Origin: an uncultured bacterium
GTDB lineage: Bacteria > Actinomycetota > Acidimicrobiia > Spongiisociales > ZC4RG35
NCBI GenBank assembly: GCA_963785075.1
Contig: CAWATW010000004.1
Span: 338,516-402,515, forward strand
Length of the DNA: 64,000 bases
Direction of reading: 5' to 3'
Shown: one piece after another, positions 1 through 64,000 of the stretch
Numbering within the stretch: the first letter of the stretch is position 1
How the letters are laid out: each line of letters begins with the position of its first letter
Program-made: the position numbers and the translations under genes
The notes under the pieces: model-generated
What the model was told of the DNA's origin: nothing
The model's database searches: none
The model's input: only the letters and a program-made list of their open reading frames with translations

Positions 1-150
1 GCCACCGAAGCACGCATCGTCACGCTGCTCACGCAGACCGAGGAAGCGATGGCCGCCCTGGCACAACGCAAGGCAGAGATCCGGCAGGAGATGGATCACA
101 TGGGCCGTCTCCGCTCCGCAGGCGCCGGATACATCCGCTACGACACCTGA
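1..150 (+). CDS. 3' end of an unidentified CDS that continues upstream of the window
   Basis: Frame 1 is open from the window edge to TGA at 148-150 (..EARIVTLLTQTEEAMAALAQRKAEIRQEMDHMGRLRSAGAGYIRYDT*). No family recognised. Confidence 0.35.
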   Translation, partial: ATEARIVTLLTQTEEAMAALAQRKAEIRQEMDHMGRLRSAGAGYIRYDT

Positions 151-194
151 CCGGCCACCCGCCTTGTGGCGGATCACGTCGAGCGTGCGTGGAC

Positions 195-222
195 CGTACG
201 ACGTAGGACGTTCAACGTCCCG
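195..222. repeat. 4 tandem heptamers CGTNNNA (cgtacga cgtagga cgttcaa cgtcccg) upstream of flgB
   Basis: Direct reading of the sequence; followed by ggacg. Confidence 0.5.
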
Positions 223-260
223 GACGACACCATCCGTCACGGCGCGCGATCGCAGCCACT

Positions 261-288
261 CGTTCTACGTTCGACGTTCTACCTTCTA
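261..288. repeat. 4 tandem heptamers CGTTCKA (cgttcta cgttcga cgttcta ccttcta) followed by cggaccc, upstream of flgB
   Basis: Direct reading of the sequence. Confidence 0.55.
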
Positions 289-482
289 CGGACCCCAGGC
301 GGCGAGCCAATCCCCTCCCCCCGTCGAACGCTTCGCGTGAAAAGCGTCCTCACCCTTAACCGCGGGCTTGGTCAGTCGACAGGCGTACTCGACAACCGAA
401 TACATGGAAGATTCAACGGCGACAGGGACGAGCGCACGGCGTTCGCCCCTGTCGTTTTCTCGTTTTGGAGGAGCCCAAGTCA

Positions 483-836
483 ATGATCACGAGTACCGAC
501 CTCACCACACAGGCCATCGAATGGGCGCTGTCTGGCCTCGAGCGTCGCTCCGAGGTCATCGCCAACAACGTGGCCAACGCCGAGGTCCCCAACTTCCGGG
601 CACAGCGGGTCGAGTTCGAAGGTCAGCTCTCCGCGGCCCTCGGCACAGGACAGACCGATCGGAGCGTCGAGGCAACGGTCGTCAGCACGGGAACGGCACC
701 CGGTGCCAACGGCAACAACGTCCAGATGGAGGACGAGCTGGTCGGGATGCTGGAAACCAACCTCATGAAGACCGCAATGATCGAAGCCTTCAACTACAAG
801 GCCAGCCTCATCAGGCTGGCGGTCGGGAGCCGCTGA
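483..836 (+). CDS. flgB: flagellar basal-body rod protein FlgB
   Basis: N-term ...AIEWALSGLERRSEVIANNVANAEVPNFRA.. matches the rod-protein N-terminal motif. GGAGG RBS at 468-472. Alternative ATG at 465. The stop overlaps the flgC start. Confidence 0.85.
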   Translation: MITSTDLTTQAIEWALSGLERRSEVIANNVANAEVPNFRAQRVEFEGQLSAALGTGQTDRSVEATVVSTGTAPGANGNNVQMEDELVGMLETNLMKTAMIEAFNYKASLIRLAVGSR

Positions 837-1228
837 TGAGCGTGTTCGGGTCCATCGACATCGCACGAACGGGCGCCGGCCTCAGCCGAACCTGGCTGGA
901 CGCCATCGCCCACAACATCGCCAACGTCAACACCATCAACCCGGCCGAGGACGAACCGTTCAGGGCAAAGGTCGTGGTCGCCGCAGCCCGCACCGACGGC
1001 ACCGGCGTGGACGTCGCAGGCGTACGCGAAGCGCCGGGTGATGCGCCCATGGCCTACGACCCCACGCATCCGCTGGCGGACGAGGACGGCTACGTGAATC
1101 GTCCAGTCGTTGATCTCGCCGGCCAGATGGCCGATCTGATCGCTGCACAACGGAGCTATCAGGCGAATCTGTCGGTTGTGAAGTCGGGCCGCGAGGCGTA
1201 CGAAGCAGCGCTGAGGCTCGGGCGATGA
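836..1228 (+). CDS. flgC: flagellar basal-body rod protein FlgC
   Basis: MSVFGSIDIARTGAGLSRTWLDAIAHNIANVNT.. and C-term ..VDLAGQMADLIAAQRSYQANLSVVKSGREAYEAAL (rod C-terminal motif). ATG overlaps the flgB TGA. Confidence 0.85.
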   Translation: MSVFGSIDIARTGAGLSRTWLDAIAHNIANVNTINPAEDEPFRAKVVVAAARTDGTGVDVAGVREAPGDAPMAYDPTHPLADEDGYVNRPVVDLAGQMADLIAAQRSYQANLSVVKSGREAYEAALRLGR

Positions 1229-1527
1229 CGTCTCCAATCGGACCCATCTCGGGAATCACCTCCATCGTCCGCCCGGCGACGGAGCGGATCACGCCCGCGG
1301 CGGACGGCGCCAACTTCGCCGACAAGATCGGAAGCGCGCTGCAGTCGGTCTCCGACGGGGAGCGCACTGCCGACCTGATGGCCCAAGACGTCGCCGCAGG
1401 CGGCGACACGCCCGTCCATGAACTGATGATCGCGACCACCAAGGCGACGCTCGGCGTGGAAACGCTTGTCCAGGTGCGCAACAAGGCGGTCGAGGCGTAC
1501 CAAGAAATAATGCGGATGCAGGTCTGA
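1225..1527 (+). CDS. fliE: flagellar hook-basal body complex protein FliE
   Basis: About 100 aa, conserved fliE position after flgC. ATGA overlap with the flgC stop. Confidence 0.75.
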   Translation: MTSPIGPISGITSIVRPATERITPAADGANFADKIGSALQSVSDGERTADLMAQDVAAGGDTPVHELMIATTKATLGVETLVQVRNKAVEAYQEIMRMQV

Positions 1528-1528
1528 C

Positions 1529-3055
1529 ATGGCGGCCACCGAAACCTTGAAGCGTCTCCTTCGGGACCTGACCGCCTCCCAGAAGTCCGTGATGGCGGCA
1601 GCAACCGTCGTCGTCCTGATCGCGTCGGCGGCGTTCTTCACCTGGGTGACGCAGCCTTCGTACACTGTTCTCTATTCGGGGATCGACGAGACCCAGCTCA
1701 GCCAGGTCGTGGACTCATTGGAGGCTGCGGGCGTGCCGTATCGGCTCGAAGGCGGTGGATCGAGGGTCCTCGTGCCGCAGGACTCGGTGTACCGGGTTCG
1801 AGCCGACCTCGCCGCCGACGGGATCCAGGCCTCGGTGGTCCCTCAGGGTTACGAACTGCTCGACGAGCAGGGGCTTTCGGTGTCGGACTTTCGCCAGCGC
1901 GTCGACTACCAACGAGCTCTCGAGGGTGAACTCGCCCGAACTCTCACAGCGATGGGGTCGGTCGACAGCTCGACAGTGCATCTGGTCATCCCCGAAGAGG
2001 CGCTCTTCGTGGAGAACCAAGAGCCGGTGACGGCTTCGGTGCTCGTCGATCCGAATGGTTCCCTCGCCGACTCGGACATCGAAGCGATCGTGATGCTTGT
2101 CGCATCCTCGGTCGAAGGCCTCGAACCCAGCCAGGTCACAGTCGCCTCGACCGATGGGGTCGTTCTCCATGCCGCCGGAGAGGACGGCGCCACTGCGCTC
2201 GGCAATCGCCAGCTCAGGCTGACGTCGGACTTCGAGACTGCACTCTCCACCGACATCAACGAGATGCTGGCATCGGTCCTCGGGGCTGGGCGCGCATCGG
2301 TCGTCGTCCGCGCCGAGCTCGACTTCGACGAGCGCTCGACCGAGAGCGAGACCTATTCCCCCGAGTCGGCGACCGCCCTCCGTAGCCAGGTGATCGAAGA
2401 GACCTTCACCGGAGCAGGCGCAGCGCCGGTCGGGTCGGTCGGTGTCGACGGCGCCGCCATCGACACCGGTGACGGGGCGTACGACTACTCCCGGAACGAG
2501 GACACCACCGAGTTCGGCATCGATCGAGTCGTGGTCAAGACCACCGAGGCGCCCGGAACGGTCGAACGTCTCTCGGTGGCCGTGGTCGTGGACGACGGCA
2601 GCCTCACCGGGGCGACCGCGCCCGACGTGACGGCGATCGAGTCCCTCGTCACGGCTGCGATCGGCGCACAACAGCAACGCGGCGATACGGTCGAGGTGTC
2701 GGCCGTGCCATTCCCCGCATTGCCCGAAGCAATCGAAGGAGCGCCCTTGGAAGAGGGCGGGATCATGACGTTGATCCCGACGATCATCGGCGCGCTCGTC
2801 CTCCTGCTCGTCACGGTGGCACTGTTCCTGATGAGCCGGGGCAGCAAGAAGAAGGCGAGGAAGGGCGAGATCATCGAGCTCGCGCAGGCATTGCCGGGTG
2901 GCGACGGATCCGCGATCGACGCCAACGACATGGCCAATCAGAACGCCGTTCTCGGCCTCACCGACGACGTGATCCAACTCGTGGAACGTCAGCCGGAGGA
3001 GATCGCCACCCTGCTCAGGTCTTGGCTCGCCGACCGCCGTGAGACGGTGGGCTGA
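1529..3055 (+). CDS. fliF: flagellar MS-ring protein FliF
   Basis: 508 aa with an N-terminal TM segment, a periplasmic ring region (..YRLEGGGSRVLVPQDSVYRVRADLA..), a C-terminal TM segment and a charged tail. Confidence 0.9.
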   Translation: MAATETLKRLLRDLTASQKSVMAAATVVVLIASAAFFTWVTQPSYTVLYSGIDETQLSQVVDSLEAAGVPYRLEGGGSRVLVPQDSVYRVRADLAADGIQASVVPQGYELLDEQGLSVSDFRQRVDYQRALEGELARTLTAMGSVDSSTVHLVIPEEALFVENQEPVTASVLVDPNGSLADSDIEAIVMLVASSVEGLEPSQVTVASTDGVVLHAAGEDGATALGNRQLRLTSDFETALSTDINEMLASVLGAGRASVVVRAELDFDERSTESETYSPESATALRSQVIEETFTGAGAAPVGSVGVDGAAIDTGDGAYDYSRNEDTTEFGIDRVVVKTTEAPGTVERLSVAVVVDDGSLTGATAPDVTAIESLVTAAIGAQQQRGDTVEVSAVPFPALPEAIEGAPLEEGGIMTLIPTIIGALVLLLVTVALFLMSRGSKKKARKGEIIELAQALPGGDGSAIDANDMANQNAVLGLTDDVIQLVERQPEEIATLLRSWLADRRETVG

Positions 3056-4083
3056 TGGCAAACGGCTCTGCGCTTCCTGTCCCGACCGGCCCCCGAGGGG
3101 TGGCCGTCCCCGCACCTCGCCAGCGAGCGGCGGCTCTCGTGCTGGCGATCGGGTCGGGCAAAGCAGCCAACATCCTCGAGCATCTCAGTCCCGACGAGAT
3201 AGCACTCCTCGCGGAGGAGGTCTCCAGCCTCGGCGACATCGACTCGGCGACGCGCAATTCGCTCATGGCGCGCACGCTCAACCACATGATGTCCATCGAT
3301 CCGAGCGAGGAGGCACGACTGCTGAGGATGCGTGCCGATGCCATGAGGGCTGCGGCAGAGCTGGATGAGCTCGGACACTTCGACCCGCACCAGCCCTTTC
3401 GATTCCTCCAGAAGGTGGAGCTCGACCAGGCGGTTCAGTTCCTCGCCAACGAGCACCCTCAGACCGCCGCCGTGATCCTCGCAGCGCAGCCGCCTACCTT
3501 CGCAGCCAAGGTGTTGTCCCACTTCGATCCGACCGAGGCAGGCGACATCTCGCTTCGCATCGCCACCATCGGCAAGACGCCGACCGAGGTCATCCAACGG
3601 ATCGAGCAGGCGATGCGAAAGAACCTCAGCGAAAGCAACGAAGGCGAGGGCGAAACGCGAGACGGACCAAAGGAGCTGGCCGCAATCCTCAACAACGCAG
3701 ATCGCGACATAGAGGAGAAGGTGCTCGCCCATCTCACCTCGTTCGACCAGGAACTCGCCGAACGAGTTCGATCGCTCATGTTCGTCTTCGAGGATGTTCA
3801 GACGCTCGAAGACCGGGCCATCCAGCAGGTACTGCAACAGGTGAACACGAACTCGCTGGCACTTGCCCTGAAAGGCGTCGACGAGGCCGTACGCGACAAG
3901 ATCCTCAACAACCTGTCGGAGCGGGCACGCGAGTCGCTCCTGGAGGAATTCGATCTCCTCGGCGCCGTCCGCAAACAGGACGTCATGGAGGCTCGGACCG
4001 CAATCGTCGCCACCATCCGCTCGCTCGAGGCGAGCGGCCAGATCGTGATCGCAAGAGGAGACGACAGTGAGTTCATCGAATAG
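3055..4083 (+). CDS. fliG: flagellar motor switch protein FliG
   Basis: 342 aa, ..AALVLAIGSGKAANILEHLSPDEIALLAEEV.. and a FliG C-terminal domain. ATG overlaps the fliF TGA. Confidence 0.9.
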   Translation: MANGSALPVPTGPRGVAVPAPRQRAAALVLAIGSGKAANILEHLSPDEIALLAEEVSSLGDIDSATRNSLMARTLNHMMSIDPSEEARLLRMRADAMRAAAELDELGHFDPHQPFRFLQKVELDQAVQFLANEHPQTAAVILAAQPPTFAAKVLSHFDPTEAGDISLRIATIGKTPTEVIQRIEQAMRKNLSESNEGEGETRDGPKELAAILNNADRDIEEKVLAHLTSFDQELAERVRSLMFVFEDVQTLEDRAIQQVLQQVNTNSLALALKGVDEAVRDKILNNLSERARESLLEEFDLLGAVRKQDVMEARTAIVATIRSLEASGQIVIARGDDSEFIE

Positions 4084-4651
4084 CGGTGTCCTTCGTCAGC
4101 CGTTCCTGGCGACCGATCCGCATGTCATGGGGAACGCACACGCCGGGTTCCTCGATCCGACGTTCCTCGAGCACATCGATGAAGCGCGTAGCTCTGGATA
4201 CGACCAGGGCTTCGCAGATGGAGCGAAGGCGGCCGAGGCCGCGGCTCGCCGGTCCGCCGAGGCGGCGGCTCAACGGCTCAGGACTGCCGCCACCGACGCC
4301 GTCGCCCACCTCGCATCCGCGACCGTCGACTTGGTCCCGCAACTGCTCGACGTGGCGATTGCGATCGCACGCAACATCGTCGCCGAGGTGCCGGAGCAGG
4401 TCAGTGCCTCTCTCGGCGATCGGATCGCCGTGGCGCTCTCCCAGATCGACGATGACCGACTGACGATTTCCGTCTCGCCGGGAGATCTCGGCGAGGTGTC
4501 CGCCGGATTCGGGTCGGTTCCCGGACTTACCGTCGTACCCGACGAGGCGCTCGGAGCCGGCGAAGCTCGCATCGACGGTGTCTGGGCCCACGCCGATCTG
4601 ACCATTCCGATGGCGTGGGCCATCGTGGAGGAGAACCTCCGTGGCCGATGA
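4067..4651 (+). CDS. fliH: flagellar export/assembly protein FliH
   Basis: GTG start 7 nt after an AAGAGGAG RBS. FliH-like Ala/Glu-rich coiled region. Sits between fliG and fliI. Confidence 0.7.
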   Translation: MSSSNSGVLRQPFLATDPHVMGNAHAGFLDPTFLEHIDEARSSGYDQGFADGAKAAEAAARRSAEAAAQRLRTAATDAVAHLASATVDLVPQLLDVAIAIARNIVAEVPEQVSASLGDRIAVALSQIDDDRLTISVSPGDLGEVSAGFGSVPGLTVVPDEALGAGEARIDGVWAHADLTIPMAWAIVEENLRGR

Positions 4652-5933
4652 GCTCCGCAGCCTGCCGCTTCTCGTCCAAGGGTCCCTCGCGCGGGTCGTC
4701 GGGCACGAGCTGGAGGTACGCGGGCTCCGACTCCGACTGGGAGACGCTCTGGAAGTGACGGGCGTCGACGGATCCAGGCTGGCCGAGGTCGTCGCCGTCG
4801 AGCCGGAAGGCGCCACCGCCCTGGTATACGGCGACACCACGGGTTTGGGTCGCGGCGACCGCGTCACACGCCTCGACAGCGTGCCGGGTGCGGTCGTCGG
4901 ACCGGCACTCGTGGGAAGGGTCGTGGATGCACTGGGGCAGCCGATGGACGGGAAGGGACCGATTCTCGGCGAAGCCGTCAGGCTCGACTCCAACACCCCG
5001 GCCGCCATGGAGCGGCGTCGCATCGACACTCCGATCACCACCGGTGTGCGCCTCATCGACACCCTCTGCACCATCGGGAAGGGCCAGAGGGTCGGCATCT
5101 TCGGCGGATCGGGGGTCGGCAAGTCCACCCTGCTGGGAATGCTCGCGAAGGGGCAGCAAGCCGACGTCGCGGTGATCGGGCTCATCGGTGAGCGCGGCCG
5201 CGAAGTTCGTGAGTTCATCGAAGACGAACTCGGTCCCGAAGGAATGGCCCGGTCGATCGTCATCGTCGCAACGTCGGATCAACCGGCCCTGCTCCGACTC
5301 CGAGCCGCCCTCTACGCGACCCGGGCGGCGGAGTGGTTCGCCGATCGCGGAAACGACGTTGTGCTGATGATGGACTCGATCACCCGTCTCGCAATGGCCC
5401 AGCGCGAGGTCGGCCTCGCTGCGGGCGAGCCTCCGACCGCACGTGGCTACACCCCCTCCGTGTTCTCCATGCTGCCGAAGATCCTCGAGCGGTCGGGACC
5501 GCGGGTCCATGGCACCATCACGGCCCTCTACACCGTGCTCGTCGACGGCGACGACATGAACGATCCCGTGGCAGATGCCGTTCGAGGAATCCTCGACGGA
5601 CACCTGGTTCTGGACCGCAACCTCGCGGTTCAGGGTCGATATCCCGCCATCGATCCCCTCGCTTCGCTCAGTCGTCTCGCCCAGAAACTGTGGAACGAGC
5701 GCCAGGCACGGGTGGCTTCCGCCACACGCGATGCGCTCGCTGCCGCGACCGAGGTCCAGGAATTGGTCGAAGTCGGCGCGTACGTGTCGGGATCGAACCC
5801 TCGGGCGGACAAGGGCCTACGGGTCGCGCCGCAGCTCGTGGAGTTTCTCAGACAGCGGCCGTCCGACCTGACACCGGCGGAGAGGTCATGGCAGGCGCTG
5901 TCAGAGATCTGCACGAGAGGTGAGCTCATATGA
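4641..5933 (+). CDS. fliI: flagellum-specific ATP synthase FliI
   Basis: Walker A GGSGVGKSTLLGM, Walker B VVLMMDSITRLA, F1/T3SS ATPase fold. Confidence 0.92.
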   Translation: MADELRSLPLLVQGSLARVVGHELEVRGLRLRLGDALEVTGVDGSRLAEVVAVEPEGATALVYGDTTGLGRGDRVTRLDSVPGAVVGPALVGRVVDALGQPMDGKGPILGEAVRLDSNTPAAMERRRIDTPITTGVRLIDTLCTIGKGQRVGIFGGSGVGKSTLLGMLAKGQQADVAVIGLIGERGREVREFIEDELGPEGMARSIVIVATSDQPALLRLRAALYATRAAEWFADRGNDVVLMMDSITRLAMAQREVGLAAGEPPTARGYTPSVFSMLPKILERSGPRVHGTITALYTVLVDGDDMNDPVADAVRGILDGHLVLDRNLAVQGRYPAIDPLASLSRLAQKLWNERQARVASATRDALAAATEVQELVEVGAYVSGSNPRADKGLRVAPQLVEFLRQRPSDLTPAERSWQALSEICTRGELI

Positions 5934-6346
5934 AAGACATGTCCCGCCTCCTCCGGGTCCGCAAGATCTGGGAGAAGCAGGCCCGCTCACAACTGGGCGA
6001 GGCCACCACCGAACTGAACGAAGCGGAGACCCAGGCGGTCAAGTCTCTCGAGGAGCATCGGACCACGACCTCGGCCCCTCCTACGGGAACCCGGCTCGAC
6101 GACCTGACGGTCCGCCGTATCGCCGGCATGGCTACTCACGAGAGGTACACGGCGGCCGAGCTGGTCCGCCAGCAGGCCGATCACCGGGCCCGGGCTGCAC
6201 ACGGCGCGTGGCGCCGGAGCGCTCAGGACCTCGAGGTCACCGACAAGCTCGAAGAGCGCAGAAAGCAGGCGCTCGCCTATCTCGCACGCCGATCCGCCGA
6301 AGCGACCCTCGACGAGCTGATGGCGATGAGGAAGAGAACGAAGTGA
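5930..6346 (+). CDS. fliJ: flagellar export chaperone FliJ-like coiled-coil protein
   Basis: 138 aa, predicted coiled coil. Conserved position after fliI. ATGA overlap with fliI. Confidence 0.6.
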   Translation: MKDMSRLLRVRKIWEKQARSQLGEATTELNEAETQAVKSLEEHRTTTSAPPTGTRLDDLTVRRIAGMATHERYTAAELVRQQADHRARAAHGAWRRSAQDLEVTDKLEERRKQALAYLARRSAEATLDELMAMRKRTK

Positions 6347-6942
6347 GCGGGATTGCATCGGTGATGGCGCGAATCAGCCAGATTCAATCGATGGCGACAC
6401 ACGTCTCTGGCGGGTCCGGGCCCACGTTCGAGGCCGCGCTCGCAGAGGCAGCGTCGAGTTCGAACGCCGCCGCCACCAGCTCTCCGTCGACTCGAACCCG
6501 CACGAGCGGAGTCGGCTCGACGGATCTACCCGTCGACACGCTCCCGACCGGCGCTGCCCGCTGGAAGGCGTCGATCGAGCGGGCGGCCCGCGCCAACGGG
6601 ATCGATCCCAAGCTCCTGACCGCCCTGGTGTGGGTGGAGTCGGGGTTCGATCCCAGTGCCGTGTCACACGCCGGTGCGATCGGGCTCGCCCAGCTCATGC
6701 CCGCCACCGCCGAAGGTTTGAAGGTGGATCCGTACGACCCCGAGCAGAACCTCGACGGGGGCGCCCGTTTCCTCGCTGCCATGGTCGATCGCTTCGGAAG
6801 CACCGAGCTCGGCCTGGCCGCGTACAACGTCGGACCCGCACGAGTCGGGTCCCTCCTCAACGACCAACCCGGCGTTCCCGTGGCCGAAGGCTACGTGAAC
6901 GCAGTACTCGACCGATTCCGACAACTTGGAGGAACCGAGTGA
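6343..6942 (+). CDS. flagellar-locus lytic transglycosylase (SLT domain, FlgJ/SltF-like peptidoglycan hydrolase)
   Basis: ..LVWVESGFDPSAVSHAGAIGLAQLMPATAEGL..NLDGGARFLAAMVDRFGSTELGLAAYNVGP.. is an SLT catalytic-domain signature. GTG at 6343 overlaps the fliJ stop. Alternative ATG at 6364. Confidence 0.7.
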   Translation: MSGIASVMARISQIQSMATHVSGGSGPTFEAALAEAASSSNAAATSSPSTRTRTSGVGSTDLPVDTLPTGAARWKASIERAARANGIDPKLLTALVWVESGFDPSAVSHAGAIGLAQLMPATAEGLKVDPYDPEQNLDGGARFLAAMVDRFGSTELGLAAYNVGPARVGSLLNDQPGVPVAEGYVNAVLDRFRQLGGTE

Positions 6943-8174
6943 TGATCCCTCCCTTGATGGGCTCGACCCCCGTCCCAGAGAGCACCGACCAGCCCGGCGA
7001 GGGGTTCGCGAACGCGATGGCCGCGGCCTTGGTCATGGTGACGCCGCCTCCCGCCGCTCCGCCGGCTACGTCGGTTGCGTCGGCCCCGTCGACCGGCCAG
7101 GACGGGGCGTCCGCCCCGGCGCCTGCGATTCCCCCCGGTTCCAGGCTCACCGTCCCCGCCCCTGCACCCTTCACGACGATGCCGGACCAGATCGCCCGTC
7201 TGGCGACGCCGACCTCGCCTGAACACGACGCGGATCTGGGCCAGGCCGCCGGTTCGATGGTTGCTTCCGCCGGAAACCCGACGCGGCTCGCGACCGCCGG
7301 AAGCACGACACCCGTCGTGACCCCCGCGGACCCGGTGCCGTCCCCACCGACGGACCTAGAGATGATCGAGCGGCCGCCAGGACACGTCGAGTTGGTCGAG
7401 CCGCCCGCTGCGCCCACGGAGGAACCGGCCGAAGTGGTGACCCCCGATGTGATCACCGAGCTCACGACGGCGGAAGCAACCGCAGAGGTGCCCCGCCCGG
7501 CCGTGGTCACATCGCCGACGGCTCCGCCCCGCGTCGAATCCCCGATGCCCCTCACACGCCCCGCAGGCGAACCAACGGCGCCTGCGGTCATGCCATCGAA
7601 CGGTCCACGGCCCGAGGTTCCGGTCGCCGCGGAAGCCGTCACACCGCACGTCGGTGCCGACCCTGCTCCGGCCACGACCCCGACGAGCAGCGAGAGCGTC
7701 TCGGTCCCCGACGCCGGTCCCGTTGAACCCGCCCGCCAGGCGGAACTCCCCGGACGCGAACCGGTCGAGACGACCACGTCCGTCGCAGCTGCCGAGCCCG
7801 CACCCGGCCACACCTCGGGCGTTTCCTCATCCGAGCCTCAGGCCGCTCCCTCGTCGGCGTTGCGCAGGGTGGAAGAAGCCGTACGGCGTCTCGAGAACGC
7901 TGCTCCGCCGCGGACGATCACCGTCACCGTCGACGACCACGGACTGCATCGTGTGACCGTGAGCCTGATGTCCGATGGGGTCAGGCTCACGGTTCCAGAC
8001 GGCGCAACCACCGATCCCCAGTTGGTCGCCGACATGGAGCGTGCACTCGAGAGCCGTGGTTTCGACATGAGCGGTCGCCGGCGCGGCGGGAGCCCCGACC
8101 AGACCGATGATGCCGGCGACTTCGTTCCGACCCAGGCGCAGACACGCCGTACCGACGCCGGATACCGGCTTTGA
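6942..8174 (+). CDS. fliK: flagellar hook-length control protein FliK (Pro/Ala-rich)
   Basis: Extended P/A/T-rich linker and a C-terminal ..TITVTVDDHGLHRVTVSLMSDGVRLTV.. hook-length-control-like domain. GGAGG RBS 9 nt upstream. The start overlaps the SLT gene stop. Confidence 0.65.
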   Translation: MIPPLMGSTPVPESTDQPGEGFANAMAAALVMVTPPPAAPPATSVASAPSTGQDGASAPAPAIPPGSRLTVPAPAPFTTMPDQIARLATPTSPEHDADLGQAAGSMVASAGNPTRLATAGSTTPVVTPADPVPSPPTDLEMIERPPGHVELVEPPAAPTEEPAEVVTPDVITELTTAEATAEVPRPAVVTSPTAPPRVESPMPLTRPAGEPTAPAVMPSNGPRPEVPVAAEAVTPHVGADPAPATTPTSSESVSVPDAGPVEPARQAELPGREPVETTTSVAAAEPAPGHTSGVSSSEPQAAPSSALRRVEEAVRRLENAAPPRTITVTVDDHGLHRVTVSLMSDGVRLTVPDGATTDPQLVADMERALESRGFDMSGRRRGGSPDQTDDAGDFVPTQAQTRRTDAGYRL

Positions 8175-8184
8175 AGGAGATGCC

Positions 8185-8589
8185 ATGACCGATGCAGTCA
8201 ATGCAATTGCCGCACAGACGCAGGCCCAGCCCACTTCGCTCGGTGGTCTCGGCGGCGAGGCATTCCTCCAACTGCTCGTCGCCCAGCTGCGATACCAGAA
8301 CCCCATGGACCCGAGCGACGGGACCGAGTTCCTCCAGCAAACCGCGCAGTTCACCCAGGTCGAGACCCTGCAAACACTCGCCGACACCCAGGCCCAACTC
8401 ATGAATCTCACCCAGTTTTCGCTTGCCGTCGGCCTGAGCGGAAAGACGATCGAGGCCATCGGCACAGATGGTTCTCGGGTGACCGGGCAGGTGGCCGGCG
8501 TGCGGTTCACCGCCGACGGCCCCGAGCTCGAGGTCGACACGCAATGGATTCCGATCGCCAACGTACTGGAGGTGGAGCCGGGCACCTGA
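8185..8589 (+). CDS. flgD: flagellar hook capping/assembly protein FlgD
   Basis: ..FLQLLVAQLRYQNPMDPSDGTEFLQQTAQFTQVE.. is the FlgD signature. AGGAGA RBS. Confidence 0.8.
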   Translation: MTDAVNAIAAQTQAQPTSLGGLGGEAFLQLLVAQLRYQNPMDPSDGTEFLQQTAQFTQVETLQTLADTQAQLMNLTQFSLAVGLSGKTIEAIGTDGSRVTGQVAGVRFTADGPELEVDTQWIPIANVLEVEPGT

Positions 8590-8802
8590 GTTCGCAGGCG
8601 ACGAGGCCTGCCATGGCCACTTCACGCGACCGCCTTCGCCCGGCATCGACGGAGGCCGCGCCCGCCGACCCACCCGGGGCGGCCGGCATTTCACCACACC
8701 ACTGAAGTCAACCGACAAACAGACGACGAGAAGAGAAGCGGGCCGACGGATCGGCCGGCACCACACCCACGGATGGGCCTCTACAAGGAGGACCACTCCA
8801 CC

Positions 8803-10029
8803 ATGATGCGCTCGATGTTCGCCGGGATCTCCGGCCTCCGTTCGCACCAGACGATGATGGACGTCGTCGGTAACAACATCGCCAACGTGAACACCGCCGG
8901 GTACAAGGCCTCGGTCGTCACCTTTCAAGAAGCCTTGACCCAGACGCTGCAGGGCCCGTCGGCCGGCGGCGCCAACCAGGGCGGCTCCAACCCGATCACA
9001 ATCGGGCTCGGCACCAAGGTCGCCACCATCGACGGCGTGTTCACACAGGGTGCGAGTCAGGTGACGGGCCGCAACACGGACCTAGCGATTCAGGGCGATG
9101 GATTCTTCGTGATGGAGAACGCGGGCTCTCGCTTCTACACGCGAGCCGGCAACTTCAGCTTCGATTCCGCGGGCAACTTGACCGGACCGGGGGGAGCCCG
9201 GGTGATGGGATGGACCGCGGACACAACCGGCGCCATCGATTTCTCACGACCGCTCTCGGCGATCCAGCTCCCGCTCACGCAGGTGATCGATCCCATCGTG
9301 ACGACCAGTGTGTCGCTCGGCGGGAACCTGCCGGCCGATGCTGCCGTGGGTAACACCCAGGTCACGACCATCAGTGTGTACGACTCGGTCGGGAACTCCC
9401 ACGAAATGGTGGCGACCTTCACGAAGACCGGAACCAACACGTGGTCGGTGTCCGCCGCGGTCGACGGAGCCGCTGCGACTCTGTCGAGCAGCACTGTGAC
9501 GTTCGATACGAGCGGAGCGCTGACCTCTGCAAGCCCGATCACGTTGACCGGCGTCACACCCGCCGGAGCAGCTCCACTGAACATCGACATCGACCTCTCG
9601 ACCGACACGCCGCTCGTGCAGTTCGGAGGTTCGCCCACGATGGCCGCCTTCTCCCAGAACGGCAACGAAATCGGCTTCATGCGGAGCTTCGTGATCAGCG
9701 ACGACGGCACCATCGTGGGCCAGTTCTCCAACGGCTGGACCAAGACGCTCGGCACGGTCGCCACTGCGACGTTCACGAACCCGGCAGGCTTGATGCGCAG
9801 CGGCGAATCGCGTTTCCAGGAGAGCATCAACTCCGGCCAGCCGATCGTCGGGACGCCCGGCTCCGGAAACCGGGGTCTGCTGTCGGCCGGCACGCTCGAG
9901 ATGTCGAACGTCGATCTCGCCGCCGAATTCACGAACATGATCATCGCCCAGCGTGGTTTCCAGGCGAACAGCCGTGTGATCACCGCCGCCGACGAAATCC
10001 TGTCGGACCTGGTCAATCTGAAGCGTTGA
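8803..10029 (+). CDS. flgE: flagellar hook protein FlgE
   Basis: MMRSMFAGISGLRSHQTMMDVVGNNIANVNTAGYK.. and C-term ..LEMSNVDLAAEFTNMIIAQRGFQANSRVITAADEIL.. AAGGAGGA RBS. Confidence 0.9.
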   Translation: MMRSMFAGISGLRSHQTMMDVVGNNIANVNTAGYKASVVTFQEALTQTLQGPSAGGANQGGSNPITIGLGTKVATIDGVFTQGASQVTGRNTDLAIQGDGFFVMENAGSRFYTRAGNFSFDSAGNLTGPGGARVMGWTADTTGAIDFSRPLSAIQLPLTQVIDPIVTTSVSLGGNLPADAAVGNTQVTTISVYDSVGNSHEMVATFTKTGTNTWSVSAAVDGAAATLSSSTVTFDTSGALTSASPITLTGVTPAGAAPLNIDIDLSTDTPLVQFGGSPTMAAFSQNGNEIGFMRSFVISDDGTIVGQFSNGWTKTLGTVATATFTNPAGLMRSGESRFQESINSGQPIVGTPGSGNRGLLSAGTLEMSNVDLAAEFTNMIIAQRGFQANSRVITAADEILSDLVNLKR

Positions 10030-10037
10030 TGCATGAC

Positions 10038-10066
10038 GGTCCTCGGGCCCACAGGGCCCGAGGACC
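10038..10066 (+). terminator. perfect 13-bp stem/3-nt loop hairpin immediately after the flgE stop
   Basis: ggtcctcgggccc-aca-gggcccgaggacc. No U-tract, which is usual for high-GC genomes. Confidence 0.45.
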
Positions 10067-10067
10067 G

Positions 10068-10088
10068 GCGAGGAGCGAGGAGCGAGGA
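10068..10088. repeat. (GCGAGGA)x3 tandem heptamers directly 3' of the hairpin
   Basis: gcgagga gcgagga gcgagga. Confidence 0.5.
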
Positions 10089-10371
10089 GCCAGACCCCCG
10101 CCCCTTCCTCGTCGACACCCTTCCCCATCGGCACAGAAGGGGTCGCCCACCCGTCTCAGCACTCACACCGTGGCCCGAAAGGCGGTTTGGCTCCTCGCAG
10201 CGAGCGAAGCGAGCGGCCTCGCCCCTGGCTTTTCGCACTCCAGCCAATGTCCTTACGCGGCTCTAGGACGCGCCGACGGGATCTTTGCAGGGTCGATGGA
10301 CGACCCCGACAGACACACGGAGGTGTCGAAGTGCCTACGCGCACCAGGACAAACAAGAGTGGGGGCTCCCG

Positions 10372-11160
10372 ATGTTGACCATTGGCGGAGTCGTTCTGGT
10401 CCTCGTCGCCATCGTCGTGTCGACGTTGATGGACGGAAACTCATTCGGACCGCTCATCGGGCCCTCTTCTCTCGTGCTCGTGTTCTTCGGTGCGGTCGGC
10501 GCAGGCATGACCGCTTTCGAGATCCCACATCTCGCCGGTATGCCCAAGGCCATGATCAAGGCGTTCACCGGCAAGCCCGCCAACGGCGACCAAGCCGTGA
10601 ACACCATGATGAAGATGGCGGAGGTCGCCCGCCGGGAGGGGGTTCTCGCTCTCGAGGAGAAGCTGAAGGACATCGAGGATCCGTTCCTGCAGCAAGGCCT
10701 GCAACTGGTGGTCGACGGCATGGACACCGAGAACGCTCGGGCGATTCTCGAGACGATGGTCGACTCGGTGGATGCCAGGCACACCACGCAGATCGGATTG
10801 TGGAAGGCGATCGGTGGCTACTGCCCGACGCTCGGGATGATGGGAACCGTCATCGGGCTCATCAACATGCTCGGGAACCTGTCCGACCCCTCTCAGCTCG
10901 GCATCGGCATGTCCCTGGCTCTGCTGACGACTCTGTACGGCGTGTTCTTCTCGAACGTGATCTTCATCCCCGTGGCCAACAAGCTCGAGCAACTCAACAC
11001 TGCCGAGATATCCACCATGAGTCTCATCATCGACGGTGTCCTCGCCATCCAAGCAGGGGCGAGCCCACGCATGCTGGTCGAGCGCCTGGAGGCGTTCCTC
11101 GAGCCGGCGCAGCGCATCGGGCACCACGCCCGGGCGAAAGGCGGGGCGGAGGCCGCCTGA
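10372..11160 (+). CDS. motA: flagellar stator protein MotA
   Basis: 4-TM MotA/TolQ/ExbB fold, ..CPTLGMMGTVIGLINMLGNL.. Confidence 0.85.
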   Translation: MLTIGGVVLVLVAIVVSTLMDGNSFGPLIGPSSLVLVFFGAVGAGMTAFEIPHLAGMPKAMIKAFTGKPANGDQAVNTMMKMAEVARREGVLALEEKLKDIEDPFLQQGLQLVVDGMDTENARAILETMVDSVDARHTTQIGLWKAIGGYCPTLGMMGTVIGLINMLGNLSDPSQLGIGMSLALLTTLYGVFFSNVIFIPVANKLEQLNTAEISTMSLIIDGVLAIQAGASPRMLVERLEAFLEPAQRIGHHARAKGGAEAA

Positions 11161-11990
11161 TGGCTAGGAAGGAAAAAGGCCCAGACACCGCATCGATGGA
11201 GGCCGAACTCAGGTTCATGGGAACATACGGGGATGCGATCACCCTCCTGATGGCGTTCTTCGTGATGCTGTACGCCATCTCGCAGGTCGACACCCAGAAG
11301 TTTCAACTGTTGGTCTCCGGGCTCGCCGACCCTTTCAAGAACACGGCCGCCGAGGAGGGCCTACTCGATTCTGGGACGGGCATCGTCGGACCGCAGTTCA
11401 AGGATCCTGCCATCGAGGAGACCACCCAGGGTATCGAGGGCATCGAATTGATCCCCGACCCGCACCCGATGACGGCCGCCTCGTCCGACGAGGAAGACGA
11501 CGGTGTCTTCCTCGCGAGCGCCGAGGAGCTGGCGGACGTGCGGGACTCGCTCGTCGAGGCGCTCCAGGCCTTCGGGCTGGAGCCTGAAGTCTCGCTGAGA
11601 CTCGACAGCCGCGGGCTCGTCGTATCGATCGCCACCGACGACGTGCTCTTCGCGAGCGGGTCGCCCGTCCTGTCACCGGCCGGGCGTGACATCATCGACG
11701 CCCTCACGCCGATCCTCACCGAGTTCGACAACGAGATCCTCATCGAGGGCCACACCGACACGGTTCCGCTCAACGAGAACGGCTACACGAACTGGAACCT
11801 GTCGGCCGACCGGGCGCTCGCGGTCCTGGAGATCCTGGCGTCCGGAGACGTAAACCCGCGCCGACTTTCGGCGACAGGGTATGGAGAGTTCCGACCGATC
11901 TCCGACAACAGCACCGAAGAGGGCCGGGCGGCGAACCGCCGGGTCGAGATGGTGATCGTTGCCGGAGCTCCCGCACCAACGGAGAATTGA
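11160..11990 (+). CDS. motB: flagellar stator protein MotB (OmpA-like C-terminal domain)
   Basis: N-terminal TM with the plug region, OmpA_C motifs ..ILIEGHTDTVPL..NWNLSADRALAVLEIL..GYGEFRPI..NRRVEM.. ATG overlaps the motA TGA. Confidence 0.85.
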   Translation: MARKEKGPDTASMEAELRFMGTYGDAITLLMAFFVMLYAISQVDTQKFQLLVSGLADPFKNTAAEEGLLDSGTGIVGPQFKDPAIEETTQGIEGIELIPDPHPMTAASSDEEDDGVFLASAEELADVRDSLVEALQAFGLEPEVSLRLDSRGLVVSIATDDVLFASGSPVLSPAGRDIIDALTPILTEFDNEILIEGHTDTVPLNENGYTNWNLSADRALAVLEILASGDVNPRRLSATGYGEFRPISDNSTEEGRAANRRVEMVIVAGAPAPTEN

Positions 11991-11991
11991 G

Positions 11992-12474
11992 ATGGCGAAG
12001 GAAAAGAAGGAAAAGACGCCGAAGGAAGAGGGCGAAGAAGGCGGCAGCGGCAAGCTGAAGAAGATCATTCTGATGGTCGTGCCCGCACTGGCCGTCGGCG
12101 CCGGCCTGTTCTTCTTTCTCGGTGGTGGCGGTGACGCCGAAGCGGCCGCGCCGACGACCACGCTTCCGCCCGTCGAAGGCGAAGTCATCGAAGTCGACAC
12201 CCTCACGGTCAACCTCGTTGGAGAGGAGGGTCGCTACGCACGGGTCGGATTCGCCGTGGTGCTCACCGACCTCGCCGACTCCGGGGCGGTGGCCGGCAAG
12301 ATCCCGCTCATGCGCGACGCCGCGCTCAGCATCATGACCGGTTTCACGTCCACGGAGTTGCAGTCGGCGGAGGGCATGGAGCGGCTCCGTCAAGAGCTGT
12401 CCGATGCCCTCGTGGCCCTGTTCCCCGACGGTGAGGTCCTCCGGGCTGTGCTCACGGAGCTCATCGTCCAGTGA
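11992..12474 (+). CDS. fliL: flagellar basal body-associated protein FliL
   Basis: Lys-rich N-terminus, single TM, ..TLTVNLVGEEGRYARVGFAVVL.. FliL domain. Confidence 0.7.
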   Translation: MAKEKKEKTPKEEGEEGGSGKLKKIILMVVPALAVGAGLFFFLGGGGDAEAAAPTTTLPPVEGEVIEVDTLTVNLVGEEGRYARVGFAVVLTDLADSGAVAGKIPLMRDAALSIMTGFTSTELQSAEGMERLRQELSDALVALFPDGEVLRAVLTELIVQ

Positions 12475-12486
12475 CGGGCGACGATA

Positions 12487-12516
12487 CGTAGTAGGTAGAA
12501 CGGAACACCTACTACG
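12487..12516 (+). terminator. 10-bp inverted repeat cgtagtaggt-N10-acctactacg just after fliL
   Basis: Directly read. An AT-richer island that contains the tacgtagta motif. Confidence 0.35.
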
Positions 12517-12685
12517 GAGGGCGCATACGCGTACCGCCAGGGGATCCTCCGCACCTTCTCCGCCGAGTCCACCAGCGACCCGTGTCCCTCGTGCAGCGAC
12601 CCCGGCACAGCCGCTCCTCCGCATTCACTGAACCGCCCCCACCATCGGCCGACAGGCCTCACGTGGCACGAAACAGGACCTTCGC

Positions 12686-13000
12686 ATGACTCACTCGGTG
12701 GTATCACCGATCGTCGTCCCTGAGCTCACGGACACGTCGAGCGGCATGGCGCAGCGATCCGTCGAAGTGCTCGGTGCCGTCCCCGCCCAGGTCACCGTGG
12801 TGGCCGGGAGGGCCGAGATGACCCTGCGACAGATGCGTGACCTCGATGTCGGCGACATCGTCACGCTGGACCGCAGCCCCGACGCCACAGTGGACATCTA
12901 CGTCAACGGATGCCACATCGCCCGAGGTGACATCATCGTGCTCGACGAGCACATAGCCACCCGGGTCTCAGAACTCGATCCCGACCCGCGAGCGACCTGA
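12686..13000 (+). CDS. fliN: flagellar motor switch protein FliN (SpoA domain)
   Basis: 104 aa, ..VTVVAGRAEMTLRQMRDLDVGDIVTLDRSPDATVDIYVNGCHIARGDIIVLDEHIATRV.. No fliM gene lies between fliL and fliN. Confidence 0.8.
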   Translation: MTHSVVSPIVVPELTDTSSGMAQRSVEVLGAVPAQVTVVAGRAEMTLRQMRDLDVGDIVTLDRSPDATVDIYVNGCHIARGDIIVLDEHIATRVSELDPDPRAT

Positions 13001-13002
13001 CC

Positions 13003-13413
13003 ATGTGGACGTCGACGGTTTCGACCCTTCTGGTGTTCGTGGGTGCCCCGCTGGTGATCTGGTGGATCCGACGGACCAAGGTTGGTGGTCTCGGAGGAGG
13101 TCTCCGAGTCGCCTCCCGCACTGCCCTGACTCGCAACGGGGTCGTGGCGGTGATCGAGACCGATGGGCGCCGCTTCCTCGTTGGTGCCACCGACCACGGA
13201 ATCAATCTCCTGACCGAGCTCGATCGCGACCTCGACGACGAGGATGTCGTCGTGCCGATGGAGCCGATGTCGTTCATGGACGAGGAACAGCCGATGGTGC
13301 CATTGACCCCATCGCACGCAGGGCCAGGGAAGAGCCCGATCGAAACGCTGCGAGCCATGACGGTTCGCAAGCCAACCCGCTCGACCTTCCCTCATGTCCG
13401 CCCTCCGTCCTGA
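13003..13413 (+). CDS. fliO: flagellar biosynthesis protein FliO/FliZ
   Basis: Single N-terminal TM plus ..VVAVIETDGRRFLVGATDHGINLL.. Sits directly before fliP. Confidence 0.6.
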   Translation: MWTSTVSTLLVFVGAPLVIWWIRRTKVGGLGGGLRVASRTALTRNGVVAVIETDGRRFLVGATDHGINLLTELDRDLDDEDVVVPMEPMSFMDEEQPMVPLTPSHAGPGKSPIETLRAMTVRKPTRSTFPHVRPPS

Positions 13414-14236
13414 GCCAACCCGCGCACTGCGGCTCTTGATCGCCATCACGGCGGTGTGCTCTGTGCTCGCGTCTGCGCTCCCCGCGTCGGCTCAGACGCT
13501 GACGACCCCGGAAGTGACCGTGCCGGCCGTGACCGTACCCGAGCCGGGAGCAGTACCCGAGGTGCCTTCGATCGCTGTTCAGGTCAACGGTGTCGAGGGA
13601 GGTCTCACGCAAACGGTCTCTCTGGTCTTGCTCATGACGATGGGATCGCTCCTCCCGGGCCTCCTGCTGCTGGCGACGAGCTTCACACGATTCATCGTGG
13701 TGCTCGGCCTCACCCGAAACGCGGTAGGAATCCAGACCGCTCCCCCTGCACCGGTGCTGATCGGGATCGCCCTGTTCCTCACATTGTTCGTCATGAAACC
13801 GGTGCTGACACAGGTGTGGGACGACGCCGCCCAACCGCTCATCGACCAGGAGATCTCGATCGATGAGGCCTACGACAGGGGCTACGCGCCACTCCGTGAG
13901 TTCATGCTTGCACAGACCCGCGAGGAGGATCTCCGACTCTTCCTGGACCTGGCCGAAGGGCCGCAGCCCGAGTCGCCGGAAGAGATCGGCGCCACCGTGC
14001 TCATTCCCGCCTACATCGTCTCGGAACTCCGGACCGCGTTCATCATCGGCTTCGTGGTGTTCGTCCCATTCCTCATCATCGACCTCATCGTGTCGACCGT
14101 CCTCATGGCGCTCGGAATGGTGATGCTGCCGCCAACCTTCATCTCGCTTCCCCTGAAGCTCCTGCTGTTCGTCCTCGCCGACGGGTGGGTGCTGTTGATC
14201 GGGTCACTCGTCTCGTCGGTGCAGGGTGGGGGTTAG
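13394..14236 (+). CDS. fliP: flagellar export apparatus protein FliP
   Basis: Signal peptide, ..FTRFIVVLGLTRNAVGIQTAPP.. and ..GFVVFVPFLIIDLIVSTVLMALGMVMLPP.. FliP signatures. Confidence 0.9.
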   Translation: MSALRPEPTRALRLLIAITAVCSVLASALPASAQTLTTPEVTVPAVTVPEPGAVPEVPSIAVQVNGVEGGLTQTVSLVLLMTMGSLLPGLLLLATSFTRFIVVLGLTRNAVGIQTAPPAPVLIGIALFLTLFVMKPVLTQVWDDAAQPLIDQEISIDEAYDRGYAPLREFMLAQTREEDLRLFLDLAEGPQPESPEEIGATVLIPAYIVSELRTAFIIGFVVFVPFLIIDLIVSTVLMALGMVMLPPTFISLPLKLLLFVLADGWVLLIGSLVSSVQGGG

Positions 14237-14239
14237 CTC

Positions 14240-14503
14240 GTGAGCGACGTCGAAGTGATCGAGATCCTCCTCGGGGCCCTCGACCTGGTGACCCGGCTCG
14301 CCGGACCGATGCTGGCGGCAACCCTCATCATCGGTGTGGGCGTTTCGATCCTCCAGACGGTCACGCAGATCCAGGAAATGACACTGACCTTCGTGCCCAA
14401 GCTCATCGCAGCGGGAGCGATCCTGGTCTTCGGTGGCAACTGGATGCTACGGGAGCTGGTGAGCTGGACCACACTCCTGTGGGAACGCATCGGGTCGATG
14501 TGA
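14240..14503 (+). CDS. fliQ: flagellar export apparatus protein FliQ
   Basis: 87 aa, 2 TM, GTG start. Confidence 0.85.
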   Translation: MSDVEVIEILLGALDLVTRLAGPMLAATLIIGVGVSILQTVTQIQEMTLTFVPKLIAAGAILVFGGNWMLRELVSWTTLLWERIGSM

Positions 14504-14504
14504 C

Positions 14505-15266
14505 ATGGAGGCTGTGATCGACGTCGCCGGGATGACCGGCATCGTCCTCGCCATCACACGGGTGGGTGCCTTCTCAGTCGCCTCGCCCGTACTCAAAGCG
14601 TTTCCGGCGACCGGACGCAGCGCGTTCGCGTTGGCGGTCGGCCTCGCGTTGGCCCGCCCCACTCCCATGCCGACCTCCCTGTCCGGTTTCATCGTGGTGA
14701 TGGCCACCAACATCGGCGTCGGCGTAACGCTCGGCTTCCTGACCGGCATCCTCCTACACGCCTTCGAGGTAGCGGGTTCGATCATCGACCTGAACTCGGG
14801 GCTCAACGCCAGCCAGATCTTCGACCCGCTCAGCGGTCAATCCGTCTCGGTGTTCGGTCGCGCATTCAACCTGGCGGCAATCACGTTGTGGCTCGTCATG
14901 GGCGGCGACCGGCTCGCCGTCGAGGCTCTCGCCGCAACCGTGGAGATGATTCCGCTGAACGGTGCGTTGTCCTTCGCTCCCGGCATCGCCGAGACTGCCG
15001 TGGCCCTGGTTGCGCAGATGCTGCTGGCGGCGGTGCAGCTCACCATTCCTGCGCTTGCTGCCCTCATGGTGGTCGAGGTCGCACTTGGCGTGGCCGCCCG
15101 CTTCGCTCCGCAGGCGAACGTCTTTGCTCTGGGCCTCCCTGCCAAGCTGGCCGCTGCCCTTGCAACGGTGTCTCTGGTCGTGATGGCCTTTCCCGGCGCG
15201 ATCGGCACCTCGATGGACGCCACCAGAGATGTGGTGGTGACCACCATCCGCGGGCTGGGTGGCTAG
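14505..15266 (+). CDS. fliR: flagellar export apparatus protein FliR
   Basis: 253 aa polytopic protein in the conserved position. Confidence 0.85.
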   Translation: MEAVIDVAGMTGIVLAITRVGAFSVASPVLKAFPATGRSAFALAVGLALARPTPMPTSLSGFIVVMATNIGVGVTLGFLTGILLHAFEVAGSIIDLNSGLNASQIFDPLSGQSVSVFGRAFNLAAITLWLVMGGDRLAVEALAATVEMIPLNGALSFAPGIAETAVALVAQMLLAAVQLTIPALAALMVVEVALGVAARFAPQANVFALGLPAKLAAALATVSLVVMAFPGAIGTSMDATRDVVVTTIRGLGG

Positions 15267-15426
15267 CGCTCGACCAGGTACACGGGTGTCGGTGTCCGTG
15301 CCGACAGCCGACGACCGGCATGGGCACGAGGGGACTCGAGGGCCATAGGCGTCTTCCGTTGTCCACCAAGCACGTCCGAGAAACCTCGGGGCTGGAACTG
15401 TCACACCACTTCGCGATAATCGACGA

Positions 15427-16665
15427 GTGGGAGCAGTTGCAGAGATCCTCCATCTCGACCTCGATGCGTTCTATGCATCGGTCGAGCAGCTCCTACGCCC
15501 CGAGCTCCGGGGCAGACCAGTCGTGGTAGGAGGCGGCGTGGTACTCGCCGCCTCCTACGAGGCCAGGGCCTTCGGTATATCGGCCCCCATGAACATCAGG
15601 CGGGCGAGAGAACTGTGCCCGCACGTCATCTCGGTGGGCGGGTCATTCGAGAAGTACTCCGAGCTCTCGCAACAGGTGATGGACATCTGCCGTGACGCCA
15701 CTCCCCTGGTGGAACAGATCTCGATCGACGAGGCGTTTCTCGACGTGTCAGGCTCCATCCACCTGCTCGGTGCCCCCGCCGACATCGGGGCCGACCTCAG
15801 AGCACGGATCCGGGCCGAGGTCGGCCTTCCCATCTCGGTGGGTGTGGCATCGACCAAGTTCCTCGCCAAGGTGGCCTCGGGCCAGGCCAAACCCGACGGC
15901 ATGCTCGTCATCGACCCCGCTCGTGAGCTCGAGTGGTTGCACGCGCTCCCCGTACGCGTGATCTGGGGTGTCGGACCGGTCACGGAGACCAACCTCATCG
16001 CCCACGGGATAGAACGGGTCGGACAGATCGCCGAGGCGCCTCCCGAGGCGCTCGCACGGTGGTTGGGACCTGGCGCCGGTCGACACCTCCACGCACTCGC
16101 CTGGAATCGTGACCCCCGATCCGTCAAGGTTGGAGGGCGGGCGGGTTCCGTCGGTGCCCAGAGCGCCCTCGGTCGCGGCCTCACCGCCGACTCGGACCTC
16201 GGCCGCGTCGTGCTGGGGCTCGCAGATCGAGTCTCGGGACGTATGCGCAAGAAGGAACGAGCGGGTCGCACGATCACCGTGCGGGTTCGCTTTGCCGACA
16301 TGGCCAGCGTGACACGGTCCGTCACCCTCCCGGCCGCAGTGTCGACCACGGCAGCGCTTCATCATGCGGGCCTCGAGCTGTTGGCCTCGGCTCGCGCCGA
16401 TCGACCAGGGATCGTGACGCTGGTTGGCATCAGCGTCTCTCATCTCGAGCAGGGCGAAACCCTCCAACTCGAGCTGCCCTTCGACCAGGGTGACCCGACC
16501 CGTGCAGGCAGCCCTCGTGGGGCGGCGCACCTCATGATCGACGAACAGGTCGACGCAGCCAGGGAACGTTTTGGGAAGGATGCGGTCGGCCGAGCATCGG
16601 TGATGCTCGATCGGAACGCGAGGGGCGTTCCCGACGGCTTCCGCGAGTTGGCCGAGAAGGAGTAG
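15427..16665 (+). CDS. dinB: DNA polymerase IV (Y-family, DinB)
   Basis: ILHLDLDAFYASVEQ, RPVVVGGG, AASYEARAFGI, SIDEAFLDVSG and VGVASTKFLAKVASGQAKPDG are all DinB motifs. GTG start. Confidence 0.85.
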   Translation: MGAVAEILHLDLDAFYASVEQLLRPELRGRPVVVGGGVVLAASYEARAFGISAPMNIRRARELCPHVISVGGSFEKYSELSQQVMDICRDATPLVEQISIDEAFLDVSGSIHLLGAPADIGADLRARIRAEVGLPISVGVASTKFLAKVASGQAKPDGMLVIDPARELEWLHALPVRVIWGVGPVTETNLIAHGIERVGQIAEAPPEALARWLGPGAGRHLHALAWNRDPRSVKVGGRAGSVGAQSALGRGLTADSDLGRVVLGLADRVSGRMRKKERAGRTITVRVRFADMASVTRSVTLPAAVSTTAALHHAGLELLASARADRPGIVTLVGISVSHLEQGETLQLELPFDQGDPTRAGSPRGAAHLMIDEQVDAARERFGKDAVGRASVMLDRNARGVPDGFRELAEKE

Positions 16666-16765
16666 AAGCGACCGGACGCGAGCAGGCGGATTTCCGCCCG
16701 ACGCCGAACGCCCGACGGAACCCGCAAACCACAACACGGGGGCCGGGCAGGCATAGGCTGGAACG

Positions 16766-17512
16766 ATGCGGCTGACGGTCATCGGGTCTGCGGGCGGATA
16801 TCCGGCACCGGGTGTTGCCACCTCCGGCTACCTCATCGACCACGGCGAAACCAGGATCTGGTGTGACATCGGTCCGGGCACGGTGGTCGGGTTCCCAGAC
16901 CGGTTGGACACTGTGGACGCGGTCGTCGTCTCCCACGAGCACCCGGATCACTGCCTCGACCTGATCGCGCTGTTCCACGCCCTGGCGTACCGCTTGGGGC
17001 CACCACCAGGGCCTCTGGCGGTGTATGCCCCGCGCCCGGCGATCGACAAGGTCAGAGCCTTCGTGACTCCCGACCAGACGGAACTCATCGACCGAACGTT
17101 CTCGTTCCATCCCATCGAGGTCGATTCGATCGTGGAGGTCGGATCGATTCGGGCCACCTTCGCCGAGACCACACACCCCGTGCAGACGGTGGCGATGCGA
17201 TTCACGGCCGACGGCCACAGTATCGCCTACACCGGCGACACCGGCCCCGCCGGCGACTGGACGAGGGTCGCCGTCGACGCCGACCTACTCCTGTGTGAGG
17301 CGACGTTCGTGGGCACACGAGACGACTACCCCTACCCGTATCACCTCAACGCCTTCGAAGCCGGGCGCATCGCAGCCGCGAGCGGCGTCGACCGGTTGGT
17401 ACTGACGCACATCCCGATGCATTGGGACCCGGCACGATCGCTGATCGAGGCGGGGACCCACTTCGACGGGGATCTGCGCCTCGCCGAGCCCGGTGCCTCC
17501 TGCTCGATCTGA
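16766..17512 (+). CDS. MBL-fold metallo-hydrolase
   Basis: VVVSHEHPDHCLDL (HxHxDH motif) plus downstream His/Asp ligands. Confidence 0.75.
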   Translation: MRLTVIGSAGGYPAPGVATSGYLIDHGETRIWCDIGPGTVVGFPDRLDTVDAVVVSHEHPDHCLDLIALFHALAYRLGPPPGPLAVYAPRPAIDKVRAFVTPDQTELIDRTFSFHPIEVDSIVEVGSIRATFAETTHPVQTVAMRFTADGHSIAYTGDTGPAGDWTRVAVDADLLLCEATFVGTRDDYPYPYHLNAFEAGRIAAASGVDRLVLTHIPMHWDPARSLIEAGTHFDGDLRLAEPGASCSI

Positions 17513-17615
17513 TTCCGACGGCTTACGCGATCGGTCCCCAGGCCGACTGGAATCCTGATCAGGGACGAGAGAACGACGCCCAGGGACGTGGCGGCCACCC
17601 TCCATTTGGGATGCC

Positions 17616-18665
17616 GTGAGCGAAGACAAGTCCCAGAAAACCGAAAAGGCGACATCGAAGCGCCGCCGTGACTCCCGTCGCAAGGGTCAGATCCCCAAGT
17701 CGGCGGAGATCGGCGTGGCCGCCTCATTCGTCACCGCTCTCATCGCCCTGCGAGCATTTGGCCCGGCCACCGTGCGGGTCTTGTTCGAGGACGCCCGGCA
17801 CATCATCGGCTCGGCCGGCTCGAATCCCAGTCTCGGTACGGTTGCAGGGCTTGCGGGCACCATGTTTCTCGTAGGTGTCGCACCGTTCCTCGGGATCGCA
17901 GCGATCGCCGGAACCGCCGGCGCCGTCGCCCAGGTGGGCTTCGTCCTCACGCCAGAGGCCGCCAAGCCCAAACTGTCCAACCTCAATCCCAAACGCGGTC
18001 TCGACAAGCTCAAGCCCGCCACCGCAACATGGGAACTCGCTCGCACGGCCTTGAAGCTGGGGCTCTTCGTCGCCCTCGCCTGGGGCCCCGTTGTAGAAGG
18101 CATCACCGAGCTCGCCGGCGTCCGGACCCTCGACCGGGCGATCGCCGACGTCTCGGCAGTCACCTGGGACGTTCTCGTGAGAGCAGCGATGTTGGCACTG
18201 CTCATCGGTCTGTCCGACTACGCGTTCAATCGTTGGAAGACGGCGAAGGGGATGCGCATGTCGAAAGAGGAGATCAAGCAGGAGTACAAGACCAGCGAAG
18301 GCGACCCCCTCGTCAAGGGCCAGCGGCGTCGCCGTGCCGCCGAAACGAACCGGAATCGGCTCATCAACGTTGCATCCGCCGACGTGGTCGTGACCAACCC
18401 GACACACTTCGCCGTCGCGCTGAAGTACGACCGCGCCGAACCCGCACCGCGGGTGGTTGCAAAGGGAACGGATCGACATGCCAAGAAGATCCGCAGGATG
18501 GCGGCACGACATGGAGTACCGATGGTCGAGAACCGTCCCCTCGCCCGCAGCTTGTTCCGGCGCGTGAAGGTCGGCGGGTTCGTTCCCACCGCCCTATTCG
18601 AAGCCACCGCCGTCGTGTTGGCCGAGGGGTACCGCCGCCGGGGTAGAAGGCCGAGCGCAGCATGA
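17616..18665 (+). CDS. flhB: flagellar export apparatus protein FlhB
   Basis: ..SQKTEKATSKRRRDSRRKGQIPKS.. N-terminus, 4 TM, NPTHFAVAL autocleavage site. Confidence 0.9.
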   Translation: MSEDKSQKTEKATSKRRRDSRRKGQIPKSAEIGVAASFVTALIALRAFGPATVRVLFEDARHIIGSAGSNPSLGTVAGLAGTMFLVGVAPFLGIAAIAGTAGAVAQVGFVLTPEAAKPKLSNLNPKRGLDKLKPATATWELARTALKLGLFVALAWGPVVEGITELAGVRTLDRAIADVSAVTWDVLVRAAMLALLIGLSDYAFNRWKTAKGMRMSKEEIKQEYKTSEGDPLVKGQRRRRAAETNRNRLINVASADVVVTNPTHFAVALKYDRAEPAPRVVAKGTDRHAKKIRRMAARHGVPMVENRPLARSLFRRVKVGGFVPTALFEATAVVLAEGYRRRGRRPSAA

Positions 18666-20716
18666 GGCGCGGAGCGGGAGCCCAGATGTTGACGCCACTG
18701 CTGCTCGTGGGCGTGGTCCTCATGATGGTGGTGCCAATGCCACCTGTGATGCTCGACGTGATGCTGGCGGCGAACTTCACGCTGGCAATCCTTGCACTGC
18801 TTGCCGCCATGCTGCTGAAGGACTCGCTCGAACTGTCGGTGTTCCCGTCGTTCCTTCTCGTCGCCACCCTCACACGGCTTGCCCTCAACGTGTCGTCGAC
18901 GCGGCTCATCCTGCTCAACGGCTACGCCGGCAAGGTGATCGACGCATTCGGGACGTTCGTCATCGGCGGATCCGTCGTGGTCGGCCTGGTCGTGTTCCTG
19001 ATCCTGGTGATCATCCAATTCGTCGTCATCACGAACGGTGCCGGCCGGGTGGCCGAGGTCGCGGCTCGATTCACCCTCGACGCCATGCCCGGCAAGCAGA
19101 TGGCGATCGATGCCGATCTCGGGTCGGGTCTGATCAACGAGGCGCAGGCGAGGGAGATGCGGGCCAAGATCGCCAAGGAGGCCGACTTCTACGGCGCCAT
19201 GGATGGTGCGTCCAAGTTCGTCAAGGGTGATGCCATCGCCGGCGTCATCATCACGTCGATCAACCTGATCGGTGGGATGGCGATCGGGCTCGGATCGGCC
19301 GGGCTGGGTTTTGGGGAGGCGGTCGACACCTACTCACGCCTCTCGGTCGGCGACGGCCTCGTCTCGCAGATCCCGGCGTTGCTGATCTCGATCGCCACCG
19401 GTCTGCTGGTGACGAGGGTCGGCTCGGACAACGCCATGGGTTCCGACCTCGCCCGTCAGGTATTCGGCAACCCCGACGCCCTCAGGATCGGATCCATCGT
19501 CCTCACCGGGATGGGCCTGCTGCCCGGGCTTCCAAAAGTCCCCTTCTTCGGGATCGCTGCACTGCTGTTCTTCCTATCCACACGGGCCGCCGGCACCAAA
19601 GCCGACGACGAGATTCCCCTCGACGGCGAGCCAGAGATCCGCACCAGCCCCGACGACCCTGAAGCGCTCATCGAACGGATGCGCCTCGAGCCGTTGGAGC
19701 TGCACCTCTCCCACGAAATCCTCGATCTGGTGGACCCCGAGCGCGGCGGCGACCTCATGGAGCGAGTCAGATCGCTCCGCCGGCAGATCGCCGACGAGCT
19801 CGGAGTAGTCATCCCACTGCTGCGCGTGCGAGACGACGCCACGCTCCCCGAGTCGGCCTACAACATCCTCTTGCGGGGGATCGAAGTCGGCTCCGGTGTG
19901 GCACCCCGTGACCAACTCCTGGCTCTACCCATGGGCGACGGGTCGGACTTGCGAGCGATGGGTGGGTCGCCGACCACTGAGCCGGTCTTCGGACTCGAGG
20001 CGTTCTGGGTGCCGGACTCTGCCCGCAGCGCAGCCGCCGCCACCGGCGCCACGGTCGTCGATCGCTCATCTGCCGTGGTCACCCACCTCGCCGAGGTGGT
20101 CCGGACCAACGCCTCCCAGCTCCTGAGCCGGCAGGACGTGTCGATGCTGCTCGAAGGGCTTCGATACGACGAGCCCATCCTCGCCAACGAGGTCGGAACC
20201 GACCAGCTTCCGCTCCAGACCCTGCACGCGGTCCTCCGGGCACTCCTCGACGAACGGGTGTCCATTCGCGACATCGGCCGGATCATCGAAGCGGTGGCAT
20301 CCAAGGCGACCGAAACGAGGTCGGTCGAGGCGCTGGTGGCTGCGGCCAGGGTGTCACTGGGATCGGCCATCGTCGGCAAGATCGCACCGGGTGGCCGGCT
20401 CAAGCTCATCACACTCGAGCCCACCCTCGAAGCTGCATATCACGAGGCGATCCGCGAAGTCGACGGGACATCGCATCTGGTGCTCGACCCGGGAAAGCTG
20501 GAACGCCTGAGAGCGGACACGACGGCAGCGCTGTCGGCGGTGTCCGGTGAACCGTTGGCTCTCGTCTGCAGCCTGGCGCTGCGCAAGCCCCTCCACAGAA
20601 CCCTCACATCACTCGGCGTCGACCTCCCCGTGGTGGCCTACCCCGAGCTTCCCGCACACCTGGAACTCATCCCGATCGGAGTGATCGAACATGGCGAACC
20701 AACCCACGCTGTCTGA
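18662..20716 (+). CDS. flhA: flagellar export apparatus protein FlhA
   Basis: 684 aa with an FHIPEP-type N-terminal membrane domain and a cytoplasmic domain. ATGA overlap with flhB. Confidence 0.92.
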   Translation: MRRGAGAQMLTPLLLVGVVLMMVVPMPPVMLDVMLAANFTLAILALLAAMLLKDSLELSVFPSFLLVATLTRLALNVSSTRLILLNGYAGKVIDAFGTFVIGGSVVVGLVVFLILVIIQFVVITNGAGRVAEVAARFTLDAMPGKQMAIDADLGSGLINEAQAREMRAKIAKEADFYGAMDGASKFVKGDAIAGVIITSINLIGGMAIGLGSAGLGFGEAVDTYSRLSVGDGLVSQIPALLISIATGLLVTRVGSDNAMGSDLARQVFGNPDALRIGSIVLTGMGLLPGLPKVPFFGIAALLFFLSTRAAGTKADDEIPLDGEPEIRTSPDDPEALIERMRLEPLELHLSHEILDLVDPERGGDLMERVRSLRRQIADELGVVIPLLRVRDDATLPESAYNILLRGIEVGSGVAPRDQLLALPMGDGSDLRAMGGSPTTEPVFGLEAFWVPDSARSAAAATGATVVDRSSAVVTHLAEVVRTNASQLLSRQDVSMLLEGLRYDEPILANEVGTDQLPLQTLHAVLRALLDERVSIRDIGRIIEAVASKATETRSVEALVAAARVSLGSAIVGKIAPGGRLKLITLEPTLEAAYHEAIREVDGTSHLVLDPGKLERLRADTTAALSAVSGEPLALVCSLALRKPLHRTLTSLGVDLPVVAYPELPAHLELIPIGVIEHGEPTHAV

Positions 20717-21482
20717 CACACCAACCGTCACCATCGAGGCCGCCACGGTCGAAGAGGCACTTGGTCGCCTGACCGAGGAAGTCGGCCCCGGAGCCCGGAT
20801 ACTGCGAGCCGACCGAGTCCGGCGCGGCGGGATCGCCGGGTTCTTCGCCCGCGAGATGGTTGAGATCGAAGCAGAGGCTCCCGGCGGCGAGGGCGTCGCC
20901 GGCGCCTTCGATCGAATGCTGGAAGCCGCCGAGAGCGCAGACGAGCGCCCTGTGCTCGACGACTCTCTCACCCGCCCCACCCTCGAGTCGGGGCCGCCGG
21001 CGGCGCTCACTTCACGGCGGCGACCGGTCACCACCACCGTGTGGGACAGCGCCAAGATGCTCGAACTGGGCCTTCCGGGTGCCTTGGTGCAAGCCGTGGC
21101 CTCCCTCGACCCCTCCGACGACCTCGGTCACCTCACGGCGCTCGTAGAGGTTCTCACGCCCGTTTGCGGGTCGCTGCCCCCCCAACCCATGCGGCTGGTC
21201 GGCGAACGCGCCGAGCGGCTCCGCTCAGCGGTCGCCATCGATGAGGGCGACACCGGTCTCATCCATCTCGTCGTGGGTGACGAGCTGCCCGCAACGCTGC
21301 CCGGGGTTCCGGCCGTTGTGTCGTGGGTCAGTGACGGCGGCGTCGCCAGAGCCATCAGTCTGGCCCTGGGCACAGGAGCCTTGCTGGGCTACGGAATCGG
21401 AAGCTCCTTCGGCGCACCGGTTCGTCGGATCGCTCCCCTCGACGCCGCGATCTCGATTCGCGAGCTCATGGACCGGACATGA
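20691..21482 (+). CDS. FlhF-like protein: N-terminal B-domain only, SRP-GTPase (NG) motifs not detectable
   Basis: ..TVTIEAATVEEALGRLTEEVGPGARILRADRVRRGGIAGFFAREMVEIEAEA.. parallels B. subtilis FlhF ..TAATMQEAMKLVREELGEDAVILNSKKVKTGGFLGFFKKKNFEVIAA.. No GxxGxGKT/DTAGR motifs in the rest of the protein. 26-nt overlap with flhA. Confidence 0.5.
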   Translation: MANQPTLSDTPTVTIEAATVEEALGRLTEEVGPGARILRADRVRRGGIAGFFAREMVEIEAEAPGGEGVAGAFDRMLEAAESADERPVLDDSLTRPTLESGPPAALTSRRRPVTTTVWDSAKMLELGLPGALVQAVASLDPSDDLGHLTALVEVLTPVCGSLPPQPMRLVGERAERLRSAVAIDEGDTGLIHLVVGDELPATLPGVPAVVSWVSDGGVARAISLALGTGALLGYGIGSSFGAPVRRIAPLDAAISIRELMDRT

Positions 21483-21718
21483 ACGGACCTCAATACCTCA
21501 AGCGGCTCATCGCCATCATCGGGCTCTTGCTGATGCTGCCCATCGGGTACCAGCTGATCATGGCCACGGTGACACCGAGGGATGCGGCAATACGGGCAGG
21601 CGCTTTGTTCGTCGGCGTGGTCATGGCTCGCAAGGCGGCCGACCTCGCTCCCAGCGGCCGGACCGTGCTGATTCCCCTCCAGGACGAGCGCCCAGTCGAG
21701 ACACCGGTCGAGGGCTGA
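21479..21718 (+). CDS. small predicted membrane protein (79 aa), terminal gene of the flhBA unit
   Basis: ATGA overlap with the preceding stop, one hydrophobic segment. Confidence 0.35.
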   Translation: MNGPQYLKRLIAIIGLLLMLPIGYQLIMATVTPRDAAIRAGALFVGVVMARKAADLAPSGRTVLIPLQDERPVETPVEG

Positions 21719-21905
21719 TCGGCGCATCGATCCGCGCGCATGAGAATCCGACCGCGGGTATCGTCGGCCCGGTCTCTCCCGACAGCCTCGCCGGAAACGT
21801 CTCGAGGGTACGGGGTCGACCGAGCGTCGCACGGCGACGACAAGCCACGGGCTCGCCTCACGAGGCCATTGCCCGTCCGGTGGGCACCCCCCTTCGCACC
21901 GGTTC

Positions 21906-21946
21906 GAGAGGAGACCCGTCAGAAGGGTCTCAGTGGTCTCTCATCG
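21906..21946. terminator. nested hairpin gagag-gagaccc-gtcagaa-gggtctc-agtggt-ctctc in the convergent gap (flagellar + unit / HDOD - unit)
   Basis: Directly read; candidate bidirectional terminator. Confidence 0.3.
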
Positions 21947-22079
21947 CATCGCGATCCATCGTGGGACTTCTCGAGCGTCCTCGATGGGGATGAGCTCTGC
22001 TGAGTCGCTCGGAGCCGAGATTCCCCACCGCGACCGACGGGTCCACCGACCACGTAGGACATGGGTCGGCGCGAGGTCT

Positions 22080-22886
22080 TCACCCGGCGAGCGGATCGGC
22101 TTCCAGTTCCGACTCCGGCAGGGTCGCAAACACTTGCGCCGTGGCTTCGGCGAAGAGGCGGGACTCCGTCTCGACGAACCCAACGTGGCCATCGAGGTCG
22201 AGACGCTTCATAGCGATCCGGAGTGGTATGTCCAGACATCGTGTGGGGGACTCGTCTTCGACCGCGCACATCGCTGCGGCGAGCGCCCGCTCCATCTCGG
22301 TGACGGGCTCGTGATGGGCGGCGACGGCCGCCACGATGTCGGTGGGGAGATTCCACTCGGCGAGCATCTTGGTGCCCATCTCGAGATGATCGGTTTCGTA
22401 CGCCATTCGCTCGCGACGCAACATCTGCTGGTCCTGGTACCCCCGCATCCACTGCTTCCGACGCCATGCCAGGAAGCCTTCGTCCGTCGTGAGCAGTCCG
22501 GCCGTGCCGGCGGCGGAGAACAGCCCCGCCACGAACAACTGCTCGTTCTCGGCCCGGGAGAAGCCGAGGAGGCGTCCGATCAGCTTGGCGGCACGGCCCA
22601 CGACGAGAGACTCCTCCCACAGCTCAGGGGCACCCCAGGTGTCGACCAGCTCGCGGTTCAACGACGCCATGGCGAGAGCACCCACCGAGCGGCAGCCGAC
22701 TCGGATCACAGCCTCCATCACCGTTCCCACGGGATACACGGCGCCGACGTACGCAGAGTTGGCATACCGCACGACCGCTGCTGCCGTGTCGGGGATCGTC
22801 GCCACGCGGGCAGCTACCTCATACAGGTCCGGATCGTTGGCCATAGCCGCCGTCCAGAGCTCTACCTTGCGCGAGCCGAGGTCCAT
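22080..22886 (-). CDS. HDOD-domain protein (paralog 2)
   Basis: ..VYPVGTVMEAVIRVGCRSVGALAMASLNREL.., ..LFVAGLFSAAG.., ..AHHEP.. are HD-related output domain signatures. About 65% identical to the adjacent paralog. Confidence 0.7.
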   Translation of the reverse strand: MDLGSRKVELWTAAMANDPDLYEVAARVATIPDTAAAVVRYANSAYVGAVYPVGTVMEAVIRVGCRSVGALAMASLNRELVDTWGAPELWEESLVVGRAAKLIGRLLGFSRAENEQLFVAGLFSAAGTAGLLTTDEGFLAWRRKQWMRGYQDQQMLRRERMAYETDHLEMGTKMLAEWNLPTDIVAAVAAHHEPVTEMERALAAAMCAVEDESPTRCLDIPLRIAMKRLDLDGHVGFVETESRLFAEATAQVFATLPESELEADPLAG

Positions 22887-22998
22887 GATGCGTCAATATC
22901 TCCTTGGAGGACCGGTCGGCCGTTTCGGACGCTGGAAAAGACCTCGGGAGGCGTTGATCGGGCCTGTACGCCGATTCCGGCGCCCAGGCGTGGATCTG

Positions 22999-23811
22999 TC
23001 AGGCGACTCGTTCGGCGACACGCTTCGACGCCACTGCGGCTCCGGGTGAGTCGCCCTCTCCGAACACGGCCTCCACGTACCGAAGCGCCTCGACGCGCAC
23101 GGAATCCACGTGCTTCGACAGTCCGATCTCGTCCATCGCTGCGGTGAACGGAGTGTCATGACACCTCGTTGCCGATCGTGAATCCGGGATGGTCATCCCC
23201 GCCCACAAGGCGAGGTCGAACCGATTCCGGGGCTCGTGATGCGACGCGACCGCATCGATGATCGAGGTGGGCATGTTCCACTCGTCGAGCAGGCGAGACG
23301 CGGCGACCACGTGATCGAACTCATAAGCCATCCGCTCACGATGCAGCATCTGATCCTCGCCAAGCCCCTTCACCCATTGGTTGGCTCGCCACGAGAGGTA
23401 GCCGGCGTCCTGGGCGCTGAGCGCAGCGGCACCTGCACTCGAGAAGAGACCAGCGACGAACAGGGACTCGGATTCGCGGCGGGGGAAGCCGTGGAGCCGA
23501 CCGATCATTCGAGCTGCACGGCCCACAGCAAGGGCGTCTGATGCCAACTCGGGGATGTCCCACCGATCGGCCAACTCACGATTCAGCGAGGCGAGCGCTA
23601 TCGCTCCGACCTGCCGACCACCGATCCGCACGACTGCGTCGAGCACACTCGCGACGGGGTACACCGCACCGACGTAGGAGGAGTTGGCGAAACGGATGAC
23701 CGCGCTCACCGTATCGGGGATCGTGCCGAGCAGTGCAGCGATCCCGAACACATCGGGCTCATCATCCGAGGCCAATCGCCACAATTCGAGTTTGCGCTCA
23801 ACGACATCCAT
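22999..23811 (-). CDS. HDOD-domain protein (paralog 1)
   Basis: Start chosen at MDVVERKLELW by alignment with paralog 2 (MDLGSRKVELW). Carries ..ASHHEP.. Confidence 0.7.
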   Translation of the reverse strand: MDVVERKLELWRLASDDEPDVFGIAALLGTIPDTVSAVIRFANSSYVGAVYPVASVLDAVVRIGGRQVGAIALASLNRELADRWDIPELASDALAVGRAARMIGRLHGFPRRESESLFVAGLFSSAGAAALSAQDAGYLSWRANQWVKGLGEDQMLHRERMAYEFDHVVAASRLLDEWNMPTSIIDAVASHHEPRNRFDLALWAGMTIPDSRSATRCHDTPFTAAMDEIGLSKHVDSVRVEALRYVEAVFGEGDSPGAAVASKRVAERVA

Positions 23812-23867
23812 CACGTCACGCTCCCCCGTCGACCAGGTCGGTGCGACCAAAAGCGCTTGGCAGCGGA

Positions 23868-24740
23868 TCAGCCCGCTTCGTACAGACGAGCGTTGCCGGT
23901 GGTGGCGGACTCGAGCAGCGACTCTGCATCGAGTCGGGTGCGCCAGTTCGATTGATCGGCCATGCGAGCGACGTAGGCGGCTCGTGCGCGCTTCCCGGGC
24001 GCAGAATCCGGGGAAGGCTCGACGCCCTCGTATTGGGTCGAGAAGAACGAGCGCATGGCCATCAGCGCCTCCGACCGGATCTGACTGACCCGGGCCTCGG
24101 TGAGACCGAGATCGTCGGCGATGTCCTGTAGGAGCTCCCCTTCCAGGTAGTAGCGGGAGATCACCTCGGCCTGAACGGTCGGAAGATGGCGAACGGCGTC
24201 CACGAGCGACCCCCGAAGCTCGCGCTGCTCGAGCGCCACCTCGGGGAGCGTCTCCACCCGCTCTTCTTCCACGCGGTCGGCAAGCGAGGTTTCGTCGGTC
24301 TCACTCGGTTGGTCGAGGTGGAGCAGTGTGCTGGTGGCGGCGTGGGCCTGCCGGCTGTTGAGCTCGGCGACGGAGATACCCAGGAAGGCGGCGATCTCGT
24401 CGGTGGTGGGGGGACGTCCGTGCTGCTCCTCGAGCCCGGTCTGGGTCTCCTGGATCTCGCGGAGCCGGCGGCGAACGGATCGGCTGGCCCAGTCCCGGGT
24501 CCGTGTGGAGTCGATGATGGCACCGCGAATCCGGATTGCGGCGTAGCGGGCGAACGGTATCCCGGATTCGGGGTCGTACCGCCGGCTGGCCTCCACGAGA
24601 CCGAGTGCGCCGGCGTTCCAGAGTTCGGAACGATCGACATGACGCGGATACCGCGCCGACACTTCACTGACGATGTGGCCTACGAGATCGAGGGTTTCCG
24701 AGACGAGCTCGTTCTGCTCCTCCGCCGTCAACGCTGCCAT
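23868..24740 (-). CDS. fliA: flagellar sigma factor sigma-28 (FliA/WhiG family) with a ~55-aa C-terminal extension
   Basis: ..RYPRHVDRSELWNAGALGLVEASRRYDPESGIPFARYAAIRIRGAIIDSTRTRDW.. is region 2; ..LLQDIADDLGLTEARVSQIRSEALMAMR.. is region 4. Start set at MAALTAEEQ (24740) so as not to overlap the divergent gene at 24880; the upstream in-frame ATG at 24818 (MALKDQ..) and the ORF-track start at 24905 would run into that gene. Confidence 0.8.
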   Translation of the reverse strand: MAALTAEEQNELVSETLDLVGHIVSEVSARYPRHVDRSELWNAGALGLVEASRRYDPESGIPFARYAAIRIRGAIIDSTRTRDWASRSVRRRLREIQETQTGLEEQHGRPPTTDEIAAFLGISVAELNSRQAHAATSTLLHLDQPSETDETSLADRVEEERVETLPEVALEQRELRGSLVDAVRHLPTVQAEVISRYYLEGELLQDIADDLGLTEARVSQIRSEALMAMRSFFSTQYEGVEPSPDSAPGKRARAAYVARMADQSNWRTRLDAESLLESATTGNARLYEAG

Positions 24741-24879
24741 GATGTGGACCCCCAAATGCGTGCCGAATGCCTTACGTTTCAGGGATCGGACAATCGGGGG
24801 CTGATCCTTGAGGGCCATATTTGCATAGTCACTCGCCCGAATCACGAAACCTCGGCGCGATCGGCCGACAGGTCCCTCG

Positions 24880-25329
24880 ATGACAACGGCACTGGCCTCT
24901 CCCACGTACTACGACCTGATCGGTCTCCTCGCCAACGAACGCCGACTCCTCGAGCGGCTTCTGTTCCGCCACGCAGAGATCTCGATGCTGATCGCCGCGG
25001 GCGAGCACCGATTCGTCGGCCGCGCCGTCGACGAGGCCCTCGAAGTCGAGGCCGAGCTCGCCGCATGTGACCTCACCAGGGCGATGATGCTCGTAGGCCT
25101 CACGCCTCACGGTGACGACATGTCGATGGCCGAGCTCATCTCCGAGGCACCCGCCGAGTTCGAGACGCCGCTCGGCGATCTGACCCGCGACATGAAGCGA
25201 ATCATGGCCCAGGTGGATCGATATCGTCGCGAGGCGGCAGCTTGGGCCGGGGAACGAGCCGAGCAGGTTCGGCAGGCCATCGAGCGCTTCGGCGCCGAGA
25301 CCTACTTGGACGGCCGGTTGGGGTCCTGA
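24880..25329 (+). CDS. FlgN-family-like protein (paralog of the flgN at 28332-28844)
   Basis: LLANERRLLERLLFRHAEISMLIAAGEHRFVGRAVDEALEVEAEL aligns with LHAERQLLEHLLFKLIEARLVLAADEARFLPQAMREVEAIVDRV of the other copy. 3' end overlaps csrA convergently by 28 nt. Confidence 0.5.
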   Translation: MTTALASPTYYDLIGLLANERRLLERLLFRHAEISMLIAAGEHRFVGRAVDEALEVEAELAACDLTRAMMLVGLTPHGDDMSMAELISEAPAEFETPLGDLTRDMKRIMAQVDRYRREAAAWAGERAEQVRQAIERFGAETYLDGRLGS

Positions 25330-25562
25330 AGCTTGAGTCCCGTCGCCTTCGTCGACAACAAGCTGGACTTCAGGTCGGTGGACGCAGCGGCTGCACGGTT
25401 CTCAGCCAGCACCTGCTCGTATATCTCCGCACGATGAACCGCGAGACTCCGCGGTGCATCGACGCCCACTCGTATCTGACCGCCTCGAACCTCGAGGATG
25501 GTGATCACAACATCGTTCCCGATGACGATGGACTCGCCGGCTCGTCTGCTCAGCACCAGCAT
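25302..25562 (-). CDS. csrA: carbon storage regulator CsrA
   Basis: MLVLSRRAGESIVIGNDVVITILEVRGGQIRVGVDAPRSLAVHRAEIYEQV is canonical CsrA. 1-nt TGATG overlap with fliW. Confidence 0.88.
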   Translation of the reverse strand: MLVLSRRAGESIVIGNDVVITILEVRGGQIRVGVDAPRSLAVHRAEIYEQVLAENRAAAASTDLKSSLLSTKATGLKLQDPNRPSK

Positions 25563-25954
25563 CAGCCGGCGCTCACAGGCAGCAGCGCCCTGATCGGGTA
25601 GTCCTGGTCGGTGAGTACGACCTGACGCCCCATCCGGGTCTTCACGTTGACGATGAATGGTCCCAACAGATTCATGTGTGCACTCTTGCGGTCGGAGTCC
25701 AGCGTAACGGCGCAGAACACGACCGCATCCTGTTCCTGCTCGATACCCAGCCCCGCCTGGTCGACGTCGGTGAGCTCGGGGGCATAGTCGGGAAAGAACA
25801 GCCACGGCACGCCAACGACGATCGCCAAGTCGGGATCATCGACGTTCTGGAGCAGCTGGAACGCTCCGTCGTCGACGAGTTCGACGAGTTGGAAGCGATG
25901 GGCATCCGGAAACCCGGGAATCCCATCGTCGAACTCCAGATACTGCTCATCCAT
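25562..25954 (-). CDS. fliW: flagellar assembly factor FliW
   Basis: 130 aa, ..GIPGFPDAHRFQLVEL..DPDLAIVVGVPW.. Forms a fliW-csrA pair as in Bacillus. Confidence 0.8.
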   Translation of the reverse strand: MDEQYLEFDDGIPGFPDAHRFQLVELVDDGAFQLLQNVDDPDLAIVVGVPWLFFPDYAPELTDVDQAGLGIEQEQDAVVFCAVTLDSDRKSAHMNLLGPFIVNVKTRMGRQVVLTDQDYPIRALLPVSAG

Positions 25955-26061
25955 CGGCGGCTACTTCCTCGATCGGCTCGTGCAGGGAATGAGGGTAGTG
26001 GCCCGGACCCCCGGTGGCCGGTAGGGACGGTGTCTCGGTCGATCGGGCGGGTGGAGGCAGG

Positions 26062-26955
26062 TCAGCGGAGGAACGATGCCAGTGACGGCTGCAGGGACTT
26101 GGCAAGGGCGCTCTGTGCCGCCTGATAGGCCGTCTCCTGGATCTGAAGCTCCATGATGGCCCTGGCCATGTCTGTGTCCTCCGTCTCGGACAGCGCGGTT
26201 CTCATGCTGACCTCGTCGGCCTGGGCCCGGAACGCAGCCTTCTCGATCCGGTTTGCCGCCGCGCCAACCGTGGCGCGGGCCGTGAGCATCCGGTTCATCG
26301 ACCGATCGATCCGATCGATGGCCGCTCCGATGCCCGCTCTGTCCTGGCTCCTGAACGCAGTCTCCAGATCGTCGAGCATGGTGAAGACGTCCTCACCGGC
26401 AGTGAAGCCGAAGACCTCGTCACCGGTCACATTCACCTTGACCACGTCATTCTCCGACACCCGACGTGTCACCTCACCCGTGTCGCCCTCGTAGGTCCAG
26501 GCGCCGGCGACCTTGGCGACGGCATCGCCGGGTCGGAAGCCCGAAAACAGAGGGCGGCCGTTGAGCTTGGCGTTGGCGAGAGACTGCACCGACTCTCGGA
26601 TTTCGGCGATCTCGACCGCCATTGCTTCCATCTCGACCGATCCTGCGGTGCCATTGCCTCCGAGGACCGCGAGCTCGCGCACGCGCTGGAGCTGTTCGAC
26701 CATGGTCCCCATGCGGGAGTCCGCGAGTTCGGTCCAGAGCATCCCGTCGTCGGCGTTGCGCTGTGCCTGGGCATTCGCCGCCAGCGCCGCGCGCATGCCG
26801 AGCGCGGTGTTCATACCTGCGACATCGTCACTGGCGACGTGGATGCGACGCCCGGTGGCAAGATCGCGCTGCGATCGCTCGAATTCGCCGATGCGAGTGT
26901 TCATTCGCTGGACCGCGAGGTCGACCATCATTCGGTTGGTGATCCGCATGTTCAT
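26062..26955 (-). CDS. flgL: flagellar hook-associated protein 3 FlgL
   Basis: MNMRITNRMM..GRRIHVASDDVAGMNTALGMRAALAANAQAQRNADDGMLWTELADSRM..LQRVRELAVLGGNGT has the FlgL pattern rather than the flagellin N-terminus. Confidence 0.75.
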   Translation of the reverse strand: MNMRITNRMMVDLAVQRMNTRIGEFERSQRDLATGRRIHVASDDVAGMNTALGMRAALAANAQAQRNADDGMLWTELADSRMGTMVEQLQRVRELAVLGGNGTAGSVEMEAMAVEIAEIRESVQSLANAKLNGRPLFSGFRPGDAVAKVAGAWTYEGDTGEVTRRVSENDVVKVNVTGDEVFGFTAGEDVFTMLDDLETAFRSQDRAGIGAAIDRIDRSMNRMLTARATVGAAANRIEKAAFRAQADEVSMRTALSETEDTDMARAIMELQIQETAYQAAQSALAKSLQPSLASFLR

Positions 26956-26961
26956 CTCTCA

Positions 26962-28332
26962 TTACCTCCCGACGATGCCCATTCGATTGATCACAGTGTC
27001 GAGCGCCTGATCGACGGTCGTGATGACCCTCGCCGCCGCCTCGTACATCCTCTGGAATTCGATGAGACTCACCATTTCTTCATCAACTGACACGGCGTGA
27101 CTCGAGGACCGGGCGAGGTCGGCGGCCGACGAGAGACCGGCCTGAGTCTCCGACGACATGCGGGCTGTCGCCGATTCCTGTCCCAAGGCCGTCACGAACG
27201 TTCGATACGACTCGAGCAACGACTGCGTGCCTCCGGACGCAGCGAGCGTCGATCGAAGATCGGACAGTCTCTGGGCGTTGGAGCCGTCGAAGGTGGGATA
27301 CGGCGGTCCGGCCGACGATGCCGTCGCCAGATCGGCGGGAGCGGCGATGACCACCCTGAAGGTGGTGGCCGGCGAACCGGCGTCGAACGTCACAAGCGGA
27401 CCACCTGGGGCGCCGGCAGCCGTGAACCCGGCGGCGTGCGTGGTGTTCAAGGCATCGGTGAGATCTCTCACGAAGTCGTCGAGCCGCGTCTTCATCGCCG
27501 GGATGTCCTCGGTGACCGAAAGCTGCAATCCGCGCAGCTCACCGCCGGGGACCAGTGCAACGCCACTGGCGTGAAGCACTTGCCCCGTGCCCTCGTCGTA
27601 GGAGAGTGGACGGGAGGTCGACCCGTTCACGAGTGAGATACCGCCGATCATCACCCTGGCATTGCCGTTGTCTTCGATGGCGACGCTGACGCCGGCGAGC
27701 TCTGACAACCGGTCGAGCAGCATGTCCCGCTGATCCATCAGGTCGTTCGGCGAGCCTGGGGCGGTGGACGCGTCGAGGATCGCCACGTTCAGCTTCGCCA
27801 CCTGATCCAAGGCGTTGTTGATCTCTTGGACGGTCGAACGGATCGAGACCACACCGTCCTGTCGAAGGGAGTCCAGCCCAGTACCCACAGCCGCTACGCG
27901 CCCGGTGAGTGCACCGAGTTGTTCGATCACGGCCACACGGGAGGCTTCGTCGGAGGGGTTGAGGGCGAGATCTTCGAAGGCGTCGAACACCGATCCGAGT
28001 TCCGCGGTGACGCCCATCTCAGGCTCGGCCAAGATCTGTTCGGCCCGGTCGAAGAACGAGGCACGCGCCTCGATGTTGTGCCGTGCCGAGACACTCGACC
28101 GATACCGTGCGTCCAGAAAGGTGTCACGCACCCGGTTGATGTCAGTCACCTTCACTCCCAATCCGACCTGACCGTTGGGGGTCATTCGGGGATACCTCGA
28201 CGCCATGTCGACACGCTGGCGGGTGTATCCGGCAGTGTTGGCGTTCGACACATTGTGGCTGGCGGTGTCCATGGCGAGCTGGGCCGCTCGCAGTCCGCTG
28301 AGCGCAACATGCAGCGCCGAGAAGTCTGCCAT
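26962..28332 (-). CDS. flgK: flagellar hook-associated protein 1 FlgK
   Basis: MADFSALHVALSGLRAAQLAMDTASHNVSNANTAGYTRQRV.. and C-term ..SVDEEMVSLIEFQRMYEAAARVITTVDQALDTVINRMG. Confidence 0.85.
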   Translation of the reverse strand: MADFSALHVALSGLRAAQLAMDTASHNVSNANTAGYTRQRVDMASRYPRMTPNGQVGLGVKVTDINRVRDTFLDARYRSSVSARHNIEARASFFDRAEQILAEPEMGVTAELGSVFDAFEDLALNPSDEASRVAVIEQLGALTGRVAAVGTGLDSLRQDGVVSIRSTVQEINNALDQVAKLNVAILDASTAPGSPNDLMDQRDMLLDRLSELAGVSVAIEDNGNARVMIGGISLVNGSTSRPLSYDEGTGQVLHASGVALVPGGELRGLQLSVTEDIPAMKTRLDDFVRDLTDALNTTHAAGFTAAGAPGGPLVTFDAGSPATTFRVVIAAPADLATASSAGPPYPTFDGSNAQRLSDLRSTLAASGGTQSLLESYRTFVTALGQESATARMSSETQAGLSSAADLARSSSHAVSVDEEMVSLIEFQRMYEAAARVITTVDQALDTVINRMGIVGR

Positions 28333-28844
28333 CAGAGCACCTCATCGATGTGGGTGGGAAGAACGGCAGTCTGGCGACCACGAGTTCCGCTTGGTGTGTA
28401 CGTGCCTGCGTCCTGGGTCCCCAGCAACGTTCCGAGCGTGTCTGAGAGGCTCTGTACTGCAAGCCCGGCAAGACGTCGATTGTCGAGCGAGGCCTGTTCG
28501 ATCTCGGTCGTGAGACGTCGGAAGTGATCCTGATGCTCCTGGAACATGGTTCGAAAGGGCTCGGGTGACCAACCGACGAGGAACTTCATGGTGATTCGGT
28601 CTTCTGGTTCGCCGATGGCATCCGCCAGTCGTTGCACCGCAACCCGACGATGACCCTCTCCGAACCGCACGCGGTCGACGATCGCTTCCACCTCGCGCAT
28701 CGCCTGCGGAAGGAAACGCGCCTCGTCAGCCGCAAGTACGAGGCGCGCCTCGATCAGCTTGAAGAGAAGATGCTCGAGCAGCTGACGCTCGGCGTGAAGC
28801 GTCTCAGCGAGCTCGGCCAGCTGTTGGCGGTAGGCGATGCTCAT
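28332..28844 (-). CDS. flgN: flagellar export chaperone FlgN-family protein
   Basis: Position upstream of flgK as in B. subtilis, FlgN-like helical sequence. Alternative start at 28853. Confidence 0.6.
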   Translation of the reverse strand: MSIAYRQQLAELAETLHAERQLLEHLLFKLIEARLVLAADEARFLPQAMREVEAIVDRVRFGEGHRRVAVQRLADAIGEPEDRITMKFLVGWSPEPFRTMFQEHQDHFRRLTTEIEQASLDNRRLAGLAVQSLSDTLGTLLGTQDAGTYTPSGTRGRQTAVLPTHIDEVL

Positions 28845-28901
28845 CGTCAGCATCCTGTCGGCTCTCGAATTGGTGAATAAAGGCTTCGAGAGGGTTTCTG
28901 T

Positions 28902-29525
28902 ATGACCCGAGGATGGTCACTTCCCCTCGCCGACTGCACAGCTATCGTCGGGGGGGTGACGCGCGTTCTTCCCGATGACCCGGTGGAGCTCAAGAACCTG
29001 CTGGATGCAGCTCTCGACGAGCTCGAACGACTGAAACTCACCTTGGAGGTTGTCGGCACCACCGATCTCGATGCAGGGATCCTCAACCGAACGGGTGTCC
29101 TGGAGTCATTGGAACGGGGTCGAAGATGGATGGCGCGCCGCGGCGACATCTACGGGTTGGTCGTCGTGCGGTTCCCCATGCTCCGGCGACTGGATCCCAC
29201 CGACGCCGGCGACCTCGACTTGATCCAGCACCTCGCAGCGACGATCGGGGCCGGCGTCCGCGAGGTCGACGAAGTGGGGCGCATCGACGACCTCACCTAC
29301 GCGGCCACCCTGCAAGACCTGAAGCCAGGCACGATTCGGGTCGTGGTCGATCGCGTCCAGACCCTGCTCTCCAAGACACTCATGTCGATGCCGGATCTCG
29401 GCCATTTCAAGCTGGGTGCGGTCGAAGTGCTCAACGCCGGCCACACATCGGGCACGGTCCTCGAGGCGGCCATTCGGATATCGGACCAGGCGTCCATCGA
29501 CAATCACCGAGTCGGTCAGCTGTAG
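28902..29525 (+). CDS. degenerate GGDEF-domain protein (GGEEF replaced by RIDDL), probably catalytically inactive
   Basis: ..DAGILNRTGV..GLVVVRFPMLRRLD..LDLIQHLAATIG..EVGRIDDLTYAATLQD..VVDRVQTLL..KLGAVEVLN.. follows the GGDEF domain architecture with a degenerate active site. Confidence 0.45.
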   Translation: MTRGWSLPLADCTAIVGGVTRVLPDDPVELKNLLDAALDELERLKLTLEVVGTTDLDAGILNRTGVLESLERGRRWMARRGDIYGLVVVRFPMLRRLDPTDAGDLDLIQHLAATIGAGVREVDEVGRIDDLTYAATLQDLKPGTIRVVVDRVQTLLSKTLMSMPDLGHFKLGAVEVLNAGHTSGTVLEAAIRISDQASIDNHRVGQL

Positions 29526-29613
29526 GTCCAGGACCGGCCGGCGCCCTTCGCCGGCACCGGCACGAAGATGTGGCCACTTCAGCGTCGGCCGCCGCGGCCG
29601 ACAGGAAGCCTCG

Positions 29614-29859
29614 ATGATCAGATTGCATCGCATCCGTGGCGAGGAGTTCTTCCTCAATGCCGACCTGGTCGAGAGCGTGGAAAACACGCCCGACACGGTC
29701 CTCACGCTCTTCGACGGGCGCAAGATCGTGGTCCACGAAAGCGCCGAAGAGGTGGCTGAACTCATCACCACATACCGGGCATCGGTGCTACGACTCGCAG
29801 ACGCCGTTCGAAGTGGTGAGCGGAACCTGGTGGCGTTCCCCGGCGGGCGCGAAGACTGA
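29614..29859 (+). CDS. flbD: flagellar protein FlbD
   Basis: MIRLHRIRGEEFFLNADLVESVENTPDTVLTLFDGRKIVVHESAEEVAELITTYRASVL, compare Bacillus/Borrelia FlbD MIKLTRLNGQEFYLNPDLIE..TPDTVITL.NGKK..V.ES..E.. Confidence 0.7.
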   Translation: MIRLHRIRGEEFFLNADLVESVENTPDTVLTLFDGRKIVVHESAEEVAELITTYRASVLRLADAVRSGERNLVAFPGGRED

Positions 29860-29915
29860 CCTCGAATTCGAACACCTCGCCCCCTGAGATGTCGCGGCCA
29901 GTCGCAGGCCGGGTG

Positions 29916-31427
29916 TCAGTGCTCTTCAGGTCGCATGGTCGGAAACAGGATCACGTCGCGGATGTGCGACTGGTCGGTGAGAAGCATCACCACCCGGTCG
30001 ATTCCGATCCCGAGACCGCCTGTGGGTGGCATCCCGTATTCGAGAGCCCGCAGAAAGGCTTCATCCACGACATGCGCCTCTTCGTCGCCGGCGTCCTTGG
30101 CTGCCGCCTGAGCCACGAATCGCTCCCGCTGGTCGATGGGATCGTTGAGCTCGGAATATGCATTGCCGTACTCCGATCCTGCGATGAACAGCTCGAAGCG
30201 CTCGGTCAGCGACGGGTCGTCCCGGTGGCGACGCGCCAGTGGTGAGACCTCGACCGGATGGTCCAGCACGAACACCGGATCCCAGATCGTGTGCTCCACC
30301 AGGTGGTCGAACATGGCCTCGACGATCTTCCCAGGTCCCCAGACGGGGTCGACCTCGACACCGTGACGTTCGGCCAGATCGGCCAGCCCATCACCGGGCG
30401 GCCAGATCGGCTCCCCGATCACCTCTGACACCAGGTCGACGAGTCGAGCCCGCCGGAACGGCGGCGTGAGGTCGATCATCCGGCCCTGATACTCGAAGGT
30501 GGTGGAACCGTGGATGGTGGTGGCGATCGCAGCGAAGATCTCCTCGACCATCGTCATGATGTCGTGGTAGTCGGCGTAGGCCTCGTACGACTCGAGCATC
30601 GTGAACTCCGGATTGTGGGTCCCATCGACGCCTTCGTTGCGGAAGATCCTGCCGATCTCGAACACCTTCTCGAGGCCGCCGACGATCAGCATCTTGAGCG
30701 GGAGCTCGGTGGCGATTCGGAGGTACATGTCGAGATCGAGTGCGTTGTGATGGGTCTCGAACGGCTTGGCGAGCGCTCCACCCGCCTCGGCGAGCAACAC
30801 CGGGGTTTCGACTTCGATGTACCCCCTCGACTCGAACTGCCGCCTCATCTCCGAGACGATCCGCGATCGGGCGACAGCTACATCCCGCGATTGCGGGTTG
30901 ACGATGAGATCCAGATATCGACGCCGCGAGCGCGTCTCGACGTCCGCCAGGCCATGCCACTTCTCGGGTAGCGGGCGCAGGCCTTTGGCAAGCAGAAGGA
31001 AGTCCGTCACGCGCACGCTGAGCTCTCCCTTGCGGGTGGTGACCACCTCCCCGGTCGCACCGACCGTGTCGCCGACGTCGAGGGCATCGAACTCGTCGAG
31101 GCGATCGGACAGCGTGTCTCGCTGGGCCATCAGCTGGATGCGACCCGACCCGTCCTGGATCGTGGCGAACACGAGCTTTCCGAAGCTCCGATGGAGCATG
31201 ATCCGCCCTGCCACCGTGACCTCCAAACCGGTGGAGGCACCTGCGTCCAGGCTCGCGAATCGTTCCCGCACATCGGCGGTCAGATCGGTTCGCCGGAACC
31301 CGACGGGATATGGGTCGACACCCGAAGCCTCGAGCTCACTCACCTTGTCGAGCCGCCGGGCGGTGAGGATGTGCTCTTCGAGGCCTGAACCTTCGTGATC
31401 GGATTCTGACGCTTCGGTGTCTGACAT
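29916..31427 (-). CDS. lysS: lysine--tRNA ligase (class II)
   Basis: N-terminal OB-fold anticodon-binding domain, class II motifs (..FRNEGVDGTHNPEFTMLE.., ..GGLGIGIDRVVMLL..). Confidence 0.92.
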   Translation of the reverse strand: MSDTEASESDHEGSGLEEHILTARRLDKVSELEASGVDPYPVGFRRTDLTADVRERFASLDAGASTGLEVTVAGRIMLHRSFGKLVFATIQDGSGRIQLMAQRDTLSDRLDEFDALDVGDTVGATGEVVTTRKGELSVRVTDFLLLAKGLRPLPEKWHGLADVETRSRRRYLDLIVNPQSRDVAVARSRIVSEMRRQFESRGYIEVETPVLLAEAGGALAKPFETHHNALDLDMYLRIATELPLKMLIVGGLEKVFEIGRIFRNEGVDGTHNPEFTMLESYEAYADYHDIMTMVEEIFAAIATTIHGSTTFEYQGRMIDLTPPFRRARLVDLVSEVIGEPIWPPGDGLADLAERHGVEVDPVWGPGKIVEAMFDHLVEHTIWDPVFVLDHPVEVSPLARRHRDDPSLTERFELFIAGSEYGNAYSELNDPIDQRERFVAQAAAKDAGDEEAHVVDEAFLRALEYGMPPTGGLGIGIDRVVMLLTDQSHIRDVILFPTMRPEEH

Positions 31428-31463
31428 GCGTGGCTGGCACTTTGGACGGTCGGCCGCCGCGGT

Positions 31464-32228
31464 TCAAGTCGAATTGCGTTCGTAGATGAGCCGCAGACCT
31501 CTCAATGTCAGATCCTCGTCGACCTGGGACACCGACTCGACGAGCGGAGCGATGACATCGGCCAGCCCACCGGTCGCAACTATCGGGGTCTCCGGCGGCA
31601 GCTCGTGTTCGGCGCAGAAGCGCCTCACGAGACCATCGACGAGACCGGCGAATCCGTAGGTGAGACCAGCCTGCATCGCCTCGACCGTGCTCCGGCCGAC
31701 GGCGTGACGCGGGACCGCCAGCTCAACGCGTCTGAGCGCCGACGTCGCCTCGACCAACGCCTCAGCGGCGACGCGAACTCCGGGAGCGATTGCGCCACCC
31801 TGGTAGGCGCCGGAAGACCCGACGAGATCCACCGTGGTGGCCGTTCCGAAGTCCACCGTTATCACCGGTGCCCCATACCGCTCGATGGCGCCAACGGCGT
31901 TGGCGATTCGATCTGCCCCCACCTCCCGTGGATTGTCGACCGAGATCTGCAAACCCGTCTTCGTGCCAGGCCCCACCACGACGACTTCGTCGCCGATCAT
32001 GCGCCGCAATGTGGCCCGCAACACCTCGGTCGTGGCCGGGACCACACTTGCGACGGCGGCGCCTGTCACGGCGGGAGCGTCACCGGCGACCAGGCCGTCG
32101 AGCATCAACTCGAACTCGTCGGTGGTGCGATCGACGGTTGTGATCCTCCAACGACGAATCAGACGCTGGTCGTCGAACATCCCGAACACGGAGGTGCTGT
32201 TCCCGATGTCGGCGACCAGAAGCATCAC
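31464..32228 (-). CDS. coaX: type III pantothenate kinase
   Basis: MMLLVADIGNSTSVFGMF.. and ..PVITVDFGTATTVDLV.. ASKHA fold. Confidence 0.85.
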   Translation of the reverse strand: MMLLVADIGNSTSVFGMFDDQRLIRRWRITTVDRTTDEFELMLDGLVAGDAPAVTGAAVASVVPATTEVLRATLRRMIGDEVVVVGPGTKTGLQISVDNPREVGADRIANAVGAIERYGAPVITVDFGTATTVDLVGSSGAYQGGAIAPGVRVAAEALVEATSALRRVELAVPRHAVGRSTVEAMQAGLTYGFAGLVDGLVRRFCAEHELPPETPIVATGGLADVIAPLVESVSQVDEDLTLRGLRLIYERNST

Positions 32229-33097
32229 TCCGCGTCCTTCGGGAAGATGCCGCGGTCTGGCCGGAACCGTCCCTCGACGACGTCGAAGGCCACGTTGTCG
32301 ATCAGTCTCGTCGCCCCGACCCGGGCGGCGACGGCCAGGAAGGCGGGGCGATCGAGATGGTCGAGTTTCGAGGCGTCCGACTGTGATGCCAGCTCGACAT
32401 AGTCGACCGCATCCACCTCGTGCAGGTGGGCTCGAGCTGCCGATTCGAGCGCGCTCGCCGTTCGCTCGCCGCCATCGACGAGGTCGGCGGCCGCCATCAG
32501 GCCACGCGAAAGACCCAGCGCATGGCGGCGCTCCTCGTCGGACAGGAAGACGTTGCGGCTGCTCAGCGCCAATCCGTCGGCATCACGAACCGTCGAACAC
32601 GGCACCACCTCGACCGGGAAGTCGAGATCGGCGACCATCGTCGAAATCACCGCCACCTGCTGGGCATCCTTCCGGCCGAAGAAGGCCAGGTCGGGCTGGA
32701 GCCCTGCCAGCAGCTTCGCAACCACGGTGGCCACGCCGGAGAAATGGCCTGGACGGTTGGGGCCTTCCATGCGATCAACGACCCCGCTCACCGACACCGT
32801 CGTCCTCGGGGATCGCGGATACATCACCTCGACCGCGGGCACGAACGCCACGTCCACCCCCGCCTGCCGGCACATCTCCAGATCGGCCTCGACGGGCCGC
32901 GGGTATCGGTCGAGGTCTCCCGAGTCGTCGAACTGGAGCGGATTGACGAAGATCGACACCGTCAAGGTGTCGACCCGTGCTCTGGCGGCATCGAGCAGCG
33001 ACCGGTGTCCGGCGTGAAGGGCACCCATCGTCGGCACCAGGCCCACCGTTCCCCGGTGCTCGGCCCGGGCTTCGTCGAACGTCCCGACCAACATCAC
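32225..33097 (-). CDS. panC: pantoate--beta-alanine ligase
   Basis: ..GLVPTMGALHAGHRSLL.. HIGH-type motif, ..FVNPLQF.. Confidence 0.9.
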   Translation of the reverse strand: MMLVGTFDEARAEHRGTVGLVPTMGALHAGHRSLLDAARARVDTLTVSIFVNPLQFDDSGDLDRYPRPVEADLEMCRQAGVDVAFVPAVEVMYPRSPRTTVSVSGVVDRMEGPNRPGHFSGVATVVAKLLAGLQPDLAFFGRKDAQQVAVISTMVADLDFPVEVVPCSTVRDADGLALSSRNVFLSDEERRHALGLSRGLMAAADLVDGGERTASALESAARAHLHEVDAVDYVELASQSDASKLDHLDRPAFLAVAARVGATRLIDNVAFDVVEGRFRPDRGIFPKDAE

Positions 33098-33915
33098 GAT
33101 CGGGACCTGAGCAACAGGTCGAACACCTCGTAGTGGCGCGTGAGGCGGGCTGTGGCATCCACCATCGATGCGTAGACGGGTGCCAGAACCGGTGATGCTG
33201 CCTCGACGGCATCGAGCTGGCCCGCAACCGTGCCGACATCTCCCCGGGCGATGGGACCGGTCAGCGCGTCCATGGCGCCCAGCTCGTAGCCGTTGGCAAC
33301 CGACGTGTTCGTGAGGGCACGATATGCCTCGGGTGGCACGCCGGCCAAGGAGCCGAGCTGCGAAGCAAGGACGAGTGAGGCGTTCACGAAGTTGGATGCG
33401 GCCGCGGCGGCGGCGTGATGCAACGGTTTCAGGCTGTCTTCGAGGTCGAGCGGGGTCATGCCGATCGACGTGGCCAGACCCCGGAGGACTTCCAGGGTCG
33501 ACGGATCACCCGTGAGCGCCGCGAACGAACCACGCAGTGACCACGACCCTGAGTCCGGATCCGGCAGACTCTGCACCGGGTGAAACGATCCGATGCCCAG
33601 GTCCGTGGATCGAAGCGGCGAGAGAGCTTCGACCGTTGTGAAACCGCTGAGATGACAAACGTGCCGCACCGACTCGATCCTGCCGACGAGCTCTTGGCCA
33701 ACCGACTCGATTGCGTCGTCACGGACCGCCACGAGAACCAGATCTGCGGATGGGAGCGGCCCGCTCACCAGCGGAATCTCGCCGAGTGGCGCCGGAACGA
33801 AGCCCGAGGGGCCGACGACGATTCCGACGAGTTCGTGTCCCGCTCGCTGTGCGGCGAGGGCGAGTGACCCTCCAGCCCGCCCGGGCCCGACTACCACTAT
33901 CCGCAGCGCTCTCAT
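33094..33915 (-). CDS. Rossmann-fold protein, DUF2520-like, commonly next to panC in Actinobacteria
   Basis: MRALRIVVVGPGRAGGSL.. dinucleotide-binding N-terminus. Start set at 33915. Confidence 0.5.
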   Translation of the reverse strand: MRALRIVVVGPGRAGGSLALAAQRAGHELVGIVVGPSGFVPAPLGEIPLVSGPLPSADLVLVAVRDDAIESVGQELVGRIESVRHVCHLSGFTTVEALSPLRSTDLGIGSFHPVQSLPDPDSGSWSLRGSFAALTGDPSTLEVLRGLATSIGMTPLDLEDSLKPLHHAAAAAASNFVNASLVLASQLGSLAGVPPEAYRALTNTSVANGYELGAMDALTGPIARGDVGTVAGQLDAVEAASPVLAPVYASMVDATARLTRHYEVFDLLLRSRS

Positions 33916-33941
33916 ATCTTCGCACGAGCGTAGTGAGCGCA

Positions 33942-34634
33942 ATGCAACCGGAGGTAGTCGTGGACATCGAGGGCAGGAGCTTCCTCATCGCGGGCGCATC
34001 AGGCGGGCTCGGTGGCGCCATTGCAACCGAGCTCGAGGGGCGAGGCGCCCACCTCGTGCTCACCGGTCGCGATCGAGAACGGCTGGCAACGGTCCCGGTC
34101 GAGGCAGAACGGTTCACCATCGATCTACGGCTCCCGGAAGCGGCCGCTCAGGCCGTCGGACGGGCACATGCCGTCCACGGGCGCCTCGATGGCGTGATCA
34201 ATGCGGCGGGAGTCGTCGCCTTCGGGTGGTCCGCCGCCACCGACCCGGACACCGTCGAGGAGCTCTTCCTCACGAACACGTTCCTCCCGATCTTCCTGTT
34301 CGACGCTGCCGCGAGCGCGATGTCGGGGGGCGGGGTGCTCGTGAACCTCAGCGGCGTCGTCGCAGAGCGTCCGACGGCCGGCATGGCCGCCTATTCCGCA
34401 TCGAAGGCGGCGATCGCCGCCCACCTGGTGGCACTGCGCAAGGAACTCAGACGACGGAACATCGCCGTCGTCGATGCCCGTCCCGGGCACACCGAAACCG
34501 ACTTGTCACGCCACCCGATCGCCGGGTCCGCTCCCCGACTGGGCGACGGCATCGACCCGGCCGCGGTGGCGCGTCGTATCGCCGATGCCATCGTGGCCGA
34601 CGAGGAAGACCTGGGTCCAGACGCCTTCGGGTGA
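33942..34634 (+). CDS. short-chain dehydrogenase/reductase (SDR)
   Basis: ..FLIAGASGGLGGAIA.. is the TGxxxGxG motif. ..AYSASKAAIAAH.. is the YxxxK motif. Confidence 0.8.
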   Translation: MQPEVVVDIEGRSFLIAGASGGLGGAIATELEGRGAHLVLTGRDRERLATVPVEAERFTIDLRLPEAAAQAVGRAHAVHGRLDGVINAAGVVAFGWSAATDPDTVEELFLTNTFLPIFLFDAAASAMSGGGVLVNLSGVVAERPTAGMAAYSASKAAIAAHLVALRKELRRRNIAVVDARPGHTETDLSRHPIAGSAPRLGDGIDPAAVARRIADAIVADEEDLGPDAFG

Positions 34635-34654
34635 ACGGCGCCGTCAACCGGCCG

Positions 34655-34984
34655 TCACCACTCCTCCACGGGCTCCTGCTGCTCCAGCCACTGCGCATCC
34701 ATGCGCGCACGCATGTCGCGGTAGGAGTCGCGTCGCTTCCAGAACTTCGTCTTCCACACCTTGAACCGACGGCTCTGCACGGGCACCTGTTCGAGCGGTT
34801 CGTGTTCGTGCGTCCGCTTCACCTGCGGCAATGGGTCGAGCTCATCGGGATCCGCAAGAGTATGCAACATCTGGTTTGCGGTGTGGCGAGCACGACGGTG
34901 CTCGAGCCTGCGCTCTTCACGGCTGGGACGGACGTCGTCGTAGCCGCGGTTGACGGTGCGGTTTTCACGGGATCGGCGGGCCAT
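34655..34984 (-). CDS. hypothetical highly charged small protein
   Basis: ORF only (MARRSRENRTV..FKVWKTKFWKRRDSYRDMRARMDAQWLEQQEPVEEW). No family recognised. Confidence 0.25.
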   Translation of the reverse strand: MARRSRENRTVNRGYDDVRPSREERRLEHRRARHTANQMLHTLADPDELDPLPQVKRTHEHEPLEQVPVQSRRFKVWKTKFWKRRDSYRDMRARMDAQWLEQQEPVEEW

Positions 34985-35106
34985 GGACACTCCTGGGATC
35001 GACGTTGGTGGACCTGGTCGACGGTCACTCGATCGGAGGAGCTCGCTCCATCTCTGACAACGTACCACCTCCGGTCACCGTATGAAGGGTCCATCGTCAC
35101 CGACTA

Positions 35107-35180
35107 CCCCCGGACGGGTTTTCGCGCACAAAAGGTGCGCTATTCACGCATTTCGTGCGCGAAAACACGATCCCGTCTCC
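35107..35180. repeat. copy 1 of a ~70-bp hairpin-containing direct repeat (17-bp arm gacgggttttcgcgcac ... gtgcgcgaaaac[acgat]cccgtc)
   Basis: About 97% identical to 36575-36643. The right arm is interrupted by a 5-nt insertion. Inner palindrome gcgcac-aaaag-gtgcgc. Confidence 0.7.
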
Positions 35181-35193
35181 TGCTGATACCGTG

Positions 35194-35207
35194 GTACTAC
35201 GTAGTAC
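35194..35207. promoter_or_regulatory. perfect 14-bp palindrome GTACTACGTAGTAC 42 bp upstream of padR, nested in the ccgtggt..accacgg inverted repeat; candidate PadR operator
   Basis: Directly read. PadR-family proteins autoregulate through palindromic operators. Confidence 0.4.
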
Positions 35208-35248
35208 GTATTACACTCCAGACCACGGTAGACAACCCGGGAGGAGAG

Positions 35249-35572
35249 ATGGATACGACCCAGGTACTCAAAGGGGTGCTGGACACCGCCGTGCTTGCAG
35301 TTCTGGCGAAGGCGAGCACATATGGCTACGACCTCGTCCGCCAGCTGCGTGAAGCGGGGCTCGAGGATGTTGGGGATGCATCCGTCTACGGGACGCTGCG
35401 ACGACTCTTCTCAGGTGGCTACCTGACGTCCGAGATCGTTCCCTCGGACGAGGGGCCTGCCCGCAAGTACTACGGCATCAACGCCGCCGGCCGCGACCTG
35501 CTCGCTCGCTCGACCAAGACGTGGAACCACCTGTCGAGTGTGATGAACGATCTGTTGGAGGAAGTCGCATGA
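35249..35572 (+). CDS. PadR-family transcriptional regulator
   Basis: ..LKGVLDTAVLAVLAKASTYGYDLVRQLREAGL..DASVYGTLRRLFSGGYLTSEIVPSDEGPARKYYGINAAGRDLL.. is the winged-HTH PadR signature. GGGAGGAG RBS. Confidence 0.85.
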   Translation: MDTTQVLKGVLDTAVLAVLAKASTYGYDLVRQLREAGLEDVGDASVYGTLRRLFSGGYLTSEIVPSDEGPARKYYGINAAGRDLLARSTKTWNHLSSVMNDLLEEVA

Positions 35573-36574
35573 GCACTACCACTCTCTTCCCCGCCGCCGT
35601 CGCATTCCTCGATCAGGTTCGCGAGCTGCTCGGCGACCTCACCGACGAGGACCGCGAGGAGGTGATCCAGGACCTCGAGGCGCACCTTGAGGATCTCGGC
35701 GTCACCAGCATCGAGCAGTCACTCGGCACCGCGGAGGCCTTCGTCGACGAGTTCCGCGCCAGCGCTGGGTTGTCCGCCGACAGCACCAAGCCTCGGGGAA
35801 GGGTGTCGACGCTCGTCGATGGGGTCGTAGATCGATGGATGGCAAGCTGGGAGCATCCTGTGATTGCGCAGCTGAACAAATTGACCGAGCCATTGAGGCC
35901 GGCATGGCCCTGGATCAGGGCGTGGCTCGCGCTGATGCTCGTCGCCTTCGGCACAGCGTGGGACGGAGTCGTGTTCCGGCGATTCCCCATTCCGAGTGTG
36001 AATGGGAGCGCGGTGACCGGTCTCGCGGCACTGGCGCTGGTCACCTGGATCTCGGTCACCGCCCAGCGCCGAGGACACCGGACTCGTCGCTTGACCGGCG
36101 GCATCCTCAATCTCGCCGCTGCGATCGCAATCCTGATCGGGGTGTTCGCACCATATGCCTTGATGACGTCGTGGGCGGCAAACAGCTACCAGCATCAGGA
36201 CACCGTTACCGCCTACGGAGGACTGGTCGGACCGTACGGCGACATCTCGAACATCCACGCATACGACCGTGACGGAAACCCGGTGGAAGTGTTGCTCTAC
36301 GACCAGGACGGCAACCCGCTGAGCAGTGTCCCAGGACGTGTACTTCATCGACGTCGGACAGATGGGCGACTCGTGGGGCGCCGTCAGATTCGGCACCGAC
36401 GCCTACGGCCAGCCGATCACCAACCTCTTTCCGCTCGAACGATTGGGCGAGATCTGGACCAACGGGACGGTGAGCTACGACGAGTTGCCTCCTCCGCGCG
36501 TCGCCCTGCCAGATCTCGGGGTACAAAGGGCCAATACGGTTCCGTCGACGATCGTCATCCCACCCGTCGACTGA
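35569..36574 (+). CDS. PadR-associated membrane protein (DUF1700-like N-terminus), apparently interrupted by a +1 frameshift near 36320-36330
   Basis: ATG overlaps the padR stop. Frame 1 reads plausibly up to ..LLYDQDGNPLSSVP. Frame 2 then reads plausibly (..DVYFIDVGQMGDSWGAVRFGTDAYGQPITNLFPLERLGEIW..) as far as the TGA at 36572-74. Confidence 0.45.
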
Positions 36575-36643
36575 CCCCCGGACGGGTTTTCGCGCACAAA
36601 AGGTGCGCTATTCACGCACTTTGTGCGCGAAAACCCGTCTCTG
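36575..36643. repeat. copy 2 of the ~70-bp repeat with an intact perfect 17-bp inverted repeat gacgggttttcgcgcac-N25-gtgcgcgaaaacccgtc, between convergent stops
   Basis: Directly read. Lies exactly between the + gene stop (36574) and the folK-fusion stop (36646). Confidence 0.7.
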
Positions 36644-36645
36644 GG

Positions 36646-37599
36646 TCACCAGATGACGGGGATGAATCGGCGCGGGACACGGACCCGGTATGACGAGTAC
36701 TCGGGATGGGCGAGCGTGAGGGCACGTTCCTCCATGCCCGACTTGTAGCGGAACAGCACAGCCAGCGCGATCAGCGGCACCAGCGCCCACGACGACGACA
36801 AGGTGATCGAGGCACCGACACCTCCGAGCAGGAGTCCGCCGTAGATGGGATGTCGCACCATCCCGAACACGCCACGCTGCACGAGGTTGGCGCCGGGACG
36901 GGGATCCGGCAGTGCCGAAAGGTCCTTTCCCAGAGCCAGCAGGGCGCCGACCGCGAGGAATCCGCCGAGCGCAGCCACAGCCACGCCCAACGTGAGCCGC
37001 CATGCCACCGGCTCGAGGTCGCCCGTGAACACCGCAATGGAGGCAAAGACGAGAAACAGGACGAACTGCAGACCCACGAGAACATGACCGAGCGTTCCAA
37101 GCCGGGGCTGATCGACAACCCAATGACCGGCCCAGCGGAACACCCCGCCCGGCGGTACCGCGGCCAGCGCTGCGGCCGCCGACAGACCGGACGAGACCAT
37201 CACGTCGGGTGCGATCTCGGCAACCGGTTCGAGCACGAAGCGGCGCTCGATCGCCCTGGGGTGCGGCACTACGAGCGCGGGCTCCTCGATGACCTCGTCG
37301 CCATGGCAGATCAAGTCGATGTCCAGCGTTCGCGGTCCCCACTGGATGTCCCGTACACGCCCGGCCTCTCGTTCGATCGCCAATACCGCATCGAGAAGAC
37401 GACGCGCCGACAGTTCCGTATCGATCAAGACGGCAGCATTCAGGAAACGGCCTTGGACAGGGCCACCCACCGGGTCGGTCTCGTAGAGCGACGACACCGC
37501 GACGACCGAACCGAGTTCGCCGATGCGCAACACCGCGGTCCGCATGTGCTCGAGGCGATCTCCGATGTTCGAGCCCAGCGCCAGGATCGACCTCGTCAT
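36646..37599 (-). CDS. folK: HPPK (FolK) fused to a C-terminal ICMT/PEMT-like membrane methyltransferase-family domain
   Basis: N-term MTRSILALGSNIGDRL..LYETDPVGGP..PRTLDIDLI is the HPPK signature. C-term ..RHPIYGGLLLGGVGASITL..EERALTLAHPEYSSYRVRVPRRFIP resembles the isoprenylcysteine carboxyl methyltransferase / phospholipid methyltransferase family. Single continuous ORF. Confidence 0.7.
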   Translation of the reverse strand: MTRSILALGSNIGDRLEHMRTAVLRIGELGSVVAVSSLYETDPVGGPVQGRFLNAAVLIDTELSARRLLDAVLAIEREAGRVRDIQWGPRTLDIDLICHGDEVIEEPALVVPHPRAIERRFVLEPVAEIAPDVMVSSGLSAAAALAAVPPGGVFRWAGHWVVDQPRLGTLGHVLVGLQFVLFLVFASIAVFTGDLEPVAWRLTLGVAVAALGGFLAVGALLALGKDLSALPDPRPGANLVQRGVFGMVRHPIYGGLLLGGVGASITLSSSWALVPLIALAVLFRYKSGMEERALTLAHPEYSSYRVRVPRRFIPVIW

Positions 37600-37958
37600 C
37601 GGGAACGACTGATCTGGACGGCCACGTCCCTGAACGGCATCCCGATCGGCGCTCGCGGCTTGTGAACAGCCACGTCGACCGATCGACAGAGACGGAATTC
37701 GTCCAGCACCGTCTCGGCGACGCGCTCGGCAACCCGTTCGATGAGCTGCCACCGCTCGCCGCCAACCACCGCGTGCACGCGATGGGTCAGATCGGCATAG
37801 TCGACGGTGGCCGTCAGATCATCGGTGCGCCCAGCCTCGCCCAGATCCAGGTGAAGGGTCAGATCGACCACGAAGGGCTGCGGGAATTCGGCCTCGTGCG
37901 GGCTGCAGCCGTGTGTTCCGTACACCTCGATGCCAAAGACAGAAAGCGAGTCGCTCAC
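37596..37958 (-). CDS. folB: dihydroneopterin aldolase
   Basis: ..FGIEVYGTHGCSPHEAEFPQPFVVDLTLHLDL..TDDLTATVDYADL.. ATGA overlap with folK. Confidence 0.85.
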   Translation of the reverse strand: MSDSLSVFGIEVYGTHGCSPHEAEFPQPFVVDLTLHLDLGEAGRTDDLTATVDYADLTHRVHAVVGGERWQLIERVAERVAETVLDEFRLCRSVDVAVHKPRAPIGMPFRDVAVQISRSR

Positions 37959-38440
37959 GAGTCGCCCACGGGGCCGGGTATGAGCGCCCGTCCCTCCGGG
38001 CCGAGCGGACGCCCGAGGATCTCCTGGATGATGGCTGCTGCCAGGATTCGATCGTCCAGCAGGCCGGAGACGATCAGATACCCACCGAGCAGGCCGGCCA
38101 GGACGTCGTCGATGACCTCACGATGAACCAGGACGCGGGCGTGAGGATCGGACAGCGCCTCGTCCAGAGCTGCGTAGAGCTTGGCCGGGAAGGACTTGTC
38201 CATGTCTGTCATCGGCACCGAGATCGTCCGGATGCCGGCCGCAGCGTACGCTCCGACGTTCTGATTACCGGGCAGCAGGTTCACGACACAGGTGATCCTG
38301 GCCTCCGATACGAGCCAGGTGATCTCCTCCTCGCGCCTCACACGCCGATGCTGGAAACCATTACCCCCGATACGTTCCGACACGGCGAGCCGGTCGGAGA
38401 TGATCCAAGTGAATCCTCTGGGTTTGAGTCCGGTGATCAT
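37955..38440 (-). CDS. conserved hypothetical protein between folP and folB
   Basis: 161-aa ORF translationally coupled on both sides. No confident family. There is a weak resemblance to the tyrosine/dual-specificity phosphatase fold, but no CX5R P-loop. Confidence 0.35.
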   Translation of the reverse strand: MITGLKPRGFTWIISDRLAVSERIGGNGFQHRRVRREEEITWLVSEARITCVVNLLPGNQNVGAYAAAGIRTISVPMTDMDKSFPAKLYAALDEALSDPHARVLVHREVIDDVLAGLLGGYLIVSGLLDDRILAAAIIQEILGRPLGPEGRALIPGPVGDS

Positions 38441-39309
38441 GTACTGCTGTCTGGGGAGTTTGCGCGAGCGTCAACGATAGCCCGGGCGAGCAGCGCGGCA
38501 TGGCGTGACGCCAAGGGATCATGAACTCTCACTGCGGCCGCCCCCCGTTCGATTGCGAGCGCGGTGGTGACCGCAGTGGCGCCGTCTCTCATGCGAGGAT
38601 CCGGAAGATCCAACAGGGTTCCGAGGAAGCTCTTTCGAGACGTTCCGACCATCACCGGCCATCCCAGGGCCGTGATCTCCTCGAGGCGCGCCAGGAGTGC
38701 CAGGTTGTGTGCCGTGGTCTTGCCGAACCCGATGCCAGGGTCGAGGCAGATGCGATCAGAGCTCATGCCCTCTGCCAAACACAGCTCCGCCTGAGCTTCG
38801 AGGTACGACACCACCTCTCCAACCACATCGTCGTACTCGGGAGCTTCCTGCATGGTGCGGGGAAGGCCGCGCATGTGCATGACCACCACCCCCGCCCCCC
38901 GATCGATCGCCACTCGACGCATCTCGGGGTCGCGGAGCCCGCTGACGTCATTGATGATTTCGGCGCCCGCTTCGAGGGCGGCCGCCGCCACCTCTGCCTT
39001 CATCGTGTCGATCGAAACGATCGCGCCGGTTGATGCCAGTTCCTCGACGAGGGGAATCACACGACCGAGTTCGACATCGACGCTCACAGATTCGGCGCCG
39101 GGTCTCGTCGACTCGCCCCCGATGTCGACGATGTCAGCGCCGGCGGCCACCAACGCACGGCCGAACGGGATCGCCTCCGCCGGATCGACGTGATCCCCCC
39201 CATCGGAAAAGCTGTCGGGCGTGACGTTGAGGATCCCCATGATCACGGGGCTCGACAGATCCAATGTGCGCGACCTGAGCCGCCACGCCCGGTCCGTTGC
39301 GTCGACCAT
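38437..39309 (-). CDS. folP: dihydropteroate synthase
   Basis: ..VIMGILNVTPDSFSDGG.., ..DIVDIGGESTRPGA.., ..DPGIGFGKT.. Start at MVDATDRA (39309). Confidence 0.88.
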   Translation of the reverse strand: MVDATDRAWRLRSRTLDLSSPVIMGILNVTPDSFSDGGDHVDPAEAIPFGRALVAAGADIVDIGGESTRPGAESVSVDVELGRVIPLVEELASTGAIVSIDTMKAEVAAAALEAGAEIINDVSGLRDPEMRRVAIDRGAGVVVMHMRGLPRTMQEAPEYDDVVGEVVSYLEAQAELCLAEGMSSDRICLDPGIGFGKTTAHNLALLARLEEITALGWPVMVGTSRKSFLGTLLDLPDPRMRDGATAVTTALAIERGAAAVRVHDPLASRHAALLARAIVDARANSPDSST

Positions 39310-39322
39310 GCGGGCTGCCCGG

Positions 39323-41251
39323 TCAGTGGGTCGAGCGTGTGGGCTCGGTCTGTTGGGCGGCTGCGATCCCGCCGTTCGACGGGGCCGACGCCGATGGACG
39401 GCGAATCCGCAGCTCGCCACCGGCTGCATGCTCCCACTTGGGGACATCGTGGAAGACGCTGGCGACCTCGTCTCGATCGAGGGTCTCCCGCTCGATCAAC
39501 TCCACCGACAGCCGATGGAGAGCGTCGAGGTGGGACGAAATGATCTCGCGCGCCTCGTCGTGCGCAGCGCTGATGAGCGCACGCACTTCTTCGTCGATCC
39601 AGGCCGCCACCTCGTCGGAATAGTCGGCTTGACGGGTGTAGTCACGTCCCAGGAAGACCTCGCCGCTGGCATGGCCGTATTTCATCGGACCGAGCCGATC
39701 GCTCATTCCGAACTCCATCACCATGCGCCGGGCCAGGGCGGTCGCCTTCTCGATGTCGTTGGAGGCGCCGGTCGAGGGGTCCCCGAACACGATCTCCTCG
39801 GCGGTACGGCCACCAAGGGCGTAGGCCAGCTCGTCCACCATCTCGCTCCGGCGCTTGTAGTACCGGTCCTCGGTGGGCAGCGCCAGCGTGTATCCGCCGG
39901 CGCGGCCCCGCGGGATGATGGTCACCTTGTGGATCGGGTCGAGGTGCGGCAATGCGAAGCCCACCAGCGCATGTCCACCCTCGTGATACGCGGTGAGCTT
40001 CTTCTCGTCCTCGGACATCACTCGCGTCTTGCGCTCTGGTCCGGCCATCACCCGGTCGATGGCCTCTTCCAGCTCGTCCATGCCGATCTTCGTCTTCCGC
40101 CGACGCGCCGTGAGCAGCGCGGCCTCGTTGATGAGGTTGGCGAGATCGGCGCCGGTGAAACCGGGCGTGCGGCGAGCCAGCACTGCGAGCTCGACGTCGG
40201 TGTCGAATGGCTTGCCACGAGCGTGCACACCGAGGATGCCTTCACGGCCTCTGATGTCAGGGGCGTCGATGATGATCTGCCGGTCGAAACGTCCGGGCCG
40301 GAGCAGGGCCGGATCGAGGATGTCGGGCCGGTTCGTGGCAGCCATGACGATCACACCCGTGTTGCCTTCGAACCCGTCCAGCTCGACCAAGAGCTGGTTC
40401 AGCGTCTGTTCACGCTCGTCGTGTCCGCCGCCGAGACCGGCTCCACGATGCCGGCCGACAGCGTCGATCTCGTCGATGAACACGATCGCCGGTGCGTTCT
40501 GCTTGGCCTGATCGAAGAGGTCGCGAACGCGGCTGGCGCCGACACCCACGAACATCTCGACGAAGTCCGATCCGGAGATCGACAGGAACGGAACGCCTGC
40601 CTCTCCTGCGATGGCGCGGGCCAAGAGGGTTTTTCCGGTACCGGGCGGTCCGAACAGGAGCACACCTTTGGGGATCTTGGCTCCCAGGGCCCGGTACTTG
40701 TCGGGGTGGGACAGGAAGTCTTTGATCTCTTCGAGTTCTTCGATGGCCTCGTCGATGCCGGCCACGTCCTTGAAGGTGACTTTGGGCTGGTCCTTGCTGA
40801 TGGTCTTCGCCTTGGCCTTCCCGAATTGCATGACTCGGTTTCCCGATCCCTGCATCTGCATGAAGATGAAGACCATGAATCCGATCAGGAAGAGCCACGG
40901 GAGGAACCCGATCAGGATCTCGAAGAAGCTCGGCGGTTCGACGTCGTCTTCGACCTCCACACCGGCTGCGAGCACCTTGGCGGTGATGTCTCCCTCGTAC
41001 TGCTCGGGATACTTCACCACGAAGTCGTACGCATCCTCGGCCGCACTGGAGTCGACGAAGCGGCCGCGGATCCGGTCGCTCCGCTCGAGGATGACCACCT
41101 CTGCGATCTCGCCGGCCTCGAGCCGGTTCTCGAAGTCGGAGAGGACGATTTCGGTCGGCGCCGAGATCTGGTCGAACCACTGCTGGGCTACGACTGCGAG
41201 TACGGCGAAGACCAAGCCGTAGATGAGCAGCGTACGGAAGGTGCGGTTCAA
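39323..41251 (-). CDS. ftsH: ATP-dependent zinc metalloprotease FtsH
   Basis: N-terminal TM pair, AAA+ Walker [17 protein letters not shown] region, HEGGHALVG zinc site. Confidence 0.95.
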
Positions 41252-41459
41252 GGTCGGCCTCTGGTCGGTTGAGTCATGGGGTTGTCAGCGAGGAACGGCG
41301 GGACTTCACACGGAGTCGGAGACGCTCACGGTCGCACCGCTCACGCGGCGAGTGGCAGGCGACACCGAGCACCGGCCGTTCCTCCGAGACCACATGGTAC
41401 GGGACGATCCCGTCTAAGGGAACCTGAAGCGGTCGACAACCGGATCGCGACGTGCTGAC

Positions 41460-42044
41460 TCACTCCGGGTCACCCTCCATGACACCCACGTACGGGAGGT
41501 TCCGGTATCGCCCGGCGTAGTCGAGCCCGTATCCGATCACGAACTCAGGACCGATCTCGAAGCACGGATACCTGACGTCGATCGGCACCCGTTGAATGCC
41601 ACGCTTGACGAGCAGCGCAGCGATTTCGATCGACTCGGGCTTCCGTACCCGAAGGGATTTCATCAGATAGTTGAGGGTGAGTCCCGAGTCGATGATGTCC
41701 TCGACGATGAGGACGTGGCGGTCGGCGATCTCCTGGTCGAGATCCTTGAGGATGCGCACGACGCCGGACGTCTGAGTCGATGCGCCGTACGAGCTCACCG
41801 CCATGAAGTCGAACTCGACGGGAAGGTCGATGTGTCGCGCCAGGTCGGCCATCACCATGAAGGCCCCCTTGAGCACGCCGACGACCAGGAGGTCCCGGTC
41901 GCGATAGTCGGCAGTGATCTGAGCACCGACCTCGGTGAGCTTTGCGTCGATCTCATCGGCCGAAATGAGCGTTCGAATGCTTCCCAACGAAGATCCTCTG
42001 TCGCGAGGTTGCCAAGGTAGTTCACCGGCCGCGTCGGAGCACAA
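41460..42044 (-). CDS. hpt: hypoxanthine-guanine phosphoribosyltransferase
   Basis: ..LLVVGVLKGAFMVMADL.. and the PRPP-binding motif ..VLIVEDIIDSGLTL.. Exact start uncertain. Confidence 0.85.
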   Translation of the reverse strand: MCSDAAGELPWQPRDRGSSLGSIRTLISADEIDAKLTEVGAQITADYRDRDLLVVGVLKGAFMVMADLARHIDLPVEFDFMAVSSYGASTQTSGVVRILKDLDQEIADRHVLIVEDIIDSGLTLNYLMKSLRVRKPESIEIAALLVKRGIQRVPIDVRYPCFEIGPEFVIGYGLDYAGRYRNLPYVGVMEGDPE

Positions 42045-42065
42045 CCGAAACGGTGCTCGTTGTGC

Positions 42066-43010
42066 TCAGGACGTTCCGACACCCATCGTGAACAGGAGCC
42101 AACCACCATCGACGTCGACCGTGAGCCGGCCGATCTCGGCGCGCCTCACCCGCCGATGGGCGACATCCAGTGCCGTGTCGACCACCCGCAGCGGTGGCGG
42201 ATACGGTGGCTCGAGTGCCCTGATCGCCTGGCGCACCGCCCTCGCTGCGATCCCGGGATGAGCCGTCAGCAGCCCGCTGAGCGACAACCTGATCGCATCC
42301 GAGGTCACGACCCTGTCGATCTCGGAAGCGAGATCTTCGAGAACTGAGACATCCCTTCGGATCACCTCTGCCGACCGATGCAACGTGGTCGACAGACCAG
42401 CACCGAACGTCGATTCGATCACCGGCAGAAGATCGTTCCGGATCCTGTTCCGGAGATGACTCCGATCGAGGTTGGCAGGGTCATCGAACCAGGGCATCCC
42501 GGTGATCGCCGCCAACTCGCGTGCGTCCGACCTGCTCGAGTCGAGGAGCGGACGGACATAGGGAGGTTCGCAGTGTCCCATGCCCGCAAGCCCATCGAGC
42601 CCTGAACCCCGAACGAGGCGCATGAGCACGGTCTCGACCTGATCGTCACGGGTGTGGCCGACCACAAGCCATTCTGCGGGCCCCAGTGTTCGCGTCAGCG
42701 CCTCATGACGAACCGTCCGCGCTCGGGCCTCGTAGCTCGGACCCGCCGGAACCTCGACCCGCTCGAAAGTGAGTGGGATCGAAAGTCGGTTGGCGATCGA
42801 CACCGCGGCCACCTCCAGCCGATCGGCCGCCACCGATCCATGATGGACGTGGATCGCCCGCACGCTCCGGCCGGAGTCCACGGACAACCAGGCTGCCGCC
42901 GCCGAATCTGCCCCACCAGACAGCCCGACGACCAGATCGCCTCCCGGGCAATCGTTGAGAACGGAACGCGATTGGGCGGCGAGCTGGGTCAGCCGACGCG
43001 GTTCAGCCAT
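42066..43010 (-). CDS. tilS: tRNA(Ile)-lysidine synthetase
   Basis: PP-loop LVVGLSGGADSAAAAWL. Start at MAEPRRL (43010). Confidence 0.85.
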   Translation of the reverse strand: MAEPRRLTQLAAQSRSVLNDCPGGDLVVGLSGGADSAAAAWLSVDSGRSVRAIHVHHGSVAADRLEVAAVSIANRLSIPLTFERVEVPAGPSYEARARTVRHEALTRTLGPAEWLVVGHTRDDQVETVLMRLVRGSGLDGLAGMGHCEPPYVRPLLDSSRSDARELAAITGMPWFDDPANLDRSHLRNRIRNDLLPVIESTFGAGLSTTLHRSAEVIRRDVSVLEDLASEIDRVVTSDAIRLSLSGLLTAHPGIAARAVRQAIRALEPPYPPPLRVVDTALDVAHRRVRRAEIGRLTVDVDGGWLLFTMGVGTS

Positions 43011-44035
43011 GACTGTGGATCTTCGATCTCGGCGATCGTAGGAACGGCATCTGGTCCAGTCCACGCCCGATCGAGCGCCGACCAACCGGCTGCGGCTTCG
43101 ACCCCTTTCACGAACCGCTCGCCCGCTTCGTACTGACGCATCTTCATCTCCATGCCGGTGAGGCGAAAGAACCAGGCGGCCTTCGGATCGGTGCGACGCG
43201 CCTTGAGCATGGCGGACATCCGTGCCTGTCCCGGAAGAATCCGCTCACCGACCCGATCCATCACCACGTGGCCGTGACCCTCCAAGAGTGACATCAGCGC
43301 CTGAACCCGATCGAGGGCCGCTCCTCGCTTCGGCGAGGCGAGGAGACCCATCAGACCTCGTTCGTCGATCAGCGGTTCACCTGCCCGACGCGCCGATCGG
43401 TAGCGGGAGACGATGGTCCTGAGCCGGGAGTCTTCGGGCGTCGAAGTGTCGACGAGTTCGTGGACCAGGCTCATGAAGTACTCGCGGAGCCACGGAACCC
43501 CGACGAACTGCGCTCGATGGGCAGCCTCGTGAAGCGAGATCCACATGCGGAACTCGGCAGGTCGGAACTGGCGAGCACGCTCCATCTGCAGGATGTTCGC
43601 GCCCACGAATGCGATCGAGTCGGCGTCGTCACCGGAAGGTACGACCAGTTCGTACTGGCCCAGGACCCGACGCGAGAGGAAACCGAGCAGCGCTCCGACC
43701 TCGGCACCCATCATCTTGTGCGCCAGAAGTCGGGCTGTGTCGTCGTCGAGACCCTCCATCCGCTCGACCAGCCTGCGTTCTGCAGGTTCGATCAGCTGCG
43801 AGAACCCCGCGATGTTGCGCTCGGCCCACTCGCGCCGATCCACGATGATGACATCGGGCCGACCCGGTAGGGGGAGACCAGTCTCGGTGGACACCATCTC
43901 GTTGGCCGCCGCCACGATCGGTGGCATCTCGGCCACGAGATGATCGAAGTGATAGGAGTCGGCGAGATCGTACGTGCGGCCGACGAGTCCGGCGATGCGA
44001 CCGGCGAAGGGCCACGGGCCTTCGTCGGTGGTCAC
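42989..44035 (-). CDS. zinc-dependent metalloprotease-like conserved actinobacterial protein (HExxH)
   Basis: ..WISLHEAAHRAQFVGVPWL.. HExxH motif. About 350 aa. Occupies the position upstream of tilS that conserved hypotheticals hold in actinomycetes. Confidence 0.55.
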   Translation of the reverse strand: MTTDEGPWPFAGRIAGLVGRTYDLADSYHFDHLVAEMPPIVAAANEMVSTETGLPLPGRPDVIIVDRREWAERNIAGFSQLIEPAERRLVERMEGLDDDTARLLAHKMMGAEVGALLGFLSRRVLGQYELVVPSGDDADSIAFVGANILQMERARQFRPAEFRMWISLHEAAHRAQFVGVPWLREYFMSLVHELVDTSTPEDSRLRTIVSRYRSARRAGEPLIDERGLMGLLASPKRGAALDRVQALMSLLEGHGHVVMDRVGERILPGQARMSAMLKARRTDPKAAWFFRLTGMEMKMRQYEAGERFVKGVEAAAGWSALDRAWTGPDAVPTIAEIEDPQSWLNRVG

Positions 44036-44340
44036 TCGACCGTCTTGTACCTGGTCCGAACGACCTTGACGAAATACTGCACGACGGTTCCGAACACCAG
44101 GAGACCGGCGATCACGATCGAGGTCGGGATGAGATACCTGATCGTCCAGGGCTGGAGAACCTCCGGCTCAGGGGTCTCGACGATCGAAACCGCCGGGGGC
44201 CTTGCCGGCGCGGTCTCCTCGGCCACCGTGGTCTCGGTCGCCACGGTCGTCTCGGTTTCGGCGGCTCCGGCAATCGCCGGCAACATCATCGACAACAGGA
44301 TTCCGATCAGGATGGCGATGGGGAACAAGCGGTTTCGCAT
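44032..44340 (-). CDS. small secreted/membrane protein (signal peptide, acidic Thr/Glu repeats, C-terminal TM)
   Basis: ORF with an N-terminal hydrophobic segment ..LPAIAGAAETETTVATETTVAEE.. and a C-terminal TM. ATGA overlap with the upstream gene. Confidence 0.4.
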   Translation of the reverse strand: MRNRLFPIAILIGILLSMMLPAIAGAAETETTVATETTVAEETAPARPPAVSIVETPEPEVLQPWTIRYLIPTSIVIAGLLVFGTVVQYFVKVVRTRYKTVE

Positions 44341-44410
44341 GGCGCCGTGCAGCCTACCCCGCCCGGTGATGACCAGCGAACCATCGTCGCCGGCCGGACT
44401 CGGCGTCCGG

Positions 44411-44650
44411 TCAGGCGTCGCGGTGATCCGACAGGTGCGCCCGCAGCCGTTCCAGCATCTCAGGGGGCACCTCTTCTCGGAGCTTGGTCCTCACCACCAC
44501 GCGCAGTCGCTCTTCGAAGACGAAGGCACCGCCGCACGGCGGGCAGTCGTCGAGATGGAACCGGATCCGCTCCGCCACCTGCTCGTCATCGAGTTCGTGA
44601 TCGAGATACGTGTAGAGGTTGGCGAGGGCCTCATCACAATGGTCAGACAT
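44411..44650 (-). CDS. zinc-binding anti-sigma factor (ZAS family, RsrA/RshA-like)
   Basis: ..[37 protein letters not shown].. gives the H-x3-C-x2-C ZAS motif. Overlaps the 3' end of the ECF sigma gene. Confidence 0.8.
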
Positions 44651-45290
44651 CGGTCACCTCATCGGGGAGCAGGCCGCGTTCTCTTGCGAACTCCCACAAC
44701 GCTCGCTGGAGCGCTTTTCTTCCCCGATGGAGCCGCGACATCACGGTTCCGATCGGGATGTCCAAGATCTCGGCGATCTCCTTGTACGCAAAACCTTCGA
44801 GGTCGGCCAACAGGACCGGGATTCGGAAGTTCTCGGGCAGCGCCTCGACGGCCCGTTTGATGTCGCTCTCGACCAACCCGTCGAGCACCTGGTCTTCGAC
44901 GCTGCGGGCCGCCTCGGCCGACTGCTCGGATCCGAGGCGCCGATAGAGATACAGATCTTCGACCTCACCGAGATCGGTCTCGGTGGGACGACGCGTGTCC
45001 CGTCGGTACTTGTTGATGTAGGTGTTGGTCAGGATGCGATAGAGCCATGCCTTCAGGTTCGTGCCCGCCTCGAACGTGTTGTATGCCCGATAGGCCTTGA
45101 GGTACGTCTCCTGGACGAGGTCCTCGGCATCTGCCGGATTACGAGTCATCCGCATGGCCGCGCTGAACAGCTGCGGTGCATATTCCATCGCATCTCGTTC
45201 GAAGTCGGCCTGGTCTGCCACGGCCGAAACGGTAGCAAGCCCGACATGGCACCAAACCTGGACACTTGGCGCCGGGGGCGCGGGCGCCAT
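44643..45290 (-). CDS. sigH: ECF sigma factor, SigH/SigR-like
   Basis: ..[67 protein letters not shown].. is near-identical in pattern to mycobacterial SigH. Start uncertain (ATG 45290, or downstream in-frame GTGs near 45245/45230). Confidence 0.85.
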
Positions 45291-45299
45291 CGTGGCACC

Positions 45300-45327
45300 A
45301 GGTCCGGAGTCCGAGGTCCGACGTCCG
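45300..45327 (-). repeat. 4 tandem heptamers (reading the - strand: cggacgt cggacct cggactc cggacct) immediately upstream of the sigH ATG at 45290
   Basis: Directly read. Same unit family as the array at 63644-63671. Confidence 0.55.
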
Positions 45328-45419
45328 TCCCGGACCGCCCGCCTGTGCGGCGCCAAGAAGCTCTGGACCGCGGGTTGAGAGGGGTCGGGCGGCGCCCGCT
45401 CATGACCGAATACTGGCTA

Positions 45420-45431
45420 CTGAGTGCTCAG
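45420..45431. promoter_or_regulatory. near-palindrome ctgagtgctcag 20 bp from the tRNA-Thr 3' end
   Basis: Related to the perfect palindrome at 45594-45605. Confidence 0.3.
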
Positions 45432-45452
45432 CGCTGCCGGACGAAGTCCGGC

Positions 45453-45527
45453 TGGAGCCGAGGGGGGGATTTGAACCCCCGACCTACGCATTACGAGTGC
45501 GTTGCTCTACCCCTGAGCTACCCCGGC
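45453..45527 (-). tRNA. tRNA-Thr (anticodon CGU)
   Basis: Reverse complement GCCGGGGTAGCTCAGGGGTAGAGCAACGCACTCGTAATGCGTAGGTCGGGGGTTCAAATCCCCCCCTCGGCTCCA. 7-bp acceptor stem (one G-U pair), D/anticodon/T arms, GTTCAAATC T-loop, genomically encoded CCA. Confidence 0.85.
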
Positions 45528-45589
45528 AGTCGGCCCGCAAGGTTAGTGGGTCCCGACGCCTCGGGAACCAAGGTGTGGTACTCCGCACC

Positions 45590-45605
45590 AGTACTGAGTA
45601 CTCAG
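45590..45605. promoter_or_regulatory. agtactgagtactcag containing the perfect 12-bp palindrome CTGAGTACTCAG, upstream (sense side) of tRNA-Thr
   Basis: Directly read. The 12-mer GTACTGAGTACT recurs at 63479-63490. Confidence 0.35.
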
Positions 45606-45623
45606 CACCAAGTCCTGAGCGTT

Positions 45624-45641
45624 GAAGCGCTCTAGCGCTTC
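45624..45641. terminator. perfect 18-bp palindrome gaagcgctctagcgcttc overlapping the holB stop codon
   Basis: Directly read. Confidence 0.3.
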
Positions 45642-46686
45642 ACGCGTTGGCCAGGTCAGCGAACAGGTCGGCCAGCAGGAGCTGGGGGCGGAGATTGGCC
45701 TCGAGGTCGATGACCGCACCCATGACGCGCTCGGCGCGTTCCACCGCGAGCCGGGGCGTGACCGTGGTGAGCGTGGCCACGGGGATGTCCCGGTTGCGCA
45801 TCGGACCTCCGAGCTGCACTGCCGCTGCGTCCAGGTACCACGATGCGATCAGCTCCAGCCCTGTCGAGAGCAACGACTGGCGGGCCCGGCGTCGAGCCCG
45901 CTCGGTCTCCTCCTTCGAGAGATCGGCGCCGACGCCTTCGAGCAACGGGTCGACCGACTCGATCATTTCGGCGGCAAGCCGAAACGCCTCGCCGGGACGG
46001 GCCGATGCCCGCAGCGGCACCGACAACCATGCCCTTCTGAACCCCGAGATCTCAGGGCTGGCCAGCACTGAGAAGGCCAGCCCCGGCCGGCCTCCGGCGA
46101 GCCCGGCCAGAACCTCGGCATGGGTCCCGTCGACGCCACGTTCGGTGAGCGCGGCCGTGAGCACGTGGTCGGCCACTCGCCCGAAGTGGACGGTGCGGCA
46201 ACGGCTCGCGACCGTCGACGGCAGCTGGTCCTCGAACTCGACGACGAGGATGAACACGGTGCTGACGGTCGGCTCTTCGAGCGTCTTCAGCAGGGCGTTC
46301 GCCGCCTGATCGGTCATCGAGCCCGCATCCTCGATCAAGAACACCTTCCGCGCCGCCTCGACAGGGCTCATCGAAGCCTGATGGATCGTGGCACGCGCCT
46401 GATCGACTCCGAGACTCTGGCGGCCTTCGGGCGCCACCAGGATGATGTCCGGATGGGCGCCGGAGAGCACCCGTCGACACGATCGACACTCGTCCTCGTG
46501 CACTCCGCCATCGGGACACAGCAACATCGCCGCAAAACGTCGTGCAACAACGGCCTTGCCCACACCTGCCGCCCCCGTGAAGAGGTAGGCGTTTGCGGGT
46601 GCCGGAGCCTCTCTCACCAGCAACTCCAGAACTCGCTCGTGACCGACGACGTCCCCAAACAGCTTCAACTGCGCAGACTCGATCAT
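45640..46686 (-). CDS. holB: DNA polymerase III subunit delta'
   Basis: ..AYLFTGAAGVGKAVVARRFAAMLLCPDGGVHEDECRSCRRVLSGAHPDI.. shows AAA+ clamp-loader motifs and a zinc module. Start at MIESAQ (46686). The ORF-track extension to 47103 is a shadow of tmk. Confidence 0.8.
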   Translation of the reverse strand: MIESAQLKLFGDVVGHERVLELLVREAPAPANAYLFTGAAGVGKAVVARRFAAMLLCPDGGVHEDECRSCRRVLSGAHPDIILVAPEGRQSLGVDQARATIHQASMSPVEAARKVFLIEDAGSMTDQAANALLKTLEEPTVSTVFILVVEFEDQLPSTVASRCRTVHFGRVADHVLTAALTERGVDGTHAEVLAGLAGGRPGLAFSVLASPEISGFRRAWLSVPLRASARPGEAFRLAAEMIESVDPLLEGVGADLSKEETERARRRARQSLLSTGLELIASWYLDAAAVQLGGPMRNRDIPVATLTTVTPRLAVERAERVMGAVIDLEANLRPQLLLADLFADLANA

Positions 46687-47282
46687 CGTTGCACCGCCGC
46701 CAGCTCCAACACCCTTCGAGCGGTCTCGTCGACCGATCCGTCCGCCGCCACCAGCTTCACCCGATCCGGCTCCGACAGCGCCAGAGACCGGTACGCGTCC
46801 GCCACCTGCTCTTGAAACCGCACTCCGGTCGAGCCGATACGGTCGGGATCCATCTGGCGGGCCAAGGCGACCTCCGGTTCCAGTTCCAGAACGGCGACGA
46901 GATCGGGAATCACTCCGTCGAGAACTGCCTCGTTCAGGGCGCGGACTGCCTCTACGCCGAGGCCGCGGGCGGCGCCCTGGTAGGCGAGCGACGAGTAGTA
47001 CGAACGGTCGGAGATGACAAAAGCCCCCCGCTCGAGGGCCGGGCCGACCACTTCTGACGCCAGCTGGGCTCGCTGGGCTGCGAACAGCGCAGCCTCGGCC
47101 CAAGGTGTCATCTCGTCCGAATGCAGCAGCAACCGACGTACCTCCTCACCGAGATTCGTCCCGCCGGGCTCACGAACCACAACCACTTCGTGCCCCTCGG
47201 ATTCGAGCCGGCGCGCCATCGCGCGTGCGACTGTGGTCTTCCCCGATCCGTCGACGCCTTCGAGAGCGATGTACCGACTCAC
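46683..47282 (-). CDS. tmk: thymidylate kinase
   Basis: MSRYIALEGVDGSGKTT P-loop, ..ISDRSYYSSLAYQG.. Confidence 0.9.
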   Translation of the reverse strand: MSRYIALEGVDGSGKTTVARAMARRLESEGHEVVVVREPGGTNLGEEVRRLLLHSDEMTPWAEAALFAAQRAQLASEVVGPALERGAFVISDRSYYSSLAYQGAARGLGVEAVRALNEAVLDGVIPDLVAVLELEPEVALARQMDPDRIGSTGVRFQEQVADAYRSLALSEPDRVKLVAADGSVDETARRVLELAAVQR

Positions 47283-48676
47283 TCTCCGTGCCGATCACCG
47301 CGAACCCATCCGGCGGCGCGACTGGCGTCCTGCAGTGTCCGATAGGCGGACTCATCCATGGGCTCACCACGCAGCTGGTGACGAACCGACCACATCGTCC
47401 CTCCACCCGAGGCGAAGATGACTGCCCCACTCAAGACGATGACCACACGAACGCCGCTCCCCAGGAAACCCGGGAGCACCCCGTCGAGCGCTGCAGCCCC
47501 CACTCCCGCCAATCCGAAGGAGATGAGTAGGGCGAGTCGGGCAGATGCGAACAGGGCGGCGAACGTTCTGCCGCGAATCTCGTCGGTGACGACCGCATGG
47601 AGGTGCGTGAAGCCGGTGACGTACGCGATTCCCGTACACAACCCGGCAGTCAGAACCCACCCGGCGGCGCCCCACACCGTCGATGTGAGACCGGCGAAGA
47701 CGATGGAAAGGCCGGCGAACACGAGCGCCAGCGCGAACACCGGCTCTCGTCGTTCGATCTTCTGACCGAAGAATGTCACGGCCCCCATACCCAACCCTGC
47801 GCCCACGCCCAAGGCCGTCACCACGATGCCATAACCCGAGTTGCTTCCCTTCAGAACCTGTTCCGAGAAGGGCTGACCGAGGACGAACAACGCTCCCCCG
47901 CCGAACAATCCGGCTGCCATCCCGGACACGAGGCGCCGAACCGAGGGATACGAGCCGACAAACCGGAACCCCTCGAGCATGTCCCGGAGCGGAGCCTTCA
48001 CGTCCAGCTTGCCCCGAGCCTTGCGCTCGCGGCTCAACACGGTCGCCGGGATCGCGATGGTGAGCATCATCAGACCCGACGCCACGAACGTGAAAGCGTC
48101 GAACACGAAGGCTGCCGCCACGCCGGGATTCGACACGGAATCGGGAAGCAGCCGCTCCCCGGACACGGCGAAGAGGGCGAAGAGGGCCGAGCCGACGGGC
48201 GCCGTGCCATAGCTGGCGATGAGATTCAAACCGTTGGCTGCCATGAGATGACGGCTGGGGATGAGCTGAGGAACAACCGACTCACGAGCCGGCTGACGGA
48301 TCAGCGAGAGCACTTCGATGAAGAACGTCACGACGAAGAGGTCCCGGTAGTTCCCCACGAACACGAGCACGAGCACGAGCACGGCTCGCCCGAAGTCCGC
48401 AACGATCATCGTCTTCTTGCGGTCGAGACGATCGGCGAGTACGCCACCGATGACACCGATCAACAACCCTGGAAGAATCCGGGCCACCAGCGCGACCAGA
48501 ATCCCAATCGGCGCCGCCCGCCCGCCGCCGGCGATGTGGGCGGCCAACGAGAAGGTTGCGAAGAGGGTTACCCAGTCGCCGAGGCTCGAGATGAGCTGTG
48601 ACCACCACAGGCGGGCAAACGGACCGCGCCGAATCAGTTCACGGCCGGTGATACGTTCGATCGACACGTCCACCAT
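47279..48676 (-). CDS. MFS transporter
   Basis: 12-14 TM, ..WWSQLISSLGDWVTLFA.., ..VLADRLDRKKTM.. MFS motif A-like. Start set at MVDVSIER to avoid overlap with the HK gene. Confidence 0.75.
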   Translation of the reverse strand: MVDVSIERITGRELIRRGPFARLWWSQLISSLGDWVTLFATFSLAAHIAGGGRAAPIGILVALVARILPGLLIGVIGGVLADRLDRKKTMIVADFGRAVLVLVLVFVGNYRDLFVVTFFIEVLSLIRQPARESVVPQLIPSRHLMAANGLNLIASYGTAPVGSALFALFAVSGERLLPDSVSNPGVAAAFVFDAFTFVASGLMMLTIAIPATVLSRERKARGKLDVKAPLRDMLEGFRFVGSYPSVRRLVSGMAAGLFGGGALFVLGQPFSEQVLKGSNSGYGIVVTALGVGAGLGMGAVTFFGQKIERREPVFALALVFAGLSIVFAGLTSTVWGAAGWVLTAGLCTGIAYVTGFTHLHAVVTDEIRGRTFAALFASARLALLISFGLAGVGAAALDGVLPGFLGSGVRVVIVLSGAVIFASGGGTMWSVRHQLRGEPMDESAYRTLQDASRAAGWVRGDRHGE

Positions 48677-48683
48677 GGCAAGG

Positions 48684-50321
48684 CTACTCGCCACTCCGGC
48701 CGACGTCGGTGTTCGGTCCGGTGTGAGTCGCATCATCGTCGGACGCCGGGAGTGTCAGCACGGCCGCGGTTCCGGCGCCGCGACCAGCGCTCTCGAGGGT
48801 CAGCGTGCCACCCATGGCCTCTGCGAGGCGGCGACTGATCACCAACCCGAGCCCGGTTCCTGTCCGCTCGCCCGATGACGACCGACCACTGAACGGCTTG
48901 AACAATTCCGCCATCTCCTCGCGGTCGATACCCTCACCTTCGTCTCGCACGGTCAGCACGACATTCTCACCGGAGCGCTCGGCGGCGATCGACACCGAGG
49001 CGTCGGCAGTGAACTTGACCGCATTCGACAACAGGTTGATCAGGATCTGGCGGAGTCGCACCGCATCTCCGAGCGCTGCGATTCCGGTCGACACGGAGGA
49101 TTCGACCGTCACCCGGCGATCCGTGGCCTGGGGCCCAACCAGACCGATCACCTCGTTCACGATGGGTGAGACGTCGATCCTCTGGTCGGTGGCGACCGTG
49201 AGCCGGCCCGCGTCGGAGCGAGCCACATCGAGCACGTCGCCGATCAGTTCGAGCACGTGGCGTGCGCTGTCACGGATGGCGGTCGCGAACTCGGCGCGTT
49301 CGTCCACCCCCAGATTCTCGCCGTTCTCCACCAGGATCTCTGCGTACCCGGCGATTGCCGTCATCGGGGTCCGAAGCTCGTGACTGAGCGACGAGATGAA
49401 GTCGCCTCTCGCACGATGAGCGTCGATGAGCGACTGTTCGAGGGCGGTGCGCTGGAGGCAGGCCACCGTGTGCGCGGCGATTGCCGCCAACGCCGCGGTT
49501 CGGGAGTGGGCGGTGTCGACCGCCGATGCCGCTCCCACCACACCTCCCTTCAGGTCGCCGGCGACCGGTAGGGGAACCACGAGCAGATCGGCTCCGGTCG
49601 GGTCGGGTACGACGGCGGTGGAGAACCCCGCATACCGCTCGGCGTACTCCAGCACCTCGGCGACCTCCGGTGGCGAACCGGTACCCGATTGCCTCCATGC
49701 GACGGTGATCGGTTCTGCGTCGGCTCGTGGCACGACGATCCTGCCGGCCGTCAGGCCGGCGACTCGTGCCACGAGCCTCAAGGCGTATTCGGCCACCAAG
49801 TCGGATTCGGTGAGCGTCACCATGGTCACCAACGAACGGGCGACGTCCCCGCTCGGATTCAACATCGCGGTCGTTCGGACCTTTCGAACCACACGCTTGG
49901 CGAAGTGCTCGAGCGCTCCCACGAGATCGTCGTCGGGGGCCTGTGCCAGCTCCACACTGAAAACGTGATCTCCAATCGGAGTCGCGACCTGAGACGGCAA
50001 CCCGACGGCCGCCGGAACCCAATCCCGGTCGTCGGGCCCGTGCACGACCCTCTGCACTTCGCCCGTGCGGAATGCCCGTCCGATGACCCCGAACTCGGCG
50101 ACGATGCCATCGAAGACCGTCTGGTAGCCGGCTTGGGCGATCAGCCACAACCGGCCTTCCCAATGCCGATACAGGGACGCCGCCACCGCCCCGGCGCTCA
50201 GCTCGCGTAGCCGACTCACTGCGAGTTGTGCAGCTTCGGGGCCAGACTCGTCGTCGAGAGCGGTTTCGACCCGTGTGAGCGCCGCGATCACGGAGGTGTT
50301 TTCGGTCTGCACAAGGCACAT
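48684..50321 (-). CDS. cytoplasmic GAF-domain sensor histidine kinase
   Basis: H-box ..FISSLSHELRTPMTAIAGYAEIL.., N/G boxes ..ILINLLSNAVKF.., ..DEGEGIDREEMAELFKPF.., ..GTGLGLVISRRLAEAMGG.. Start placed at MCLVQTEN (50321) because of the divergent topA promoter. Longer starts are possible. Confidence 0.75.
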   Translation of the reverse strand: MCLVQTENTSVIAALTRVETALDDESGPEAAQLAVSRLRELSAGAVAASLYRHWEGRLWLIAQAGYQTVFDGIVAEFGVIGRAFRTGEVQRVVHGPDDRDWVPAAVGLPSQVATPIGDHVFSVELAQAPDDDLVGALEHFAKRVVRKVRTTAMLNPSGDVARSLVTMVTLTESDLVAEYALRLVARVAGLTAGRIVVPRADAEPITVAWRQSGTGSPPEVAEVLEYAERYAGFSTAVVPDPTGADLLVVPLPVAGDLKGGVVGAASAVDTAHSRTAALAAIAAHTVACLQRTALEQSLIDAHRARGDFISSLSHELRTPMTAIAGYAEILVENGENLGVDERAEFATAIRDSARHVLELIGDVLDVARSDAGRLTVATDQRIDVSPIVNEVIGLVGPQATDRRVTVESSVSTGIAALGDAVRLRQILINLLSNAVKFTADASVSIAAERSGENVVLTVRDEGEGIDREEMAELFKPFSGRSSSGERTGTGLGLVISRRLAEAMGGTLTLESAGRGAGTAAVLTLPASDDDATHTGPNTDVGRSGE

Positions 50322-50359
50322 ATTGCCTTGTCGAGCGACGTTCGCCCATATGTGCGCCC

Positions 50360-50389
50360 TTGACACCAGGTCGATCCCTGGCGTAGCTT
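50360..50389 (+). promoter_or_regulatory. candidate sigma-70-type promoter TTGACA-N18-TAGCTT that positions the TSS at or near the topA GTG (leaderless)
   Basis: Perfect -35 hexamer, acceptable extended -10, GTG start codon at 50398 about 8 nt downstream. Confidence 0.4.
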
Positions 50390-50397
50390 GCCCATCC

Positions 50398-52971
50398 GTG
50401 TCCGGTCCTCTCGTGATCGTCGAGTCCCCCACCAAGGCCAAATCCATTGGTCGGTTTCTGCGCGCCCTGGACCCAGATATCAAGGTCGAGGCGTCGATCG
50501 GTCACATCCGCGACCTGCCCGAAGGCGCCAAGGCCCTGCCCGAGCGGTACAAGAAGGAGAAGTGGGCGTATCTCGGAGTCAACGTGGACGAGGGGTTCGA
50601 ACCGGTCTACGTCATCTCGACCCGATCCAAGTCCCAGATCAAGAAGTTGAAAGACCTGCTGGCCGACGCCGACGAGCTCTATCTCGCGACCGACGAAGAC
50701 CGCGAAGGCGAGGCGATCGCCTGGCACCTGGCCGAGGTGCTCAAGCCCAAGGTGCCGGTCAAACGAATGGTCTTCCACGAGATCACCGAACAGGCGATCC
50801 GAGAAGCATTTGCGTCACCACGCGATATCGACGAGAACCTGGTGGACGCCCAGGAGACACGCCGGATACTCGATCGGATCGTCGGGTACGACATCTCCCC
50901 GGTGGCCTGGAAGAAGGTCCGTCCTCGTCTTTCGGTCGGTCGGGTGCAGTCGGTGGCCGTTCGCATCGTCGTCGAACGTGAGCGCGAGCGAATGGCGTTT
51001 CGCTCCGCTTCCTACTGGGACATCGAGGGCGAATTCGCCACCGACGACGGCGAGTTCACGGGGTCGCTCGTTGCAGTCGACGGTGTCCGGGTAGCGGCCG
51101 GCCGTGACTTCTCTTCGCTGGGCGAGCTCACAACGTCCGATGTGGTGGCTCTCGATCAACCCGACGCCGAAGCGTTGGTCGGAGCACTCGACGGCGCCGA
51201 GTTCACGGTTCGGTCGACCGAGACGAAGCCATACACGCGCCGGCCCTACCCGCCATTCCGCACGTCGACCCTGCAACAGGAGTCCGGCCGCAAGCTGAAG
51301 TTCTCGTCGACTCGCACCATGAGCGTCGCTCAACGCCTGTACGAGAACGGCTTCATCACCTACATGCGAACCGACTCGACGTCGCTCTCCGAGGCTGCGA
51401 TCACTGCGGCACGTGGTGAGATCCACAAGCTGTACGGCGATGACTACGTGCCCGACAAGCCGCGCACCTACTCCGGCAAGGCCAAGAACGCCCAGGAGGC
51501 GCACGAGGCGATCCGTCCTGCCGGAGAAGCATGGAGGACGCCGGCTCAGGTCGGCAGAGAGCTCGGTGCGTCGAGCGACGAAGCCAGGCTGTACGACCTG
51601 ATCTGGAAGCGGACCCTCGCTTCGCAGATGCCGGATGCCAAAGGTGAGTCGCTGTCCGTGAGACTCGGAGCGACGGCCTCTGACGACCGGGACGCCGAGT
51701 TCTCGACCTCCGGGCGTGTCATCCAGTTCCCCGGCTTCCTCAAGGTCTATGTCGAATCGATCGACGACCCCGACGCCGACACCGACGACACCGAACGCCG
51801 ACTTCCGCCCCTGGCCGTGGATGACCCTCTCGAAGTCAGGTCTCTCGAAGCATCCGGTCACGAGACGAAACCACCCCGTCGCTACACCGAAGCCTCCCTG
51901 GTGCAGAAATTGGAGGAGCTCGGCGTCGGGCGACCATCGACCTACGCATCGATCATCGAGAAGATCCTCGACCGTCACTACGTGTGGAAGAAGAGCGGAG
52001 CGCTGGTCCCCTCGTTCACGGCGTTCGCTGTCGTCGCTCTGCTCGAACAGCACTTCCCTGACCTCGTGGACTATGCGTTCACAGCACGGATGGAGGAGGA
52101 CCTCGACCTCATCGCATCAGGCGAAGAGCAGCGAGTCGACTGGCTGAGCGGCTTCTACCTGGGCGAGACCGGGCTCCGACAGAGGATCGCCGACAACCTG
52201 GAGCACATCGATGCCCGCGAGATCAACTCGATTCCGATCGGGACCGACGTCCAGGGTCGCGAGATCGTGGCCAGGGTCGGGCGATACGGCCCCTATCTGG
52301 AGAGGCACGAAGATCGCGCTTCGATCCCCGACGACCTCGCGCCCGACGAGCTCGACGTGGCGAGAGCTACCGAGCTGATCGACGACCAGTCGAAGGGCGA
52401 CAAGATCCTCGGGACCGACCCGGACTCGGGTCTGGTGGTTTTGGGACGGACCGGCCGGTTCGGCCCCTATGTGCAGTTGGGCGAGCAGGAAGAAGGCAGC
52501 AAGGACAAGCCGAAACGAGCGAGCCTCCTCAAAGGGATGGAGCTCGACGAGTTGGGTCTCGACGGGGCCTTGAGACTGCTGTCGCTTCCTCGCCTCGTGG
52601 GAACCGACCCCGATGGCAGCGAGATTCGCGCCTTCAACGGGAAGTACGGGCCCTACATCAAACGCAGGGACGACTCGAGAAGCCTCGAATCCGAGGACCA
52701 GTTGTTCACCGTCACCGTGGAAGAGGCGATGGCGCTGCTCGCCGAACCCCCTCGGCGACGTGGCCAGCAAGCGGCTCCCGGCCCACTCCGCGAACTGGGT
52801 GAAGACCCCGTTTCGAAGAAGCCGGTCACCGTCCGCAAGGGCCGCTACGGACCCTACGTGACCGACGGCGACGTGAACGCATCGCTGCGCAAGGGCGACG
52901 ACCCGGAGAAGATCACCCTCGAACGCGCCGCCGAGCTGCTGGCCGACCGCCGATCCCGACTGGGGAAGTGA
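50398..52971 (+). CDS. topA: DNA topoisomerase I
   Basis: ..LVIVESPTKAKSIGRFL.. Toprim N-terminus, ..YMRTDSTSLSEAAI.. active-site Tyr region, Lys/Arg-rich C-terminal repeats typical of actinobacterial TopA. Alternative ATG at 50350. Confidence 0.92.
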   Translation: MSGPLVIVESPTKAKSIGRFLRALDPDIKVEASIGHIRDLPEGAKALPERYKKEKWAYLGVNVDEGFEPVYVISTRSKSQIKKLKDLLADADELYLATDEDREGEAIAWHLAEVLKPKVPVKRMVFHEITEQAIREAFASPRDIDENLVDAQETRRILDRIVGYDISPVAWKKVRPRLSVGRVQSVAVRIVVERERERMAFRSASYWDIEGEFATDDGEFTGSLVAVDGVRVAAGRDFSSLGELTTSDVVALDQPDAEALVGALDGAEFTVRSTETKPYTRRPYPPFRTSTLQQESGRKLKFSSTRTMSVAQRLYENGFITYMRTDSTSLSEAAITAARGEIHKLYGDDYVPDKPRTYSGKAKNAQEAHEAIRPAGEAWRTPAQVGRELGASSDEARLYDLIWKRTLASQMPDAKGESLSVRLGATASDDRDAEFSTSGRVIQFPGFLKVYVESIDDPDADTDDTERRLPPLAVDDPLEVRSLEASGHETKPPRRYTEASLVQKLEELGVGRPSTYASIIEKILDRHYVWKKSGALVPSFTAFAVVALLEQHFPDLVDYAFTARMEEDLDLIASGEEQRVDWLSGFYLGETGLRQRIADNLEHIDAREINSIPIGTDVQGREIVARVGRYGPYLERHEDRASIPDDLAPDELDVARATELIDDQSKGDKILGTDPDSGLVVLGRTGRFGPYVQLGEQEEGSKDKPKRASLLKGMELDELGLDGALRLLSLPRLVGTDPDGSEIRAFNGKYGPYIKRRDDSRSLESEDQLFTVTVEEAMALLAEPPRRRGQQAAPGPLRELGEDPVSKKPVTVRKGRYGPYVTDGDVNASLRKGDDPEKITLERAAELLADRRSRLGK

Positions 52972-52992
52972 GCTCGGCGCATGCGTGTCGAG

Positions 52993-53027
52993 TAATACGT
53001 AATACGTAATACGTAATACGTAATACG
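52993..53027. repeat. (TAATACG)x5 perfect tandem heptamer array in the topA / protease intergenic region
   Basis: Directly read. AT-rich island in a roughly 70% GC background, flanked by cgcatgcg and gtggcg..cgccac palindromes. Confidence 0.8.
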
Positions 53028-53142
53028 TGTGGCGGTTCGCTGTGCGCCACGCACGCATCTCACGGTCTGACGCTCAAGTTTTGACGCCGTCGGGGCCGAT
53101 GCACTTCCCAGAGGTACTCGTCTCACAAAAGGTGCACTTGAC

Positions 53143-54855
53143 GTGTTCGGGGGAATGCGACTGACCGATCGGAGCCGAAGCCGGAGCCGGCTCGCACCGA
53201 TCGTGGCGATCATCGGAATGCTCATCGCGGTGGTTCCCGCCTCGGCACCGCGGGTTGAAACGATGCATCAGGTGATCGTGCGTGCCGACTCTGCGATGCT
53301 CGATGTCGTCCGTCGCAACGTGGAGTCGCTGGGCGGCGTCATCGTCCGCGACCTTTCGATCATCAACGGTTTCGCAGCACGAGTGCCGGCGGGACTCGAT
53401 GCCGCATCGTTGCCCGGAGTCACCGAGGTGACCACCGACGGTCGCATCGAGCTGTCCTCGTCTCGAGCCGGGGGCGGGTACACGTCGATGCGGACCCTGA
53501 CCGACCGCGTGCTCGATGTCGATCGGCTCTGGGCGCGAGGGATCACGGGTGCCGGCGTGGGTGTCGCCCTGATCGACACGGGTGTGACGCCTGTGGGCGG
53601 GCTCGACGGAGACGGAAAGATCGTGAACGGTCCCGACCTGTCCTTCGACGCCGAATTCGAGAACCTCAGGTGGCTCGACATGTACGGGCACGGAACCCAC
53701 CTGGCGGGCATCATCGCGGGCGAGGACCCTCAGTTCTCACCACGCAGCAGCCGCCGCAACGTGTTCGCCGGGGTGGCACCTGAGGCCCAGATCGTCAACG
53801 TCAAAGTGGCAGACGCCACCGGGACCGCCGACGTCTCGCAGGTCATAGCCGGAATCCAGTGGGTTGTGGACCACAAGGACGACGGTCCGGTCGACATCAG
53901 GGTGTTGACGCTGGCGTTCGGAACCGATGGCACGCAGGCCTACACACTCGATCCGCTCGCTCACGCCGCCGAAGTGGCGTGGCACGAGGGCATCGTGGTC
54001 GTTGTCGCCGCCGGCAACGACGCTGCCGCACGGCCACTCCGCAACCCGGCCACGGACCCCTACGTGATCGCGGTGGGAGCGCTGGACCCCGCCAACAGCT
54101 CGAAGGTGTCGGATGATCGGCTGTTGGCGTTCTCGAACTGCGGCACCGCCGAACGCTCCGTGGATGTTCTTGCGCCGGGTAGATCCATCGCCAGTCTCCG
54201 AGTCGGAGGCTCCTTCATCGACGATCAGTACCCGGAGGCACGCACAGGTCGCCGGTACTTCCGGGGCACAGGAACGTCACAGGCCGCGGCGGTCGTGTCT
54301 GGAGCAGCAGCATTGTTGATCGACCAACGGCCCGATCTGACTCCAGATCAGGTCAAGGAGTTGCTGACCGAATCGGCACGCACCGTTGCGAGCGCCGGCG
54401 GAGCCTGCGCGCAAGCCGGATCTCTCGACGTTCGCCGAGCGTCGGCGAGTCCCACGCCCACCGTGGCTCAGGACTTCGACCGGTCTGACGGATCGGGATC
54501 ATTGGAGGCCGCTCGAGGGTCGTACCACGTGTCACACGACGGCATCGTTCTCGAAGGCGAGATCGACGTCACTGGAGGCACCTGGAGCGGAGGCACCTGG
54601 TCCGGAGGCACCTGGTCAGGAGGCACCTGGTCCGGAGGCACCTGGCGGAGGCCCTCAGGAGGCACCTGGTCCGGAGGCACCTGGAGCGGAGGCACCTGGT
54701 CCGGAGGCACCTGGTCCGGAGGCACCTGGTCCGGAGGCACCTGGAGCGGAGGCACCTGGTCCGGAGGCACCTGGTCCGGAGGCACCTGGAGCGGAGGCAC
54801 GTGGTCCGGAGGCACCTGGTCAGGGAGCACCTGGTCGGGTGCCCGATGGCGGTGA
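53143..54855 (+). CDS. secreted subtilisin-like serine protease (S8) with a C-terminal array of about 18 GGTWS pentapeptide repeats
   Basis: Signal peptide, catalytic triad contexts ..GVGVALIDTGV.. (Asp), ..HGTHLAGIIAG.. (His), ..GTGTSQAAAVVSGAAALL.. (Ser). C-term TGGTWSGGTWSGGTWS..WRRPSGGTWS(x12)..GSTWSGARWR. Confidence 0.85.
   Translation: MFGGMRLTDRSRSRSRLAPIVAIIGMLIAVVPASAPRVETMHQVIVRADSAMLDVVRRNVESLGGVIVRDLSIINGFAARVPAGLDAASLPGVTEVTTDGRIELSSSRAGGGYTSMRTLTDRVLDVDRLWARGITGAGVGVALIDTGVTPVGGLDGDGKIVNGPDLSFDAEFENLRWLDMYGHGTHLAGIIAGEDPQFSPRSSRRNVFAGVAPEAQIVNVKVADATGTADVSQVIAGIQWVVDHKDDGPVDIRVLTLAFGTDGTQAYTLDPLAHAAEVAWHEGIVVVVAAGNDAAARPLRNPATDPYVIAVGALDPANSSKVSDDRLLAFSNCGTAERSVDVLAPGRSIASLRVGGSFIDDQYPEARTGRRYFRGTGTSQAAAVVSGAAALLIDQRPDLTPDQVKELLTESARTVASAGGACAQAGSLDVRRASASPTPTVAQDFDRSDGSGSLEAARGSYHVSHDGIVLEGEIDVTGGTWSGGTWSGGTWSGGTWSGGTWRRPSGGTWSGGTWSGGTWSGGTWSGGTWSGGTWSGGTWSGGTWSGGTWSGGTWSGGTWSGSTWSGARWR
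54574..54837 (+). repeat. about 17.6 tandem copies of a 15-bp unit ggaggcacctggwsc encoding GGTWS, in two blocks (5 + 12) separated by a variant unit
   Basis: Directly read. The long antisense ORF 54468-56204 (PDQVPP repeats) is its shadow. Confidence 0.9.
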
Positions 54856-57359
54856 GCCGACTTTCGCTGCGGAGGATGACCAGCGGTCACACCCGCGTTT
54901 GGTGGCTCACCTCCGCCATCATCCTGGCGACCGCGCCGCTCGTGGCGCTCGCAGTCGATATACCTGCGCCCGACAGCCCGATCAGGATGCCGTGGTGGCT
55001 CCTGACCGTCTTCTACTACGTGGCCGAGATCACCGTGGTGCACGTGCGATTCCGGCGCGACGCCCATTCCTTCTCGATGAGCGAGTTCCCCCTCGTGATG
55101 TCGCTCTTCTTTGCATCGCCGATCACGATCATCGCTGCTCAGATGATCGGATCCGCAGCCGCGCTCGGGATCACCAGACGGCAGCGGCCGGTGAAACTCA
55201 TCTTCAACCTCGCGCAGCTGAGCCTGCAGACCACCGTCATGACGTCTGTGTTCTGGGCGATCACGGGGAACGGCGATCCCCTCGGACCTCGCGGCTGGTA
55301 CGCAGTGGGTAGCGGCATCGCCTGCACCCTGGTCATATCGAACGCTCTGATCTCCGGCGCGATCGTCCTGTCGGGCGGATCGATCAGCCGTTCCGAACGA
55401 ACGACGATGTACATGCTGACAGGCGGGGCGGGTCTCATGAACGCCACCCTTGGGCTCGTCGCAGCCACGATCTTGTGGGCTCGGCCCCAGTCCTCCTGGA
55501 TCGCTGCCGCTCCCCCCCTCGTGCTGTTCTTCGCATACCGGGCCTACTTGTCCCAGCGGCTGGAACGTGAGCGCGTGCAAGCCCTCTACGAGGTCAGCGA
55601 GGAGCTCCATCGACTTCCACACATCGAAGACGCGCTGGAGGCCGCCGTCGATCGCGCCCGCGTGATGTTCGATGCGGAGACCGCCGAGATCCTGCTCTAC
55701 CCCGAGGGCCTCGATTTCGAGGGCATATCGACCACGGCACGAATCGACGAAGAGATCGACGTGATGGCTGTGGCTCCGCCGGCAACCGACGATGAGCGAC
55801 TGGTGGAGATCGCGAAGTCGGGCACCGGGCGACTGATCTCCGACGCCGGGAGGGTGGTCGGGATGATCGTCCCCATCCCGGGGACCGGCGGCGTGTTGCG
55901 GGTGACCATTCCAAAGAGCGACATCGGAGGCTTCGGTGAGCGCGATCTCCAGTTGCTCAGCACTCTGGCCGGCCACGTCGGGATCTCCCTCGAAAACGGA
56001 CGTCTCGAGGACTCCCTCACGAAGCTCACCCAGCTCAAGGACCAGTTGCGGCATCAGGCCCTGCACGACGGGCTGACAGGTCTCGCCAACCGCAGCCTCC
56101 TGCTCGACCGATTGATCGACGCCACGTCCCTGCCTTCGGGATCTGCGGCCGTACTGTTCCTCGACCTCGATGACTTCAAGGGAGTGAACGATGGTCATGG
56201 CCACGAAGCCGGCGACGCTCTCCTCGTCCAGGTGGCACGGCGCCTAGAGGCATGTTGCCGCCCAACCGACACCGTGGCGAGATTGGGAGGTGACGAGTTC
56301 GCCCTGCTGGTGACCGATCTCGCCAACCCCGATCACGTGGTGACCGTTGCGCGTAGAGTGATCGAAGAGCTCGGCGAACCGTTCCAGGTGGCGGGCACCA
56401 CGCTCGAGATCCATGCCTCCATCGGCGTGGCGGTCATCGACCGCGGGACACCGCCGGACGAAGTCCTCAAGGCTGCCGATGAAGCGATGTACGTCGCGAA
56501 GGGTGAAGGCAAAGGCACCTACCGCGTGTACAGCCCGGGCCTGCGTTCGACACACAGCCGGGAACTCAGCGCGCTGGCCGAGCTTCGCGCCGCGATCCGA
56601 GAAGAGCGCCTCGTGCTGCACTACCAACCGATCTTCGACCTGTCGACAGGACGCATCGACGGCGTCGAAGCCCTCGTGCGATGGGATCATCCAGAACGCG
56701 GACTGATCTCGCCGGACGAATTCGTCCCGTTGGCCGAGCGTCGCGGTGTCGTCGAGGAGATCGGGGACTGGGTCCTGAGAAAGGCTGCGGACGCCCTCCG
56801 AAGCTGGCGGCTCAGCTTCGGAGCAGACGCCCCTTACATGTCGGTCAATTTCTCGGCCGCGGAGATCGCCGAGCCCGCACTCCTCAGGACCGTGCTCGAC
56901 GTGCTGGCCGTCCGCGATCTCGATCCCGCGTCGCTCCAGATCGAGATCACAGAGGGTGCGATGATGGACAGCGGGACCTCTGTGCTCGACGGGCTCCGCA
57001 GATCGGGCGTACGTGTGGCTCTCGACGACTTCGGGACCGGATACTCATCGCTCGCCTACCTCGATCAGCTGCCGGTGGACACCATCAAGCTCGCCCGGGG
57101 CTTCGTCGACCGCATCGGCGACCCCCGGGTCCGCACGATCATCGAGATGATGGTGGGCGTGGGCGAGACACTGGGCTTCACGACCATCGCCGAAGGGATC
57201 GAGCGACAGGATCAACTCGAGATACTGCGGGCGATCGGCTGCGAGCAGGCACAGGGATACCACCTGGCTCGACCGATGCCCGAGGCCGATCTGATGGAGA
57301 TCCTCGCCGCCAACGCGGAGCCGAACGCACGAGGACATCTGCGGATCGCCACGGCGTGA
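54846..57359 (+). CDS. membrane sensor - GAF - GGDEF - EAL protein (c-di-GMP turnover)
   Basis: Multi-TM N-terminus; ..LHDGLTGLANRSLLLDRL..VLFLDLDDFKGVNDGHGHEAGDALL..RLGGDEFALLV.. (GGDEF intact); EAL domain ..YQPIFDLSTGRIDGVEALVRW.., ..QIEITEGAMM.., ..VALDDFGTGYSSLAYL.., ..IAEGIERQDQ.. The ATG overlaps the protease stop by 10 nt. Confidence 0.85.
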   Translation: MAVSRLSLRRMTSGHTRVWWLTSAIILATAPLVALAVDIPAPDSPIRMPWWLLTVFYYVAEITVVHVRFRRDAHSFSMSEFPLVMSLFFASPITIIAAQMIGSAAALGITRRQRPVKLIFNLAQLSLQTTVMTSVFWAITGNGDPLGPRGWYAVGSGIACTLVISNALISGAIVLSGGSISRSERTTMYMLTGGAGLMNATLGLVAATILWARPQSSWIAAAPPLVLFFAYRAYLSQRLERERVQALYEVSEELHRLPHIEDALEAAVDRARVMFDAETAEILLYPEGLDFEGISTTARIDEEIDVMAVAPPATDDERLVEIAKSGTGRLISDAGRVVGMIVPIPGTGGVLRVTIPKSDIGGFGERDLQLLSTLAGHVGISLENGRLEDSLTKLTQLKDQLRHQALHDGLTGLANRSLLLDRLIDATSLPSGSAAVLFLDLDDFKGVNDGHGHEAGDALLVQVARRLEACCRPTDTVARLGGDEFALLVTDLANPDHVVTVARRVIEELGEPFQVAGTTLEIHASIGVAVIDRGTPPDEVLKAADEAMYVAKGEGKGTYRVYSPGLRSTHSRELSALAELRAAIREERLVLHYQPIFDLSTGRIDGVEALVRWDHPERGLISPDEFVPLAERRGVVEEIGDWVLRKAADALRSWRLSFGADAPYMSVNFSAAEIAEPALLRTVLDVLAVRDLDPASLQIEITEGAMMDSGTSVLDGLRRSGVRVALDDFGTGYSSLAYLDQLPVDTIKLARGFVDRIGDPRVRTIIEMMVGVGETLGFTTIAEGIERQDQLEILRAIGCEQAQGYHLARPMPEADLMEILAANAEPNARGHLRIATA

Positions 57360-57399
57360 GCGGATCCAGCGCTCTGGAACGCCTCGACTGGTACCGGCG

Positions 57400-58926
57400 T
57401 CAGCCGCCTGCGGCCCGGCCCGAATTCGGGTCGACGATCAGCCCCGACACGTCGACCGCCTCGAAGGACGAGCCCGGAATCGTCTTCAGCTCATCGAGGA
57501 TGTCATTGTCCCAACGGTCGTCGGGTGCACCGGAGATGTACCAGGCCGAACCATTGTCCGCCAGGATGATCCCGTACTCCTGGAAGGCGCGGAGAATCAC
57601 CTGCACATCGGTGGAGAATCCCGAGATGTCGAAGGACCCGGACAGTCGGAATCGTTGACCCATGGGGGGAACGTCGAGATCGGTGTTCGACGATGCGAAA
57701 TGACGGGCGGGCCAAACGTATGCCTGCTGGGTGACAGGAGCAGTGAAGCGAATGGCATGATCGATCTCCCCGGATGCGACCTCGTCGAAGCGCACCAGAC
57801 CCGGGTAGATGGGCAGACCGGCGGCGTCGGCCGAAGTCCACCCCGCCGGTCGAAGCGCGTTCGAGGTGAGGTCATATCGGGCGGCTGAATCGGCAGACCA
57901 CACGGCGCCCCCATTCAGCGGGAACGCTCGGTACATCTCGTAGAGCACGCAATCTCCGGTATCGAGAACCAGGACGTGGCGATCCCCGTCCGAGTTCGGC
58001 CCTCCTTCGATCGGCGCATCGGACGGCACCGGGTAGGGGCCAGGGTCGCTCTCATCCCCGTAGGCCGTGAACACGATGGGCACCTCGGGCTGATCGGCGT
58101 CCACTTCGACGTATGGGATCCCGATCGGTGCGCCCTCCCAGAGGCCCGAGCCAAAGTCGGGATGGAGGTTCGACGATCCGATCGAAGCCACGTATGCAGC
58201 CGACCGAACGTGGAGAGGTAGGTCGTCCACGCGACTGTTCCAGATGTTGTCGTCGGGAAGCACCGGACAGCGCTCGGGGACGACGACGGGCGCGAGACCC
58301 TCCGCACGACCGAGGAATGACGCCATCTGATCTCGACGCACCGGGTCGTCGGGGCAGAACCGATCGTTGTCGGGCGGGTTGCATCCAAGCGTGACCCCCG
58401 CCACGGCGAGTCGTTCGATGTCGTTCTCGAACACCGAGTCGTCATCGTCTCCGAAGAGGTCCCCGGTTGCGGGCGGATAGGCGTACGCCCTCACGAGGAA
58501 CGCCGCCATCTGACCCCGCGAGACAGGGTCGTCCGGACAGAATCGAGTGTTCTGCGGAGGATCGCACCCTCGTGTCACACCGGCTTCGGCCAGGGCTTCG
58601 ATGTCGTCCTCGAACACCGTCCCGTCATCGTCTCCGAAACTGTCCGAGCCGGACGAGGCCGGGAGGCCGAGCGCCCGAACGAGGAACGCCGCCATCTGCC
58701 CCCGTGTGACCACGTCAGAAGGGCAGTACCGATCGTTGGCCGGTGGATTGCACCCTCTCGTTATCCCCGCAGCTGCGACCGCCTCGATCATCCCTTCATG
58801 GACGTTGCCGTCGTCGTCGACGAACGTGCCGCCGGGCTCAGCCGCCCACGAGGGGCTCATGAGCACGATCGAAGCGACCAGCGCGACGACGAGCGCCACG
58901 GGACCACGAATCCTGGCGATGATCAC
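57400..58926 (-). CDS. secreted protein with three SLH-like repeats (F.DDDG.VFE.DIE.LA.AGVTRGC.PP.N.RFCPDDPV.R.QMAAFLVRA) and a ~330-aa C-terminal domain of unknown function
   Basis: Signal peptide ..IIARIRGPVALVVALVASIVLMSPSWA. Three ~60-aa repeats. Probable GTG start (58926). The ORF-track N-terminal extension is junk. Confidence 0.55.
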   Translation of the reverse strand: MIIARIRGPVALVVALVASIVLMSPSWAAEPGGTFVDDDGNVHEGMIEAVAAAGITRGCNPPANDRYCPSDVVTRGQMAAFLVRALGLPASSGSDSFGDDDGTVFEDDIEALAEAGVTRGCDPPQNTRFCPDDPVSRGQMAAFLVRAYAYPPATGDLFGDDDDSVFENDIERLAVAGVTLGCNPPDNDRFCPDDPVRRDQMASFLGRAEGLAPVVVPERCPVLPDDNIWNSRVDDLPLHVRSAAYVASIGSSNLHPDFGSGLWEGAPIGIPYVEVDADQPEVPIVFTAYGDESDPGPYPVPSDAPIEGGPNSDGDRHVLVLDTGDCVLYEMYRAFPLNGGAVWSADSAARYDLTSNALRPAGWTSADAAGLPIYPGLVRFDEVASGEIDHAIRFTAPVTQQAYVWPARHFASSNTDLDVPPMGQRFRLSGSFDISGFSTDVQVILRAFQEYGIILADNGSAWYISGAPDDRWDNDILDELKTIPGSSFEAVDVSGLIVDPNSGRAAGG

Positions 58927-59411
58927 ACTCTCCCGATCATGGCACTCGTGCGGCCGAGAATCTGCCTCATGACGTCGATGGACCCCATGGGATCGCCCGG
59001 GATCTCGAAGTACCGATCGACACGTGCGAGGTGCAGCACCTCGAACTGGCGGAGCCGCGCCGCCGAGGCCCGATCCCACCCGTCATCGGAGAGGCTCCCG
59101 ACGATGAGACCCGGGCCCTTGGCAATGGAGAGCGCGGTAGCAGTGTCCGGATCGGCGAAGTTGGGTGACAGCCATACGCCGAGCTCGACATCGGCTGCAC
59201 GTGTGCAACCGGCACCGAATGCCACCACCAGCCCGACATCGTGCAAGGAATCGGTCACTTGGGCAACGACACAGTCATGCCCGGCCTTGGCGATCAACCC
59301 ACGGACGTAGTGAAGGAGCGGCAGCCCTGCCGCTTCTTCCGTGGGGATGACGACGCACTTCGCCACAGACCTCCGAGTATCGACCTGCTCACGGTACCGG
59401 TCGGATCGCAC
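58923..59411 (-). CDS. hypothetical protein between phoH2 and the SLH-repeat gene
   Basis: ORF with plausible composition, co-directional and tightly spaced. No family recognised. Confidence 0.3.
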   Translation of the reverse strand: MRSDRYREQVDTRRSVAKCVVIPTEEAAGLPLLHYVRGLIAKAGHDCVVAQVTDSLHDVGLVVAFGAGCTRAADVELGVWLSPNFADPDTATALSIAKGPGLIVGSLSDDGWDRASAARLRQFEVLHLARVDRYFEIPGDPMGSIDVMRQILGRTSAMIGRV

Positions 59412-59441
59412 CGGCGTTGGCCCAGGCCAACTCCTTTGCGA

Positions 59442-60785
59442 TCAGAGGATCCGCGCCGCCATCTCGGCCAGCGGGCTCCGGATCGATTTCTCGAGTATCA
59501 CATGCCCGAACAGCGGCGAGTCCTTGAACTTCTCGATCAACGCCGCCATGCCGCCGTAGGGCGATACATACGGATTGTCGACCTGGGAGAGATCGCCGCA
59601 GAAGACGACTTTCGAATCCTTGCCCAACCGGGTGAGGATGACCTTCAACGTCGGAAGCTCGAGGTTCTGGGCTTCGTCGATGATCACGAACTCGCCGGTG
59701 ATCGACCGGCCGCGGAGATACGTGACGGCGGCCATCTCGAGCTCACCGCGCTCCAGCAGCTCGGTGACGGCAGCGTTGGCTCCCTCGGCCCCGCTGTCCT
59801 GGAACAGGGCGTGGAGGTTGTCATGGACGGCGGCCATCCAGGGCGCCAGCTTCTCGTCGAGGTCGCCAGGAAGATATCCAACTTCCTGACGCCCCACCGC
59901 CACCAGAGGCCGGTAGACCGACACCTTGCGGTACCGCTGTTGCTCGAGCACCTGTTCGAGGCCGGCGGCGAGAGCGAGAAACGTCTTGCCCGAACCCGCG
60001 GTTCCCATCATCGAGACGGCAGGGATGTCCGGATCGAGCAGATGGGTCATGGCCACCGTTTGCCGGAGGTTCTTGGGTTCGACGCCGAATGCCCTCGGGT
60101 GGTTGGTGACCCGTTCGACGGTCACGTGTGGGTTGGATTCGATGACGCGGGCCAGACCCGATCGTGAGATGTCGGCTTTCAAGGTCACGAAGTCGTTCAC
60201 GTCGGCTTCGACGCCGTCCAGCACGATCTTGCCCTCTTCGAAGAGTCTGTCGATCGTGTCACCTGTCGTCGTGACCTCGATCACCCCGGTGCGCAGTTCG
60301 GAGGCCTGCACCGTATCGGCGCGATAGTCCTCCACTTCGACACCGAGCTGCGCACCTTTGATCCGCAGCGAGGCGTCCTTGGTGACGAGGACAGGATCGC
60401 CGCCGACATCGGCGAGATTGAGGCAGGTGGCAAGGATCCTGTGGTCCGGGCTGTGCGGGTCGAGCACCTGCGGGAGGCGCTCCGACACGACGCCGTTCAG
60501 CTCGATACGGAGGCTTCCGCCGCCGGGGAGCGCCACCGGATCTCGAAGCCCTCCCGGTCGCGAGGCGCCGAGTTCCTCCAATGACCGGATCGCCATCCGG
60601 GCATTGGCGCCCACCTCGTCCATGCGGGTCTTCTTGCGATCCAGTTCCTCGATCACCACCAGTGGCAGAACCACCTGGTGCTCGTCGAACCGCAACGTGG
60701 CGTGCGGATCGGCGAGCAGAACACACGTGTCGAGGACGTAGGTGCGTGACACCTGATCGACTCCTTCAATCGGCCGGCGGTGCAT
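59442..60785 (-). CDS. PhoH2 (N-terminal PIN domain fused to a PhoH-like ATPase)
   Basis: PIN: ..TYVLDTCVLLADPHAT..VVLPLVVIEELD.. PhoH: ..MMGTAGSGKTFLALAAG.. Walker A, ..FVIIDEAQNL.. Walker B. Start at MHRRPIEG (60785). Confidence 0.85.
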   Translation of the reverse strand: MHRRPIEGVDQVSRTYVLDTCVLLADPHATLRFDEHQVVLPLVVIEELDRKKTRMDEVGANARMAIRSLEELGASRPGGLRDPVALPGGGSLRIELNGVVSERLPQVLDPHSPDHRILATCLNLADVGGDPVLVTKDASLRIKGAQLGVEVEDYRADTVQASELRTGVIEVTTTGDTIDRLFEEGKIVLDGVEADVNDFVTLKADISRSGLARVIESNPHVTVERVTNHPRAFGVEPKNLRQTVAMTHLLDPDIPAVSMMGTAGSGKTFLALAAGLEQVLEQQRYRKVSVYRPLVAVGRQEVGYLPGDLDEKLAPWMAAVHDNLHALFQDSGAEGANAAVTELLERGELEMAAVTYLRGRSITGEFVIIDEAQNLELPTLKVILTRLGKDSKVVFCGDLSQVDNPYVSPYGGMAALIEKFKDSPLFGHVILEKSIRSPLAEMAARIL

Positions 60786-60837
60786 CAGTATCCCCGACCA
60801 TTGGACGAAAAACGAGGACCAAAACGGTTGCCGCGAT

Positions 60838-61560
60838 GTGAATGAACCAGAGGACCTATGTCCGGGGTCGCCACGCCGGGCCGACGGTCCCGTGCGGGCC
60901 GTGAGCGTCCGCACCTTGCCGGGGCCCGCACGTTGGTCCAGAATCCGCACAGTGCCCGTCGACGTCGCCCTCGACCAACTCACTGCTCTGTTGCCGCTGG
61001 CGGATCGTCAGGCTGCGCTCGACTCACGCCTCCGGTCGGTGCATCGGAAGGTCCTCCGAGGATTCCTCGAGCATGCCGCGCCGCCGGAGGTGGATCCCGC
61101 CGATGCCATGGCGCTCGCCGGGGTCGACCTCGTCGTGACCGGCGCCGACGGAGCGATCACGGGGGCATACCCGTTCACTTTGGAGCACACTCCGCACGCC
61201 GTCCAAACGGGAGCCACCCACGTACACGTCATGTGCTCGCTGGATGCCCTCGCGGTCGCTCCCATGTACGGGGTGAGCACACGGGTGATCTCGAAATGCG
61301 CCATGTCCGGCGGTGCCATCGAAGTCCACCAGCGGGACGACGACCTGGTCTCGAATCGACCACCCGCACCGTGGATCGGCATCCGCTGGCAAGCGCCAGG
61401 CGAACATGCCGCCACGTCGCTGTGTCGGGAGATGGTGTTCCTCTCCGATGAGGAGGTTGCAGTGCGATGGCGGGGCGCCGACCCCCACTCGGCCGCGATC
61501 CTGCCGCTGCCCGAAGCGATCGAGCTCGCAGCCGCGTTCTTCGGTCCTCTCGCCGGCTGA
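60838..61560 (+). CDS. hypothetical protein, possibly organomercurial lyase (MerB)-like
   Basis: ..ATHVHVMCSLDALAV.. and ..ISKCAMSGGAIEV.. resemble the MerB Cys/Asp/Cys catalytic arrangement. Weak. Start uncertain. Confidence 0.3.
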   Translation: MNEPEDLCPGSPRRADGPVRAVSVRTLPGPARWSRIRTVPVDVALDQLTALLPLADRQAALDSRLRSVHRKVLRGFLEHAAPPEVDPADAMALAGVDLVVTGADGAITGAYPFTLEHTPHAVQTGATHVHVMCSLDALAVAPMYGVSTRVISKCAMSGGAIEVHQRDDDLVSNRPPAPWIGIRWQAPGEHAATSLCREMVFLSDEEVAVRWRGADPHSAAILPLPEAIELAAAFFGPLAG

Positions 61561-61587
61561 GCCACTGCGCCAGACGCCGGCGGCCCA

Positions 61588-62172
61588 TCACATCCGTTCG
61601 ACGAGCGTCACGAACTGTGGGCTCGAAAGCAGATTGAACTCGGAGTGGAGATGCCGAAACCCGCGTCCCTCCGTCATTCGCCGAACCTTCGACGGCCACA
61701 ACCACTGGCAGTGCACCTGACGGGCCCTCAGCGGGTTCTTGTGGAGGAGCACGGCCGTCGGCACCGCCCAGATCCCCTGGATGGGTTCTGCCGGATAGAT
61801 GAACATCGCTCGGGCCGAAGGCTTGAGGACCCGAGCCATCTCGTCGAACGCCTCCTCGAGCGCCGGGATGTGCTCGATTGCATGGACCGAGACGATCTTG
61901 TCGAAGGTCGAGTCGGGGAAATCCAGCCGCTCGGCATACATGTGACGAACCTTTTCGGACACCGCAACCTCTCCCGCCCGGGGGTTGGCATCGATTCCCG
62001 TGACATCGACACCCCAGTCGTCGAGCACTCTGGTGAGGTGCCCCCTGCCGCAACCGACCTCCAGGACACGCTCTCCCGGTCGAGGATCCAGGACGCGTCG
62101 GACCGTCGCCTCATGCCGCCGGTCCCAGCGATTGACGAGGGCGTATCTGGTCGAGTCGTAGTCGGTTCCCAC
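61588..62172 (-). CDS. class I SAM-dependent methyltransferase
   Basis: ..RVLEVGCGRGHLTRVL.. motif I, ..FDKIVSVHAIEHI.. GTG start 1 nt after the upstream gene's stop. Confidence 0.7.
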   Translation of the reverse strand: MGTDYDSTRYALVNRWDRRHEATVRRVLDPRPGERVLEVGCGRGHLTRVLDDWGVDVTGIDANPRAGEVAVSEKVRHMYAERLDFPDSTFDKIVSVHAIEHIPALEEAFDEMARVLKPSARAMFIYPAEPIQGIWAVPTAVLLHKNPLRARQVHCQWLWPSKVRRMTEGRGFRHLHSEFNLLSSPQFVTLVERM

Positions 62173-62173
62173 G

Positions 62174-63400
62174 TCAAGCCCTTTCGAGGTGAGGCGCCAG
62201 CGAATAATCGGCGAGCATCGGTCCGGTCGGCGGGAGCGCAATGTGGGTGACCGAGCTGTTGAGCGCCACTCCCAGATCGCGGTTGATGTCGTTCCCACGC
62301 TGTTGGAACCCGGCGATGGTGGCACGGATCGCCGCTCCGTGCGACACCACGATCGTTCGGTCGGCGGCCTCGAACTGAAGCGCCCGGAGGAACCGGGTCA
62401 TTCGCTCCGCCACCTCGGCAAAGGACTCCCCGGTGTGTCCGCGACGAAGGTCTTCGCCGTCCCGATAGATCCTGACTGCCTCCTCCTGATCGGAGAACTC
62501 CGATCCCTTGAGGCCCTCCCACTCGCCAAAGGCCATTTCCATGACCTCGGGAGCGGGCTCGACGTGACGGCCGAAGGCCGCGGCCGTTTCCATCGCCCGC
62601 TGAAGCGGCGACGAGATGAGGCGGTCCGGTCTCGGATACCACGTGGCCAGGCCGACGGCCTGAGCGTGGCCTTCCTCGTCGAGACCCCAGCAACTCTGCC
62701 CTTGGACCCGGCCCTCCTTGTTCGCCGTCGTGACCCCGTGCCGAACGAAGGCCACGACGGGGATGCCGTCCGAGCGCATCCGGCCCAGGAACCCGACATC
62801 CACGCCGAGATGGGTGGCATCGTTGAAGACGGCGAGTCGCATCGTATCCGGCGTGCCTTCGAGCACCGTGAGCGATGTGTTCGTGACGATGGGAAACGTC
62901 CTCCGGTCCGGAAGCCGGCCGAGAAACCGGCCGACGATCGAATCGATCACACCCCCGTGAGTGGCGACCAAGGCGCTCTCTCCGTCACCAAGCCGATGCA
63001 CGAGGGCGTCGAACGCATCGAGCGACCGACGCTCGAAATCGGCGATCGTCTCGCCCGAGGCGCCAAACGCCACGGCCTCGCCAGACCGGATCGCCTGGAG
63101 GAGATCGGGGTGCTTGGCCACCACCTGTTCGAAACGTTGCCCTTCCCACTCCCCGAGATCCATCTCCCGCCATGCGTGATCGACCTCAGGGTCCCCATCG
63201 ATGGCCTGCGCCGTCTCGAGGGCCCGATCGAGGTCGGAGGACAACACGACGTCGAAGCTACGACCGTTCAGGCGGACGCCGACGGCCTCTGCTTGCCTTC
63301 GGCCCTCTGCGGACAGAGGAGCGTTGCCCTGCCCCTGCCATATGTTCGCCTCGTTGGCCTCTGAGCGCCCGTGACGTACAAGCGTGATACGGATCGACAT
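62174..63400 (-). CDS. tandem histidine-phosphatase (phosphoglycerate mutase family) two-domain protein
   Basis: Two RHG motifs: ..ITLVRHGRSEAN.. and ..VVAFVRHGVTTAN.. Start at MSIRITL (63400). Confidence 0.75.
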   Translation of the reverse strand: MSIRITLVRHGRSEANEANIWQGQGNAPLSAEGRRQAEAVGVRLNGRSFDVVLSSDLDRALETAQAIDGDPEVDHAWREMDLGEWEGQRFEQVVAKHPDLLQAIRSGEAVAFGASGETIADFERRSLDAFDALVHRLGDGESALVATHGGVIDSIVGRFLGRLPDRRTFPIVTNTSLTVLEGTPDTMRLAVFNDATHLGVDVGFLGRMRSDGIPVVAFVRHGVTTANKEGRVQGQSCWGLDEEGHAQAVGLATWYPRPDRLISSPLQRAMETAAAFGRHVEPAPEVMEMAFGEWEGLKGSEFSDQEEAVRIYRDGEDLRRGHTGESFAEVAERMTRFLRALQFEAADRTIVVSHGAAIRATIAGFQQRGNDINRDLGVALNSSVTHIALPPTGPMLADYSLAPHLERA

Positions 63401-63478
63401 GAGGGCCTGAGGATATGACCTTTGCGAGCGTGCGCAGCTCAAACTCACCGGGCGGCGGAGTTACCGGTACCGAGTCTC

Positions 63479-63493
63479 GTACTGAGTACTGAG
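63479..63493. promoter_or_regulatory. gtactgagtactgag motif (shares the 12-mer GTACTGAGTACT with 45591-45602)
   Basis: Directly read. Confidence 0.3.
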
Positions 63494-63643
63494 ATCCGGA
63501 CCGGAGCGGAGAAGCCGGGGCTCATTCGGCCCCGGTCCCGAGCAACAATCCTGCCGTCCGACGCCGCGTCCGACGTCCGGACCACCCCACCCACGGTCCG
63601 TCCAACGCCTGCCGCCCGACCCCGGGTCCGACGTCCGCACGCG

Positions 63644-63671
63644 TCGGACCTCGGACCTCGGACTTCGGACC
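63644..63671 (+). repeat. 4 tandem heptamers tcggacc tcggacc tcggact tcggacc, preceded by a 9-bp-stem inverted repeat ggtccgacg-N8-cgtcggacc
   Basis: Directly read. The whole 63540-63675 region is built from GTCCGAC/GTCGGAC units in both orientations. Confidence 0.6.
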
Positions 63672-63699
63672 CGAGACGATGCCTTTCGCTACCAGATTG

Positions 63700-64000
63700 T
63701 CAGCCGATGAAGGCCGAGGCGAAGATCAGCGACACGATCGTCATCACCTTGATGACGATGTTCATCGACGGACCGGACGTGTCCTTGAACGGGTCACCGA
63801 CGGTGTCGCCGATCACAGCGGCCTTGTGCGGGTCCGAGCCTTTGCCGCCGTGATGTCCGCTCTCGATGTACTTCTTGGCGTTGTCCCATGCGCCACCGGC
63901 GTTGGCCATGTAGATGGCCAGAAGGAAGCCCGTGACGAGGGCACCGGCCAGGAAGCCTCCGAGGGCTTCCACGTCGATGAATCCGATCACGAGTGGGAAG
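63700..64000 (-). CDS. hppA: K+/Na+-insensitive type H+-translocating pyrophosphatase, C-terminal part (the gene continues past the window end)
   Basis: ..[12 protein letters not shown].., ..[19 protein letters not shown].. conserved V-PPase C-terminal motifs. Confidence 0.85.

Follow-up and report, generated by a model that had tools for sequence, protein, structure and literature searches.

The window (the whole stretch of 64,000 nucleotides analysed here, from an uncultured member of the Acidimicrobiia) is a flagellar locus with a GC content of 65%, and it raises the question of what is encoded by a reading frame lodged between the sigma factor gene fliA and csrA, in a cluster that also harbors a canonical flgN gene. 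The original prediction took this frame (24880-25329, plus strand) for a second FlgN-family paralog; the frame, its length of 149 aa and all coordinates given there are correct, and the ATG is the first start codon past the upstream stop. A literature search on a second FlgN or FlgN paralog yielded no description of this gene, which is denoted flgN2 below. The gene and its immediate surroundings are as follows.

23868-24740, minus strand: fliA, FliA/WhiG sigma-28 family, 290 aa, the length as called in relatives
24741-24879: divergent intergenic region between fliA and flgN2, 139 bp
24880-25329, plus strand: flgN2, coding sequence of a divergent FlgN-superfamily protein, 149 aa
25302-25562, minus strand: csrA, 86 aa including an extended C-terminal tail; Pfam CsrA E 5e-24, above the NCBIfam csrA cutoff
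25562-25954, minus strand: fliW, Pfam FliW E 5.8e-35
26062-26955, minus strand: flgL, member of the flgN-flgK-flgL-fliW-csrA row
26962-28332, minus strand: flgK, directly downstream of canonical flgN
28332-28844, minus strand: canonical flgN, 170 aa, Pfam FlgN 46.9 bits (cutoff 30.5)

A search of 5.8 billion proteins retrieved 33 homologs of the flgN2 product with 50-96% identity, which are approximately 142-166 aa long, retain the N-terminus and are annotated as unnamed or hypothetical. Every homolog with a named source organism derives from an Acidimicrobiia MAG, and the most distant flgN2 locus (L017) belongs to an Actinomycetota MAG. The GC content of flgN2 by codon position (0.71/0.46/0.81) resembles that of the neighboring genes. 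Counted by codon position in the plus-strand frame, the nucleotide differences are 4/2/20 in the comparison with the locus L001 and 35/21/65 in the comparison with L018. Long spurious ORFs are plentiful in high-GC DNA, and an antisense ORF (24829-25110) with a mirrored GC profile is present here, as would be expected if the frame were no gene at all and had opened by chance in GC-rich DNA opposite a region of minus-strand read-through. However, the protein is conserved down to 50% identity with its N-terminus and length retained, the substitutions are biased to the third position of the plus-strand frame, the predicted fold is confident and the protein is homologous to FlgN (see below), which leaves virtually no probability for a chance frame; the spurious-ORF reading was rejected on the strength of the homologs, the conserved alignment and the third-position substitutions, and can be considered effectively refuted. 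Thus, flgN2 is a genuine protein-coding gene that evolves under purifying selection, and one that has diverged beyond routine annotation, being called hypothetical in the databases.

The affinity of FlgN2 with FlgN is weak in a standard domain search. Against the Pfam FlgN model (PF05130), FlgN2 scores 19.3 bits (E 0.0016; residues 12-117 only) and does not reach the gathering threshold of 30.5 bits. Across the 34 members of the FlgN2 family, FlgN is nevertheless the sole recurrent Pfam match, detected at E<=1 in 27 of them (best E 1.6e-5), and at the L017 locus the positional flgN2 ortholog and the canonical flgN product obtain nearly the same PF05130 scores (29.6 and 29.0 bits, respectively). 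FlgN2 and the canonical FlgN of the window share 26% identity over 103 aa (BLASTP E 2e-6), so that the shared motif block on which the original prediction was based (ERRLLERLLFRHAEI in FlgN2, ERQLLEHLLFKLIEA in canonical FlgN) is real. When the FlgN2 family was aligned with hhalign to the canonical Acidimicrobiia FlgN family, in which every member is above the Pfam cutoff (canonical FlgN of the window has 29 homologs, all with PF05130), the two profiles matched over 136 columns, essentially their full length, with a probability of 97.9% and E 4.7e-13. Because the similarity holds at this level between families, it is not compositional, contrary to the possibility that the original prediction had left standing. 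A search of 1.84 billion representative proteins with the FlgN2 family profile gave 355 matches at E<=0.001; when the best 149 of these 355 were rescored on both profiles, 86 were assigned to the FlgN2 type and the other 63 to the canonical one. Several other searches were negative: no NCBIfam model matched either FlgN paralog, FliT (PF05400) was not matched at E<=1 by any of the 34 family members, and FlgN2 has no similarity to FlgM. Comparing either family, FlgN2 or canonical FlgN, with the one sequence of Salmonella FlgN by hhalign gave no significant match, and the PDB sequence search with the FlgN2 family profile found no match to any solved FlgN or FliT, a result that is uninformative because the profile of canonical FlgN found nothing either.

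The structure prediction agrees with the profile comparison. The AlphaFold model of FlgN2 (pLDDT 88.6) consists of long helices, with predicted helical segments at residues 10-40, 43-74, 83-89 and 92-143, and displays the elongated all-helical organization of the solved FlgN structures; its best structural match is FlgN, and the Foldseek search against the PDB returned only helical-bundle matches, none of them significant, such folds being easily matched. Within the family, the helix1-turn-helix2 motif LLFRHAEISMLIAAGEHRF is strongly conserved. FlgN2 is accordingly predicted by modeling to adopt the elongated helical fold of the FlgN/FliT chaperones. Together, these comparisons show that FlgN2 is a true paralog within the FlgN superfamily and shares ancestry with the canonical FlgN encoded in the same genomes. 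The alignment to PF05130 that had been proposed as a check turned out both ways, with homology established by the profile-profile comparison and the score of the single sequence (19.3 bits) under the gathering score of 30.5; the notion of a second FlgN-family paralog is sustained by profile-profile homology, fold and conserved synteny, with the proviso that this is a divergent subfamily rather than a textbook FlgN.

The genomic position of flgN2 is equally distinctive. The product of fliA contains the Pfam Sigma70 r2, r3 and r4 domains and matches the NCBIfam FliA_WhiG model with E 8.5e-54 (182.6 bits, just below the 189.6-bit cutoff). Since fliA starts with an ATG at 24740 (minus strand), the region that separates the two divergent genes is 139 bp long, exactly as first described; the corresponding length is 139 bp in L001 and L003, 140 bp in L008, 136 bp in L006 and 94 bp in L004. 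On its other side, flgN2 faces csrA, the last gene of the minus-strand flgN-flgK-flgL-fliW-csrA row. The complete arrangement, with flgN2 divergent from fliA and convergent with csrA-fliW-flgL-flgK-flgN, is kept in L001-L009, L014 and L016, and in L017, flgN2 is still divergent from fliA, with a Ser/Thr kinase gene inserted between flgN2 and csrA. Hence the place of flgN2 within the flagellar cluster is fixed, with fliA diverging from it on one side and csrA facing it tail-to-tail on the other. The linkages typical of FlgN (flgM-flgN or flgN-flgK) are not seen for flgN2, the flgK-adjacent place being occupied by canonical flgN.

The organization of the flgN2 transcription unit differs in detail among distant relatives. 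In L014 and L017, flgN2 is not the first gene of its unit: in L017, it is preceded by an ORF for an acidic low-complexity protein of 184 aa (5450-6004) that shares 4 nt with the start of flgN2 and is translationally coupled to it. In L014 (5870-6004), GCCGACAGG is found approximately 120 nt upstream of flgN2, and the 39-codon ORF that comes next terminates in an ATGA overlap with flgN2; in this locus, flgN2 has a GGAGG ribosome-binding site.

Other parts of the cluster also deserve mention. Immediately downstream of fliA are two tandem genes for HDOD-domain proteins:

22080-22886 and 22999-23811, minus strand: tandem HDOD-domain genes

These genes, each of which is preceded by a sigma-28-like motif (see below), encode candidate motility signaling proteins and recur in almost every related locus; L014 and L016 have a single copy, and L017 has an HD-domain gene. 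Divergent from canonical flgN is a conserved ORF of 189 aa (28956-29525, plus strand), which has no Pfam match in the window; its positional counterparts in L014, L016 and L017 show weak to clear matches to GGDEF, so that, judging by these sequence matches, the 189-aa ORF may encode a degenerate diguanylate cyclase linked to motility. The plus strand also carries flbD:

29614-29859, plus strand: flbD, 81 aa, Pfam FlbD E 6.9e-25, located outside the main operon behind a motif-bearing promoter of its own

The true ATG of flbD is at 29614, the program-listed start at 29636 being in the wrong frame, and the usual flbD position of the main operon, just upstream of motA, is occupied by a 77-aa ORF (10033-10266, plus strand). 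Between fliR and flhB, the cluster contains a gene for a DinB-type translesion polymerase with IMS domains (15427-16665, plus strand) and a gene for a metallo-beta-lactamase-fold protein (16766-17512, plus strand), both assigned by length and position relative to L001; this insertion is kept in relatives in variable orientation.

How flgN2 is expressed can be approached through a sequence motif that recurs in front of the flagellar genes. The relevant elements in the fliA-flgN2 intergenic region are:

24807-24832, no strand assigned: conserved intergenic block CTTGAGGGCCATATTTGCATAGTCAC
24844-24848, plus strand: weak -35-like position (window, ACGAA; relatives, CGCAA), 15 nt ahead of GCCGAC
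24864-24872, plus strand: sigma-28-like -10 element GCCGACAGG, 7 nt upstream of the flgN2 ATG

In the alignment of this region, CGAC.GG is invariant just before the start codon. The sequence GCCGAC(A/G)GG is located 5-9 nt before the starts of flgN2, flgN and flbD, and of the first HDOD gene in most loci, a placement shared by the window and at least six other genomes. The genes preceded by this sequence have no Shine-Dalgarno site, whereas internal operon genes have sites of the GGAGG type. When 23 sites were anchored on CGAC, a second element, CTTWA, came to light exactly 15 nt upstream of GCCGAC. Allowing for two mismatches at most, the bipartite motif CTTWA-N15-GCCGACRGG is found 8 times in the window (0.87 expected), a count that none of 100 shuffled sequences reached, and all 8 sites fall within the flagellar half, where they precede flgB, motA, fliN, flhB, both HDOD genes, flgN and flbD:

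355-383: bipartite motif
10252-10280: bipartite motif
12628-12656: bipartite motif
17522-17550: bipartite motif
22912-22940, minus strand: bipartite motif
23825-23853, minus strand: bipartite motif
28854-28882, minus strand: bipartite motif upstream of flgN, perfect with 0 mismatches
29577-29605: bipartite motif

The flgN2 site (24864-24872) carries the -10 element alone; this element is perfect, and the -35 position is occupied by a conserved, different sequence (CGCAA/CGAAA). The consensus reported for sigma-28 promoters is TCTAAAG at -36 to -30 and GCCGATAA at -15 to -8 (PMC12784957), and GCCGACAG at 24864-24871 agrees with the -10 consensus at 6 of 8 positions. Compared with the promoters of the FliA/SigD/WhiG type (TAAA-N15-GCCGATAA), the motif is alike in that GCCGAC agrees with the -10 element in its conserved 5' part, in the spacing, with CTTWA 15 nt upstream at most motif sites, and in the restriction to flagellar genes; it differs in the 3' half, which reads CAGG where the consensus has TAA, in the CGCAA/CGAAA sequence at the flgN2 -35 position, and in the extreme proximity of the element to the start codon. 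From this resemblance, the bipartite motif probably marks the FliA (sigma-28) regulon. The short distance from the -10 element to the start codon implies leaderless mRNAs, and the sequence suggests that the flgN2 transcript is FliA-driven and leaderless, with a predicted start at 24879/24880. The CTTWA-N15-GCCGACRGG motif should be of practical value for annotating these genomes and suggests a FliA regulon that is expressed largely as leaderless mRNAs.

Two further points concern the same sequences. A reading of the GACAGG motif as a CsrA-binding site was set aside because the GGA core varies (GGU or GGG in several loci) whereas GCCGAC is conserved. In the intergenic block at 24807-24832 (CTTGAnGnCnAT...TAGTCAC), the CTTGA, AT and TAGTC columns are invariant across 8 loci; the block matches neither the sigma-70 consensus nor the sigma-28-like pattern, and may be either the promoter of fliA or an operator.

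At its 3' end, flgN2 overlaps csrA by 28 nt, as originally described:

25302-25329: convergent overlap of the flgN2 and csrA 3' ends, 28 nt
25303-25305, plus strand: invariant Tyr142 codon of flgN2, candidate FlhA-docking tyrosine

The overlap comprises the last 9 codons and the stop codon of csrA, and encodes, on the plus strand, the last base of T141 followed by Y-L-D-G-R-L-G-S-stop and, on the minus strand, L-Q-D-P-N-R-P-S-K-stop. The TAG stop codon of csrA is the reverse complement of CTA, that is, of the last base of codon 141 and the first two bases of the Tyr142 codon, so that a constrained codon on one strand supplies the csrA stop on the other; this geometry (25302-25305) holds in six loci, namely the window, L001, L003, L004, L006 and L008. 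The extent of the overlap varies among the related loci:

Window, L001 and L004: 28 nt
L003 and L008: 25 nt
L006: 40 nt
L014: 13 nt
L016: none, 6-nt gap
L017: none, kinase gene intervenes
L018: no csrA-like frame in the 143 nt that separate the flgN2 stop from the contig end

In L018, FlgN2 is 73% identical to that of the window and ends right after the tyrosine. Apart from Tyr142, the overlapped codons belong to the least conserved tails of both proteins. The overlap would have arisen as these weakly constrained C-terminal tails grew across one another within a compact genome, with the csrA frame running through the weakly conserved flgN2 tail up to the stop formed by the Tyr142 codon, and from this pattern of conservation it is most likely a by-product of compact gene packing.

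The original prediction had also raised the potential for antisense interplay with csrA and called for a check of the conservation of the overlap; the position of the gene proved to be conserved, and the overlap itself did not (40, 28, 25 or 13 nt, or none). Because of this variation, selected antisense control is unsupported. Scans for intrinsic terminators and sigma-70 promoters between 23700 and 26200 found nothing, sliding-window folding detected no hairpin beyond the 1st percentile of the background between flgN2 and csrA on either strand, and the Rfam search of 23500-26500 identified no RNA family, with two sub-threshold chance matches outside the flgN2 feature (a sub-threshold match to radC RNA at 26191-26325 on the plus strand, antisense to flgL, scored 27.7 bits with a gathering score of 40, E 0.01, and is probably due to chance). 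Because no intrinsic terminator or outstanding hairpin is predicted, the convergent transcripts would probably overlap. One can conceive of the overlap as a selected, excludon-like device in which collision or pairing of the 3' ends of the transcripts tunes CsrA: an overlap of 25-40 nt is found in six related loci, the flgN2 unit and the flgN...csrA row share the sigma-28-like motif and so would be transcribed simultaneously, and fliA lies downstream of csrA on the same strand, so that minus-strand read-through would cross flgN2 in antisense. The reduction of the overlap to 13 nt in L014, the gap in L016, the kinase gene in L017 and the lack of a csrA-like frame within 143 nt in L018, together with the location of the overlapped codons in the least conserved tails (Tyr142 excepted), make such a device very improbable.

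The invariance of Tyr142 is of interest from the standpoint of function. This residue is invariant in the FlgN2 family alignment, and hhalign pairs it with the invariant Y149 of canonical FlgN; Y149, in turn, pairs with Y122 of Salmonella FlgN only in a best local alignment that is not significant. Many members of the wider family end in GY(R/S/G)xDGS, that is, in C-terminal motifs of the GY[RSG]xDGS type, and the GYxxDGS context resembles LYGADGQ around Tyr-122 of Salmonella FlgN (sequence verified in PDB 5B3D), the residue that docks the chaperone onto FlhA-C (PMC8527033). Because the direct alignment with the Salmonella protein is not significant, the correspondence between Y142 and Salmonella Y122 is inferred from these similarities; the retained C-terminal tyrosine motif points to a capacity of FlgN2 to dock onto FlhA.

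Taken together, these observations make it probable, to the extent that sequence comparison can tell, that FlgN2, a divergent FlgN paralog, functions as a FliA-dependent chaperone of late substrates of the flagellar type III export. Under this scenario, FlgN2 would have arisen by duplication of FlgN; RNA polymerase containing FliA (sigma-28) would transcribe flgN2 from GCCGACAGG, with the mRNA starting at the ATG or 1 nt before it, which would place flgN2 among the late flagellar genes, under common control with the flgN-flgK-flgL-fliW-csrA row. The conserved divergent fliA/flgN2 pair fits transcription of flgN2 by FliA. The protein would bind late export substrates of the filament type, one or several, by their C-terminal helices and deliver them to the cytoplasmic ring of FlhA via Y142, as FlgN does via Y122 in Salmonella. 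The two FlgN paralogs would probably divide between them the substrates, FlgK and FlgL, which in other systems are served by one FlgN, or else FlgN2 might serve another late substrate. Some observations speak against a chaperone: FlgN2 is under the Pfam gathering threshold and has no sequence match to solved FlgN or FliT, and the -35 region of flgN2 differs from those of the other motif sites. Furthermore, candidate chaperones are already present in a close relative, namely FlgN next to flgK/flgL, FliS, and the product of an unassigned 103-aa ORF in the FliT position. Because the usual late substrates are thus provided for, FlgN2 is left with no obvious free client.

The latter gene set was traced on the contig of L001, upstream of flgB, in a segment (L019) reached via a 99%-identical FliE, where flagellin genes are followed by fliD, fliS and the 103-aa ORF; flgN2 is located approximately 25 kb from both fliD-fliS and the flagellin genes. 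The three flagellin genes of this segment (L019, 1-8987) are interspersed with a sulfotransferase gene and a gene for a family-2 glycosyltransferase of 672 aa, which suggests that the flagellins are modified (glycosylated or sulfated). An export chaperone derived from a FlgN duplicate could, in principle, have been recruited as a functional FliT, the chaperone of the filament cap protein FliD. Given that FlgN2 is homologous to FlgN rather than FliT, and that its gene is some 25 kb away from fliD-fliS in the relative, with the 103-aa ORF filling the classical FliT slot, this possibility appears quite unlikely.

A regulatory role was considered as well. FlgN2 could be a chaperone-derived regulator that couples the state of assembly to FliA, for example, as a binding partner of FliA or of a FliA antagonist, in parallel with Salmonella, where FliT acts on FlhDC and FlgN acts on flgM translation. 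The divergent pairing with fliA in every locus, distant ones included, the provision of the usual late substrates with candidate chaperones, and a conservation of the LLFRHAEISMLIAAGEHRF motif that is unusually strong for a chaperone are all consistent with such a role, as are the report that the Acidimicrobiia lack the anti-sigma factor FlgM (PMC10746217) and the finding that no FlgM domain is encoded near the window genes that were scanned. However, the divergent pair of a sigma factor gene and its target is equally explained if FliA simply transcribes flgN2, the retained C-terminal tyrosine motif points to FlhA docking, and FlgN2 shows no similarity to FlgM; we consider this role possible, albeit unlikely. 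In this lineage with its reported lack of FlgM, FlgN2 might also be a chaperone-derived checkpoint factor that links filament-stage export to sigma-28 activity, for example, through FliA binding or by escorting FliA or its antagonist to the export gate; such a role, to which we attach a small probability, would explain why flgN2 is kept divergent from fliA and convergent with the FliW-CsrA module.

Next to fliA, the gene for the flagellar sigma factor, this clade of uncultured Acidimicrobiia has fixed a second, deeply diverged FlgN paralog, most likely a late-substrate export chaperone. Flagellar export chaperones are usually thought to be one per substrate class, namely FlgN, FliS and FliT. 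If FlgN2 is only a subfunctionalized chaperone, its identification helps annotation and is of modest evolutionary interest; should it feed back on FliA, it would reveal how these actinobacteria operate a late-gene checkpoint without FlgM.

Among the known systems, the closest is FlgN itself, the export chaperone of the hook-filament junction proteins FlgK and FlgL, as known from Salmonella (PDB 5B3D), P. aeruginosa (PA3352, PDB 2FUP) and B. subtilis (YvyG). FlgN2 resembles these proteins in its superfamily membership as detected by profile-profile comparison, in its best structural match, in its size (approximately 140-170 aa) and all-helical composition, in the C-terminal tyrosine within a Y-x-(x)-D-G context like the LYGADG of Salmonella, and in being encoded in a flagellar cluster. 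It differs in falling below the Pfam gathering score, with approximately 26% identity to the canonical copy, and in that its gene is additional to the canonical flgN next to flgK/flgL, is linked to neither flgM nor flgK, and instead lies divergent from fliA and tail-to-tail with csrA. From FliT, the FliD export chaperone and anti-FlhDC factor (PDB 3A7M, 5GNA, 3H3M and 6CH2), FlgN2 differs in the lack of any sequence or profile match and in the position of the gene, which does not follow fliD-fliS. With respect to gene order, the appropriate comparison is the flgM-flgN(yvyG)-flgK-flgL-fliW-csrA-hag locus of B. subtilis, in which FliW, CsrA and flagellin form a partner switch. The flgN-flgK-flgL-fliW-csrA row on the minus strand of the window has the same order, but is neither preceded by flgM nor followed by a flagellin gene, and the position after csrA is taken in the window by the convergent flgN2 and then by fliA.

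Follow-up and report, generated by a model that had tools for sequence, protein, structure and literature searches.

The 64-kb window, that is, the whole stretch of Acidimicrobiia DNA analysed here, carries a two-gene padR module that lies between two conserved minus-strand genes and is bracketed by two copies of a hairpin repeat. On the left, the module is flanked by a gene for a conserved Arg-rich small protein of 109 aa (34655-34984, minus strand), for which no Pfam family was found; on the right lies folK-PEMT (36646-37599, minus strand), a conserved gene in which folK is fused to a PEMT/ICMT-like methyltransferase (317 aa). The first gene of the module, padR (35249-35572, plus strand), encodes a 107-aa PadR-family winged-HTH regulator (Pfam PF03551, 62.9 bits versus a cut-off of 27), and its stop codon overlaps the start codon of the second gene (ATGA). 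The latter (35569-36574, plus strand) encodes a membrane partner with a HAAS domain at residues 13-59. Its match to Pfam PF22564 scored 26.1 bits, just under the cut-off of 27, and most of the listed homologues carry the precomputed PF22564 domain; the transmembrane segments were judged by eye. As assembled, the partner gene has a +1 frameshift, in which the CCC run at 36330-36332 holds one C too many, and the called ORF runs through hairpin copy 2, while removing one C gives a protein of 334 aa. Two independent Logan contigs each carry the partner gene intact (334 aa) beside an identical PadR, and the frameshift is probably an assembly error.

A perfect 14-bp palindrome, GTACTACGTAGTAC (35194-35207, no strand), is a candidate PadR operator, to which binding of PadR is predicted from the sequence. 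It is located inside a block, GATACCG..TACT.CGTA.T.CG.A.TAC, which is conserved with the hairpin-free relative L056. HAAS-PadR dyads have been described as a PadR-like wHTH gene beside the gene of a usually membrane-anchored protein with an N-terminal HAAS domain (PMC11237479). The gene pair in the window resembles these dyads in that translation of a standalone PadR wHTH gene is coupled to that of a membrane protein whose HAAS domain is N-terminal, but differs from those described in that the C-terminal extracytoplasmic part of the partner matches no family. Judged by sequence, padR and its partner are a self-contained two-gene signalling unit of the HAAS-PadR type with its own candidate operator. 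No functional link between the dyad and the hairpins was found.

Copy 1 of the hairpin repeat (35106-35180, no strand) is located upstream of padR, as originally predicted, in the spacer that separates the divergent start codons of the small-protein gene (ATG 34984, minus strand) and padR (ATG 35249), and copy 2 (36574-36645, no strand) lies behind the partner gene. The repeat search of the window aligned 35106-35169 with 36574-36637 as a direct repeat of 64 ungapped nt at 95% identity with 3 mismatches; when a 5-nt indel (ACGAT in copy 1, absent from copy 2) was allowed, the similarity extended through CCCGTCTC to about 72 nt in total. A repeat-derived 25-mer with up to 3 mismatches matched only copies 1 and 2 in the 64-kb window, with 0.00 matches expected from shuffles, and the 11-nt arm TTTTCGCGCAC with up to 1 mismatch was likewise found only in these two. 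Both copies have the same orientation, and the window holds no third one. The repeat search and the 25-mer scan thus confirmed the original prediction that two hairpin repeats of about 70 nt bracket PadR and its membrane partner; the predicted near-identity and 5-nt indel were also borne out, whereas the claimed identity of about 97% with 2 substitutions was too high.

Copy 2 is an intact palindrome with a folding energy of -66.8 kcal/mol (z = -11). Its fold comprises a perfect outer stem, which is 20 bp long and not 17 bp as had been proposed, a 2-nt bulge, a 5-6-bp inner stem (GTGCG/CGCAC), and a 7-nt loop (CTATTCA). The copy occupies all of the 71-nt gap from the stop codon of the HAAS partner (TGA, 36572-36574) to that of folK-PEMT (36646-36648, minus strand), so its supposed placement between convergent stop codons holds in the corrected partner frame. 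Copy 1 is degraded by 3 substitutions and the ACGAT insertion in the right arm, and folds more weakly (-35 kcal/mol, z = -4). The repeat period from copy 1 to copy 2 is 1468 nt, with padR and the HAAS partner gene inside. An Rfam scan of 34500-37200 gave only sub-threshold matches, to sodF sRNA (33.9 bits, gathering score 46) and to two miRNA families from plants or animals; all were rejected as generic long-hairpin matches. Homology extending past the hairpin, either between the left flanks of copies 1 and 2 or as mirror symmetry with the folK 3′ end, was not robust (p = 0.03, 0.02, and 0.58 in local-alignment shuffles; five tests in all) and was not used.

Outside the window, at least 11 hairpin copies in both orientations were found in a sister MAG, MFD09779.bin.1.214, which is about 92.6% identical to the window at the nucleotide level. 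Scanning for both 11-nt arms detected 10 exact-arm copies over three contigs, and blastn-short of the fetched loci detected an eleventh with the compensatory arm changes TTTTGGTGCAC/GTGCACCAAAA. The density is low, with about 11 exact-arm copies in approximately 2.1 Mb of hit-bearing contigs of the sister MAG. Together, the window and sister genomes hold 12 copies at 11 loci, all intergenic and 3 of them reverse-oriented. Non-orthologous copies are 96.7-98.3% identical to copy 2, whereas orthologous flanking DNA of the window and the sister MAG is only 92.4-92.8% identical. The family consensus is approximately CCCAGACGGG-TTTTCGCGCAC-AAAAGGTGCG-CTATTCA-CGCACTTT-GTGCGCGAAAA-CCCGTCTGGG, with the conserved outer sequence (CCC)AGACGGG-TTTTCGCGCAC; each arm contains a small palindrome, GCGCAC-N3-5-GTGCGC, and the 2-nt bulge is retained on the same arm in 10 of the 12 copies. 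In the family alignment, 90% of cells are paired and 3 pairs change on both sides, as do those in 67 of 500 shuffles; this says little either way about covariation, because the search that gave 10 of the 12 copies had demanded exact arms. The element as a whole is an inverted repeat, with no direct duplication visible beside the copies, and the hairpin-free orthologous sites, which come from loci L042 and L056 only, are too diverged to define a target-site duplication. At the padR locus, short-read contigs of related samples end within the hairpin, as expected of a repeat.

Neighbouring genes and mobile DNA were also searched. A Pfam scan of ten hairpin-adjacent genes, which are metabolic or unassigned, revealed no transposase, and no parent IS was seen. 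Neither viral contigs nor phages and plasmids searched by blastn yielded a hairpin or cassette copy, and the phage and plasmid matches were weak ones to padR genes only. The family-specific pattern had a sole match in JGI metagenomes (L041), which was discarded as a chance match to a low-GC, A/T-flanked terminator, and a literature search with the arm motif returned nothing relevant.

The REP, BIME, and REPIN sequences of Proteobacteria are repetitive extragenic palindromes that move by means of RAYT transposases (PMC3337134). Like them, the hairpins are short GC-rich extragenic palindromes that are dispersed in both orientations, better conserved than the surrounding DNA, and concentrated at the 3′ ends of genes and between convergently transcribed ones. 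By the small palindrome in each arm, the whole hairpin element also resembles an inverted REP doublet, although the spacer of the half-palindromes is only about 7 nt, unlike in REPs. Further differences are the low copy number as compared with hundreds, the absence of a GTAG-type 5′ tetranucleotide, and the absence of RAYT genes among the ten scanned neighbours. These data support the view that the hairpins form a REP-like family of extragenic palindromes, which is dispersed at low copy number in an uncultured genus of the Acidimicrobiia. The MITE/REP-like option of the original prediction was therefore upheld by a family with copies beside unrelated housekeeping genes. The Correia elements (CREE) of Neisseria are 100-155 bp long and have defined TIRs, a TA target duplication, and hundreds of copies. 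Similar to these and other MITE-like repeats, the hairpins are dispersed intergenic inverted repeats, of which the long transcript hairpins may affect termination or RNA processing; unlike Correia elements, the family is essentially one hairpin.

The same locus was compared in relatives. In the sister MAG (L012), it consists of an SDR gene (plus strand), the small-protein gene (minus strand), one hairpin, folK-PEMT (minus strand), and folB onward, and the padR module is absent. The left flank of this single hairpin is that of copy 1 and the right flank that of copy 2, with otherwise no rearrangement; a relative with one repeat and no PadR module, for which the original prediction had suggested looking, thus exists. 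The hairpin combines an inverted loop with perfectly complementary arms, so that a simple chimera of copies 1 and 2 does not explain it and a further template-switch event is needed. A more distant organism is represented by loci L042 and L056, which overlap at 100% identity and were therefore assigned to one organism. Its gene order is that of the window, namely the small-protein gene (minus strand), padR and the HAAS gene (both plus strand), and folK-PEMT (minus strand), but it has no hairpins: both the 15-nt HAAS/folK spacer and the 418-nt small-protein/padR spacer are free of them, and the blocks on either side of the copy-1 position are conserved, including the promoter/operator blocks. 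Identity to the window is 88% for PadR, 77% for the small protein, 67% for FolK(-PEMT), and 48% for the HAAS protein. Since this relative holds the module at the same locus without hairpins, the module is ancestral and the hairpins came later, and hence the "empty site" of the sister MAG is most likely what a deletion left behind and not the state before an insertion. The original prediction had named, as evidence against itself, relatives with the identical arrangement lacking repeats and the existence of only two copies; the former was found in L042/L056, whereas the family is dispersed.

Occurrence of the module is patchy. It was detected in the window species and in L042/L056 but not in the sister MAG, L048, or L046 (the latter two at about 60% identity), so ancestral presence requires several losses. 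In L045 (FolK 74%), no module was seen in the 377 nt that follow folK. In both the sister MAG and L048, the gene next after folK-PEMT is that of the small protein.

Based on these comparisons, we propose an account that we regard as probable as a whole. The padR-HAAS pair would have resided at the locus before the REP-like hairpins arrived, and one copy would have settled on either side of it in the common ancestor of the window and sister species. Two direct copies would constitute a short stretch of homology, and REP-type repeats are known deletion substrates. In the sister lineage, the 1468-bp unit would then have been removed precisely, leaving one hairpin, either through RecA-dependent recombination between the copies or through replication slippage; such a loss is the most likely origin of the module-free locus. 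Copy 1 has no gene 3′ end to serve and would now be decaying. The family, the positions of its copies, the ancestral synteny, and the exact single-copy scar are observed, whereas the route by which the hairpins dispersed, the enzymes behind the deletion, and the RNA function are our inferences.

Alternatively, the module could be a mobile cassette: a circle of padR-HAAS plus one hairpin would have entered a hairpin resident downstream of folK in the window lineage and duplicated it, either by Campbell-type homologous recombination or by an integron-like, hairpin-specific recombinase, and the sister MAG would be a true empty site. Integron attC sites contain the core sites R″ (RYYYAAC) and R′ (GTTRRRY), and cassettes are usually promoterless ORFs in an array near intI. 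The hairpins share with attC sites, including VCRs, an imperfect palindrome with an asymmetric bulge and the bracketing of small gene units, and the bulge kept on one arm is superficially like attC extrahelical bases. Moreover, the filled and single-copy configurations resemble insertion and excision: the sister site has exactly one hairpin and undisturbed flanks, and copy 1 is degraded and lies in a 5′-5′ spacer, as a by-product copy would. A second gene (AbiEi_4 plus REase-like; sister-MAG locus L026) is also bracketed by two direct copies, whose arms are self-consistent, which could hint at a cassette-like process. Finally, just the module is contained in two Logan contigs, whose lengths (1498 and 1445 nt) are near the 1468-nt repeat period. 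These sizes, however, are explained equally well if the de Bruijn graph broke at an exact repeat of 45 nt, and the contigs were not accepted as evidence of a free circle. The attC core sites are missing, as the stem base is GGGTTTTCGCG / CGCGAAAACCC, and GTTTTCG and CGAAAAC do not fit GTTRRRY and RYYYAAC. There is no array, most copies being singletons beside housekeeping genes, and the bracketed unit, unlike a promoterless ORF, has its own regulator and candidate operator and is ancestral at the locus. Nor is copy 1 a unique oddity, because one more family member (L013) occupies a spacer between divergent genes; for the same reason, the idea that copy 1 is the sole copy away from a gene 3′ end was rejected. 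The plasmid, phage, and viral searches gave no copy either. L042/L056 shares the module, its junctions, its orientation, and the spacer blocks without any repeat, and an independent insertion at the same site is very unlikely. In view of this relative, the mobilisable cassette of the original prediction is not supported, and we consider the cassette route unlikely.

The hairpins were then related to gene ends. A stop codon lies within about 30 nt of 10 of the 12 copies in the window and the sister MAG, and 4 of the 12 lie between convergent genes; genes of E2/E1 dehydrogenase, aconitase, acyl-CoA synthetase, FAA hydrolase, and an ABC-2 transporter are among the neighbours. No 3′ U-tract follows the full hairpin, in which the T/A runs pair with each other within the stem, and the terminator scan gave a terminator-like score only for the inner stem with the CTTTTG that follows it on the minus strand. 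The hairpins probably act on RNA as orientation-independent 3′-end hairpins, serving as a terminator or an exonuclease barrier. The suggestion of a duplicated bidirectional terminator is partly supported, agreeing with the gene-end positions but not with the missing U-tract. One could go further and suppose that the hairpins were never mobile but are ordinary gene-end terminators, kept alike by selection for one optimal sequence or by gene conversion, with copies 1 and 2 being separate terminators of neighbouring transcription units. The proximity to stop codons and the terminator-like inner stem agree with this, as does locus L025 of another Acidimicrobiaceae MAG, where the consecutive DAHP synthase and lgt genes each have a related 48-nt 3′-end hairpin. 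Yet convergence would not be expected to yield 96-98% identity over about 60 nt, loop and bulge included, at unrelated loci and across two species differing by 7.4%; neither copy 1 nor L013 lies at the 3′ end of a gene, and the full hairpin lacks a U-tract. The orthologous positions in L042/L056 are hairpin-free, indicating that the elements were inserted. Purely immobile terminators are thus very unlikely. It is hardly credible that the module was misplaced or chimerically joined at the repeat in the long-read MAG, for although the module sits on a long source contig (939,859 bp) and the homopolymer frameshift of the partner gene is typical of long-read errors, two independent short-read assemblies contain the identical PadR and partner, both ending 29 nt past the partner stop, inside copy 2, and L042/L056 has the same gene order in another organism.

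Beyond the genus, multi-copy families of 44-48 nt with the same arms but other inner stems were found in several Acidimicrobiia MAGs, in MAGs labelled Acidobacteriota or Planctomycetota, and in Lentzea; the latter carries a 1.6-kb element with 92-nt hairpin-bearing TIRs and a DUF222-HNH gene inside. One speculative reading, to which we give little credence, is that hairpins armed by TTTTCGCGCAC...GTGCGCGAAAA constitute a wider superfamily of stop-adjacent palindromes whose arms are recognised by a protein, and that hairpin pairs make the genes between them excisable and re-integratable. Candidates for such a protein might be the hairpin-bracketed nucleases, namely DUF222-HNH in Lentzea and AbiEi_4/REase-like in L026. 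If the conservation of the 11-nt arm across lineages reflects a shared recognition protein, it could lead to a new mobilisation or 3′-end-processing system.

To our knowledge, REP-like elements had not been described in Acidimicrobiia, and our literature search found no REP-like palindromic elements for this class. A REP-like palindromic family is now documented for this largely uncultured class. For genome scans, the locus carries the caution that finding an "empty site" with one repeat in a near relative is no proof of insertion, since a distant relative shows that the module was there first. It also offers a natural example of how two repeat copies make a HAAS-PadR module deletable in one step between sister species.

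The two hairpin repeats flanking padR and its membrane partner gene (together, the module) were recovered by a repeat search of the window as palindromic direct copies, their ungapped parts lying at 35106-35169 (copy 1) and 36574-36637 (copy 2). They share 95% identity over these 64 nt, rather than the 97% of the original prediction, and the similarity reaches through CCCGTCTC, about 72 nt in total, once a 5-nt insertion in copy 1 (ACGAT) is allowed. A 25-mer of the repeat matched only these two sites in the window even at three mismatches, and none in shuffled sequence; the 11-nt arm TTTTCGCGCAC, with up to one mismatch, was likewise found nowhere in the window except in the two arms of each copy. 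The stop codons of two convergent genes leave a gap of 71 nt, which copy 2 entirely occupies, as originally noticed. This copy is predicted to fold at -66.8 kcal/mol (z = -11) into a perfect outer stem, of 20 bp and not the 17 bp first read, with a 2-nt bulge, an inner stem that pairs GTGCG with CGCAC, and CTATTCA as the loop. Inverted symmetry with 46-nt arms at 78% extends about 20 nt past this hairpin, where it takes in the final codons of the convergent gene on either side (36555-36665; TCATCCC...TGA each), which, at a shuffle p of only ~0.02-0.03, may be chance. Copy 1 lies in the spacer separating padR (ATG 35249) from a divergent gene for a conserved 109-aa small protein (ATG 34984, minus strand); this copy has mismatches in its right arm and a predicted fold of only -35 kcal/mol. 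Of the two, the copy without a gene 3' end to serve is thus the decayed one.

The bracketed genes, which share an ATGA overlap, encode a PadR regulator (PF03551, 62.9 bits) and a membrane protein whose N-terminus matches the HAAS domain (PF22564) at 26.1 bits, just below the cut-off of 27. They make up the HAAS-PadR dyad put forward as an alternative to two-component signalling (PMC11237479). A perfect palindrome upstream of padR, GTACTACGTAGTAC at 35194-35207, is a candidate operator. As assembled, the partner gene is frameshifted (+1) at 36325-36335 by an extra C in the CCC run at 36330-36332, owing to which the called 374-aa ORF (P0001) runs through copy 2 into the end of folK; deleting one C restores a 334-aa partner in reconstruction. 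Because two independent Logan short-read contigs (ERR12037369 and ERR15459714) carry an identical PadR beside an intact 334-aa partner, and the source contig carrying the module is 939,859 bp long, the frameshift probably reflects a homopolymer error of long-read assembly. To the right, folK encodes HPPK joined to a PEMT/ICMT-like membrane methyltransferase domain (36646-37599, minus strand), a fusion common to more than 90 homologues, the named ones all labelled Acidimicrobiia. A homologous dyad (PadR 78%, partner 36% identity) was also seen in another Acidimicrobiia MAG (L049, 5678-6981), where nuoD and nuoE-like genes flank both it and an amidohydrolase gene, so that it apparently splits a complex I gene run.

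The hairpin is dispersed. A scan of 185,579 species-representative genomes, with both arms required exact and the loop free, returned 40 loci, the closest set coming from one MAG, uncultured bacterium MFD09779.bin.1.214, with ten exact-arm copies over three contigs. Blastn-short of the fetched loci added an eleventh copy with compensatory arm changes (TTTTGGTGCAC/GTGCACCAAAA), and three copies in this MAG have the opposite orientation. The window organism and this MAG are sister species, with orthologous DNA 92.4-92.8% identical; homologues of the window proteins are labelled Acidimicrobiia. Hairpins at non-orthologous loci match copy 2 at 96.7-98.3%, and are therefore better conserved than the genome average. 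Across the window genome and the sister MAG, the 2-nt bulge is kept in 10 of 12 copies and the TATTCA loop core in 11; a stop codon lies within ~30 nt in 10, four lie between convergent genes, and two (copy 1 and L013 of the sister) lie in divergent spacers. Their neighbours are ordinary genes, including aconitase, E1 and E2 dehydrogenase components, acyl-CoA synthetase, an ABC-2 transporter, FAA hydrolase and LigD prim-pol. Short-read contigs from further related samples (L051, L053-L055) break off within the hairpin on either side of the module locus, the behaviour expected of a repeat, and searches of JGI metagenomes, viral contigs, plasmids and phages did not recover the family. The MITE/REP-like option of the original prediction is supported: these 12 copies in two genomes form a palindromic family that is dispersed and lies preferentially at gene ends.

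A relative with a single repeat and no PadR module, which the original prediction had proposed looking for, was found in the sister MAG. Its locus L012 runs SDR (+), small protein (-), one hairpin, folK-PEMT (-), folB, a 161-aa protein, folP and ftsH, and differs from the window solely by the missing 1468-bp unit of module plus one hairpin; its left flank aligns to that of copy 1 and its right flank to that of copy 2, a precise single-copy scar. The remaining hairpin (1282-1329) is a perfect 21-bp palindrome with no bulge and an inverted loop, TGAATA, 1 nt shorter, unlike the 11 other family copies, whereas L053, a sister-like contig, has its loop at this site in the usual orientation. This form looks like the product of an extra template switch within the hairpin (arm copying).

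The direction of the event is given by a more distant relative. The closest homologue of the partner (P0002, 49% identity) and a FolK-PEMT homologue share one 3880-bp contig, L042, whose overlap with L056 is 100% identical, so that both come from one organism. Here the small protein (-), padR (+) and HAAS (+), and folK-PEMT (-) with folB onward keep the order and orientation of the window, yet the HAAS/folK spacer is 15 nt and hairpin-free, and the 418-nt small protein/padR spacer also lacks the family hairpin. On either side of the copy 1 position, the window and L056 retain common blocks, namely the small-gene leader GCTCGCTCCATCTCTG.AACGTACCAC and an operator-like GATACCG...TACT.CGTA.T.CG.A.TAC followed by the Shine-Dalgarno GGGAGGAG. 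Protein identities to the window are 88% for PadR, 82% for the 161-aa protein, 77% for the small protein, 67% for FolK-PEMT, 63% for FolP, 55% for FolB and 48% for the HAAS partner. Since order and blocks are shared and hairpins are absent, the module was at this locus before the hairpins. These were then probably acquired on either side of it by the common ancestor of the window species and its sister, and the single-hairpin site of the sister is most likely a deletion scar. An attC site was rejected, as its core motifs are absent and the module is ancestral and self-regulated. The mobilisable cassette also proposed originally is not supported, the module being ancestral in synteny here.

Module presence is patchy among relatives, which implies several losses. 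In L048 (FolK 60%) the small protein directly follows folK-PEMT with no module between; no module was seen in the 377 nt downstream of folK in L045 (FolK 74%); and L046, from another more distant relative, has other genes downstream of folK-PEMT, with a different perfect palindrome of ~50 nt, CCAACTGGGGTCAGAATCGACCGC-TA-GGCGGTCGATTCTGACCCCAGTTGG, following the 3' end of that gene (6963-7030). Lineage-specific long hairpins seem to recur at this gene end. Bracketing is found elsewhere too. In L026 of the sister MAG (3441-4528), two direct copies enclose a gene for a 320-aa AbiEi_4 + MTES_1575 REase-like protein, with aconitase on one side and a molybdopterin oxidoreductase on the other; the compensatory arm changes belong to the left copy, within which the stop of the enclosed gene falls, and both hairpins also lie at 3' ends of adjoining genes. 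In another Acidimicrobiaceae MAG (L025), two related 48-nt hairpins bracket a housekeeping DAHP synthase/chorismate mutase gene. Given these positions, bracketing can arise simply from hairpins following gene ends.

The arm scan also detected multi-copy families of 44-48-nt hairpins with the same 11-nt arms and different inner stems in several genomes (Acidimicrobiia SMAG_U6704, Acidimicrobiaceae SRP284430_co1_175, Acidobacteriota- and Planctomycetota-labelled MAGs, and Lentzea sp. NBRC 105346); as the scan demanded exact arms, this sharing may be partly an ascertainment effect. One 48-nt perfect-palindrome family, TTTTCGCGCACCGAATGCGCGC-TATA-..., carries the outer arms of the window family in other Acidimicrobiia and Actinomycetota-labelled MAGs (L003, L019, L021, L022, L025, L028, L030, L031, L038 and L040), where it sits 0-19 nt past stop codons. 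In all 14 scorable 48-nt copies, from Acidimicrobiia, Actinomycetota-labelled and Acidobacteriota-labelled families, a stop codon overlaps the hairpin or lies 0-19 nt from it. Two 48-nt hairpins, L002 7831-7878 (Acidobacteriota-labelled) and L014 299-346 (Actinomycetota-labelled), differ by one mismatch when reverse-complemented: the element crosses phyla, or one of the bins has the wrong label. L016 has at 60-157, right at the beginning of a contig, a ~98-nt perfect palindrome centred on a hairpin, with exact reverse-complement flanks including a stop codon, probably an assembly fold-back artefact. The Lentzea genome holds several copies of a ~1.6-kb element (L029 2331-3941, L035 4124-5770, L007 and L017) whose 92-nt terminal inverted repeats, 99% complementary, hold a hairpin with TTTTCGCGCAC arms. 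Judging its translation by eye, we take it to encode a frameshifted DUF222-like + HNH endonuclease in two overlapping frames, and presumably to resemble REP13E12.

The window family works like REP/REPIN elements (PMC3337134), although it lacks a GTAG-type motif and is low in copy number. We infer that the hairpins would act in RNA as orientation-independent 3'-end structures; the full hairpin has no 3' U-tract, and only the inner stem with CTTTTG, on the minus strand, is terminator-like in a terminator scan. They may have spread by a transposition-like process, and the deletion could have occurred between the direct repeats, 64-72 nt long and 1.4 kb apart, through RecA-dependent recombination or replication slippage. 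We would class the whole as a new REP-like family of Acidimicrobiia plus a repeat-mediated deletion of an ordinary kind.

Follow-up and report, generated by a model that had tools for sequence, protein, structure and literature searches.

What are the short repeats that surround a tRNA-Thr gene upstream of a sigH-type sigma factor gene: part of the sigma factor gene, sites for a regulator, remains of an integrated or mobile element, or something else? The locus lies in an Acidimicrobiia-like, high-GC metagenome-assembled genome (MAG), 64 kb of which we examined (the window). The features that bear on the sigma factor gene itself are the following.

44643–45221, minus strand: sigH-type ECF sigma factor gene, 192 aa, GTG start at 45221–45219
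44411–44650: zf-HC2 anti-sigma gene (Pfam zf-HC2), after sigH
45229–45237, minus strand: extended -10-like element TGCTACCGT, 7 nt upstream of the sigH GTG; putative sigH promoter
45288–45290, minus strand: first in-frame ATG of the sigH frame, annotated start of a public 215-aa protein (P0001); not conserved
45300–45327, minus strand: (CGGACNT)x4 heptanucleotide array (TRF period 7, 4.0 copies), 79–106 nt upstream of the sigH GTG

An earlier note on this DNA had described the CGGACNT array as abutting the sigH start, and had suggested that the true start might lie downstream. The four units are present (CGGACGT, CGGACCT, CGGACTC, and CGGACCT on the minus strand from 45327 to 45300; self-identity 0.60 at lag 7 and 0.57 at lag 14), and 9 nt separate the last of them from the in-frame ATG at 45290–45288. 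The array thus abuts this first ATG but not the conserved start. Most of the best 120 SigH homologues are 192 aa long with the N-terminus (M/V)ADQ, and by this comparison the conserved sigH start is the GTG at 45221 and not the ATG at 45290–45288, as the note's downstream alternative held. P0001 is identical to the window translation from the ATG, a codon that sits in window-specific sequence, and the N-terminal extensions of P0001, P0002, and P0003 are mutually unrelated. The extension is not conserved in the 99%-identical relatives, where the equivalent ORF crosses the tRNA in antisense, and the sister species L001, L002, and L003 lack the array of 45300–45327 in the alignment.

The position of the promoter places the array still more clearly. 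In the extended -10 element TGCTAcCGT, the pattern TA.C.T is invariant in nine lineages, 7–9 nt ahead of the sigH start codon. With so short a distance between the -10 element and the conserved GTG, the sigH mRNA is probably leaderless, its transcription start being predicted from sequence. The conserved GTG and the position of the -10 element together put the CGGACNT array upstream of the sigH promoter, outside both leader and coding sequence. The sigR gene of Streptomyces coelicolor reportedly has two promoters and yields an N-terminally extended sigma-R′ isoform; since sigH is of the orthologous type of redox-stress ECF sigma factor with a zinc anti-sigma factor, an upstream in-frame start would be conceivable here as well. 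However, the extension here is not conserved, and neither a conserved in-frame upstream start with an extension of the sigR′ type nor the GGAAY-N16-19-GTT promoter was found; a search of the window and 11 relatives over the 240 nt ahead of sigH gave no match to the SigH/SigR-type pattern GGAAY-N15-19-(C/G)GTT. The public SigH models of this genus, at 215–240 aa, carry spurious N-terminal extensions, one of them running through an antisense tRNA.

The remainder of the spacer between holB and sigH is laid out as follows (coordinates without a strand are unstranded).

45260–45648: rearranged, window-specific spacer, from the last codons of holB to the sigH core promoter (blastn and MAFFT against L001, L002, and L003)
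45265–45357: inverted repeat enclosing the CGGACNT array, arms 45265–45286 and 45336–45357 (repeat search; closing stem in DNA folds)
45400–45436: degenerate heptamer tract at the sigH-side edge of the inverted unit, plus strand ACTGGCT ACTGAGT GCTCAGC GCTGCCG
45436–45452, minus strand: terminator-like hairpin GCCGGAC-TTC-GTCCGGC without a U tract, directly 3′ of the tRNA (fold)
45453–45527, minus strand: tRNA-Thr, anticodon CGT (ARAGORN; Rfam tRNA 71.8 bits)
45528–45579, minus strand: tRNA 5′ flank, flipped along with the tRNA; -10-like TAACCT at 45540–45545 and -35-like GGTTCC at 45564–45569
45576–45622: degenerate heptamer tract at the holB-side edge of the inverted unit, plus strand AGTACTG AGTACTC AGCACCA AGTCCTG AGCGTTG
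45623–45642: inverted repeat TGAAGCGCT-CT-AGCGCTTCA over the holB stop codon (45640–45642, minus strand); window-specific

The two palindromes reported on either side of tRNA-Thr were recovered, the near-palindrome CTGAGTGCTCAG at 45420–45431 and the perfect palindrome CTGAGTACTCAG at 45594–45605, and each lies inside one of the degenerate heptamer tracts. Self-identity is 0.57 at lag 7 and 0.48 at lag 14 in the sigH-side tract and 0.45 and 0.42 in the holB-side tract, which TRF reports with period 20–21 and which is not found in relatives. A 15-nt repeat links the sigH-side tract with 45592–45606 (14 of 15 nt equal, same orientation, 174 nt apart). The palindrome said to overlap the holB stop is indeed an inverted repeat over that codon, and it forms a stable hairpin in both RNA and DNA folds, but it is not an 18-bp perfect palindrome: two 9-nt arms enclose a nonpalindromic CT. 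The core of the inverted repeat around the CGGACNT array is a perfect 10 bp (CTTGGCGCCG / CGGCGCCAAG), and a search of the 64-kb window for exact copies of the CTTGGCGCCG 10-mer, as expected of a MITE, returned these two arm sites only. Rfam run on the whole window matched the tRNA alone, and a scan of 45100–45750 for sigma-70 promoter and intrinsic-terminator consensus sequences gave no match.

The earlier suggestion to look for indels at this tRNA in relatives proved productive, as the locus is rearranged. Three sister-species loci (∼90% nucleotide identity) are collinear with the window over ∼31 kb, and within this span noncoding differences of >20 nt are confined to a few patches. Besides the holB–sigH locus (45260–45648), these are a copy-number change in a GTAATAC array (52984–53008), a 51-nt GTAC insertion (63461–63511), an 18-nt indel adjoining the first GTCCGAN array (63556–63568), and a 1.47-kb PadR insertion. 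Collinear homology with L001, L002, and L003 ends at 45648 and restarts at 45259 by both blastn and MAFFT, and the rearranged spacer measures 389 nt in the window against ∼186 nt in L002. Within it, blastn matches 45455–45579 to the relatives plus/plus and both flanks plus/minus, which identifies an inversion. The window tRNA-Thr points the same way as holB and sigH; its counterpart and sigH are divergent in the closest relatives. The tRNA lies on the strand opposite sigH in the eight closest lineages (L001, L002, L091, L092/93, L005, L006/07, L008–10, and L011), whose SigH proteins are 99–81% identical over 126 aa. Scored across related lineages, the orientation is "+" in the window, L063, L029, and L034 and "−" in the others, and this variation indicates that the unit has flipped more than once. 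All of these sequences, window and relatives alike, are long-read MAG assemblies, and that of L001 contains frameshifts.

The flipped unit appears self-contained. The position of the tRNA -10 element (TANNNT) is kept in seven lineages and lies inside the flipped block, so that the 5′ flank at 45528–45579 may be taken as a putative promoter, and the L002 tRNA likewise carries an equivalent 3′ hairpin (CCGGACTTTCGGTCCGG). Quasi-palindromic GTAC tracts sit exactly at both edges of the unit in the window. In L091, inverted heptamer arrays (68–90 and 375–397, 87% complementary) lie on either side of the tRNA unit; in L063, the other "+" orientation inside the clade, no flanking repeats were seen.

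The same motifs recur at a second locus, near 63.5 kb.

63461–63511: window-specific 51-nt insertion (alignment with L003; folds)
63550–63675: GTCCGAN/TCGGACN heptamer arrays, downstream of the H+-pyrophosphatase stop at 63700 (TRF, repeat search, fold)

The insertion folds as an imperfect hairpin centered on GTACTGAGTAC at 63479–63489, also carries GTACTGAGTACTGAG, and has GCGGAG at both flanks (63455–63460 and 63506–63511). GTACTGAGTACT occurs again at 63479–63490, beside CGGACNT/GTCCGAN arrays at 63555–63579, 63626–63637, and 63644–63671. The arrays of 63550–63675 contain a 58-nt tandem duplication and inverted arms (63623–63637 and 63659–63673) that form a hairpin; their fold reaches -41.9 kcal/mol (z = -2.8), and they are mostly kept in L003. 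The observation that the heptamer family and GTACTGAGTACT recur together at 63.5 kb stands, and above chance: with up to two mismatches, GTACTGAGTACT has 6 matches against 0.73 expected (0/100 shuffles), and GTACNNNGTAC has 2 against 0.05. Exact CGGACNTCGGAC matches all fall within the tRNA-Thr/sigH and 63.5-kb loci. For the bare 12-mer CTGAGTRCTCAG, 12 matches with up to two mismatches against 7.6 expected (8/100 shuffles) are not significant on their own.

What distinguishes these sequences from chance repeats is their period. Period-7 arrays of at least three copies number 6 against 0.43 expected, with a maximum of 2 in 60 dinucleotide shuffles, and the same count returned no arrays of period 5, 8, 10, or 11. 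TRF places heptamer arrays at 45300–45327 (4.0 copies), 63644–63671 (4.0), and 63555–63579 (3.9), and lags 7 and 14 give self-identity peaks in the arrays and the two palindrome tracts alike. Arrays follow the stops of topA, hppA, a gene ending at 10029, and, in relatives, holB; the ORFs that overlap them show no coding-type GC3 signature, antisense shadows excepted. Across the 64 kb and the relatives, unit families occur at two to three loci each: GTAATAC at 35193, at 52992, and 3′ of holB in L001/L002, and GCGAGGA at 10068 and in L092. The same holB–sigH spacer holds other heptamers in relatives, namely (TACGTAA)n in L001/L002, (CTGGCTG)n, (ACGCAAC)n, and (AACGCAG)n in L005/L006, and (GGCTTTC)n in L091, with (ATCTGTC)n upstream of sigH in L012. 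Array copy number and sequence thus differ between close relatives when the window is compared with related loci.

We consider it probable that the locus combines heptanucleotide SSRs of a known kind with a micro-inversion around tRNA-Thr in a noncoding spacer. In this MAG and its relatives, 7-nt arrays would build up in unconstrained DNA between a gene end and the next core promoter, most likely by replication slippage and template switching, and would now stand at different stages of decay, with unit sequence and copy number shifting between sister species. Because the AGTACT(G/C) unit almost equals its reverse complement, a pair of adjoining units makes a 12-nt palindrome, and CTGAGTRCTCAG is then a by-product of the array. 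From an ancestral order holB →, ← tRNA, sigH →, a self-contained unit of -35/-10 elements, tRNA-Thr(CGT), and 3′ hairpin (∼45436–45579) has flipped, with ∼12 nt duplicated at one breakpoint (AGGT[T/G]TGGT); the core promoters of sigH and the tRNA both outlived the event. Judging from their position, mutually inverted arrays are the likely substrate for the flip. Any effect of the arrays on expression would be secondary: sigH and the tRNA now point in the same direction, which leaves room for hairpins to insulate sigH from tRNA read-through. For the new 180-nt segment as a whole (45260–45440), the fold is no better than shuffles (z = -0.9), which lends no support to an "insulator structure" beyond the individual hairpins. 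Homology of this segment to the ancestral spacer, a decayed tRNA copy included, was searched for and nothing significant emerged except TGGTGCCACG. By eye, the CGGACNT array looks as if it might derive from the old tRNA 5′ flank (GGGTCCGGACGCCTCGG).

Our best reading is that the CGGACNT array and the palindromes are neither regulator sites nor part of the sigH gene. The common regulator site proposed in the earlier note would, in its most specific form, be an operator (CTGAGTRCTCAG / GTACTGAGTAC) through which a lineage-specific transcription factor acts on tRNA-Thr, sigH, and the histidine phosphatase downstream of hppA. The motif is palindromic and AT-richer than its surroundings, and clusters significantly at two intergenic loci; its three copies share a strand, and each precedes a minus-strand gene. 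Yet L001–L003, sister species with a 99%-identical SigH and conserved core promoters, lack the GTAC motifs in their orthologous spacers. Nor do the motifs keep a constant place relative to promoters: one is found beyond the tRNA hairpin, on its downstream side, and the other two precede -10 elements by at least 50 nt, one ahead of the tRNA promoter and one ∼80 nt ahead of the phosphatase start. L003 conserves the phosphatase start region, with TATCCT 9 nt ahead of its ATG, yet has no such site. We regard an operator as quite improbable. The note's composite repeat element lacks support: the parts at 63.5 kb differ in age (TCGGACN arrays kept in L003, the GTAC piece confined to the window-specific 51-nt insertion), and, read along the minus strand, the components of one locus come in the reverse order of those at the other. 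In favor of its third suggestion, integration scars, tRNA genes often serve as integration sites, and this is a tRNA locus rearranged relative to its relatives. As attL/attR-type scars of an integrative element at tRNA-Thr, however, the repeats are effectively refuted: they do not overlap the tRNA, the window has neither a second tRNA 3′ segment nor an inserted island, both flanks are collinear with relatives as far as the spacer, and the neighboring genes of the collinear relative include no integrase or other recombinase family. Scarcely more credible is a programmed switch, in which a site-specific recombinase would use the palindromic 12-mers to invert the tRNA unit and so couple its strong transcription to the expression of sigH. 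Such 12-mers do lie, as bordering inverted repeats, at both edges of the flipped, self-contained unit, and its orientation has changed more than once among lineages. But the Pfam list for 20 kb of neighbors in a collinear relative contains no recombinase or invertase family, the ∼200 nt of extra sequence and the changed holB C-terminus bear the signature of a one-off rearrangement, and L063 is without flanking repeats; because the palindromes are missing from relatives in which the unit points the other way, they do not make up a conserved switch.

A mobile palindrome deserves more attention, although we still think it unlikely. It would be a REP-/MITE-like element of 40–50 nt centered on GTACTSAGTAC that spread recently, inserted at 63461–63511 and to either side of the tRNA unit, two of its copies then promoting the inversion. 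All three GTAC sites lie within window-specific sequence, the 63.5-kb copy is a discrete hairpin insertion between GCGGAG direct repeats, the two tRNA-side copies share the 14 of 15 nt described above, and G(A)GTACC follows the core at near-equal distance at 45605 and 63493. The copies are alike over a 12–15-nt core, however, and not convincingly further; no more turn up at up to two mismatches in the 64 kb, and L014 supplies the only hit in 327 kb of related loci, an ordinary (GGTACTT)n array. Neither a transposase gene nor one for a RAYT (REP-associated tyrosine transposase) was seen in the neighborhood, the 7-nt periodicity runs past the palindromes, as fits decayed arrays, and a 6-nt flanking repeat is weak evidence in GC-rich DNA. 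Some observations do sit awkwardly with heptamer turnover and a micro-inversion. Two loci separated by 18 kb each carry both GTACTGA-like and CGGACNT-like families; the GTAC piece of either locus is recent and window-specific; and the 51-nt insertion, hairpin-shaped with 6-nt direct-repeat flanks, resembles a small mobile element. Independent slippage is a poor fit to such paired unit families, which makes copying or mobility between loci possible. There is an outside chance that the GTAC tracts act as recombinogenic sites, or form the termini of a tiny mobile hairpin element, and can flip tRNA units, or else that dispersed STRR-like heptamer families spread between loci. In the first case, tRNA-Thr(CGT) would have been repeatedly reoriented in the holB–sigH spacer of this Acidimicrobiia clade, changing how a strong tRNA promoter faces a stress sigma gene; in the second, heptamer families would move among loci by a mechanism not specified.

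For high-GC uncultured Actinomycetota, the probable reading of heptamer arrays with a micro-inversion means that AT-richer spacer palindromes and short arrays can arise from heptamer turnover and need not be operators, and caution follows for motif-based regulon prediction. Should the link between inverted arrays and the tRNA flip hold genome-wide, it would explain in concrete terms how simple repeats bring about micro-inversions, and the unexplained favoring of heptamer length in bacteria would extend to another phylum-level lineage.

Heptameric repeats are over-represented among bacterial SSRs, chiefly in large high-GC genomes, and polymerase slippage has been proposed for them (PMC4692102; PMC4679880, as they cite Mrazek 2007). 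The bacterial heptanucleotide LSSRs that these two papers report from Mrazek et al. 2007 resemble the repeats here in being noncoding tandem 7-nt units over-represented relative to other nontriplet periods, and the enriched genomes they name include Actinobacteria. For Acidimicrobiia, we found no description of heptanucleotide LSSRs in the literature consulted. Unlike LSSRs, several unit families co-exist here and replace one another within one orthologous spacer. Heptamers in Xanthomonas (GGGAATC) and Nostoc (GGGGA(T/C)T) are, as here, mostly intergenic, often 0–50 bp from a stop codon, and sometimes arranged as inverted pairs, with length and sequence varying in close relatives while location is kept (PMC4692102). 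Those units are G-rich and form G-quadruplexes (PMC4692102), whereas CGGACNT, AGTACTS, GTAATAC, and GCGAGGA contain no G runs. REP/BIME and MITE sequences are likewise short extragenic hairpins near gene ends, and one copy here is a discrete insertion; in contrast to them, the 64 kb and 327 kb of relatives hold no family of near-identical copies, conserved ends, or transposase gene. Also comparable are the cyanobacterial STRR and Beggiatoaceae TAACTGA repeats, in which a few units recur at many unrelated intergenic loci (PMC4679880; for Calothrix, as cited in PMC4692102). One genome has TAACTGA at 169 loci, where it covers the ribosome-binding region immediately ahead of start codons (PMC4679880), whereas the window heptamers occupy two to three loci per unit in 64 kb, after stops or upstream of promoters. 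The GTACTGA unit of the window is two positions apart from TAACTGA.

The motifs that the earlier note had picked out between holB and sigH are real, and we read them mainly as a known class of repeat together with a derived micro-inversion of the tRNA-Thr unit. Every gene at this locus is on the minus strand, in the order tmk, holB, tRNA-Thr(CGT), sigH-type ECF sigma factor, and zf-HC2 anti-sigma factor. An array of four CGGACNT units and palindromes on both sides of the tRNA gene were present as that note had described:

45642-45640, minus strand: stop codon of holB (DNA_pol3_delta2)
45594-45605: palindrome CTGAGTACTCAG, bracketing tRNA-Thr
45527-45453, minus strand: tRNA-Thr(CGT)
45420-45431: palindrome CTGAGTGCTCAG, bracketing tRNA-Thr
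45327-45300, minus strand: (CGGACNT)x4 array, its final unit 9 nt short of an in-frame ATG at 45290
44650-44411, minus strand: zf-HC2 anti-sigma factor gene, 3′ of sigH

The "18-bp perfect palindrome" over the holB stop proved to be a 9+2+9 structure, with no perfect 18-mer. Across the 64-kb window, GTACTGAGTACT with at most two mismatches has 6 matches (0.73 expected) and GTACNNNGTAC has 2 (0.05 expected), and exact CGGACNTCGGAC matches all fall within the tRNA locus and a second locus downstream of the H+-pyrophosphatase gene hppA. The reported co-recurrence of palindrome and heptamers near 63.5 kb was also borne out, with GTACTGAGTACT at 63479 adjoining CGGACNT/GTCCGAN arrays at 63555-63671. 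This clustering at two loci is beyond chance.

Phased by sevens on the plus strand, 45590-45624 reads AGTACTG AGTACTC AGCACCA AGTCCTG AGCGTTG, and 45412-45439 reads ACTGGCT ACTGAGT GCTCAGC GCTGCCG. Self-identity at lags 7 and 14 peaks at 0.45-0.57 in the palindrome tracts against a background of ∼0.2-0.3, and the obvious arrays peak at these lags too, which shows that the palindromes are part of decayed heptamer arrays. Because AGTACT is self-complementary, adjacent AGTACTG and AGTACTC units necessarily give CTGAGTACTCAG. The window holds 6 period-7 arrays of at least three copies (0.43 expected; maximum of 2 in 60 shuffles) and none of period 5, 8, 10, or 11 with at least three copies. None of the six falls in a credible coding frame, and several are immediately 3′ of stop codons. 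The same spacer carries (TACGTAA)n in the sister-species loci L001 and L002; (CTGGCTG)n (13 copies), (ACGCAAC)n, and (AACGCAG)n in L005 and L006; and (GGAAGCC)n and (GGCTTTC)n in L091. In L012, (ATCTGTC)n lies upstream of sigH. The 7-nt periodicity is thus conserved and the sequence is not, which argues for a mutational process over a sequence-specific binding site.

In these features, the window's repeats match a known bacterial kind. According to Mrazek (2007), as cited in PMC4679880 and PMC4692102, among the long simple repeats of many bacteria, heptamers show the strongest over-representation, especially in large high-GC genomes, Actinobacteria included, and polymerase slippage is the proposed cause. 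Xanthomonas and Nostoc heptamers are intergenic, mostly 0-50 bp from a stop codon, sometimes form inverted-repeat pairs, and vary between close relatives (PMC4692102). The Beggiatoaceae TAACTGA and cyanobacterial STRR heptamers occupy many loci, their spreading mechanism not being known (PMC4679880). A literature search found no description of heptamer repeats in Acidimicrobiia.

SigH homologues led us to three loci in two sister genomes, Microflora Danica-type long-read MAGs with ∼90% nucleotide identity to the window and SigH 99% identical; homologues at 83-85% identity carry the label Acidimicrobiia. All genomes compared are MAGs, and the source genome was examined over 64 kb. The window is collinear with the sister genomes over 33170-63999, where only five non-coding differences exceed ∼20 nt:

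45260-45648: rearranged tRNA-Thr/sigH spacer
52984-53008: (GTAATAC)n copy-number change after the topA stop
63461-63511: 51-nt insertion bearing GTACTGAGTACTGAG
63556-63568: 18 extra nt in L003 beside the first GTCCGAN array
35146-36618: 1.47-kb insertion

In L001 (ERZ25039603 contig_23858), topA, holB, and other genes are fragmented (2535-5112, 9240-9893), which suggests uncorrected long-read indel errors, and its fine-scale differences need caution.

At the first of these differences, the tRNA gene and its 5′ flank (45455-45579) are oriented, relative to the relatives, opposite to both flanks. In ARAGORN predictions, tRNA-Thr(CGT) and sigH occupy opposite strands, the tRNA gene 70-180 nt upstream of the sigH start, in L001, L002, L091, L092/93, L005, L006/07, L008-10, and L011. 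The window is nested within this opposite-strand clade in a neighbor-joining tree; its same-strand orientation is therefore derived. L063 (SigH 86% identity) and two distant lineages, L029 and L034, share the same-strand arrangement, so the group has seen at least two flips of the unit. The flipped block starts with the hairpin GCCGGACTTCGTCCGGC 3′ of the tRNA (45452-45436) and extends to ∼45579. It contains a -10-like TAACCT and a -35-like GGTTCC at positions kept across seven lineages, predicted promoter elements that would make it a complete transcription unit. On the sigH side, collinear homology restarts at AGGTTTGGTGCC, directly upstream of the sigH core promoter, and a ∼12-nt copy of this stretch, AAGGTGTGGTAC, terminates the flipped block, so the breakpoint has a short duplication. 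The junction fillers measure 58 nt on the holB side, where the last holB codons are replaced and a new stop is supplied, and ∼180 nt on the sigH side. Both 12-nt palindromes lie inside these fillers at the edges of the block, as part of a 15-nt repeat (14/15 matches, 174 nt apart). The CGGACNT array lies farther in, enclosed by a perfect 10-bp inverted repeat that bounds a 93-nt segment. In L091, the tRNA unit is bracketed by arrays that are inverted with respect to each other (23 nt, 87% complementary), the configuration expected to permit a flip. Two points of interest are a possible causal role of inverted heptamer tracts in these flips and the route by which shared units reach different loci. 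In the distant L029 (112-190), the co-oriented tRNA-Thr ends ∼3 nt before the sigH ATG, so that sigH might be co-transcribed with the tRNA or processed from its transcript there.

Comparison placed the sigH start downstream of the in-frame ATG beside the array. Most of the best 120 SigH homologues have 192 aa and begin (M/V)ADQ. A public 215-aa model (P0001) is identical to the window's ORF translated from 45290, and the different extension of a 238-aa sister-genome model (P0003) is an antisense translation of the tRNA gene; both extensions are thus annotation artefacts. Promoters and transcription starts being placed here by conservation, an alignment of nine lineages has an invariant TA.C.T, mostly TGCTA(C/G)CGT, 7-9 nt ahead of the GTG/ATG start. 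In actinobacterial leaderless genes, an extended -10 precedes a transcript that opens with the start codon, and the conserved motif is a putative extended -10 of a leaderless sigH mRNA. No SigH/SigR-type GGAAY-N-GTT promoter was found upstream of sigH. The CGGACNT array, 79-106 nt upstream of this start, thus lies outside the coding sequence and probably the leader.

At the second locus, TCGGACN/GTCCGAN arrays downstream of the hppA stop (63700) fold into a stable hairpin (-41.9 kcal/mol, z = -2.8) and are largely kept in L003. The GTAC piece is a window-specific, hairpin-shaped 51-nt insertion with GCGGAG at both sides. The arrays and the GTAC piece are thus of different ages, and along the minus strand they occur in the opposite order to that seen at the tRNA locus; both points argue against the suggested composite element moving as one unit. 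A mobile mini-palindrome spread between loci would account for a discrete insertion with flanking repeats and for a core shared by three recent sites, but the copies share just 12-15 nt, and a search for further copies found none in the window or the relatives' loci examined, which leaves it improbable. The common regulator site also proposed, as a lineage-specific operator, is unlikely, since sister species do not have these sites, whose placement is inconsistent. Around the phosphatase start, the sequence is conserved in the absence of the insertion, including a TATCCT 9 nt ahead of the ATG. A programmed invertible switch is more improbable still, with no recombinase in the 20 kb of neighboring genes of a collinear relative and no conserved sites. 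The suggested integration scar at tRNA-Thr is refuted by flanks collinear with relatives and by the lack of a second tRNA 3′ segment in the window.

Heptamer arrays are frequent throughout this clade. The spacer after hppA also has a 58-nt tandem duplication (63550-63665; 33-nt cores 88% identical), its first copy partly different in L003. Many units of this genome fit GTNNNAC, so tandem copies put ACGT or GTAC at 7-nt intervals. A perfect (GTAATAC)x5.3 lies 20 nt past the topA stop, upstream of an S8 peptidase gene (52992-53028), and is shorter and degenerate in L002 and L003; the unit recurs, as (TACGTAA)n, 3′ of the holB stop in L001 and L002. The 35146-36618 insertion, absent from L001 and L002, encodes a PadR-family regulator (35250-35572) next to a HAAS-domain membrane protein, and lies within a long palindromic terminator now duplicated on each side (35110-35169, 36578-36640). 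A three-unit tract of the GTAATAC family, GTACTAC GTAGTAC GTATTAC (35193-35213), sits ∼40 nt upstream of the padR start; its first 14 nt form the perfect palindrome GTACTACGTAGTAC, and it could be a PadR operator or merely another heptamer array. At 10030-10215, a strong hairpin after the stop at 10029 is followed by (GCGAGGA)x3.3, with an inverted partner (GGCTCCTCGC...) ∼100 nt on; GCGAGGAGCGAGGAGCCAGAC, comprising this array and 6 nt of flanking sequence, is also present 3′ of holB in another species, at a non-orthologous locus (L092 718-750). A long degenerate heptamer region at 190-290 (GTACGAC GTAGGAC GTTCAAC GTCC...) precedes (CGTTCTA)x4.3. The holB-tRNA spacer reaches 350-650 nt in L005 (3640-3850), L006 (3290-3850), and L092 (776-1270) through higher-order repeats (∼105-205 nt) of heptamer arrays and G/C-rich hairpins such as GGGGGGTCGTCCCCCC, with 43-nt palindromes also in L092. 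In L091, a 94%-identical relative, (CGTCATG)x11.7 and (CTGGAGA)x3.1 lie downstream of the anti-sigma gene (1291-1372). A 15-nt coding repeat (x17.9; 54574-54836) encodes the GGTWS repeats of the S8 peptidase C terminus, with a copy number unlike that in L001 and L002.
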